A DNA stretch of 64,000 nucleotides from Somniosus microcephalus. Lineage: Eukaryota. This document shows, one piece after another, positions 1 to 64,000 of this stretch (positions are counted from its first letter, which is position 1; every line of letters starts with the position of its first letter). Under the pieces are notes generated by a model. That model was given only the letters and a program-made list of their open reading frames with translations. It had not been told where the DNA came from and did no database searches. A program made the position numbers and the translations under genes. The stretch is from positions 96,658,001-96,722,000 of the forward strand of contig CM126208.1 in NCBI GenBank assembly GCA_052327205.1. Direction: 5' to 3'.

Positions 1-233
1 GATTTAAGGGTACAATTAACATGAGTTGTTGTCCCTCAATGTTCCATGTGTTTCTTTATTTCATGATGATCTTTGCAGAGTATGAGATGCCTATATTTGC
101 CTTAGTTAGTATAATGTCGTTATGATTTGTTTGTATTTGTTTTTCCCTCCCATGTACCGTACTCTTGTCTTTGTTGCATTTGATTTGATATTTTTCCATT
201 TGCAATAAAATTTCATTTTTATTCATCAAACTT

Positions 234-530
234 GGTCTACAAGAGTCTTCTCTGCATTGCAGTTCCTGCGCCTAAGTCCAGATTATAGAATCTAAGGGGT
301 GAGTGGGTCGAACCACTCAAAGTTTTACTGTGCAAGAGAGAGAGGCCTCTAGAGAGAGAAACCTCAGGGAAACCTCTCGAGGAAAACCCCTTACACGGGG
401 CTCCTGCACCTGTGGCCGTGTATGGGGCTCTCGTACCTTGGTAAGTATACCTCACTGTAATCCAGACTTTTTGATCAACCGGCACCATGCCGGTCCCGTC
501 GGTGCCGGATAAAAAAGAGTTTCCTGTATC
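234..530. other. Structured 297-nt insert flanked by an 8-bp direct repeat
   Basis: TCAAACTT at 226-233 and 531-538; several nested inverted repeats inside (see findings). Confidence 0.5.
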
Positions 531-999
531 TCAAACTTCATAATGCTAACATTCTATGGCCTATACTTTCCTGTACAATATTGTAACAGTTTTATAATGA
601 TACAACAGTAATTTTAAAAATTGGCACAGAATTTTAAGCTGCATAGCAAAGCTTGAAGACAGTTGTAACTTAAAGGGGAAAAAAAAAAATCATAGTATAA
701 CAAAATGCTGAAATTCCGGTGGCAAAACTCAGAACATTTTAACAGAAAAAATAAGAAAACCAAAAAGAATTGTTAAAAAAATAACTTCGCATTTTTAAGG
801 GTGTAAAGAAAATCAAGGTTAAATATTAATTTATCTTGTGTTTTCTACCATATGTTGGGGAATATAGTAAATAATCAGAACCTTATTAATTGCATTACAT
901 AGAGAATACACATCAGAAACTCATGGTTTATGCAAAATAATTGGCCCATGCAAGTACCCCCTCCATTAACAGCACAAAAAAGGGCAGATTAATAATACG

Positions 1000-1255
1000 G
1001 CTGTGAGGGCACAGTAGGTGTACAGTGAATATCTGAACCATACAGACCAGAAAAATCCCAGATCTGGTCCCAGCTCTGTATCAAATTAGCTGATCTTAGT
1101 CCGTTGGCGGTCTTGAGTGCCTTGGTTTAGGAAATGGAAAATTGGCCAGGATTCCTGCTCATAATTGCTATCCAGTCAGCCTTGATTAAATGTGCATGTG
1201 TGTACGAAGACATGATCAGGCTCTGCTGTAATGCCCCTGGATTGAGTACTCTGTT
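1000..1255 (+). mobile_element. Degenerate tRNA-type SINE; related copies at about 22625-22870 and 29445-29560
   Basis: Shared motifs cccagg..tc..tgt.ctga.ttagctgat and gccagga.ttc.tgctc.taa...ctatc.agt. Confidence 0.45.
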
Positions 1256-1263
1256 GGCACTAT

Positions 1264-2139
1264 GGCCGGAATTTTGCCAGCGCTCAGGGGGTGGATTTGG
1301 AGGTGGGACATCCGGTAAAATCACAAAGATTGACAGTGGGTCGGAAACCCGCTGTCAACCCACCTCCAATCAACCTTCCCAAGTGTCGGGTCCCCGATTT
1401 GCGCATGGATCCGACACATAGCGGCGGGAAGAGGATTACAGCCACTTAATTGCTTGTTAACAGGTTGTTAACAGGCAGTTAACAGGCTTTTTCCAATTTT
1501 GACACTTCTACTGTGGGCTTCCTGACATCCGGACACCACGCCAGGTAAGTATGGCATGTTGTGAGTCTGCTGTAATGTTTATGCATTGATGACAGAGGCA
1601 GAAGTGGTGTGAGGGATCCAGTGGTGCACTGGCGAGTTTCAGAGGTAAGAAAATGTTGGGAATTTCATTTTTAATGCATTTAGACTTTTCTGTAGGCAAC
1701 AAGTTTTGAATTGTATGTGTAGTCCCACCTCATTGGGAGAACCTCTCTCACCAGTGACAGATCACTTCTGTAACCTCACCTGCAGCTGCCATCTGTTCTA
1801 GCCTAAGGAGGGAGTCACTGGAGAGCCTGGGTGCAAGAGCTCACCTGCGAACAGTGATCGTCAGTGTTTGCAGCACCTCAATGCTGTCAAACACTGAAAA
1901 ATCAACTGTCAAAAAAAATTGTGTGTGGTCCCTTTAAGAAAACCGGCAAATGACGCGTCTTCAAATGACATCATCTGACACTGGCTTCCTCTTAATTGGC
2001 CAGCAAGCCCGCAGGGCGGGCTTAACATGGCCAACTGACGTAAAATTACGTCTGTGGACCAGATGTAGTTGGGGCGGGACTGGAACCCGGAAGGCAGCTG
2101 ACCCGCTCCCAAGCCGCTTCGAAGCATAAAATCGCAGCC
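1264..2139. mobile_element. Non-autonomous TIR element (PIF/Harbinger-type MITE)
   Basis: Imperfect TIRs ggccggaatttt / aaaatcgcagcc; 3-bp TSD TAT; internal motifs shared with the 4659, 37837 and 39353 elements. Confidence 0.65.
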
Positions 2140-3544
2140 TATGGTCACATTAAACAGCAAAACTGCTCATCTTCCAGAAATCTACAAAGGTAACATTCAA
2201 CTCAAAGACATTAGATTACATGGAAATTAAGTACTTTTATTTACAAAATGTATTTGTGTACCATCACCATCTACTAGTTGGCTTTTTGAACATGCGCATT
2301 TATCTTCAATGAATAGCTGTACAATCAAATCAATATATATATATCTATACACATACAGGTCCTATTGAAAGTAAAGACTAATCTTTTTGGTTATTCAGTG
2401 TCAACTGTACTAATATACTTACAGCAATATATATGTTATCAAGTAAACTAATTATACTGGCATTTTTAATGATACAGTTAAGATACATCCAAGCAATTAA
2501 ATCTAACATAAAATTACTGCTGTTTAACCAGATTTTCCAATGAACGCAAAATGATTTAAGGCCTTTGTGAATTTGATTTTCCCCCATTTTAAATTAGACC
2601 CTAATTAAACTAAAAAAAACTCAAGTAGTTTAACAAAAAAAAACTACTGGTACAGTAAATCAAGTAATCAATCATCAACTATTTTAACTTCTCAAACATA
2701 AAATAAAGTCATTCAAAATCTTGCAATGCAAGAGGATAGAAAAGTGCAAGGAAACGCTTCATTTAAATTTTCTTGGTAAGCTATCAAGCCAGTGTCATGT
2801 ATTCTTCTATACCACAGGTATTTGTGCTTTTAAAAAAAAGGCTTGTTTCAATTATAAAATATAATTTCTGTAGTGTGTTAGCCCAGATTTTCATCCACAT
2901 AGCAAATTCCTGATCTTGGCCAGTTTGTCTTGGGACAAGGCATACTGAGTGAACTTGGAAAGCTGCACTTTTTGTATTGTGGGCACTGATGTCTACGTCA
3001 TGCTCTACCTGTAACTTCAGCAGAAGCTGCAGAAACCTCAGAAAAATGCCGAGGATTTTGATGGCTCTTATGCTGAAGTTATGGTCGATGAGCTGGAGAA
3101 CTACTTCAGAACTCATCCCATTTCTTTTTCTATTATATTAGAGGAAGTTTCTAGATTAAATGTGGACTTAGAATTTGTAATGGAAAAAGTTGGCAGGAAG
3201 TGCATACAGGCATAAGATTTGTATTACGTTATACAGATACGGTTACATGGTTTTGTTTTCTTTTTTGACAGACATGCATTTATTTTTGGTTAGCTTTCTT
3301 CTGTTTTATATATTTTTGCTTTTGCAATGTTCCAAATTTATCTCAGTCATGTTTCAGTTGAATGACATCCAATCATATATTGTGCTACCATATGGTATGC
3401 TCAAATCAACAACATCTTGCTGTTATGTTGAAATGTTAAAGTGTCCTAATCCAAATTGTACACTCCCGGGAGCCGCAAGCCTACATTTCGTTGTACTGCA
3501 CTTGTGCACTAACAATGACAATAAAAGTTGATTTGATTTGATTT

Positions 3545-3900
3545 GATTATTCAGCGCCTTTAATGTAGAAAAAATCCCAAGGCACTTCAAAGATATAATC
3601 GGGCAAAAATGGACACAGAGACAAGAAACAGATATTAGGAAGGGTGATCAAAAGCTTGGCCAAAGAGGCGGAAAGAAACATGGAGACATAGGGGTTTAAG
3701 AGAAGGAATTCCAGAGCATTGGGCCTAGATGGCTGGTGACACGGCTGCCACTAGTGGAGCAAGAGGCTGGGGGGGATTGCACAAAAGGTCAAAGTCAGAG
3801 GAACGGAGAGTTCATGGAGGGTGGGGATGAGTATGGCTGGAGGTTTCAGAGATAGACCATGAATTACGGATGCAACAGGAAACATTATTTTTAATGTGTG
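3545..3900 (-). mobile_element. Degenerate L2 LINE 3' fragment
   Basis: Similar to the L2 tail at 53497-53997 (gatattagga...gtgaccaaaagcttgg). Confidence 0.55.
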
Positions 3901-4658
3901 CATATAAGTAGCCGCATTTCTGAAATTATTCAATAATATTACCTGATGAGGTTGCTTTGTTACTTTTATTGGTTTTATTTTCACTTTAAAAATCTTATGA
4001 GAATTGTATAGGTAGAATTGCAGAATGGTAATAATTTTATTTTAAATATCTATTATTTGTGTATTCTTTCTCATAAGCAGTTTGCAATGTGCCTTAACCC
4101 TCTTCATTTTACGGGAGATTTTTAATTTCCTTTTCCCTTCTTTTCTAAATATAAAAGATATCCCTTTTCGGACACCCCATTTCTCAGGTGGCAGAACAAG
4201 CAAATATGTGCTCTAAGAATTGTATCACAGCATCTTTGGGAACTATCCCTTTCTGTCTTTCATATAGAAACTTTACAAAAAATGAACAGTTTCAATATAC
4301 CAGTACATTCACTGTTAGTTATATTAATCCTTTTTCTGTTGCAGTTTTGTGTGTAGAAATTTCAATATTATAATTCGAGAACATACTTTTATTTAGGTCT
4401 ACTGTATTTGTGATAGCAATATAAAGTTTCAAGCCTTGTGTTGTGACTATTTGAAACATAGGGTTGCTAAAATTTGTTTTAAATGAGTTCTCTCGTGTCT
4501 GGAGCTATTCCTGTTCAATTAATCAAGTTTTCAAAATAATTAAGGAACTTGGGGTTGTAAATTTTGAGGTAATCCCTTCACTGTAACCAAGCTGAAATTT
4601 TCAAAATTATAATGGGAATTGGTAAAGTTGATTACTGCAAATTGTTCATTATCACAAA

Positions 4659-5410
4659 GGACTGGATTTTCCAAGCCCCGAGGGGGCGGGCACGGAGGCG
4701 GGACAGCCGGTAAATTAGGAGAAAGTGGGGGTGGATGGCAAACCCGCCCCCATCCCTCCTCCGTGCCCTTTTAACAGGAGGCGGGAAGATGTGCTGCTTC
4801 GGATCCCGTCTCCTGGAGGCGGGAAAGGCATTTAATCCTTTTAACTGCCTGTTAACAGGCAGAAAAAAGGATTAATGCCATTTTACCTTCACAGGTGAAG
4901 GCTTTCCGATCTCGGAGAACCCCGCCAGGTTGGAGGAGACGTGAAGGAGGTCTGCGGGGGTCGGAGGCACCTGGAAGTAAGATGTAGAGGTGAGTGATGG
5001 GTGCAAGTGTGGAGTGGTAAATATGTAAGGTGAGTGATAAGTTTAAAAAAATGATCACTTACCTTGTTTTCTTCCTACAGCCTTCAGCCGCACTGGATCG
5101 GGAGAGCCGACATCCTCCTTGTCAATTTCACAGACTGGCTGTTGGAACCTCCAACCAACAGCCATGTGAAATTTACAAAGTTGAAAGGTTTGATGAGTCC
5201 TGAACACAAGAACTCATCAAACTAAAGAGAATGTCAGTGTTTTCCTCTGTCAGTGACTTCCTCCCTAATTGGCCTGCTGAGCCCTCAGGGCGGGCTTAAC
5301 AAGGTCAATCAAGGGAAAATCTCTGGTTGGTCAGGCGAGGATGGAGGCGGAGCACAAACGACAAGCAGCAGTCCCGCCTCCAACTTGTCTCCATTCACAA
5401 AATCCAGCCC
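4659..5410. mobile_element. PIF/Harbinger-type MITE
   Basis: TIRs ggactggatttt / aaaatccagccc; TSD AAA; internal hairpin gtttgatgagt...actcatcaaac near 5188-5222. Confidence 0.7.
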
Positions 5411-5554
5411 AAAGGGTTCAAATACCAGGGAATATAAATTAAAGATTAGGGAGTCTGGAATAAAAAGGGAAGTCAGGCAGAAAAAGAGACTTGTGGAATA
5501 AATTACCAGGGAAGGCCATTGAAGTGGACTGTGTAAATAGATTCAAGAGATAAT

Positions 5555-6268
5555 GGGGGAGAAATTGGGTGAGTAGCGCCACCTGTTAGCGCCTAAAGAG
5601 GCAGTCAGTGGCTGTAGCGCCACTGGCTGCGTCTCCCGCGATATTCAGTAGGGGCGCTAATGGTGGCGTTAGGCATTTGCGCTGCGCCGCTACCGATGAC
5701 GTCATCGGTGTGCACAGCACCCCATTCGTGCCCCGTTCGCGATATTTGGTAGCGAACGCCGCAGTTGCGCCGCTCGCTACCCACGCCCGGTTCACGGGGC
5801 CTTACTGTGCCGGCAGCGGCGCAAGTTAAGGTGGAGGTGCGGGGCGGCCGCTTTTTCGGCGGCCGCCTGCCAGCACCTCCGTCCCCGGCCTCCTAAACCT
5901 CCCCCCCCCCCGCGGCATTGCCGGCTGTTTCCCGAGAGCCCGGCACTTCTCCTTGGTGCCGGGCTCATTTGCCGGCACTCGCGAGCGGGGATCGCGCTGT
6001 TGCAGGCACCTCCCCCTTAACAGTGGGAGGAAGGCCTGCAGTACCGCAGCGTGCCGTGCCGCAGCGTGTGGCGCTGCGGCACGTTGCGCTGCGATAATCA
6101 GTTTCAGCGCCCTAAGAGGGACGCGGAGCGCCTCGAGCCTTGCCCCGTGTCCCTCGAGGGGCACTGAAACTGAATTTCTGGCGATCGGTATCACTCCGAT
6201 CGCTGCGCTAAATCCTGCGCTCAGTGGACTTTTGCGCCACTTTGGCGCCCCAACCCAATTTCTAGGCC
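5555..6268. mobile_element. GC-rich PIF/Harbinger-type MITE
   Basis: TIRs gggggagaaattgggt / acccaatttctaggcc; TSD AAT; same family as 25323-26020. Confidence 0.75.
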
Positions 6269-6649
6269 AATATCTGGAGACAGAAAGGTTGCTGTCATAT
6301 TCATTTAGCTATGTTTGATTATTTGTTACTTGCATGCTATATTTTTTATTGAGTGTGCTTTACTAGTTTTTGAGCTGTGGCAAGTTGTGTGGTCATCAAT
6401 CTCTTGTGTTGTTTGAAGTAGCTGGTCTTTGTCTGGTGTAAAATCCATTCAGTAGCAAATCAATATCTAATGTGAAATTAACTAAAGGATCTTTAGTTCA
6501 GAGTGACGAGATATTTTGTGCTGTGCTGTTTTCTTCCAGAGTGTTCCATTTTACCTTTCCCTTTTAATTTTCTTCCCTCTTCTGAATAAGTGAGGATCGG
6601 ATTCCACTTCGGTCGTATTTTTATTAGTTATTGTGGCTAATGTTCCAGC

Positions 6650-7641
6650 ACTGGTCCCTTGTTGTTTGTGATCTACATAAATGATTTGGATGAGAATGTA
6701 AAAGGGATGATCAGTAAGTTTGCAGATGACACGAAAATTGGTGGGGTGGTAAATTGCGAGGAGGAAAGCCTCAGGCTACAGGACGATATAGACGGGTTGG
6801 TCAGATGGGCGGAAAAGTGGCAAATGGAATTTAACCCTGAAAAGTGCGAGGTGATGCATTTTGGACGGACAAATAAGGCAAGGGAATACACAATGAGTGG
6901 TAGGACCCTAGGAAGTACAGAGGGTCAGAGGGACCTCGGTGTACATGTACATAGATCTCTGAAGGCAGCGGAACAAGTAGATAAGGTGGTTAAAAAGGCA
7001 TATGGGATACTTGCCTTCATTAGCCGAAGCATAGAATATAAGAGCAGGGAGGTTATGATGGAGCTGTACAAAACGCTGGTGAGGCCACAGCTGGAGTATT
7101 GTGTGCAGTTCTGGTCGCCTCACTATAGGAAGGATGTGATTGCTTTGGAGAGGGTGCAGAGAAGATTCACCAGGATGTTACCTGGGATGGAGCGCCTCAG
7201 CTATGAAGAAAGACTAAACAGGCTGGGGTTGTTTTCCTTGGAGCAAAGAAGGCTGAGGGGGGACCTGACTGAGGTGTACAAAATGATGAGGGGCATAGAT
7301 AGGGTAGACAAAGAGGAACTTTTCCCCTTAGTAGGGGGGTCAATAACAAGGGGGCATAGATTCAGGGTAAGGGGCAGGAGATTTAGAGGGGATTTGAGGA
7401 GGAACTTTTTCACCCAGAGGGTGGTTGGAATGTGGAACTCAATGCCTAAAAGGGTGGTAGAGGCAGGAACCCTCACAACATTCAAGAAGCATTTGGATGA
7501 GCACTTGAAATGCCATTGCATACAAGGCTATGGACCAAATGCTGGAAAATGGGATTAGACTGGACAGGGATGGATGGGCGGCGCAGACACGATGGGCCGA
7601 AGGGCCTCTTTCTGTGCTGTAAAACTCTATGACTCTATGAC
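6650..7641 (+). mobile_element. CR1 LINE, 5'-truncated; ORF2 RT C-terminus open for 299 aa
   Basis: YINDLD...KFADDTK...LEYCVQFWSP...RRNFFTQRVV; 3' UTR ends in a (CTATGACT)-type tail. Confidence 0.95.
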
Positions 7642-8295
7642 ACTGCAAGCTGCAGCAGTAACTGAAATTTTAAATTTAGTGCATTCAAAGCTGAGAGCAA
7701 GTGTGTCTGGTACGTGGGACTCTAATTACATAACAGCTGCTTTGTTACAAAAATAACTCATTAGGAATGAATCAGATTAGTCTAGTTGCACACCTGCGTA
7801 TTTAAAAACAGAACAGATGCCAAGGAATATCTGAACACCAAAAGTATTCATCTCAGTTGTAATTTAAAAAAAAATGTTTATGCAGTGTGAGATTGGTCTC
7901 TTGAAAATATCAGGCTTTCTGCAGCTCTTTGCTCAAGATGTTCTCTATAGCTATATACGGAACGGGATGTTTCAGCCCCTGGAATCATTTCACTTTTGAC
8001 ATACATCCAATATTATGGAATTTGAATGTTGATATTATTTTCCAAACTTAGTCTGACTTCAACTGCATAGATATTTAGTGTACACTAATACATGAAAAAT
8101 GGATGATTTGCTATCACTGATATAAAAAAATTCCATGTGAATATCAAGAGCTTACCACACTGCAGAATTGAACCTCAGATACCCCATAAACCATACAGTA
8201 CATACATTTTGTAGGACTATTTACCATCACACATACAAATACAAATTCATCTTCATATCCCTTAGTATAATCATCCTTAGTTCTTATGAGCGGTT

Positions 8296-8363
8296 CTACG
8301 ATGCCCATGCTGTTAAATGTTTCATACCTTCATCATCTTCCTGTGTTTTCTTCTTAGTTTTAA
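8296..8363 (-). CDS. CHMP4C: CHMP4C coding exon 5 (terminal, 68 nt including TAG)
   Basis: ttctcctttctag|TT; encodes VKTKKKTQEDDEGMKHLTAWAS*, which has the M/I-x-x-L-x-x-W ALIX-binding helix of CHMP4 proteins. The five exons total 669 nt = 222 aa plus stop. Confidence 0.92.
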
Positions 8364-8764
8364 CTAGAAAGGAGAAAGTTATACAAATATTTCAATATGC
8401 TTGATAAATTGACTTTTTTCACACGGAAAGAGTACAATCTATCTATATCTATAAAAGACCTCTTCTGTCTGTCTGTTCTCTATACACGCAAAAGTTATAG
8501 AGCGTACCTACACGTGTGTTACATCAAAAGAAAGCTTACGATTCCGGACCGGTCATAGGCGTATTTACGTTTCGGTGAGACAAAATTTGTGCCCACGGTA
8601 TCCCAAAAACGTTCAAAATTCCGCTCATTATCCCCTCATTAGCATTGAGTGACTGTGATGTCGAAGAGCTGCTATGATGTCAGAGCAGTTTTTGTGCTGT
8701 CATAAAGAAATCAATGCTTTCACTGTGCCCAGCCTACTCAGCTGGGGTGACTCGGGCCGGGCCT

Positions 8765-10155
8765 CTTCCTCTCTTCTCTCTCTCTCTCCCTCTCTCCTCC
8801 AGACTCTCCCTCCTCCAGTCTCGCTCTCTCTCCCCATCTCCCCAGTCTCTCTCTCTCTCTCCCCATCTCTCTCTCCCCCCTCAGTCGCTCTCTCTCTCTC
8901 CCAGTCTCTCTCTCTCTCTCCCAGTCTCTCTCTCTCCCAGTCTCTCTCTCTCTCCCAGTCTCTCTCTCTCTCCCAGTCTCTCCCTCCTCCCAGTCTCTCC
9001 CTCCCCCCCACTCTCTCCCTCTCCCCCCAGTCAAATTTTTTTCAAATTCAAATGCTTTATTGGCACGATAGTTTACAGGGAACCATATTGCCAAGCTTAC
9101 ATAAAAAAAAGTACAGGTTTCTAACATTCTGTAGGTGTCAAACAATTTTGACCTTCGTTGGGTACAGACAGTATTAATTTAAACAGTCGTTGACCCTCGT
9201 TGGATACATTCAGTATTAAATTAAACAGTCGTTGGGTACATTCGGTATTGATTTAAACATTTTTAGAGTATATATGCTATGGGTGTGCTCGTTTGTCACC
9301 CACTGTTCCTCAGGTTGTGACATGTTGTTACATATTGGGCACCAAGATACGGTCTGTCTCCTTCCCCAGGACTATTCTTAATTTTGACAGGTCATCCAAT
9401 TCTTTGAAATCTGGGGTTGTAAGGCTGAGCTTGTCAAAAGGCTGAGTCTCTCTCTCTCCCCCACTCTCTCCCTCTCCCTCCACTCTCTCCCTCTCCCCCC
9501 AAGTCTCTCTCTCTCTTTCTCTCCCCATCTCTCTCTCTCTCCCCTCAGTCTCTCTCTCTCTCCCCCTATCTCCCCAGTCTCTCTCTCTCTCCACAGTCTC
9601 TCTCCCTTCCCCGTCTTTCTCTCTCTCTCTCCCCCCCCCAGTCTCTCTCTCTCTATCTCCCCATTCTCTCTCTCTCTCTCCCCAGTCTCTCTCCTCTCTT
9701 CCTNNNNNNNNNNNNNNNNNNNNNNNNNNNNNNNNNNNNNNNNNNNNNNNNNNNNNNNNNNNNNNNNNNNNNNNNNNNNNNNNNNNNNNNNNNNNNNNNN
9801 NNNNNNNNNNNNNNNNNNNNNNNNNNNNNNNNNNNNNNNNNNNNNNNNNNNNNNNNNNNNNNNNNNNNNNNNNNNNNNNNNNNNNTCTCTCTCCATCTCC
9901 CCATTCTCTCTCTCTCTCTCCCCAGTCTCTCTCTTCTCTCCCCCCCGTCTCTCTACTCTCTCTCTCCCATGTCTCTCTCGCTCTACCCCAGTCTCTCTCT
10001 CTCTTCCCCTCAGTCTCTCTCTCTCTACCCCAGTCTCTCTCTCTCTTCCCCTCAGTCGCTCTCTCTCCCCCCCCCTCAGTCTCTCTCTCTGTCTCCCCAG
10101 TCTCTCTCTCCCTCTCTCTATCTTCCCATCTCTCTCTATCTCTCACTCACTCTCT
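8765..10155. repeat. (CT)n / CCCAGTCTCTCT low-complexity tracts, interrupted by a LINE fragment and a gap
   Basis: Seen directly. Confidence 0.95.
9030..9446 (-). mobile_element. RTEX-like LINE 3' end inside Helitron A
   Basis: Minus strand encodes FDKLSLTTPDFKELDDLSKLRIVLG and (after a frameshift) AQYVTTCHNLR, followed by a 3' UTR ending AATAAAGCATTTGAATTTGA. Confidence 0.55.
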
Positions 10156-11554
10156 NNNNNNNNNNNNNNNNNNNNNNNNNNNNNNNNNNNNNNNNNNNNN
10201 NNNNNNNNNNNNNNNNNNNNNNNNNNNNNNNNNNNNNNNNNNNNNNNNNNNNNNNNNNNNNNNNNNNNNNNNNNNNNNNNNNNNNNNNNNNNNNNNNNNN
10301 NNNNNNNNNNNNNNNNNNNNNNNNNNNNNNNNNNNNNNNNNNNNNNNNNNNNNNNNNNNNNNNNNNNNNNNNNNNNNNNNNNNNNNNNNNNNNNNNNNNN
10401 NNNNNNNNNNNNNNNNNNNNNNNNNNNNNNNNNNNNNNNNNNNNNNNNNNNNNNNNNNNNNNNNNNNNNNNNNNNNNNNNNNNNNNNNNNNNNNNNNNNN
10501 NNNNNNNNNNNNNNNNNNNNNNNNNNNNNNNNNNNNNNNNNNNNNNNNNNNNNNNNNNNNNNNNNNNNNNNNNNNNNNNNCNNNNNNNNNNNNNNNNNNN
10601 NNNNNNNNNNNNNNNNNNNNNNNNNNNNNNNNNNNNNNNNNNNNNNNNNNNNNNNNNNNNNNNNNNNNNNNNNNNNNNNNNNNNNNNNNNNNNNNNNNNN
10701 NNNNNNNNNNNNNNNNNNNNNNNNNNNNNNNNNNNNNNNNNNNNNNNNNNNNNNNNNNNNNNNNNNNNNNNNNNNNNNNNNNNNNNNNNNNNNNNNNNNN
10801 NNNNNNNNNNNNNNNNNNNNNNNNNNNNNNNNNNNNNNNNNNNNNNNNNNNNNNNNNNNNNNNNNNNNNNNNNNNNNNNNNNNNNNNNNNNNNNNNNNNN
10901 NNNNNNNNNNNNNNNNNNNNNNNNNNNNNNNNNNNNNNNNNNNNNNNNNNNNNNNNNNNNNNNNNNNNNNNNNNNNNNNNNNNNNNNNNNNNNNNNNNNN
11001 NNNNNNNNNNNNNNNNNNNNNNNNNNNNNNNNNNNNNNNNNNNNNNNNNNNNNNNNNNNNNNNNNNNNNNNNNNNNNNNNNNNNNNNNNNNNNNNNNNNN
11101 NNNNNNNNNNNNNNNNNNNNNNNNNNNNNNNNNNNNNNNNNNNNNNNNNNNNNNNNNNNNNNNNNNNNNNNNNNNNNNNNNNNNNNNNNNNNNNNNNNNN
11201 NNNNNNNNNNNNNNNNNNNNNNNNNNNNNNNNNNNNNNNNNNNNNNNNNNNNNNNNNNNNNNNNNNNNNNNNNNNNNNNNNNNNNNNNNNNNNNNNNNNN
11301 NNNNNNNNNNNNNNNNNNNNNNNNNNNNNNNNNNNNNNNNNNNNNNNNNNNNNNNNNNNNNNNNNNNNNNNNNNNNNNNNNNNNNNNNNNNNNNNNNNNN
11401 NNNNNNNNNNNNNNNNNNNNNNNNNNNNNNNNNNNNNNNNNNNNNNNNNNNNNNNNNNNNNNNNNNNNNNNNNNNNNNNNNNNNNNNNNNAGTCTTTCTC
11501 TCTCTCTTGCATCGCGGGGGGCGTTTCATTCCATGTGTGGGCGGGCCTAATACT

Positions 11555-11906
11555 CAGAATCACAGAAACCCCACAGTGCAGATGGAGGCCATTTCGGCCC
11601 ATCGAGCCTGCACCGACACATATCCCACCCGATCCCCGTAACCACTACACCAACACATATCCCACCCTATCCCTATAACCCCACGTATTTAATCCCCCTA
11701 ACACTAAGGGTCAATTTATCATAGCCAATCAACCTAACCCGCACATCTTTGGACTGTGGGAGGAAACCGGAGCACCCGGAGAAAACCCACGCAAACATGG
11801 GGAGAATGTGCAAACTCCACACAGACAGTCGCCCGGGGTCGGATTCGAACCAGAGTCTCTGGCACTGTGAGGCAACAGTGCTAACCACTATGCCACCGTG
11901 CTGCAG
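11555..11906 (-). mobile_element. HE1-like V-SINE (tRNA head, V core, CR1-type tail)
   Basis: Minus strand reads GCAGCACGGTGGCATAGTGGTTAGCACTG...GGTTCGAATCC...GTGTGGAGTTTGCACATTCTCCCC...CTCCGGTTTCCTCCCACAGTCCAAAGA. Confidence 0.9.
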
Positions 11907-24514: not shown

Positions 24515-24861
24515 TGATAATTACAAGACACATGTGACTTAACTTTCTGTGGCAAGTTTAATGGGCAAATGCAACAACTTCATGAAAATTAAGGGAAGGT
24601 TAAGTGGGAGATGCCAGTTCCGCAAAGCTAACGGTGGAGTAGCGCAAATCCGCAAAGCTAACGGCGGAGTGGCACAAATCGGCCAGCAACTTGTGACGAT
24701 TCACAATTCACGAGGTATCTCTTCCTCGCTACAAGTTGCTGGCCAATTTGCACAATAATGGCGTGTGTCGTTCAGACGCCGTTATTTTTTCAGCAAAATC
24801 CAGCCCAATGAGCATTGATTTGGAAATAAACTCAAGTACTTGGCAAAAATGAACCACTTAC

Positions 24862-25039
24862 ATGTGCTCATGAGCAGCTTTTATGGCCTTTGCAGCATAG
24901 CCCATAGATTTCAATACTTCAGTATTTGTGTTGGCATTTTCCAACGCTTCTCGTTGGAATTCAATGGTAGAGAGTGTACCATCAATCTGTGCTAACTGTT
25001 TTTCAAATCTCTTCTTTCGTTTGAGTGCTTGTAGGGCAG
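24862..25039 (-). CDS. CHMP4C: CHMP4C coding exon 2 (178 nt)
   Basis: tttccccag|CT ... AT|gtaagt; encodes AALQALKRKKRFEKQLAQIDGTLSTIEFQREALENANTNTEVLKSMGYAAKAIKAAHEHM. Phases match the flanking exons. Confidence 0.96.
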
Positions 25040-25322
25040 CTGGGGAAAGAAACAACATAACTATGAATGCAATCAATTCAATGAGTATAACTTTAGTTCC
25101 AGATTTTCAGAAAGCATTTTTAGAATATCGATCACATAATGATCATCAAGGGAAACTACAAAAATAGAAATACCCAATGTAACATGCAAGTAGAGAACAA
25201 GAAACAACTTCAACTGAACAAGCAGATGGATATTTATGAGTGGTCAGGTCTACTTAGATGGTAAAGAGCAAAACACTGCAATTATGAGAAATCTGAAACA
25301 AGAGCTTGCGAAACAGCACTTT

Positions 25323-26020
25323 GGCCTAGAAATTGGGTTCTGGTCTTGCCAGGGCTGTAGCGCCAGAAAGTTTGCGCCAGCGGTAATGCGGCAGCGCCCG
25401 ACGAAAATTCGGGTGCGCCGGGCCCAGACGGCGGCGGGCGCTAAAACCCTCCTTTAGCGCCTCAAAACGGGCGTCAACTTGGGTTTCCCGGCGCTAATCC
25501 CCTGCTGCGGCACCCGATGCGGTGCGGCAGGCGGGGGAACTGCAGGCCTCCTCCTCCTGTTAAGGAGGAGCTGCCTGCAGCCGACAACTGTCCGGCGGAT
25601 TGACCCGACATCTGAGCCCGGCACCTCGGGGAAGTGCCGGGCTCGCATGAGACACTGATTAGGGCCGCGGGGGGGGGAATGCAGGAGTCCGGGAAGGGAG
25701 GTGCGGGCAGGCGGCCGCCGGGAACGCGGCCGGCCGCCGCTCCACCTTTATGCGCCGGCGCACACTGGGGGAAGACTCTGTTGCCAGAGTCTTAGTTGCG
25801 CCTGCCACGGGCGAGGCGGGTGCAACTGAATTTCGGCTTGGGGCCGGGTTACCACGGCAACCGGGACGCTGCGCACACCGATGACGTCATCGGTGCCGGC
25901 GCAGCGCTACCGGTCTACCGCCGCGGAAGGGCCCCAGGCAATTTAGGAACCGGCGCCAATTGCAGCGCTAGGCCCTCTAGCGCCGCAAAATCGGTGCTAA
26001 GGGCACTGAATTTCTAGGCC
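25323..26020. mobile_element. GC-rich PIF/Harbinger-type MITE
   Basis: TIRs ggcctagaaatt / aatttctaggcc (perfect 12 bp); TSD TTT. Confidence 0.8.
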
Positions 26021-26079
26021 TTTATCTTTTTATTAGGCACTTTGCAACTACTGGCTTTAATATTGATTTTAATAACTTC

Positions 26080-26313
26080 AAACTTCTTTACCCAGAGTGG
26101 TGAGAATGTGGAACTCGCTACCACAAGGAGTAGTTGAAGCGTATAGATGCATTTAAGGGGAAGCTAGATAAGCACATGAGGGAGAAGGGAATTGAGGGTC
26201 ATATGCTGATAGAGTTAAATGAGGAAGGATGGGAGTAGGCTGGAGTGGAGCATAAATACTGACATAAACTGGTTGGGCCGAATGGCCTGATTCTGTGCTG
26301 TATATTCTATGTA
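26080..26313 (+). mobile_element. CR1 3' fragment
   Basis: ttctttacccagagtggtgagaatgtggaactcgctacc...gggccgaatggcctg...tattctatgta. Confidence 0.8.
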
Positions 26314-29300
26314 AAACCTTAACTTTAGCTCCCACTTTCTTTACAATATGAGATGCCGGCTATGTGGGATGGGTATACGGCATTCCTTGGGATGGGGAAG
26401 GGGGGTTGGGGAACAGGCTGGCACCTGGGTGGGGAGTGGGGACCTTCATTGGAACACTGTGCTGGCAGGGCAAAATAGCCAAGACCAATGCCTGAGATCA
26501 GAGTGCTTGGATTGTTGGACCACTAAACAAAGGGTAGGCTGACGAAGAGGATTGGTAGCACATCTGTTCTCTCTCCACCCACATCTAGCTCTTTACAAGT
26601 GGCACAGAAAAGATGTGTGTTACAATTTATAAAAACATTTGGACAATGATCCAGCAATCCATAAAATAGCTGTCACTTCTATTAGAAGCAATTAATAAAC
26701 TTGATTGACAGTAAAAAAAAAATTGCGGTTTACATGAGTGTGCTTACTTGGAAGTTCTATCTTGCACAGTAGGTCTCAAAGAGCCATATCCTTAATACTC
26801 ACAATTGTAGAATGCTGTTTGAACTAAGCTTTGTAACCACGGGGCATAGACAAAGTAGTCAGAAAGAATACGGGAGTGAGACACAAGTAGAGACACAGTC
26901 ACAGGAAGAGAGAGATATTTTCTCCCACCCCAAATATGGGCAATGTCACAATCAATTTTTAAAAAACCTTCTATAACATGATTTTTGTATGCCTTTCAAA
27001 GAGGATGTATTGTATGCAAGAATACACATGCTTACCAACTTTAAAATACAAGTCCATAAACAAGTAAAAAGGAAAACAAAACTCTAATTCAACCATATTG
27101 TTAAACTTTTCTAGTGTGGTTAAAACATTTCAATTATCAGTTGAAATTTTTAAAAAAATCAGAACAGCAGTTCTCAACCTTCTTTATTTCAGAACCCCCT
27201 TTTGCAAAAATCTGAAAATTTTACAACCCCTTCTTTTCTGTGACCACAATTTACCCATGACTAACTAAATAGTAAAAAGTAAACCACTTCCTGAACCACC
27301 CCTCTTTGCCACTCTGCTCCTTGAGGTACTCTCCCATCCCACTCAGGCGCTCCTCCCTGCCACGCACATGGCTGCTGGTCCTGGCTCCTTCCTTACATTT
27401 TTGCTTGCCCAGGAGCAATTTTTTTGATCTGCCAAAAACTGTTACAATAACAGAAATTCACACTTGCAGCACACAGCAAACAATCAACTCCTAGAGCAAA
27501 GCAGTTGGGACCAGCACTAAGGACCACTTCAGGAAGCAGAATGGCAAGTGGTCACGGGCCCTCCTCCAAGGAGAAAGGAATTGGTTCAGACCCATTGCCA
27601 TATCAAAAAAATAAAGAACCAATGAAGCAATGTGCTGAAAGGAAACATTTTTCCTGTGCTATAAAGGTAAACAGTTCTTCTTGGGTAAGAGAAAGTGGCA
27701 ATACACTTTTTAATGTACTCTTCGTTCCTAAAATACAATTATACTTGCCTACTATTGAAGATAGATGTTGCCAAAACCTTTGCTTGGAATTACTGCACAA
27801 CAGTGAATAGCACTAAATTATATCAAACCAGTGAAATCCAATCTATTGTGATGCAATTAGCTTAGGTTCTTGGCCACACATTACAGTACTTGCAAAACTG
27901 CAAGTTGTCAGTGTTTCATGTGCAGCTCAAAAAGCTAGGCAGAGTGTAGGTTTATTAAAACAATATGATCAACATTAGTAAACATAATATTGAATGTTGT
28001 GATAATGCTATAAATGCAGTACACAATAATGTAACAATTTTCTCATTTGTATGCAAGACTTCTAACTTACAAGCATTATATGCACACAAAGTGACTTCTA
28101 AAGGCCTTTTTTCTAAATAAAATTGGTAAAGTAGTACAGTACCACTGGGTGTGGCTTTATGTAGTTATTGTTTGGCTTGGGGCTTCAAATTGTTCCAGAA
28201 CACACTGTCCCAGATACACCATTCACTCAAAACACAGGGGAATTTTACTGCATTTTTATTTGCAACACTGTGAATCATCATTGTCCAGAAATTCAGAAAG
28301 ATGGTAGTTTGTAAATCGCAGGTTTACACCCAAAATTTCCAAACCTCTGGGGGAGGTACTAAACAGAAAATAACAGTCTTCCCGCAAGAAAAATGGGAAT
28401 CAGTACAAGTTGTTCCAGGCCACCTGCACAGGAACATTAGAATTGGTCTGCAAAAACAATGCCTCCCAACACGCTTGACCTGCAATTGATGCACGATTCA
28501 GACTGAGGAGAGAAAATATTTTGAAATAGGGCCAAAAACATACATGACTTCACAGTGCTTCATTACAAGTTAAACCACAAAAACTATTGTTTACATTGGA
28601 TCTCACATTCAAATGTTATCCATCATTTCCCAAAATCCTTAAGGATTGTGGAACCAAATTCAGTTTAAGCAAAATGATGGCTTATTATTCTACGGTTCAT
28701 TCATATTTAGACAGAAAAGACGTTTCTAGGAAAGGGAAAAAAGAAGCCCCAGAGTTTAAACCATTCACCAAATGTGACTTACAGCTGTCTAAGATGATCT
28801 GACAGAAAGAAGGATTACAGGTTTACGTAGCATTTATCACAGATCAGACCAGAGAAGACTGAAAAGATTTGGAGGTGTTCCTTCTGCAAGTATGAAGAAA
28901 GTGAATAAACCCGAGGTGATCTGTCAAGAGAAAGACATGTACCCAATTAAAACATGCAAAATAAAATTAGAGGGAAACCATGCATTAAAATTAAAATGTC
29001 AAAATGCATCCTCTCCTTCTCAAACATTTAGCAATTAACAAATTAATTTATAAAATCAAGTTGTGAAATGAATAACCATTAACCCTGGACAACCGCAGTA
29101 GCAGTCTATACATGTTCAAAGTTATTAGAACAATATTCTTTGAAATGTGCTCAATCCCATCTAATATTTGGCATTACACAGTAAATTTGCTTACTGAAAT
29201 GTAATTTGTGCAAGTTATATATAATATGGCAGAAAAGGCACTCCATAAAGCCAAAACAAAAATTTACTATTCAAATACAAGCATTGTCATTTTGTTCCAT

Positions 29301-31206
29301 TCAAATTTCATTTAAGTTTTATTCTCTATTAACTTTTAATAGATTTTAGTGATAAGAAATTACTCAGCTTTAAACTAAACACAAATCTGTCATATTTCAA
29401 TCTTTAATGGCAGAAACAAATCAAGATTTGCCTTTAAGAACCTGAGCAGCAGTTCTTCAAATAGCTCAATGAGAGAATATACCACAGACCCAAAGAGACG
29501 AGGAAGGTTCAATTCCTACTCTGTACTAACAGCCAAACTTAGAGTATATAACAACTGGTCGCACCAATATTATCTTCATGAGTGAAATGTTGCATTGTTT
29601 CCCAAGGTGTATTTGGTTTGTGAGGATAGCGTTCTTTAAAATAAAATAATAAATTGTTCTTTATTTTAATAGGAATTATTATTACGAGTGCTAAGACTCT
29701 TTAAAACAATTCCAAATGCTGTTGATTCTAGCTGAGGTTCACTCTTAAAAGTAACCTCACATATTTTAATGTGCACCAGACAGCTGAAGAGAGCATTTCC
29801 ACCTGTTGTAAACTAGTTGGCATGCGTCCAAATGATCACAATTGTTACATTCTCTTGCAAAGTCCACTCCCATACTAGAATTATGGTAGCTTGCCTATAG
29901 AATACTAAATGCTGCAGGTGTTCTACAAAACAGAGCTAAACTGAAACTGCCACTGAGATGAAGTTACAATAACCAGGACCTGTAGAATTTACAGTGGTGT
30001 AGAGCAATCTTCAAAGTGGATATAGTGTACATCCCATGCTGAAGAATTATTTTTGGGAGGGGCACATTCTGGCATCTCACCAAGAATATTTACATTATTA
30101 ACACTTTATTTGATGCATTTTTCCAGCATTTTGGAGTAAACTATTTGTAGACAGCTATTAGAAGCCAGCCAGACCACGGCCAGCACCTAGAAGCTACCCA
30201 TTCACAACCAACACGAGACTTAAGAATTTTACATTTAAGGCCGGCTATACCTCGCACATCTTTTGTGCTCCCTGTTACCACATCTCTTCAGCTTTTGCCA
30301 AGTCTCTCCATCATGTCTCTATCCCTCTTATGCAGCAGGGAAATAATTCCATCAGGAGGGAGGGAGAGAGAAAGAACGAGAGCAAGACCGACCAGTTAAA
30401 GGGCTCACGCATCAAAAAAATTACAGGGAACATTGTTTCCAGCATCTGCAGTATTTTGCTTTTGTATTACTGATGCCATCAAGCTAGCTATGCAACCAAT
30501 CATATTGAAGAATTCTCACAGACAGCAAACCAGGAAGTAAAAAGCACTGATTTTCCTTCACTTTTTAATCATTTTACCGAGAGCGAAATAAAGATTGGGA
30601 GGTACACATGGGATTAAGGTAGAAGCTGAAATATCATTAACAAACTTTAAAAAAAATTACAAAAAAACATGAAATTTTTATCACAATGGAAAAATTTGAC
30701 ATTCCACAAATATAGTTTGTTTTTCAGGGCCAGAACGGTTGTTCAGCAGTAATTATGACACAGTACGCTATTAAAAACCCAGTTACACCTCATTCAACAA
30801 GGCTTAACTTTTTTGGAGGTTTTTAAGAGCGATATTCCAGCGTAAAATCGTACATTCTCGTCAATTCAGTGTACAAAACAGATCAACCAACCAACCATTC
30901 AGAAAAAATCTGCATTATTACCTGACGACATAATATACTTTGCATTTAAAACAGCTGACTAGGGTACATGACAGTCTAACATCATTAGGAGAATGTCAAT
31001 CATCAGATATAATTGTACCACAATGAGCCAAGGAGGGAGATTAATTTCCACATGTCACATCATTACGTACTGGTCCAATGGCCGAATACACAGGAATGGA
31101 CTATCTTCCTCAACACCTAAATAGACAAGAGGGGCGATCCCAAAATAAAATGGGTGGGTTCCTGTTTGTCTTGATTCAGCGTTGCTTCGGCTGTTCTTTT
31201 CTGAAA

Positions 31207-31356
31207 GCACACTAGAGGCTAAAGGGATCAAGGGATATGGGGAGAAAGCAGGGACAGGGTACTGAATTTGGATGATCAGCCATGATCTCATTAAATGGCG
31301 GAACAGGCTCGAGGGGCCGAATGGCCTACTCCTGCTCCTATCTTCTATGTTTCTAT
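31207..31356 (+). mobile_element. CR1 3' UTR fragment
   Basis: gggatcaagggatatggggagaaagc...gggccgaatggcctactcctgctcctatcttctatgtttctat. Confidence 0.8.
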
Positions 31357-31688
31357 AATCAGATCTGCTTCTAATACCACAGCTCAAATTAATTTGTGCT
31401 GAGCAGTTATTTCTCAGCAACTCTGAATCCTCTATAAATCCAAAGTCCAGTTTATGGAGATTGTAGTAAAAATTTCAAAGAAGGCATCTCATAGAAAAGT
31501 AGTAGTGAAAATTAGCATGCATAGCATTGGAGGCACTGTACCGAGATGGACCCAATCCTAGCTGGGAAATAGGAAACAGAGAATTTGTATCAATGCAAGT
31601 ATTCTGGGTAGAGGGGCATGATGAATGGGATCCTTTCAGAAATGACCTGGAAGGTGGTGTCGGTAGCTTCATCTCAAAGTTTGTGGAT

Positions 31689-32709
31689 CTTCTTTTTAGG
31701 CAGTCCCTTGGAACCGAGGATGACTTGCTTCCACATTAAAAATGAGTTCTCAGGTGACTCACGAGTCCAATGCGGGACCTACCGTCTCTGTCACAGGTGG
31801 GGCAGACGGTGGTTGAAGGGACGGGTGGGTGGGCTGCTTGGGTTGATGTGCGCTCCTTGCGCTTGGCTTCTGCTTGCTCCCGGCGAAGAGACTCAAGGTG
31901 TTCGGCACCTTCCCGGATGCTTCTCCTCCACTTTGTGCGGTCTTGGGCCAGGGATTCCCAGGTGTCGATGGGGATGTTGCACTTTTTCAAGGAGGCTTTG
32001 AGGGTGTCCTTGAAGAGTTTCCTCTGCCCACCTGGGGCTCGCTTGCCGTGCCGGAGCTCTGAGTAGAGCGCTTGTTTTGGGAGTCTCATATCGGACGTGC
32101 AGACGATGTGACCCATCCATCAGAGCTGATCAAGCGTGGTCAAAGCTTTGATGCTGGGGATGTTGGCCTGAGCGAGAACACTGACGTTGGTGCGCCTATC
32201 CTGCCAATGGATTTGCAGGATCTTGCGGAGGCAGCATTGGTGGTACCTCTCCAGTGCTTTGAGATGCCTGCTGTACATGGTCCATGTCTCTGAGGCATAC
32301 AGCAAGGCGGGTATCACTGCTGCTCTGTAGACCATGAGCTTAGTGCCGGCTTTGAGGTCCTGGTCTTCAAACACTCTCTTCCTCAGGTGACCGAAGGCTG
32401 CACTGGCACACTGAAGGTGGTGTTGGACTTCGTCATCGACTTCTGCCCTTGTTGACAGTAGGCTCCCGAGGTATGGAAAGTGGTCCACGTTGTCCAAGGC
32501 CTTGTCGTGGATTTTGATAATCGGTGGCAGTACTGTGTGGCGGGGGCAAGTTGGTAGAATACCTTTGTCGTACAGATGTTTAGTGTTAGGCCCATGCTCT
32601 CGTACACTTCGGTGAAGGTGTTGACAATGGTTTGGAGTTCGATCTCCGAGTGAGCGCAGACGCAAGAGGATGGGACGACCTTCGATCTGGACTGGAGGCG
32701 ACGGAGGTT
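31689..32709 (-). mobile_element. RTE-clade LINE, 5'-truncated and frameshifted
   Basis: DHFPYLGS...ALLYASETWT...RLPKQALYSEL...CPTCDRD..SHLRTH; (AAG)-type tail. It splits an old CR1 motif KFVD|DTK. Confidence 0.9.
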
Positions 32710-32858
32710 GACACAAAAGTAGCAGAGGTGCCTAATGAAGGTGTCAGCCTTGGCTCAGTGGTAGGTCTCTCGCCTTTGAGTCAGTAGGTTGTGGGTTCAA
32801 TAGTCAGTAGGTAATGGGTTCAAGCTCCACTCCAGAGACTTAAAGCACATACTGTAAT

Positions 32859-33329
32859 TGAAACATATAAAATTCTTAAGGGGCTTGACAGGGTACTCTT
32901 TTGTTTGGACCCAAAAAAAACAAAACAAATTGGACTGTAAATTAACAAAAGTTCAACTAAAACTTAACAAATCAAATTAAAATGTGGTTTTCCAGCTGGA
33001 TGATGGGCTTGACAGGGTAGATGCTGGGAGGATGTTTCCCTTGGCTGGGGAGTCTAGAACTAGGGGTCACAGTCTCAAAATAAGGGGTCGGCCATTTAGG
33101 ACTGAGATAAGGAGAAATTTCTTCACTCGACGGGTTGTGAATCTTTGGAATTCACTACCTCAGAGAGCTGTGGAGGCTCAGTGGTTAAGTATATTCAAGA
33201 CAGAAATCGATAGATTTTTGGATACTAAGGGAATCAAGGGATATGGGGATAGTGCGAGAAGGTGGAGTTAAGGTAGTAGCGGAGCAAGCTTGAAGGGCCA
33301 ATGGCCTACACCTGCTTTCTTATGTTCTT
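32859..33329 (+). mobile_element. CR1 3' fragment containing a 109-bp insert
   Basis: GLDRVDAGRMFPLAGESRTRGHSLKIRGRPFRTEIRRNFF; insert 32896-33004 flanked by the 15-bp duplication GGGCTTGACAGGGTA. Confidence 0.85.
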
Positions 33330-33523
33330 ATAATCTAGGCTGGCATTTCAGTGCAGTACTGAAGCAGTGTTGCACTGTCAGAGGTGCAACACTCAGATGA
33401 GACGTTAAACTGAGGCCCCATCTGCCCTCTCAGGTGGGGGTAAAATATCCCATGGAAATACTCGAAGAGCAGGGAATTCTCCTAGTCTCCTGGCCAACAC
33501 CACCACCACTACCAAAACAGATA

Positions 33524-35765
33524 ATAGAATCACAGAATGGTACAGCACAGAAGGAAGCCATTCAACCCATCATGCCTGTACCAGCTCTTTGGTAGAGCTA
33601 TCCAATTAATCCCACTCCCCTGCTCTTTCCCCATAACTCTGTAAATGTTTTTCCCTTCAAATATTTATCCAATTCTCTTTTGAATGTTACTATTGAATCT
33701 GCTTCCACCACCCTTTCAGGCAGTGCATTCCAGATTACAACAACTCGCTGTGTAAAAAAATGTTTCCTCATTTTGCCTCTGGTTCTTTTGCCAATCATCT
33801 TCAATCTGTGTCCTCTGGTTACTGACCCTTCTGCCAATACGAACAGTTTCTCTTTATTTACGTTATCAAAACCATTCATGATTTTGAACATCTCTACCAA
33901 ATCTCCTCTTAACCTTCTCTGCTCTAACCCTAACCCCAGCTTTTCCAGTCTCTCCACATAACTGACATTCCTCATCTCTGGTATCTTTCTGCACCCTCTC
34001 CAAGGCCTTGACATCCTTTCTAAAGTGTGGTGCCCGGAATTGAACACAATACTCCAGCTGAGGCCTAACCAGTGTTTTATAAAAGGTTTAGCATAACTTC
34101 CTTGCTTTTGTACTCCATTCATAAAGCCCAGGATCCCAGATGCCTTTTTAACAGCCTTCTCAACTTGTCCTGCCACCTTCAAAGATTTTTGTACATACAC
34201 CCCCGCGTCTCTCTGTTCCTGCACCCCCTTAAAATTGTACCATTTAGTTCATCTTGGCCCAGTAATTCCGGGCACAACGCGTGAGTACGGACGGGGTACT
34301 CACGCGTGTGCCCAGAGGAACTGCCAGTTTTCAGCATGCACAGCGCATGCGCTGAAAACCGGCATTTCCTGTCCTCTGACCCAAGGGGTTAAGAGGCAGA
34401 ACGCGCGCGACTGCACAGGCAGCGCGTGCGCAGTAAAATTCCTTTTTTTTTTCCAGAGTTGCGCGCGTGTAAAGGCCTCCGGTCTTTACGCGTGGAAAAA
34501 CAAGACGTAAGTATTTAGTTTTTCAGGTAAGTGGGCTTTTAGTACAATGTAGACATTTTTTTTCCACAGGTTTGTTATTTTTAAAGAATTTACAGGATGG
34601 TAAGTTTAGTTTTAGACCCTATTTTTTTTTAATTTATTTTTTTCAAAAAATTGATTAATTGTTTAAAACATTTTTTAAAACTTATTTACAGTTAATATAA
34701 TCAGTGGGGTGTTTTTTAAAATTTTATTTAAAGTTAAAGTAGTGTTTTGGCAGCCCATACTTTTCATGAGTTTGACAGCTCTTACTGTCAAACTCATGAA
34801 TGAGTTTCCCCTCCCCTGATTGGCTGCACAGTGCTCACCTGATCCCAGCCGGCACATCGCACTAACTACGCCGCTGGATCAGGTAAGCACAATGCGCCGA
34901 CAGCTGAACCGGGCCAGTGACAGGAAATGCAAGCAGGCCCGGCTTCAGATGTCGGCGCACAGGGTGAGTGCACATCGGGGGCTTGCACGCGCGGCAAGCC
35001 CCCGATCCTAATTTCAGGGCCATTGTCTCTACTCATTCTTCCTATCAAAATGCATCACTTCACACTGTGTTAAATTTCATCTGCCAAGTGTCTGCCCATT
35101 TCACCAATCTGTCTATGTCCTCCTGAAGTCTGTTACTATCCTCCTCATTGTTTACTACATTTCCGAGTTTCGTATCATCTGCAAACATTGAAATTATGCC
35201 CTGTATGCTCAAGTCCAGGTCATTAACATATATCAAAAAGAGCAGTGGTCCTAATACCGGCCCCTAGGGAGCACCACTATATACTTCCCTCCAGTCTGAA
35301 AAACAACCATTCACCACTACTCCCTGCTTTCTGTCCCTTAGTCAATTTTGAATTCAGGCTGCCACTATCCTTTTAATCCCATGGGCTTTAATTTTGCTAA
35401 CAAGTCTATTATGCGGAACTTTGTCAAACACCTTTTGATAGTCCACATACACATCAACCGCACTACCCTCATCAACCCTCTCCGTTACTTCATCAAAGAA
35501 CTCGATCAAGTTAGTCAAACATGATTCGCCTTTAACAAATCCATGCTGACTTTCATTTATTAGCCCATACTTTTTGAAATGCCAATTAATTTTGTCCTGG
35601 ATTATTGTCTCTAAGTTTCCCCACCACCGGCATTAGGCTGACTGGCCTGTAGTTGCCAGGTTTATCCCTCTCCCCTTTTTTAATAAGTGATGTAACATTT
35701 GCAATCCTCTAGTCCTCTGGCACCATCCCCATATCCAAGGAGGATTTGAAGATTGTGTGCAGAGC
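33524..35765 (-). mobile_element. CR1 LINE ORF2 fragment, degenerate, interrupted by a MITE
   Basis: [14 protein letters not shown]...RKHFFTQRVV; the upstream part carries NYRPVSL and FADDT motifs. Confidence 0.9.
34256..35021. mobile_element. PIF/Harbinger-type MITE
   Basis: Ends ggcccagtaatt / aatttcagggcc; internal hairpin ttcatgagtttgacag...ctgtcaaactcatgaa. Confidence 0.65.
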
Positions 35766-35999
35766 CTCTGCAATTTCCACCCTCATGTAGATTATGTTGT
35801 CATTTATCTTATTGTTGTTTGTGAGACTTTGCTGTGTGAAAATTGGCTGCCACGTTTGCCTGCATTACAACAGTGGCTACACTTCAAAAGTACTTCATTG
35901 ACTGTGAAGTGCTTTGGAGTTCTGAGGAAGTGAAAGGCAGCTTATAAATAGAAGTTTTTTTTCCTTCTTAATACAGTGCAAGATGAGGCAAGCTACATA

Positions 36000-36535
36000 G
36001 GAACTTAGACTGGGGAGGTCGGCAAACAATTGGCAGATGCAGTTCAATATAAGTATAAAGTCATGCACTTAAGAGATACAAACTAAGAAGCGCAATTATA
36101 GGATTAAGATCAATCAGGAAAGGGATGTGGCAGTTTTAGTAAAATCCCACAAGACATCAAGCCAAAATCTGGCTGCTATCAAGAAAGTAAACGGATGTTA
36201 GGGGACTGGAGTGTAGATCAAAGGCGGTTATCTTGCCACTAAGAGAGTGTTGGCCAGGCTTCTGAAACCCTCATTACAGGAAGGGTGCATTTGCTGAAAA
36301 AAGTGCAAAGAGTCACTACTGTAGAATGATTAGGGGACTAGAGAATAAAACATACGTGGATATGCTCACAGAAGTGGGGCTCCTCATTGGAGATGAAGAG
36401 ACTGATGAGAATATTGAGATATTAAAATTAGTAAAGCTTAGGAATATAGAGGACAGTCAGGACAATTTGATTTGCTACAGGATAACTGAACAAGTATAAG
36501 CTGATTCAAGCGGAACAGAAAGCATTACTTTCACT
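36000..36535 (+). mobile_element. Highly degenerate CR1 fragment (continues about 37700-37830)
   Basis: tggcagatgcagttcaat...aaagtcatgcac (WQMQFN..KVMH). Confidence 0.55.
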
Positions 36536-36539
36536 GACT

Positions 36540-37701
36540 AACGCTCTTCCCAATCTTCCTTGTGGCAATGCTCCATCTCACCCTCAGTAAGCTCCCCGCT
36601 GGAGTGGAGCTAATTTACAAAACAAACAGGAAACTGTTCAACCTCCGTCGCCTCCAGTCCAGATCCAAGGTCGTCCCTTCCTCTGTCGTCGAATTACAGT
36701 ATGCAGACGACGCTTGCATCTGCACACACTCGGAGGTCGAACTCCAAACCATCATTAACACCTTCACCGAAGCGTATGAGAGCATGGGCCTTACACTAAA
36801 CATCCATAAGACAAAGGTCCTCTACCAACCTGCACCCGCCACACAGTTCTGCCCCCCGATTATCAAAATCCATGACAAGGCCTTGGACAACATGGACCAC
36901 TTTCCATACCTCGGGACCCTACTGTCAACAAGGGTAGACGTCGATGACTGAGTCCAACACAGCCTTCAGTGTGCCAGTGCAGCCTTCGGTCGCCTGAGGA
37001 AGAGAGTGTTTGAAGACCAGGACCTCAAACCCGGCACCAAGCTCATGGTCTACAGAGCAGTAGTAACACCCGCCCTCCTGTATGCCTCAGGGACATGGAC
37101 CACGTACAGCAGGCACCTCAAAGCACTGGAGAGGTACCACCAACGCTGCCTCCACAAGATCCTGCAAATCCATTGGCAGGATAGGCGCACCAACGTCAGT
37201 GTTCTCGCTCAGGCCAACATCCCCAGCATCGAAGCTTTGACCTCGCTCGATCAGCTCCGATGGACGGGTCACATCGTCCGCACGCCCGATACGAGACTCC
37301 CAAAACAAGCGCTCTACTCGGAGCTCCGACGCGGCAACAGAGCCCCAGGTGGGCAGAGGAAACGCTTCAAGGACACCATCAAAGCCTCCTTGAAAAAGTG
37401 CAACATCCCCACCGACACCTGGGAATCCCTGGCCCAAGGCCGTACAAAGTGGAGGAGAAGCATCCGGGAAGGCGCCGAATACCTCGAGTCTCTTCGCCGG
37501 GAGCAAGCGGAAGCCAAGCGCAGGCAGCGCAAGGAGCGCACGTCAACCCAAGCACCCCACCCTCCCGCCCCTTCAACCACCGTCTGCCCCACCTGTGACA
37601 GAGACTGTAGGTCCCGCATTGAACTGATCAGTCACCCGAGAACTCATTTTTAATGTGGAAGCAAGTCATCTTCGATTCCGAGGGACTGCCTAAGAAGAAG
37701 A
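36540..37701 (+). mobile_element. RTE-clade LINE, 5'-truncated
   Basis: ELQYADD RT motif; 215-aa C-terminal ORF ending CPTCDRDCRSRIELISHPRTHF; tail gagggactgcctaagaagaag. Confidence 0.92.
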
Positions 37702-37836
37702 TATCTTGCTAAGGGAGACTGTAGGGGCAAGTAGCTTAGATCTCTTCAGAAATGAATTGAACACATATCTTGAAGAGAGTCACTTCATCAATTACAACTG
37801 TTAGGGCAGTAGGAAGGCGGATTAGATGAACACATG

Positions 37837-38668
37837 GGGGTCGATTTTCCTAAAGCTGTCGGGAAGGAGGCGGGACTACAACTTTCGGGTTTTAGTCCCG
37901 CCTACATCGACGTTCGGCCAATCCACGCGATTTTCCCTTGATTGACCTTGTTAAGCCCGCCCAGCGGGCTCAGCAGGCCAATTAAGGGCCACCCGGCAAC
38001 AGGTGACGTCACAGACTGAAATTTCATCTGTCAAGAGGTCTTGGCAGATGAATATATCAGTGTTTCACAGCTGTTTGAAGCTGTCAAACACTGACAGTCT
38101 GACTTCTAACCGGAGTCCTTCTACACAGACTCAGTTAGAACTGTCACCGGCAATGAAAGCTGAAGGCTGTCACTTTTGACAGCTTGTAGCCATTTTGCTT
38201 TCAGTGCCGGCTGAGTGATGGACTCCCGAAACCTAGAGGAAGAAAGACTGTTAAGGTAAGTACAGGTAATTTAAACTTCTTTACACACACCAAACACACT
38301 TACCTTTGCACTCATGCGCCCATCACTCACCTGAACACCGACATCGCGACCCCTCCAAGTCCTTCAACCCGACGGCCCGACTCCTCTAACCTGGCGTGTT
38401 TTGGAGCCGTCGGGAATCCCACACGACACCCCTCAAAATAGGGATTAGGCTAAAAACTGCCTGCTAACTACCTGTTAACGGGTAGTTAATTGGCACTAAT
38501 CCCTTCCCGCCTCTGGTCGGCAGGTCCCAGTGCGGGGCGGGTACCCGCCTCCCTTGAAACTTACGTGGAGGCGGGTTTTGGGCGGGATGGTGTCGGGACC
38601 CCCGAAATCCGGATTATCCCCCCCACACGCCTGAAACCCCGCTTGACGGCTCCAGGAAAATCTACCCC
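37837..38668. mobile_element. PIF/Harbinger-type MITE
   Basis: TIRs ggggtcgattttcc / ggaaaatctacccc; TSD ATG. Confidence 0.8.
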
Positions 38669-39352
38669 ATGGTCTTTTCTGGTCCCAAGATTTTGTGTTT
38701 CTAATACATGAGCCTCTTTAAATTAACAGTATTAACAGTAAACAGTTTCAGTCTTGAGCTTACAACTCTACATTTACCCATTTTGTGTACGTACACTTTT
38801 CATACATCACTGCTGAATGAAGGTGTAGTTCAATCTGCATACAGTGTACAGTAAATAATATACCCAAGATAGCTAGTAAATGGAAAATATTATCAGATGT
38901 GACAGCAGACTCACTTGCAATTAGAATGCTTGCTAATCATTAGGCATGCTATCCTTTAGTGGGGCATGTTCTGTACTTTCGTACATACGCCCTTTATAAA
39001 TGCGCACCACAGATCCATTAAGAATAATCATTGCTAAATTAACTCCTCAAGTCTGTACTCTCGCAAATAAAAGGGGAGTTAAAAATAACGATGTAGTTTG
39101 AGTGTATGAAGTATTTATATTCCACTTTTACTTCCCATACAGATCCTGGTGTACCACACACCACTTGGAATCATAAGGGCAGGCCGGAGACCAGCTCCTA
39201 AGCCCTTGACAACGCAACTCTTAAGTCTACAACTAGGAGCACAAAACAGCGACCCTACAATAACTTGGTCTGAATTTTCTCCCACAGTAGAGTGAACATA
39301 ATTTTAAAATCACATTGCACCACTATGCCACTATATAGCTTTCCTTTTTATT

Positions 39353-40143
39353 GGGCAGCATTTTCATTGGGCCGTGGAGGTGGGATTGGAGGCGTGTGGG
39401 GGGTTAAAATCGCGAAATCGGGGGGCACAAACCCATCCCGCCCCCATGCCAGTTTCAAAGGAGGCGGGTACCCGACCTGTGCTGGGAGCCGCCTCCCCGA
39501 GGCGGGAAGGGGATTAGTGCCAATTAACTGCCTGTTAACAGGTAGTTAACAGGCAGTTTTTAGCCTAATCCCTATTTTTATTCCTGAAGTGTGGGATTCC
39601 CGACGGCTCCAAACCACACCAAGTTAGCGAGGCGGACCGTCGGGCTGAAGGGCTTGGAGGGTTCGAGATGTCCGGTGTTCAGGTGAGTGATGTGTGCATG
39701 AGTGCAGAGGTAAGTGTGTTTGGTGTGTTTAAAGAAGTTTAATTACCTTTACTTACCTTTACAGTCTTCCTTCCTTCAGGTCTCGGGAGTCCCTCATCTC
39801 ACCGGCACAGAAAGCAGAATGGCCGCGAGCTGTCAAAAGTTGCAGCATTCAGCTTTCTGTTCTGGAGAGAGCTCTAAATCAGCCTGAGGGGAAGGAATTA
39901 ACTTAGTGTACAGATTGTCAATGTTTGACAGCTTCAAAGAGCTCTTGACAGATGAAATGTCAATCTATGACGTCACCTGTTGCTGGGTGGCCCTTAATTG
40001 GCCTGCTGAGCCCGCTGGGCGGGCTCAACAAGGTCAATCAAGTGAAAATCGCGTGGGTTGGCCACAACTTGATGGAGGCGGGACTACAACCCCAAAACTT
40101 GTAGTCCTGCCTCCTCCACGCTTCCAGTATCAAAATCCAGCCC
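39353..40143. mobile_element. PIF/Harbinger-type MITE, inverted relative to 37837-38668
   Basis: TIRs gggcagcatttt / aaaatccagccc; TSD ATT; long reverse-complement similarity to its neighbour. Confidence 0.8.
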
Positions 40144-40629
40144 ATTGTCTCTAGCATTCTCCCCCAGCCCTCCCAATTTTGGATTATGGTACAATTTTTA
40201 TTACTCTAATTAATTTTTGTAGTTGTTTAATTATCTCCTCATTCTCCTTTTCATGATGCTGCATTTACTGTTTATTTTTTTGTATTACAAGTATATTATT
40301 TTACATATGTATCTGCAGCTATTTTCATTGTTTAGCCTTTAATGTACATCTGATACATCCCAAGTTTGCTCAGATCAATGTAATCTTAGGCTGTAGTTCT
40401 TGATATTCCAGTCTTGTGGATGTGTCTAATTCATCTTATTTGCTGTGGCTTTCCAGACAATTTTGTTGTTCTTGGTTCAATATCTCTGGATTATGTTGTA
40501 AACTTGGTGTTTGCATCCCTTTTGCTTAGTTTATTGGTGCTAAACGCAACTACTTATTTCTTTCTGATGTATTGGTTTTGCCAGTGGGTGCATGTTTGTT
40601 GTGTGTGGGATTGGTTGGGTTTGGGATGA

Positions 40630-41821
40630 ATAGATGGTAAAATAGATAAGGGAGAACCAGCGGATGTGGTGTATTTGGACTTTCAGAAGGCTTTCGATAA
40701 GGTCCCACATAAAAGATTAGCGTGTAAAGTTAAGGCACATGGGATTGGGGGCAAGGTATTGACTTGGATAGAGAACTGGTTGGCAGGCAGAAAGCAAAGA
40801 GTTGGAATAAACGGGTCTTTTTCCGAGTGGCAGGCAGTGACTAGTGGAGTACCGCAGGGATCGGTCCTTGGACCCCAGCTATTCACAATATATATTAATG
40901 ATCTAGACAAGGAAACTAGATGTAATATCCCCAAGTTTGCAGACGACACAAAGCTGGGTGGGCGTGTGTGCTGTGAGGAGGATGCCGAGAAACTCCAGTA
41001 TGATTTGGACAGGTTGGGTGATTGGGCAGAAGCATGGCAGATGCAATATAACGTGGATAAATGTGAGGTTATCCACTTTGATGGCAAAAACAGAAAAGCA
41101 ATTATTATCTGAATGGCAATAGATTGGGAGAAGGGGAAGACCTGGGTGTCCTTGTGCACCAGTCGCTGAAGGTAAGCATGCAGGTGGTTAAGAAGGCAAA
41201 TGGTATGTTGGCCTTCGTAGCGAGAGGGTTTGAGTACAGGAACAAGGATGTCTTGCTGCAGTTGTACAGGGCCTTGGTGAGACCACACCTTGAGTATTGT
41301 GTGCAGTTTTGGTCGCCTTATCTGAGGAAGGATGTTCTTGCCATGGAAGGAGTTCAGCGAAGATTCACCAGGCTGATACCTGGGATGGCAGGAATGACGT
41401 ATGAGGAGAGATTGGGTCGATTGGGCTTATACTCGCTGGAGTTTAGAAGAATGAGAGGGGATCTCATTGAAACTTATAAAATTCTGACAGGACTGGACAG
41501 ACTAGATGCAGGAAGGATGTTCCCGATGGTCGGGGAGTCCAGAACCAGGGGTCACAGTCTAAGGATAAGGGGTAAGCCATTTAGGACAGAAATGAGGAGG
41601 AATTTCTTCACCCAGAGAGTGGTGAACCTGTGGAATTCTCTACCACAGAAGGCAGTAGAGGCCAATTCATTAAATATATTCAAGAAGGAGTTGGATATAT
41701 TTCTTAAGGCTAAAGGGTTCAAGGGGTATGGGGAGAAAGCAGGGACCGGGTACTGAATTTGAATGATCAGCCATGATCACATTGAATGGCTTACTCCTGC
41801 TCCTATCTTCTATGTTTCTAT
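40630..41821 (+). mobile_element. CR1 LINE ORF2 (RT), frameshifted, with 3' UTR
   Basis: YLDFQKAFDKVPH...SGVPQGSVLGP...KFADDTK...LEYCVQFWSP. Confidence 0.95.
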
Positions 41822-42656
41822 CAAGGGAGAAACATTGCAAGTTAACAGCTCTTATTCTTGCTATCATGTCTATAGGAAGTACTGTAGTACATACACATCT
41901 GGGGATGATGAAGGTCCTTACGTTCGCCTCCACACTGTCTGTGAAGTTAATATCGGTGTTCACCTTCCTTGATATGTTTTTAGTTTCTCTTATCGTTGAA
42001 GTATGTTGTAGGTTCTATATAGGTCACTACCTGGCACACTCATCCTTTCTACAACCTCGCTGGGATGTGCTGTGCATCCCTACATTTTGTCTATGCTGCC
42101 CAGATGTTCAACGGGACTTTCAACATCCCTTGGCCTTGATAGCTCATTCTTTGGGGAAGGGATAGCTGTGTTTCTAATTGTCTCTTGTGCTGTACTGTAT
42201 TTCTGGGAAGAGGGTAGCTGTGCTCAATTCTATGTTGTTCTTGGGGCTGTTATCAATTTCTTACCAGTTTTACTTTTGGTGCTGGGGGGGAATGTGAGAG
42301 AGTAGCCTTGTAGACTTTTTGCCTCAGTACTGTATTCTATTTGGGAGTGAGAGATAGGCATTATATTTTGATGGTAATATTTGTTGTGTTGCTATCTCGT
42401 TCATCCTTGATGCTATAGGAGCTGTGCTTCTACCTCACTTGTTACTGGTGCTGATTTGAAGATGATTTCCTATCCCTTGCTCCTGATGCTGTATTATTTA
42501 TATTGCTCCTGCTTCTTTTGCCCTTCGTGCAATGATATATTCCTAGGGATGGGATAGTTGTGCTTTCCTTGATGTGGTGCATACTTGTAGGTGAGGGGTA
42601 GTTGTGTACCTGCCTCTGGTGTAGTGGATACTCGGAGGGGTAGTTGTGTTCCTGCC

Positions 42657-43679
42657 CTGGTGCTGTCTGTGGCCGGTCCACTGGTGCTGTCTGTGGCTGG
42701 TATACTGCTGCTGTCTGTGGCCAGTATATTGGTGCTGGCTGTGGCCAGTTCACTGGTGCTGGCTGTGGCCGGTATACTGACGCTGTCCGTGGCCGGTATA
42801 CTGACGCTGTCCGTGGCCGGTATACTGACGCTGTCCGTGGCCGGTATACTGACGCTGTCCGTGGCCGGTATACTGACGCTGTCCGTGGCCGGTATACTGA
42901 CGCTGTCCGTGGCCGGTATACTGACGCTGTCCGTGGCCGGTATACTGACGCTGTCCGTGGCCGGTATACTGACGCTGTCCGTGGCCGGTATACTGACGCT
43001 GGCCGTGGCCGGTATACTGACGCTGGCCGTGGCCGGTATACTGACGCTGTCCGTGGCCGGTATACTGACGCTGTCTGTGGCCGGTATACTGGTGCTGTCT
43101 GAGACCGGTATACTGGTGCGGTCTGTGGCCGGTATACCTGACACTGTCTGTGGCTAGTATACTGACGCTGTCTACGGCCGGTATACTGATGCTGTCTATG
43201 GCTGGTATACTAGTGCTGTCTATGGCTGGTATACTGGTGCTGTCTGTGGCTGGTATACTGACGCTGTCTGTGGCTGGTATACTGACGCTGTCTATGGCCG
43301 GTATACTGGTGCTGTCTATGGCTGGTATACTAGTGCTGTCTATGGCCGGTATACTGGTGCTGTCTATGGCTGGTATACTGGTGCTGTCTGTGGCTGGTAT
43401 ACTGACGCTGTCTGTGGCTGGTATACTGACGCTGTCTATGGCCGGTATACTGGTGCTGTCTATGGCTGGTATACTAGTGCTGTCTATGGCCGGTATACTG
43501 ATGCTGTCTATGGCTGGTATACTGACACTGTCTATGGCTGGTATACTGACACTGTCTATGGCTGGTATACTGGTGCTGTCTGAGGCTGGTATACTGACAC
43601 TGTCTGAGGCTGGTATACTGACACTGTCTATGGCTGGTATACTGTTGCTGTCTATGGCTGCTTTACTGACACTGTCTAG
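42657..43679. repeat. 24-bp minisatellite, about 42 units (GGTATACTGACGCTGTCYRTGGCY)
   Basis: Seen directly; begins a few bp inside CHMP4C intron 1; one 25-bp unit near 43137. Confidence 0.97.
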
Positions 43680-43687
43680 GCTCCTAC

Positions 43688-43889
43688 CTCTCTTGTTCTT
43701 GGTGCCGCTTCTCCGGGCGGTCTCCAGCTCTCTCTCGATCCTATTCTCCAGGTATTCCTGTTTCTTGGTCAACATCTCCTCGGTCTCCCGGAGACGATGG
43801 AGGGCTTCCTGCGGGCTCGGACCCTGTTTCCTGGAGCGGGACGAGTCCGAGCTCGGGCCGCCCTTGAAGAAGTTTGCAACTTTACTCAT
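43688..43889 (-). CDS. CHMP4C: CHMP4C (ESCRT-III, Snf7 family) coding exon 1
   Basis: MSKVANFFKGGPSSDSSRSRKQGPSPQEALHRLRETEEMLTKKQEYLENRIERELETARRSGTKNKR matches the CHMP4 N-terminus. Donor G|GTAGGA at 43687, phase 1. Assigned to 4C by head-to-head synteny with ZFAND1 and 4C-like residues. Confidence 0.93.
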
Positions 43890-44026
43890 AACGATCGGCC
43901 GCCGCCGCCTCGAGCCGGACGGAAAAACAAGGAAGGCGCCGCGGCTCGCGCGACCGTTCCGGGAGCACTTCCGGCAAAGCGGCTGTTGCTCGGTGCGGGG
44001 GCGGTGTGCAGGGAGCCGGCGACAAA
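43890..44026. promoter_or_regulatory. CpG-rich bidirectional promoter / 5' UTRs shared by CHMP4C and ZFAND1
   Basis: 137 bp between divergent ATGs, within a GC/CpG-rich island (about 43700-44150). ETS-like ACTTCCGG near 43967, GC box GGGGCGG near 43998, YY1-like AAAATGGCGG over the ZFAND1 ATG. Confidence 0.8.
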
Positions 44027-44081
44027 ATGGCGGAGCTGGGGCTCGGGCAGCGGTGCGAAGTGCAGCAGTGCCGACAGCTCG
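44027..44081 (+). CDS. ZFAND1: ZFAND1 (AN1-type zinc finger protein 1) coding exon 1
   Basis: MAELGLGQRCEVQQCRQL resembles vertebrate ZFAND1 MAELDIGQHCQVEHCRQR. Donor G|gtaaga. Confidence 0.92.
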
Positions 44082-44194
44082 GTAAGAAGCTGGGAGGGAC
44101 AGCTCGGTAAGAAGCTGGGAGGGGCAGCTGCAGTCACTCTCGGGCCTTCGTAAACATTTTACTGTGTCGTGTAAACCGCGACGGGAATATCGAG

Positions 44195-44520
44195 TTGTAT
44201 AAAATTATGAGGGGCCTGGATAGGAAGCAACTATTTCCCCCTAGCAGTGAGGTCAATAACTAGGGGGCATAGATTTAATGTAATTGGTAGAAGGATTAGA
44301 GGGGAGTTGAGGAGAACATTTTTTGTACCCAGAGGGTGGTGGGGGTCTGGAACGTACTGTCTGCATTTAAAAAGTACTTGGATATACACTTGAATTATTA
44401 ATCTACAAGGCTACGGACCAAGAGTTGGAAAGTGGGGTTTGGTTGGATAGCTCTTTTTTGGCCCGCACAGACACGATGGGCTGCATGACCTCCTGTGCCG
44501 TAAATTTCTGTGATTCTATT
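44195..44520 (+). mobile_element. CR1 3' fragment
   Basis: tataaaattatgaggggcctggatagg...acccagagggtggtggggg...tttctgtgattct. Confidence 0.8.
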
Positions 44521-44789
44521 AATATCGTTAATGTCTTACATTTAAGTCCTATCAACAGGAAGCAGATGAATGTCACTCATTCCTCTGCAAGGATTGTGAA
44601 GATAATTATGGATGAGGGAGGCCATTCTTGCCCATCCATCCAAAATGACCCTAAAGACCATTTCCAAAACCACATTGTGGTCCAGTTCTTAAATAATTTC
44701 AGGGTTTTGGTCTCCAACATTTTATCTGGGAATCCATTCACTTGTTCATGATTTAAAGTAATTTTCCTGATTTGCCTTTGCCATGCCGT

Positions 44790-46020
44790 TTACAATCTTA
44801 TATACTTCTCACAGCCAGACTCTTGAGCCACAGTCTGTCATGTCCAGAGAAGTGACTGATGTCCCCCACTGACCTAATGCTCAGGTGGATTCTGGTAGCA
44901 GTGCGTTCCTTGTATACTTCCAGCGGCTGTTTATTTTGTTCAAAAATGTATAGTTTGACTTTCTTCCAAGACAATAGCGAATCCAAGTTAGGATTTGTCA
45001 CATTGTTTCACTTCTCCAGATCTTCTTGGCTCTAGCACTCTGTTCTTGGCTGAAAAGCCCAATTCGCTGTGCTGTCTCCGGTGATTGGACATGGTACTGA
45101 AGCTGTGGTCTGACCATAACACTACAGTTTGACCTGAACTTCCTATGACTTTCATTCAAGTGCTTTGGCTATGAAGTTTTAACATTCTGTTGGCTTTGTT
45201 GATTGCTGCTCTGCATTGATTGAGCATTGTCTACTAAAACTCATAAGTCTTTTTCAGCTTCACCCTTAGCTATTTCAAACCATTGATAGTATGTGTGTTG
45301 CCCATTTTCCTTCCAATGTGTAGCACTCTACATCTGTCTGTCTTCATTTGACATTTTACATATTTTATCCAGTTCATTTTATAATTTCTGCACGGGCTCC
45401 TCTAATTCCACTGCTGCTTCTAGTTTGGTATCGTCTGCATTTTTGACTAATTTATATTGGGTTTCTAAATCTAAATCATTGATGTAAGTTAGAAATAGTA
45501 GTGGCCCTAACAAAGATCCCTGGGGCACCTCACTCAGTACTCTTCCCTCCTCGTCATTTAACTGCTCCAATAAGTACCTGTTGTTTTCTACCCTTCAGCC
45601 AATTTCTTATCCATATCCAAGGTTTACCCAGAATCCCTGAAGCTTTGAACTTATGCCTTTTCACACAGAACTTTGACAGATGCCTTCTAGAAGTCTAGAC
45701 CCAACGCTTTCGATGAGATTACCATAATCCATTTGGGATATTACGTCCTTAGTGAAGTCAAGGAATTTGGTCAAGCAGTATCTACCCCCTCTGAATCTAT
45801 GTTGATCACTGCTAAGTGATTTATTATTGCATAGATTCAATTATTTTACACACAATTGAAATAAAACTAATGGTTCTATAGTTGCTTGAGACTAATTTGT
45901 TGGCCATTTTGAATATGGGTGCCCCGTTGGTCTGTTTCCAATTGAATGTTATTTTCCCCCAAGTCGAGTGACTCCCTCATAATTGTCAATGCCTCTCAAA
46001 TCTCCTTCCTAGTCTCTTAG
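44790..46020 (-). mobile_element. Old degenerate CR1 RT fragment
   Basis: [22 protein letters not shown]...ADDTKL in ORF 45379-45570. Confidence 0.8.
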
Positions 46021-46816
46021 CATTCAGATAAATAACCACCTATCCCTGAGAAAAAAATTTTTGGAGTCCTTTCACCCTATTGAGGACTTTCATCTTTGTT
46101 AAGTCATTAATTTTGACTGGGATAACTCTGTGTGGGCATGTTGCTCATTATTTCCCTTTGATTACTCGGAGGAAGAAGTATTTCAGAAAAGTTTACTATC
46201 CTGTATTCATTAAGCTAAACTTAATCATTCTGTGGTGGATGTCCCCAGGGGTGCCACAAGTTCCTTTATTTTTGTACTTTAATTATTTACAAATACCAGG
46301 TCAAGATGAGCACTACCTCTTGTGGCTTCTCCAAAATACCCTGTATCTCTCCTGCTGGATTGTATTTGATCTTAAATAAGCAGTAACAAATTGGAAGTCA
46401 GGGGTAGGGTGGGGAAATTACCATCTAAAATTCACCACACTCAAAGCGTGAAACTCAGCAGTACCTGATAGGAATGCACTGGTGTGATTCCCTCTGCATG
46501 TACCCCCACACATGTCCCAAACAAGGATCTAAATTTCTAGTCTTGTAGCCAAATATATAAAGTATGTTTATTAAACTTGTTTACTGGTAATTTGGCTCCA
46601 AAATCAAACTCATTATATGTTACCAGATGATCATTAACCTTATTTTTTGGGTCAATTGTGAACTTTGAGAACTAACTCAATTTTTTTTTCTCATCAGTAT
46701 AATTGCGAAATAGTCACTCCAGGTAAACGCTAAAGTAATTTTAAGTGAATAACAAATATGCTGTCAAAGTAGCTGCTGAGTTTTGTTAAACTAACCAATA
46801 TTCTCCAATCTTTCAG

Positions 46817-46859
46817 ATTTTCTACCATTTGTTTGTGATGGCTGTTCAGGAACTTACTG
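46817..46859 (+). CDS. ZFAND1: ZFAND1 exon 2 (43 nt)
   Basis: ctttcag|AT ... TG|gtacag; encodes DFLPFVCDGCSGTYC (AN1 finger 1). Confidence 0.93.
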
Positions 46860-46997
46860 GTACAGTATTGTTCATCAAAATAAGTAGCTACAATTGTAAC
46901 TAGGAAAATACATTCTACAAATATAACAATAGGGATGATTCCTCTTCATTCTTGCAATATTGCAGTTGGCATACCATATATTCTTCCTTTTCTTTAG

Positions 46998-47037
46998 CCT
47001 TGAACATAGAAGTAAAGATGCTCATGGTTGTTCTGGG
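46998..47037 (+). CDS. ZFAND1: ZFAND1 exon 3 (40 nt)
   Basis: tttctttag|C ... GGG|gtgagt; encodes LEHRSKDAHGCSG. Confidence 0.92.
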
Positions 47038-48329
47038 GTGAGTTTTTGTAGATCATACATGTGCATGTAGTATTTTATGCTTTTTTTGCATCAATGTGGG
47101 CTATAGATGGTTCACTTTCCCTGTATTATTTAAATAGATCAGAAAGAATCTTTTGTGTCATATTGTGCTGCAGGCCTCTGTTTGGAATGTGCCAGACAAT
47201 TTTGAGTTATCATTTTTAACTATATTTTTAACTCTATTAAGACAACATTTAAGGTCCCCTTTTTATTGGTAAATCTAAATCTCATTTTCCACTATGATTA
47301 CAGAACTAACCATAGGCTTGTGCTAAATTTGTCAATGTTGCTCTGAGGCAAAAATGCCTGAGTGGTGCAATTCAGGGTGTGTTCTAGGTTTGGGTTGAGG
47401 CAAATTGTCATGACAACTGAATGGAGGTTTTTATTGTATCTGCCTCATGTCATAATTATGTTATTGGGGTTAAAGTGAGAAACGGTGTATATTGCAGCAT
47501 CATTTGCACGTACCAATCATTAAAACTGTAAAACATGTTTAAATATATGCACATAATAACTAGGATAATGAATTTCCTGGTAAGACAAACTATTGTTTTT
47601 TTAGTAACACCCCCTTTACTTTTAAAAGCCTCTCCCTTTCAGAGATGCACTACTAATTCACCGAACCATAAGTGAGTGGTAGTGGAGGTGAGGCACTTCC
47701 CACGAGGACGGAAACTTAATGGACAAGTTTCCCTAAGTTCCATTTGTACATCTCTTAATGGGCACTACAGCACATATTTGTCAGGAAGCTGAGAGGTTAT
47801 TACCTACTCTCTCACTTACTGACAAATGATGCAGGATGTGAGGAACATAAAGTGGAAATCTCTTTAATGGAAAATTTTAAATTCCTGTCACCTGGCTTGC
47901 TATTATATGGCAAAAATTAGCAGCTATAATGGTGACAGCAACAGAAGTATTTCTATCCTTGTAAACATATGATATCAATTTGAATTGGAAAAACTGAAAC
48001 AGAAAAAACTCTAACGTTTGTATGTAACCACCTACAGGATGCATTGCAGTAAAATAAAGACCATTTAATTACAGTTTCCACAGAATAATGGAAGAATTGT
48101 GGAATTGAATTGCCATGGCACGAGGAAAAGTCCCAGAATATAATTGAATAAGAATGAAATATAAATTATTCAGTCACTGTAAATCAGTGGTCACAATGTT
48201 ATCCCCTACATGTCGTAAACACACTTATTCACTGAGCAACACAGTTGGAGATCTGCTAGTATGTAGTAACATTTAGAGTGCTACAGAGTGAGGGAGCTAA
48301 ATATTTAAAGTCTGAAATTCAAATTTCAG

Positions 48330-48457
48330 GTATGTTTAAGAAAAGAACCAGTGAAATCTGAAGGGCCTTCATCTTACAACTGTACATACAGAAGCTGTAA
48401 GGCAAAAGAACTCTTGCCAGTAATTTGCTCGCACTGTGAGAAACACTTTTGTCTGGG
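48330..48457 (+). CDS. ZFAND1: ZFAND1 exon 4 (128 nt)
   Basis: tttcag|GTA ... GG|gtgagt; encodes VCLRKEPVKSEGPSSYNCTYRSCKAKELLPVICSHCEKHFCLG (AN1 finger 2). Confidence 0.92.
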
Positions 48458-48543
48458 GTGAGTATTTGTGTAAGCTGAGTTCTGATACTGGTATTGGTTA
48501 AGATTTGCACTTCAGTATGTTGATGTTTCTGTTTCTGTTTCAG

Positions 48544-48635
48544 GCATCGACACCAGTCAGATCACGACTGTGAAAAGCAGGAGGTGCCGAAATCACGTTT
48601 GGTTATCTCTCAGCAAGTACTTAAAGAGACTGTTG
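48544..48635 (+). CDS. ZFAND1: ZFAND1 exon 5 (92 nt, GC donor)
   Basis: tgtttcag|G; encodes HRHQSDHDCEKQEVPKSRLVISQQVLKETV. The only phase-compatible donor I found is G|gcaagt. Confidence 0.88.
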
Positions 48636-49270
48636 GCAAGTACTGTATTACCTTTCATAAACAGCATAACCTTTCTATTGATTGTGGCCTGGCTATGAGT
48701 AAATTAATCTTTAGAGTCTAAACAAATGCACAAAAAGCATACGTCAGCTTAGTTAAAACTAAAAATACAATAACAAATTGTACATTCCTAGTTGTAGTAG
48801 AACAGGAAATTATTAGAATTTTGTGGATATTGTTTTCGTATGTGCTGATCCCTGGTCTAAGGGTGAGGCCAGACACACCCTTTTTGTTCAGGCCTTTTTC
48901 TAAAGCAACTGTAATTAGCTACTGGTAGGTTTATGACATAAGTGCAGTTTAACACTTTCCTACCATTTTGGAGGAACACTTCATCTGTCCTGGCTGCAAT
49001 CCTTAATTCACTGCATGGATAGTTGAGGATAATCTTTCATGTAATACTCAGCAGCACAAAACATCAACACCTGCATAGCCTATTTGGTGGTTCTTTTTGC
49101 AGTTATTATTAAATTGCACAGTATGGACATGATATATTTGTTGCAGGGATAGGTGACAATATCTTACTGGTTTTGAATGGGCAGGAAAATTATTAACTCA
49201 GCCATCATTGCTGTTGCCTTTTGTCTGTCTTGAATTAAACTTTTTTTAAATCAGAAAAACTATTTAAAGC

Positions 49271-49375
49271 GTTTCCTACATTACAACAGTACAAAAAGTA
49301 CTTCATTGGCTGTAAAGCACTTTGGGACATCCGGTGGTCGTGAAAGGCACTATATAAATACAAGTCTTTCTTTCA
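49271..49375 (+). mobile_element. Deu-type SINE 3' fragment at or within ZFAND1 exon 6
   Basis: Same tail as 20800-20910; flanked by AAAGC on both sides. Confidence 0.8.
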
Positions 49376-49379
49376 AAAG

Positions 49380-49498
49380 CCACTAATGCAGTCCCACTGA
49401 AGAAAGGAAGAAAAGGAGCAAAGAACAATGCAACTGCTGCAAAAGTGGCACTTATGAAGTTGAAGCTACATGCTGTTGGAGACAAGTCCATACCACAG
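49380..49498 (+). CDS. ZFAND1: ZFAND1 exon 6 (acceptor uncertain: 49380, alternatively 49392)
   Basis: Encodes ATNAVPLKKGRKGAKNNATAAKVALMKLKLHAVGDKSIPQ, donor |gttaat. The acceptor follows a SINE tail: tctttctttcaaaag|CC. Confidence 0.85.
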
Positions 49499-50164
49499 GT
49501 TAATGTCAGTCTATTTAAGGTGAAATCTTCATTGAAGTTTCCCTGACGGGGATAGTGCATATTGTGATAAGTTTCCTATTTTTTAAAATGATGTCTCTAG
49601 GCTGATTTTTAGTCTCTCTCATGCCCTCGAAACATGTGCAGACAGAGTGTAAAAATAGGCAGAGATCAGTCCCAGTAGGTCTCTGACCATTCTGTATGCT
49701 GATTGCATTCTTGTGTGGGTTGGGCAGGTAGCAGAAGTTCCTGCCAAAAATAGGTGTGAGTTTCATAATATTTAAATGAGCAGGGAAGTGGTATCATTTA
49801 GATGTTGTGATTTAGCATAGTTTACAACATGAGTACACTTGTTTCTCCTCATGCCCATATAACTTCATCATCCAAGACATACCATTTGTGTGTCAAAGCA
49901 TTTCAAGGGGCAACAGGTGCATTCTGAATGTTATTTTATTAACCCGTTATTCAAAATAAATTTCTATTACAATTCTCTGCTGTATATGAAAGGAGTTTGT
50001 AGGAGGGATTTTGATGACTCTGGTTTTGAACAATTCCTGAACCGTTGGATAGCTGTCCATGTAGGAATTCACCTTTATTTGACTTACTTGGAGAAAGAGG
50101 AAGAATGCTAGGATTGTAAGCAATACCATGCACAGATGCACCCTTGTGCTCCCAACTGAGTATA

Positions 50165-50872
50165 CAGGTAAAGCGATTTACTTGTACTTCTTGCAATCTA
50201 GTATACTGTATTCGCTGCTCACGATGTGGTCTCCTCTACATTGGGGAGACCAAACGCAGATTGGGTGACTGCTTTGCGGAACACCTCCATTCAGTCCGTA
50301 AGGGGGACCCCAAGCTCCCGGTGGCCTGTCTCTTTAATTCACTGCTCCACTCCCACTCACACCTCACCGTCCTCGGCCTCTTGCATTGTTCCACGGAAGC
50401 TCAGCGTAAGCTCAAGGAGCAGCACCTCATCTTTCGATTAGGCACTCTACAGCCCTCTGGGCTCAACATAGAATTCAACAATTTCAGATCATAACCTCGG
50501 CCCCTATCACATATATATTTTCTTTTTTTATCCACACTTTTGTTTTTTCTTTCCTCCCTTCAGCTGTCCTTCATTCTGCCAGCGCAATTCACACCCCATC
50601 TAGAGCCATCCTTTGTTCCTTAACCTGTCCCATTTCCACCTCCCCTTGCCTTGAATATCTCTTAATGTCTCTTAATCTCTCCTGCTTTCTATCCTATCAC
50701 TGACCTTCCCTTTTGTTCTTTCATCCCCTCCCCCTTTTCCCAGCCCCAAAACTTGCTTTCCATTTCCTGCTTTTTTCCCAGTTCTGACGAAAGGTCATCG
50801 AGCTGAAACGTTAACTCTGTTTCTCTCTCCACCAATGCTGCCTGGCCTGCTGAGTTTTTCCAGCGTTTCCTG
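50165..50872 (+). mobile_element. Penelope-like element 3' part (GIY-YIG endonuclease plus pLTR/3' UTR)
   Basis: FTCTSCNLVYCIRCSRCGLLYIGETKRRL...EH...EQHLIFRLGTLQPSGLN is a PLE GIY-YIG domain; followed by a pyrimidine-rich UTR and a hammerhead motif. Confidence 0.9.
50780..50816 (+). ncRNA. Minimal type I hammerhead ribozyme motif of the Penelope element
   Basis: AGTT-CTGACGA-A-AGGTC(ATC)GAGCT-GAAA-CG-TT-AACT; stem II has one G-G mismatch. Confidence 0.7.
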
Positions 50873-51824
50873 TTATATACAGGTAAAGGCACTTGTCAGA
50901 GGTGTAATGCATGTGAAAGCAGTGTTTCGCTAAGGAAAGAGTAACAGTTATGTTGCATGTTGCAAAATGACCTGCAGACAACCTGCATGGCAGGGACCTG
51001 TTTGCTCTAAAGGCCACTGTAACCCAGAATCTTTTGGCCTCGGGCTCCTTCTAGGTTGCTACTGGGGACATTGATAACAGATGACGTGTGTGCTGTGCAC
51101 CAGAGTATAAAGTTTCATCACTTTCTTAATGGGTAGATGGAACCAACAAGAGGGCCATGGGTTTGCCCAAGTTGCACATTTTCCCCAAAGTCCAGGGTAT
51201 CGTAGATTGCACCAATTTTGAGCTGAGAGAACAATGGAGTGTGTAAGGTCAGGAAGTGATTAGGACACTAGTACTGAAATGTTCATTTATTTATTTTACT
51301 GTATTGTGAGTTTATTTACTTCGTTTTACCTATTTAATACTAGAAGCTGTTTAAACTTGTTTCCTTGATGTCTTAACTGTGGACAGGTTTAAGCTGGTAA
51401 CAAGTAATTGGTTACAGAAGAGGTGTGATTAGCTGTTCTCTAATTAATTGTTTTTCCTGTGGCAGTTGGGCTATTGTGTAAGTTAAGACAGTATAAATTT
51501 GAGCTGAGTAGCAGGAGATCGGTCTCAAGTTGCAAGAGGCCAGAATTCAGCCATAGATAGAGCTCAGTCTTCAAGTCGGTTGGACAGAAGTTTTCTTTTT
51601 ATATAATTTAATGTGTGTGACGTGAGTAAGCAGAGTATGATTCTTGACAGTTTGGTGTTAGTGGGAGTGCAGGCTAACACAATCTATATCTTTAAGTTAG
51701 ACACAGGGATGATAATGCAAGGAACCCTCATGGTGTGTGATGTGTGTACCATCATGAATTTGAACATAAGAAAAAGACATAAAAATGGACCAGCTGGTCC
51801 ATCTAGCCTGTCTCATTCAGTTCT

Positions 51825-52387
51825 ACATCCTGACTTGGAAATATATCGACATTCCTTCACTGTCGCTGTTCAAAATCCTGGAACTCCCTCCCTAGCAGCA
51901 CTTTTTTAAAAGTTTGTTCATGGGATGTGGGCATTTATTGCCCATCCCTAATTGAGAAGCTGGTGGTGAGCCGCCATTTCAGAGGGCAGTTAAGAGTCAA
52001 CCACATTGCTGTGGGTCTGGAGTCACATATAGGCCAGATTTCCTTTCCTAAAGGGCATTAGTGAACCAGATGGGTTTTTACAACAATCTGCTAGTTTCAT
52101 TACTGATTTAATTACTGATTACTGATACTAGCTTTTTATTTCAGATTCATTTAATTAACTGAATTTAAATTCCCCAGCTATCGTGGTGGGATTTGAACTC
52201 CAGACCTCTGGATTACTAGTCACATAACCACTATGCTACCGTACCCTACTGTGGGAGTACCTTCACCACACGGACTGCAGTGGTTCAAGAAGGCAGCTCA
52301 CCACCACCTTCTCGGGGGCAATTAGGGATGGGCAATAAATGCTGGCCTTGCCAGCAATGCCCACATACCGTGAATGAATAAAAAATA
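51825..52387 (+). mobile_element. CR1-group LINE 3' end with a nested antisense tRNA-SINE (51902-52247)
   Basis: Host reads tcaaaatcctggaactccctcc...cagca|ctgtgggagtacc...gggcaataaatgctggcc...aataaaaaa; the insert has an A/B-box head and the same tail reversed. Confidence 0.7.
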
Positions 52388-53089
52388 AGTCATGTTGCAA
52401 CTAAGCATCACAACCCTCAATGCTCCCCATCCACCAGCAGCCATGTAATCTCCTTGGCGATGCAAGAAAGAAAAGATTTTTAAAACCGTAAACCAAGTCG
52501 AGGAAAAAATAATTCTGTGAAATTCCTCTGAAACCCCTGAAGGCAAACAAAAATAAGTTCCAAGAAATAAGTGACCACGAGGTTAATCGCCCAAAATCCC
52601 ATCTACCCTTTTGTATGCAGCAATATCGGCTTCCTCCAAGAACTCGTTCAGCTTCCTTTTGAATATCTGCAGTGAATCTGCACAAGCCAACAACTTATTG
52701 CAATGGTCCATACCCTCCTATGAAAAGAAAAATCTCCTGACCGCTAACCTGGTTCTGTGTGTAACTTTTACACATATCCCCTTGTTCTCCCGAACTACAT
52801 GGACGTGATCTAGTCCTTTCATCATTTTACATGCTTCTATCAAATTTACACTTTTCTAGAGTAAAAAGAACCAGTAGATAGTTTAGATCCTCAGGCCAGA
52901 ACTTTCATGGCGTTTTAACCACTTAAATCTTTTGCAAATTAGGTCAACTTTACAAAAGTAATCCATTCAAGGATTTTATGGGTTCCTAGTTGTAAATCTG
53001 CAACACAAACCGGTGAAAGTTAAGCAGTTGATTTTCTCAAATGTACAAATGGCCACAAATCAGCACTGAATTGAAGTTGTTATTTGCAG

Positions 53090-53245
53090 AATGAGCGAGT
53101 ATATTTTCAAGTTTATTTGCCAAAAGGGAACAAAGAGAAAAGCAGATCGATGTTCTTCTGTTCCAAATGGAGTATTGGAAAAATGGTGGATAATGCAGCT
53201 TCACTGTTGAACCTTAGGAATGACAACAATATTTTGGCATCTAAG
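53090..53245 (+). CDS. ZFAND1: ZFAND1 exon 7 (156 nt)
   Basis: tttgcag|AAT ... AAG|gtaata; encodes NERVYFQVYLPKGNKEKSRSMFFCSKWSIGKMVDNAASLLNLRNDNNILASK (ubiquitin-like domain). Confidence 0.95.
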
Positions 53246-53496
53246 GTAATACTTGATAAAATAAGAAAGTTTTGCATTTACCTTCTGCATACATGTACCA
53301 TTGTTACCTTCATCGGTTTATGTCCATTATTTAGCCAGCATGTGATATATTAATCTGTTAGTGTTGATAAATCGGGTTTATCTTCAGTTTCAAATAGAAA
53401 ACTAACCATAAAAATTGGTGCAGTGGCTGGAGCACAAATATACTGTTGCAGAATGATGGAGTATGGATGACAGTCTCCTGTCCTGCTGAGCTCAAT

Positions 53497-53997
53497 ACCA
53501 ACAACTTGCATTTATATAGCACCTTTTTAATGTAGTAAAATGTTGCAAGGTGCTTCACAGGAGCGTTATCAGACAAACCTTGACACCGAGCCACATGAGA
53601 TATTAGGATAGGTGACCAAAAGCTTGGTCAAACAGGTAAGTTTTAAGGAGGAGAGAGAGGAGGAGATGTTTAGGGCCTTGGCAGCTGAAGGCACGACCAC
53701 CAATGAAGGGGCGAAGGAAATCGGGAAAGCACAAGGGCCAGTAGAGATCTCGTAGAACTGGGCAAAGGTTATGGAGGGGTGAGGCCATGGAGACATTTGA
53801 ACAGAAGGATGAGAATTTTACATTTGAGCCATTGCAGGACCGGGAGCCATTGTTGGTCAGTGAGCACAGGGGTGATGGGTGAACGGGACTTGGTGCAAGT
53901 TAGGATATGGGCAGCAGAGTTTTGGATGAAATGAAATTTGTGGAGGATGGAAAATGGGAGCCCGGCCAGGAGAACATTGGAATAATCGAGTCTAGAG
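53497..53997 (-). mobile_element. L2 LINE 3' fragment
   Basis: SRLDYSNVLLAGLP...IQNSAAHIL...SPITPVL. Confidence 0.85.
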
Positions 53998-54239
53998 TCT
54001 GAATAGTCTCCTTCCACCTGTGGGTGGTGCTGAAAAGAGAGTTTTTTTCCCTAAGCCCCTCTCGCTTGTTCTGGCAGCCAAATAAGAGTGGTATTGGCAG
54101 TGCCCTAGAACTAGGTTGCTTACCCTGTTCTCTTAGAGGGGAAAAATGAGGTTAACACAAAGGTAAATAAATGTTTAAAAAAACAAATATTGGTTTGATG
54201 AAACAATGTATGCAATGTTCCTATTATTTTAAAGTCAAA

Positions 54240-54950
54240 TAGGATGAACAGTGGAGAAAGTGGATCCTGCAAAGGATTTTCAAAATGATTTAGAACAGTT
54301 ATGCCATTGGGCAGATGAATGGTAAATAAAACTTAACATTGATAAATATAAAGTATTCATAGATTTTTTTTTAAAAAGATGGAACAAGGGTATACAATGA
54401 ATGGGATTGAATTAGCACGTGGCGAGTTGGGAAGAGACCTGAAACAGTAGTAGACACACCATTTTCCATAGGATTACAACACCGTAGAATACAAGTGTAC
54501 AGAAGTTATGCTATTGCTTTACAAAAAATAAATGTTTGCAGAAGAAAGGGTGCAGAAAAGAGCAAGACTGATCCCAGGTGCCAAGGGGTTGAGAGCTAAG
54601 CAGATAGATTAGTGAAACTAAAGTGCTGTAGTTTAGAAAGAGGTTGATTAAGGGGGAACACTCAAAAATGTATAAAATATTAGCGTATATAAGGTAAACA
54701 TTACTTCAAAGTATACCAAGAAAGTAGGATTGGAGGACATAATGGAAATTACAGTAGTGAAAAGTAAATTTACAACAGCTATCAAGCAAACCATTTTTGC
54801 TTGGAGTGGAACTGTTTTGGAATAATCAAGCAAAGTGATAAAATCAAAAATATTGAGGCATTTTTATGACTGCTATTATGAGACAGGTAATATACTGTAG
54901 GGACAAGCTTTCAGTGGGATGAATGACTTTTTGCATCCCTACCTCTTAAT
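54240..54950 (+). mobile_element. Highly degenerate CR1 fragment
   Basis: tgggcagatgaatgg...gggtgcagaaaagagc...tagtttagaaagagg-type motifs. Confidence 0.55.
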
Positions 54951-54973
54951 GCTCTTTTTCTTTTATTCCCCAG

Positions 54974-55144
54974 AAACTGAGACTGTGTCATAGTGAATCA
55001 GGAAGTGTATTGCCCATGGGCCATACTTTGGAATTGTGGATAACAAGTACTGACTGCCCACTGAACAATGGAGGAACGATTATCCTTGAATATTTAGACA
55101 ATGATTGTGTAACATTAGAAAGCACAAACTCATACATGGAATGA
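54974..55144 (+). CDS. ZFAND1: ZFAND1 exon 8 (terminal, to TGA)
   Basis: ttccccag|AAA; encodes KLRLCHSESGSVLPMGHTLELWITSTDCPLNNGGTIILEYLDNDCVTLESTNSYME*. Total CDS 804 nt. Confidence 0.95.
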   Translation, partial: KLRLCHSESGSVLPMGHTLELWITSTDCPLNNGGTIILEYLDNDCVTLESTNSYME

Positions 55145-55305
55145 CAGTTACTAAAATGAACAAAACCTAATTACTTTTATTTTAATAGGAAAATACTCTG
55201 AAGAAAATTAGTTCTGTTGATATGTACATTTGATGTATTATAATCTTGTCAGAAAACAGTGTGTAAATAGTATATCCTTGTTATATTACCAAACTTTGTC
55301 TTTTA

Positions 55306-55311
55306 ATTAAA
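55306..55311 (+). terminator. Candidate ZFAND1 polyadenylation signal (ATTAAA)
   Basis: ATTAAA about 160 nt after the stop codon, with T-rich sequence downstream. Use is not verifiable from sequence. Confidence 0.35.
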
Positions 55312-55756
55312 ATTTAATTTGGAAGCCTTAAAAATCTGTACAATGCCATTGTTACCTACTTTAAAGGTGACTATTTAGCTGAAGTTGAACTGACCATATT
55401 TAGAATTGAAAATGTATTTTCAAAAATTATCTCTTCTGTCTCTGTTCTTTTTGCCTTTACTTTCGTCTACTTTTTTAAAGTTTTAGTTTTAGTTTGCCTC
55501 CTGTGCTATGGGGTATAGTAAACTAGTGATAGTACTGGACAAGCAACCCAGAGGTCATGAGTTTAAATCCTACCAAGTTCTGAAACTGATATCAATAAAT
55601 CTGGTAATTTGTGGTCTGGCACCAGGAAAATGACCATGAATTAGTGAACCAGTTTGGTTTTTACAAATTTCCTTCAGGGAAGCAAACCTGCACCCCTACC
55701 TGGTCTGACATGCATGCGATTCTAGTCCTACACTGTGAGGTTGACTCTTAATGCCC

Positions 55757-56443
55757 TTGGTGTCCTATTTGACCCTGAAATAAGCTTCTGACCACATATC
55801 TGTGCCATGACAAAGGTCGCCTATTTCCACTTTCGTAACATTGTCTGACTCCAACCCTGCCTCAGCTCATCCGCTGCTAAACCCTCATCCATGCCTTTGT
55901 TACCTCTAGACTTAACTATTCCAACGCACTCCTGGTTGGCCTCCCACGTTCTACCCTACGTTAACTTGAGGTCATCCAAAACTCTGCTGCCCGTGTCCTA
56001 ACTCTCACCAAGTCCCGTTCACCCGCTACCCCTGTGCTCGCTGACCTACATTGGCTCCCCGTTAAGCAATGCCTCGAATTTAAAATTCTGATCCTTGTTT
56101 TCAAATCCCTCCATGGCCTTGCCCCTCCCTATCTCTGTAATCTCCTCCAGCCCCACAACCCTCAGATATCTGCACTCTAATTCTGGCCTCTTGAGTATCC
56201 CTGATTTTAATCGCTCAACCGTTGGTGGCCGTGCCTTCAGCTGTCAAGGCCCTAAACCTCTCCGTCTCTACCTCTCTTTCCTCCTTTAAGACGCTCCTTA
56301 AAAGCTACCTCTTTGAACAAGCTTTTGGTATCTGCCCTAATTTCTCCTTATGTGGCTCGGTGTCAAATTTTGTTTGATGACGCTTCTGTGAAGTGCCTTG
56401 GGACGTTTTACTATGTTAAAGGTGCTATATAACATGTTGTTAT
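55757..56443 (+). mobile_element. L2 LINE 3' fragment inserted in a tRNA-SINE (about 55505-55756 and 56444-56510)
   Basis: LIHAFVTSRLNYSNALLVGLP...IQNSAARVL...LHWLPV; (TTG)-type tail. Confidence 0.85.
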
Positions 56444-56839
56444 TGGGGGCAACTAGAGAATAAATAAATACTGCCTTTTCCACATCCCAAGAACAAATTT
56501 TAAAAAAAGTTTTCCATCATGAGCTGAGAGTAGCTAAACTGTCTGAACCAGCTACCAATAAACATGAGAGTGTATAAAAAGTGTATGTTGGAAAAAATGC
56601 CCTATATTTCAATGCTATACTAATTCTATCACCCAGTTTTATATGTTAATTTGGTGCACTCTATTCCACCAGACACTAAGCTAGATTACTTTTCTGTGTT
56701 AATCAGTGGTATTCACTCAGTGTAGATCTCAAATTTTCTGACCTCCAAAGATTTCTTGATTTTTACAAATATGAAAATGGCAACAAAATAAGGTTAAGTT
56801 TTCTTTGACTTACTGTAGATTCTGATTACTATAAACAAT

Positions 56840-57270
56840 GTCAGCTAGGCTGCATTGGTAGCATTCTCACCTCTTGAGTTAGAAGCTTGCGAGTTCAAAC
56901 ACACTCCATGACTTGAGCACACTTCAGTGCAATACTGAAGAGCATTCTGCATTGTCAAAGGTGTGCTCTTTCAGGCAAGATGTTAAACCAAAGTCCCATC
57001 TGCCTGTGCCTCTAGTTCAGATGGACATTAAAGACTATGGCACTATTCAAAGAGTAGAGGGTTCTTCAGTTGTTCTGGAAAGCCTTCCTTAACCAACACC
57101 ACCAAAAACTGATTTGTCATTTACTGTTTGTGGGACATAACTGCACAAATTGGTAGCCATGTTTAGTGACATAGCAACAAATGCTCTTCAACAGTAACTC
57201 GCTGATTCTGAAATGCTTCGGACATCTTGAGAATGTGATAGGGTGCTATATAAGCGCAAGTTCTATCTTT
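56840..57270 (+). mobile_element. Deu-type tRNA SINE, degenerate
   Basis: Head ggtagcattctcacctc..gagt.agaag.ttg..gttcaa; Deu-like body; tail gctatataagcgcaagtt. Confidence 0.65.
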
Positions 57271-58302
57271 GTCAAATAATTATCAAAAAATATCTAGCAA
57301 AATAGAAGAAATAATCTGTTGAGAAATATATTCTTAATTTGTTATGCTGCTATCGTAGCATTATCGGGCCTGCTACTTGGAGTAACATATTTAAGAACAT
57401 CTTTTTGAATTGAAAGCGGAGTAAACTAGAGTTGATCTTCAAATTTCTAAATGGCATTTATTTTATAGCAACTTGGACTTTTCAAATATCACAGTATTTA
57501 CCTGGAGTGAGCATAGAGGGTTGCCAGAATGTAATTAATGTTGACTGAAAATTTAATTAGCTCTGATTATGTTTGGAAATAACAAACATCTCTCATAAAT
57601 TATTATTAGTGATTTATAGAAAATTAAACTCGTGAATGATTTAAAACTGCCATCACTAGGTTTTCCCCCACAAGACATTTGAACACTCTTGCACATTCTT
57701 AAAATCATGGAATATGATTAAATTTTTTACAGATACATTTTGTCTTTGTACAGTTTACTTGCAGAGTTGGATATAATGTCATAGGTACCTCAGCACTGGT
57801 TACACTGATATAGTTGAGGTCATTGAAATAATCATTACTAAAAGTTTAATGCAAACAAGACACTAAAAACATGAACAACACTGAATTCTAGTAATCATTT
57901 GAATGGAAGTTTTTATATGTAAACTGATGACAGTTGGGAGCGAGGCTTTAGAAACTCACTCCACTGTGCCACCTACTAGGCAGAGCTTGTTTACCTAAGC
58001 AATTTCAATGTTAACATAAAAGCTGACCAAAAACCATGACAACAGGAAGTTGGACAGAAATATATCAATTTTCTGTGGCATTACTTACTGGAGTTAAGAC
58101 TAGATGAAGCCTTCAGGTGGAGTGGGGTTTAATTAGATCAGGATGTACAGACACAATTCAGTCCCCATTTTCATGGAAGGAGGCCATTCAGCCCAGGGGC
58201 GGGAAAATTGTGAGAAGTTTGTATAGACAGTTCAATTATAAATGTGGATATAATGGAAAATTTGACAGGAACCACAGCAGATGTAAGATTTTTAATGTAT
58301 AG

Positions 58303-58659
58303 ATAGCTTGGCCCAGTAGTAGCACTTTTGCCTCTGAGACAGAAAACTGGGTTCAAGCCACATTCCAGGATTTGAGAACATAATCTAGGCTGACACTTCA
58401 TTGCAGTATTGAGGGAGCAATGTATTGACAGAAGTGCTGTCTTCCTGATGTGATACTAAACTGAGGTAGTATCTGCTTGTTCAGGTGTATGTAAAAGATC
58501 CCATGACACTAAAGCAGAAAGGAGAGTAGACCTGACCAACATTTATCTTTTAACCAAAACCACTAAATATTAGCTGGTCATTTATATCATTGCTGTTTGT
58601 GGGAACTTGCTGTGTGCAAATAGGCTGTTGTGCTTGCCTACATTACAACAGTGACTACA
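58303..58659 (+). mobile_element. Deu-type tRNA SINE
   Basis: Collinear with the other copies; truncated where the LINE begins. Confidence 0.7.
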
Positions 58660-60618
58660 GAGGCCTGGACTAACAATCAGACTTGAGTTCAAATCCCACT
58701 TTGAATGAACTTGGTTAATTAAATAAATCTGGAATAAAAAGCTAGTATCAGTAATGGTGACCATGGAGCTATCGGATTGTCGTAAAAAACCAACTGCTTC
58801 ACTAATGTCCTTTAAGGAAGAAAACTTGACGTTCTTACCCGGTCTGGCCTATATGTGACTCCAGACCCACAGCAACATCATTGACTCTTAATTGCCCTCT
58901 GAAATGGCATAGCAAGCCACTCAGTTATATCAAATTGCTACAAAAAAGCATAAGAATAAAACTGGATGGACCACTTGATATTGACCTAGGCATCGGACTT
59001 GGACACGACAAATGCATGCCCAGCCCAGTCGACCCTGCAAAGTCCTCCTCATTAACATCTGGGGACTTGTGCCAAAATTGGGAGAGCTGTTCCACAGACT
59101 AGTCAAGCAACAGCCTGACATAGTCATACTCTGAATCATACCTATCAGCCAACATCCCAGACTTCTCTCACCATCCTTGGGTATGTTCTGTCCCACTGGC
59201 TGGACAGACCCACCAGAGGTGGCGGCACAGTGCTTTACAGTTGGGAGGGAGTGGCCTTGGGAGTCCTCAACATTGACTCCTGACCCCATGAAGTCTCATG
59301 GCATCAGGTCAAACATGGGCAAGGAAATCTACTGATTACCACCTACCACCATCCCTCAGTACTCTTCCATGTTGAACACCACTTAGAAGAAGCACTGAGG
59401 GTAGCAAGGGCACAGAACGTACTCTGGGTGGGGGACTTCAATGTCCATCACCAAGTGTGGCTCGGTAGCACCACTACTGACCGAGCTGGCCGAGTCCTGA
59501 AAGACATAACTGCCAAACTGGGCTTGCGGCAGGTGGTGAGAGAACCAACACGAGGGGAAAACCAACTTGACCTCGTCCTCACCAATCTACCTGTGCAGGT
59601 GCATCTGTCCATGACGGTATTGGTAGGAGTGACCACTGCGCCGTCCTTGTGGAGATGACATCCCATCTTCACACTGAGGACACCCTCCATCGTGTTGTGT
59701 GGTACCACCACCGTACTAAATGGGATAGATTCAGAACAGATCTAGCAGCTCAAAACTGAGCATCCATGAGGCGCTGTGGGCCATCAGCAGCAGCAGAATT
59801 GTATTCCACCACAATTTGAAACCTCATGGCCCAGCATATCCCTCACTCTACCATTACCATTAAGCCAGGGGACCAACCCTAGTTCAATGAGGAGTGTAGA
59901 AGAGCATGCCAGGAGCAGCACCAGGGATACCTAAAAATGATGTGCTAACCTGGTGAAGCTACAACACAGGACTATATGCATGCTGAAAAGCAGAAGCAGC
60001 ATGCTATAGACAGAACTAAGCGATCCCACAACCAAAGGATCAGATCAAAGCTCTGCAGTTCTGTCACATCCAGTCGTGATTCTTGTGATTGGTGGTGGAC
60101 AATTAAGTAACTAACGGGAGGAGGTGGCTGCATGAACATCCCCATCCTCAATGATGGAGGAGCCCATCACGTGAGTGCAAAAGACAAAGCTGAAGCATTC
60201 GCAACCAACTTCAGCCAAAAGTGCCAAGTGAATGATTAATCTCGGCCTCCTCCTGAGGTCCCCACCATCACAGAAGCCAGTCTTCAGCTAATTTGATTCA
60301 CTCCACATGATATCAAGAAATGGCTGAGCGCACTGGATACAGTAAAGGCTTTGGGCCCCGACAACATACGGGCTGTAGTGCTGAAGACTTGTGCTCCAGA
60401 ACTAGCTGCCCTACTAGCCAATTGTTCCAGTACAGCTGCAACACTGGCATTTACCTGACAAAGTGGAAAATTGCCCAGCTGTGTCTTGTCCACAAAAAGC
60501 AGGCCAAATCCAACCCAGCCAATTACCACCCCATCAGCCTTCTCTCAATTATCAGCAAAGTGACGGAAGGAATCGTCGACAGTGATATCAAGTGGCACTT
60601 ACTCACCAATAACCTGCT
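58660..60618 (+). mobile_element. CR1-group LINE 5' portion (SINE-like leader, APE endonuclease, start of RT); many stops
   Basis: GDFNVHHQVWLGS...EPTRGENQLDLVLTN; KWKIAQLCLVHKKQAKSNPANYHPISLLSIISKVTE. Confidence 0.85.
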
Positions 60619-60894
60619 TGATTTTAGAGTCACATTATTGTACAAGCAGTTTAATTCATACTCACATCACAGTTATGGTTGTCTAACCATTTAGGCAATG
60701 TGAGGGCTTTGAACTACATAATGTGGCGGGTGATAATAGTTGGAATAACCAAATCTGTTAGTATTTTCATTGCAAGTGAAGAGCATGCAATTTGATTAAT
60801 GATGTGACTGTTTCTTTTTACTTTCTAATAACTTAGTCCTGGAAATCAAAGTTGTAGTTATCTTAATAACGTAATTACGAGTCTCCCAAGCAGT

Positions 60895-61058
60895 TGTAGT
60901 GGAGTGCCATTTATTCAGTCCTGACTCTGTGTCTCCTAGTACAGTACCTCAAGCATGGCCAAGATGGCGTCGGATCCCGCCCCCGGATATAACGTCAGCC
61001 GTCAACCAGCTGTCAATCAAAACCCGCTGTCTTTACGACAGCTACAGTTACCCGTACA
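60895..61058 (-). mobile_element. 3' LTR of a Gypsy element (about 164 bp)
   Basis: Minus strand TGTA...TACA termini, preceded by the polypurine tract GAAGGGGAAGA (61059-61069); AATAAA at 60910-60915. Confidence 0.7.
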
Positions 61059-61229
61059 TCTTCCCCTTCAATGAAGACATAACACAGTAACAACATAACA
61101 CATAGAACATTTGTTAACATCATATAGAAACAGTCAGTGTAACTACACCATTGAACTAATTGCAGGTAGGTATAAACCTTACCCACACCCAGGAGTCCAT
61201 TAACTGTTTAGAGTCTTATCAATCCCTGT

Positions 61230-64000
61230 CTACAGGTCAAGTTTAACTACAGGCTTTCTGGTGTGCTGTGACCTGCGTGGCTGAACGGGTGTTTGCTGAA
61301 CCACCCCAGTTGTATCCCTTAAGTTCATGTCTGTACCACACAGGTCCCTTGTCACATTATCACTACTGTGTCCTTCGTCACTTTGTGGCATTTCCCTCAT
61401 CTTGTCTCTTTGTGGCATTTCCCTCATCTCGTCATCCTCTCCGTCCTCCTGAAGCTGAAAGGTCTCTGTGGTTTTCAGTAGGTGCCTCCTGTTTCTGCTA
61501 AACACATTGCCGTTCTCTGTCATGACACTGTATGACCTGGGGGCGACCTGTTGTAGAACGGTGGCTCTTTTAGGCCATGACTCAGGCCCTTCAATGCGAA
61601 CTATATCTTTCTCCTGTAGAGGTACTAGTGTAGTGGCTGTGCGGTCATGAAGTGTTTTTTGTTTCTGTTGTAGTTTCCAAGCCTTGTCTGCCCACACCTC
61701 ATCTCTGTGGTCAGGTGTGACATAACTGGGAAGTCGTGTACGGATTTTCCGACCCAGTAAGAGCTCAGCTGGAGACTTGCCACTTGCTAGTGGGCCCACC
61801 CTGTACAACATCAGGGCCAGATATGGGTCAGTGTTGCTGTGTGCTGCTTTCTTTAATAGTCTTTTCACAATCTGTACCCCCTTCTCCGCTTTTCCATTAG
61901 CCTGAGGATAGAGCGGACTGGAGGTTACATGATTAAACTCATACTCTGAAGCAAATGACTGAAACTCATGACTGGCATAGGGAGGGCCATTATCAGAGAC
62001 CAGGGTTAGAGGGATGCCCTGCCTGGCAAAGATTGACTTCAGGTGAGTTATCATAGCTCTTGATGTGGTACTGGACAAGAGAGCCATCTCCGGATAATTG
62101 GAATAATAATCAATAACTAACAAATAGTCTTTTCCTTCATAGTGAAATATATCAGTTCCGACCTTTTCCCAAGGTTGTGATGGGAGCTTTGTGGTAATGA
62201 GGGGCTCTTTTGTTTGCTTGTAGTGATACTCCTGACATGTAGCACACTCGCTGATCAACTGGTCAATATCAGAGTTCATGTTTGGCCAGTAGAGTGCCTC
62301 ACGTGCTCTCCTTTTTGACTTTTCTGCACCCAGGTGCCCTTCATGTATCCTGTTGAGCATTTCTCGTCGCATAGAGGTGGGCACTACTATCCTGTCACAC
62401 TTAAGCAGTAGTCCATTGACCACAGAGAGCTCAGACTGAATGTGATAATATTGTTTACATAACCCTTTCTTCCAGCCCTCTTGAAGATTTCTCATTACTT
62501 TACTCAGGACTGGGTCCTTTGATGTCTCTGTGACTATCACTGATAGTTGTTCCTGTGTGGCGGGCAATGCTGCATAGACCATATCCACATGAAGAGCCAC
62601 ATCCTCTTCTGATTCACTGTTTTGTGTGGCGTAAGGCGCAGCCCTGGATAGTGTGTCTGCAATGAACATTTGTCTCCCTGGCACATATGTTAGCTCAAAA
62701 TCGTAACGTTGAAGTCTCATCATTAGGCGTTGTATCCGTGGTGACATGTCACACAGATTATTCTTTGCGATCCCTAGCAGTGGCTTATGGTCCGTTTCTA
62801 GGATAACCTTGGGAAGACCATAGATGTAGGTATGAAATTTTTCACACCCAAATGCCAAGCCAAGGCACTCCTTCTCGATTTGCGCGTACCAGCACTCTGT
62901 AGCCGTCATGGAGCGTGACGCATACGCCACTGGTCGCCATTCTCCTTCATCTTCCTGTAGAAGGACAGCCCCATATCCATTCTTAGAGGCATCTGTGGAC
63001 ACTTTTGTCCTCTTTTTAGGGCAGAAGAACTTCAGTAGGGGTTCACTTGCTAGAATGTGTAGCAGCCCCTTCCATTCTCTCTCATGTTCATGTCCCCATT
63101 GGAACTCTGTCTCTTGGTGCAGCAGTTTTCTCAGATGAACAGTTTTCACTGCTAGATTTGGAATGAATTTTCCTAGGTAGTTAACCATGCCAAGGGCCCA
63201 CTGAACCCCTTTCTTGTCCTTTGGTTTCTCCATGTCATGTACAGCCTTTACCTTTGACTTGTCTGGCTGAATCCCCTCTGTAGAGATCTTGTCCCCGAGG
63301 AATGTGATTTCATTGACACTGAACTGACATTTGTCTTTATTTAGTTTGAGTCCATACTGCTGTATTCTCTGAAGTGTTTTCTCCAGTCTGGTGTCGTGCT
63401 CTCCCTGAGTGGAGCCCCATACTACCAGATCATCCACGTACACCCACACTCCCTCCAGGCCCTCGATGATTTGCTCCATTGCTCTGTGAAAGATTTCTGG
63501 GGCGGAGCTAATACCAAAGGGCAGATGCTGGTAGGAGTATCAACCAAACGGGGTGTTAAAAGTGCACAGCTTAGCACTTTCTTCATCAAGTTTCAACTGC
63601 CAGAAACCATGCGAGGCGTCCATCTTGGAGAAGACTTTCGCTTCTGTCATTTCGCTGACTAGTTCCTCTCTCTTTGGAATTTGGTAGTGCTCTCTTTTGA
63701 TATTGGCGTTAAGGTCCTTGGGATCCATGCAGACACGCAATTTATCAGTTTTCTTTGAATTGACGCAGACCATGGAATTTACCCAGTCAGTCGGTTCCTC
63801 AATCTTCTTTATGACAGCTAGTCCCTCCATGCGGTCTAGCTCATTCCTCAGTTTTTCACGGAGAGCCACTGGAGCTCTCCTGTGTGCGTGAATCACAGGT
63901 TGTGCATCCTCTCTCAGTTTGATGGAGTATGTAAAGGGCAGTGCTCCGAAACCCTGAAATACATCTGCATATTTGTGTGCTATAGTCTCATGAGTCAGAT
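61230..64000 (-). mobile_element. Ty3/Gypsy LTR retrotransposon pol (RT-RNase H-integrase); runs off the window; one in-frame stop
   Basis: FNTPFG*YSYQHLPFGISSAPEIF, YVDD, TDAS..GAVLLQ, YAQIEKE, TDHKPL, HEGH..CATC, SDNGP, NGKAEKGV. Confidence 0.96.

Follow-up and report, generated by a model that had tools for sequence, protein, structure and literature searches.

A truncated SINE at the end of ZFAND1 intron 5 in a shark, and the exon 6 splice acceptor beside it

The window analyzed here, a 64-kb stretch (G000:C7:96658001-96722000) of the 6.45-Gb genome of the source shark, carries the gene ZFAND1 with a SINE in front of its conserved exon 6. This arrangement raises the question of whether the element landed within the exon and imposed a new splice acceptor, as a first-pass annotation had proposed, or lies in the intron beside an acceptor that has kept its place. 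Our data make it very probable that a truncated SINE occupies the last bases of intron 5, that exon 6 is spliced at its ancestral start at 49380 to give a normal protein of 267 aa, and that the SINE tail likely serves as branch zone and as most of the pyrimidine tract.

Gene model and acceptor in use

Eight coding exons were mapped. The AN1 zinc fingers, the UBL_ZFAND1 domain and the high identity to named orthologues identify the gene as a ZFAND1 orthologue. Exon 7 matches AN1-type zinc finger protein 1 of named sharks and rays, best that of the sawshark (100% over 52 aa), and its translation also matches PF25327 (UBL_ZFAND1 domain).

44027..44081, + strand: ZFAND1 exon 1, coding portion starting at the ATG, with a GT donor; the frame of the joined exons matches shark orthologues
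46817..46859, + strand: ZFAND1 exon 2
46998..47037, + strand: ZFAND1 exon 3
48330..48457, + strand: ZFAND1 exon 4, matched by an X14 contig piece
48544..48635, + strand: ZFAND1 exon 5, ending in phase 1, with a GC donor next
48636..49379, + strand: intron 5, 744 nt, GC-AG type; a 744-nt skip at the joint in X14, X1 and X2
49380..49498, + strand: ZFAND1 exon 6, 119 nt, ancestral boundaries, from the joint and the orthologues
53090..53245, + strand: ZFAND1 exon 7, from orthologue matches and PF25327
54974..55144, + strand: ZFAND1 exon 8, coding portion up to the stop, from orthologue alignment

Four sets of contigs (X14, X1, X2, X9) were aligned to positions 48500-49600. They gave a single joint, from 48634/5 to 49379/80 with one shared letter, that is 48635 to 49380, which was present in X14 (58 letters on its short side), X1 and X2. 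X9 contained both exon pieces, the second from 49379, without a listed joint, and X15 showed no spliced piece among the matches listed. X14 comes from the SINE-carrying organism E and from the same sample as DNA runs containing 0.99 of the window's words; it is not on record as RNA, and its contigs are spliced. Its pieces of exons 4-5-6 show zero differences from the window and are correctly spliced. Thus, the SINE carrier splices normally. The joints in X1 and X2 are those of two relatives, A and B, which presumably lack the SINE and likewise join exon 5 to 49380. Organism F contains 0.96 of the window's words, which suggests that it shares the insertion. Positions 49129-49239 were without contig cover in the four runs, so these contigs cannot show an empty-site allele.

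The first-pass annotation had named 49255, 49380 and 49392 as the junctions to look for, and only that to 49380 was seen. No joint to 49255, 49270, 49365 or 49392 occurred in any of the four contig sets, which drop rare variants. The poison isoform that had been proposed was therefore unseen at this depth, and a minor NMD isoform may exist.

The same acceptor is indicated by the orthologues. The comparison covered 8 shark and ray cluster representatives with all 46 members (22 named species and 7 Logan proteins), mostly annotation-pipeline models that are consistent across sharks and rays. The five extra residues predicted by an acceptor at 49255 were present in 0/46 of these proteins. Spacing was identical to the 49380 form in 39; exon 6 was longer by two internal residues in six, all of carpet sharks, and one was missed by the motif. 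The frame obtained through 49380 encodes 267 aa, of which 252/267 (94%) are identical in the sawshark protein with zero gap columns, and it is also gap-free against the sevengill, sawfish, skate and stingray proteins. Position 49380 is thus both the acceptor in use and the ancestral start of exon 6, and at the protein level the relatives already splice there. The loss of 4 or 8 aa claimed earlier becomes 5 and 9 aa when counted against the modelled 272-aa protein, and zero at 49380 against real orthologues. Because this splice gives a gap-free protein of 267 aa, no residues were lost and the allele is not null.

We graded acceptors by their pyrimidine count at -15..-5. Among five candidate AGs, 49380 was the best (10/11), followed by 49255 (8/11) and by 49270, 49365 and 49392 (5/11 each). 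The other ZFAND1 acceptors range from 5/11 to 11/11, on par with 49380, and the exon 4 acceptor is functional with 5/11. An acceptor at 49365, which would give the exon length of the first-pass model, was rejected on its 5/11 pyrimidines and the lack of a joint.

The GC donor of intron 5 (48636-48637) is borne out by the contig joint. Several bird ZFAND1 models read through the equivalent spot and gain residues, and this donor may be old and a trap for annotation.

The SINE copy and its family

The insert lies at the very end of intron 5, 5 nt from exon 6, and exon 6 itself carries no insertion. The family match spans 106 nt in front of the exon, where a SINE tail of 105 bp had been noticed before; it was the placing of the SINE within exon 6 that failed, the orthologues starting at the equivalent of 49380. 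The elements at this junction are as follows.

49241..49254, + strand: T-run with an AG, resembling an acceptor but with no use seen; exon 6 did not ancestrally begin here
49266..49270, + strand: the upstream one of the two AAAGC, which may stem from target-site duplication or from microhomology
49269..49374, + strand: 5'-truncated 3' end of the SINE, sense to ZFAND1, consensus positions 353-467 of 467
49365..49374, + strand: TCTTTC-type SINE tail, at -15 to -6 relative to the acceptor in use (10/11 pyrimidines at -15..-5)
49375..49379, + strand: AAAAG with the working AG at its end, from the contig joint and SINE copy comparison

The copy differs from the family consensus by 4 substitutions and one 9-nt deletion (~96% identity), and its match reaches 49374, or -6 of the working acceptor. 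The pyrimidine tract at the end of the intron reads TCTTTCTTTC. The five letters AAAAG that follow the tail are likely host sequence, since 0/55 other family copies show them after the tail; this count uses copies not picked with the window flank, the 4/29 copies with AAAAG in one sampling having been query-selected. We also considered the intact tail as a signal of selection and rejected it: at ~4% divergence, 15 unchanged letters are about an even chance.

In each genome search with the SINE, 40/40 scored candidates matched; the first of these searches had 1467 first-look candidates. The insert is a dispersed, multicopy, short non-coding element with a simple-repeat 3' tail and frequent 5' truncation, and its identity as a SINE is beyond chance. 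The family consensus, built from 29 loci, is 467 nt long. Most other copies extend 5' into the SINE body, where the window copy stops; three other 3'-complete copies lie in the 64-kb window. The head of the consensus gave a weak Rfam tRNA match in the one copy tested (23.3 bits, E 0.02, under the gathering score of 29), and ARAGORN found 0 tRNA genes in 9 SINE loci. We take the family to resemble the Deu-domain elements (SacSINE1 / DeuSINE). Self-matches apart, copies reach at best 92-95% identity to one another, so that the family and the window copy are probably not very young.

Compared by description only, the family fits SacSINE1 in size and anatomy (~467 nt here, up to 463 bp in SacSINE1, and a possible tRNA-like head), which we use as a candidate name. 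The published account of SacSINE1 gives a shark SINE with a tRNA head, a Deu domain and an L2-related tail, the 3' end being common to an L2 LINE (PMC5499810). According to the same account, copies in whale shark and skate average ~74-75% to the SacSINE1 consensus, against ~96% to the family consensus for the window copy; these two species are therefore likely without the window insertion (PMC5499810).

Two side observations concern other loci of the family. At L028 (1425-1962), a copy is directly abutted by a second, more decayed 3' fragment, possibly a SINE re-primed on its own tail. At L020 and L021 (G000:C215 and C38), two contigs, one small and one large, share an identical copy together with its flanks, which likely reflects a haplotig or a recent duplication.

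History of the junction

The SINE fills position -6 and upstream of the 49380 acceptor, and it is thus the likely source of the branch zone and of much of the pyrimidine tract. The usual distance of a branch point from its acceptor is ~20-50 nt (PMC7349775); this interval lies inside the SINE, so the predicted branch point is likely SINE-derived. The branch A would sit in the TATATAAAT box of the element, at about -22 to -26, and the SINE's own AG at 49363-49364 would be too near to it to be chosen. We hypothesize that an L2-type enzyme primed the TCTTTC tail of the SINE on a host pyrimidine tract through short microhomology. In ZfL2-2, a member of the L2 clade, 3' microhomology is described for ~80% of copies (PMC2666801); the putative link of our family to L2 is taken from PMC5499810 and from resemblance. 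Such an event would have displaced the old branch zone ~110 nt upstream while leaving a new tract of the same kind in place, and since like replaced like, the insertion would have been nearly neutral and would have persisted. Priming on the tract leaves room for the old branch point downstream of the AG at 49254.

A sub-case of this explanation, which differs in history, is an acceptor duplication of the merle type. The SINE would have entered where the intron meets the exon and duplicated 5 bp of target site spanning AG|C. Of the two AGs, the downstream one would then have taken over with a wholly SINE-made tract, and the upstream one (to 49270) would be a left-over poison acceptor yielding a minor NMD isoform. 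We regard this as possible, at somewhat less than an even chance. The AAAGC reported on both sides of the SINE is there (49266-49270 and 49376-49380); it borders the insert precisely on either side and includes the AG. Across the family, short junction repeats are commoner than expected: in a tight search, repeats of at least 5 bp were found in 7/60 copies against 5.2% of 3540 shuffled pairs, which superseded a looser first search that returned chance-level matches only. On these counts alone, before other evidence, AAAGC has about an even chance of being a true duplication, and it is a doubtful one, as its last two letters (2 of 5) also match the family consensus. The merle SINE is reported to have produced the same outcome with a 15-bp duplication (PMC7349775). 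Against this history, the empty site as modelled counts 5/11 pyrimidines, and 15 nt upstream of it stands a better in-frame AG that no orthologue uses; the scenario therefore needs one more mutation. Nevertheless, the exon 4 acceptor is equally poor and works, so this objection is not strong. In silico, a splice through the upstream AAAGC enters the SINE and stops at 49341 after 143 aa, and no joint to 49270 appeared in the four runs.

For the junction as a whole, we give about half of our belief to tract-primed insertion, a good minority share to the 5-bp duplication across the AG and a small remainder to other histories, the present state being the same for all of them. Of the acceptor replacement first proposed, the match of the SINE tail to the 49380 tract therefore stands, and replacement in the form of an AG duplication is possible, but no exon start has moved.

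An insertion into the exon itself is very improbable. Here exon 6 would have begun at 49255, the SINE would have landed inside it, and a new acceptor would have rescued the gene at the cost of some residues, leaving a poison isoform. Several of the sequence features advanced for it are correct: the AG at 49253-49254 stands behind a T-run, with a fair tract and an AG-free zone of 53 nt; removal of the SINE and one AAAGC (110 nt) leaves an open exon of 134 nt and a protein of 272 aa; a splice to 49255 with the SINE present runs into the TGA at 49341 (148 aa); and 49380 and 49392 are both in frame (267 aa and 263 aa). However, an upstream AG falls in frame by chance in one case out of three, none of the 46 orthologues has the extension, and the relatives join to 49380, so that 49255 is not an old acceptor. 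The scenario would also need a lineage-specific extension of the exon that the SINE then exactly undid. A null or strongly hypomorphic allele is just as improbable: the absence of exon 4-5 reads in the raw RNA runs X16 and X17, of the same species label, is uninformative (repeat-swamped runs, each sampled to roughly 1/4 to 1/3), and it faces the correctly spliced X14 contig, the open 267-aa frame close to that of the sawshark, and a single gene copy, the search of G000 for a second copy, haplotig or retrocopy with exon 6 and with its upstream flank returning one match each, the window itself.

Other copies and known systems

A second copy of the family directly ahead of an exon was found in a targeted, not blind, examination of 5 of the 7 internal ING-family matches in G000.

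G000:C10:4478218-4481421 (L095), - strand: ING1-like last exon, from near locus position 1703, with the SINE directly ahead

At this locus the element is in sense and ends ~14 nt before the exon, whose best structure match is the ING1 PHD finger. A tandem expansion of ~33 bp within the SINE there divides it in two. In a blind survey of 88 distinct copies, 42 of them with an AG soon after the tail, a Pfam exon after the tail was found in 0/35 open frames of at least 22 aa, a sample too small to address enrichment. A genome holds on the order of 200,000 acceptors, and by a rough estimate, based on the three other 3'-complete copies in the 64-kb window, some tens of them should be abutted by a SINE by chance; the two cases of ZFAND1 and ING1 therefore do not show enrichment. 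It is conceivable, if rather unlikely, that the shark SINE acts as a self-neutralizing splice-site mutagen, whose sense TCTTTC tail would prime inside pyrimidine tracts and restore the acceptor it enters. Were this so, many constitutive shark acceptors, with ZFAND1 and ING1 as two of them, would carry a SINE-made branch point and tract, well in excess of chance and with a preference for the sense orientation, contrary to Alu. Enrichment throughout the genome would also reveal how a retroposon can take over the core splicing signals of constitutive exons with the protein unchanged, and why the TE-rich genomes of sharks put up with this family close to exons.

The closest known system is canine merle, where SINEC_Cf lies at the boundary of PMEL intron 10 and exon 11 (PMC7349775); the ZFAND1 SINE probably works as the merle SINE does when benign. 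As described there, that SINE, too, lies where an intron meets an exon, the original acceptor draws its polypyrimidine tract from the SINE tail, and a normal product is possible; it is antisense, however, with a poly-T derived from poly-A, a 15-bp duplication, polymorphism and a cryptic acceptor that comes into use as the tail lengthens. In ZFAND1, by contrast, the SINE is in sense and its tail is itself a microsatellite of pyrimidines; a duplication is open to doubt there, and aberrant splicing was not observed. Alu exonization, as summarized in PMC7349775, is another case where TE sequence supplies splice signals, as at ZFAND1, but in the ZFAND1 joint observed the SINE sequence is absent from the mRNA. 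Mammalian data show that TEs are depleted near splice acceptors, in so-called U-zones, and that truncated elements prevail among those tolerated close to exons (PMC3088655). The ZFAND1 SINE is truncated as well; unlike the U-zone norm, it persists 5 nt from the exon, in what is the most depleted zone in mammals. As matters stand, the insertion is harmless although it lies in a zone that is normally cleared of insertions, and its presence or absence may serve as a marker in shark phylogeny. Subscription papers being outside our scope, we found no shark case in the literature and nothing relevant on ZFAND1 in sharks.

The upstream end of the gene showed further features. A 25-bp tandem duplication across the exon 1 donor (44073-44129) means that the donor GTAAGA occurs twice in identical form, at 44082 and at 44107; use of the latter would shift the frame to a stop at 33 aa. 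A CHMP4-like first exon (43692-43889, - strand), with CHMP4B as its top structure match, lies head to head with ZFAND1, the two ATGs being 138 nt apart; ZFAND1 and CHMP4C are neighbours in other vertebrates. Just downstream of this exon is a 24-bp tandem array (42662-43677, 42.3 copies, 90% matches). Also, LINE-like 3' fragments, which we take by resemblance to be of CR1 type, occur at 40630-41820 and 44190-44510.
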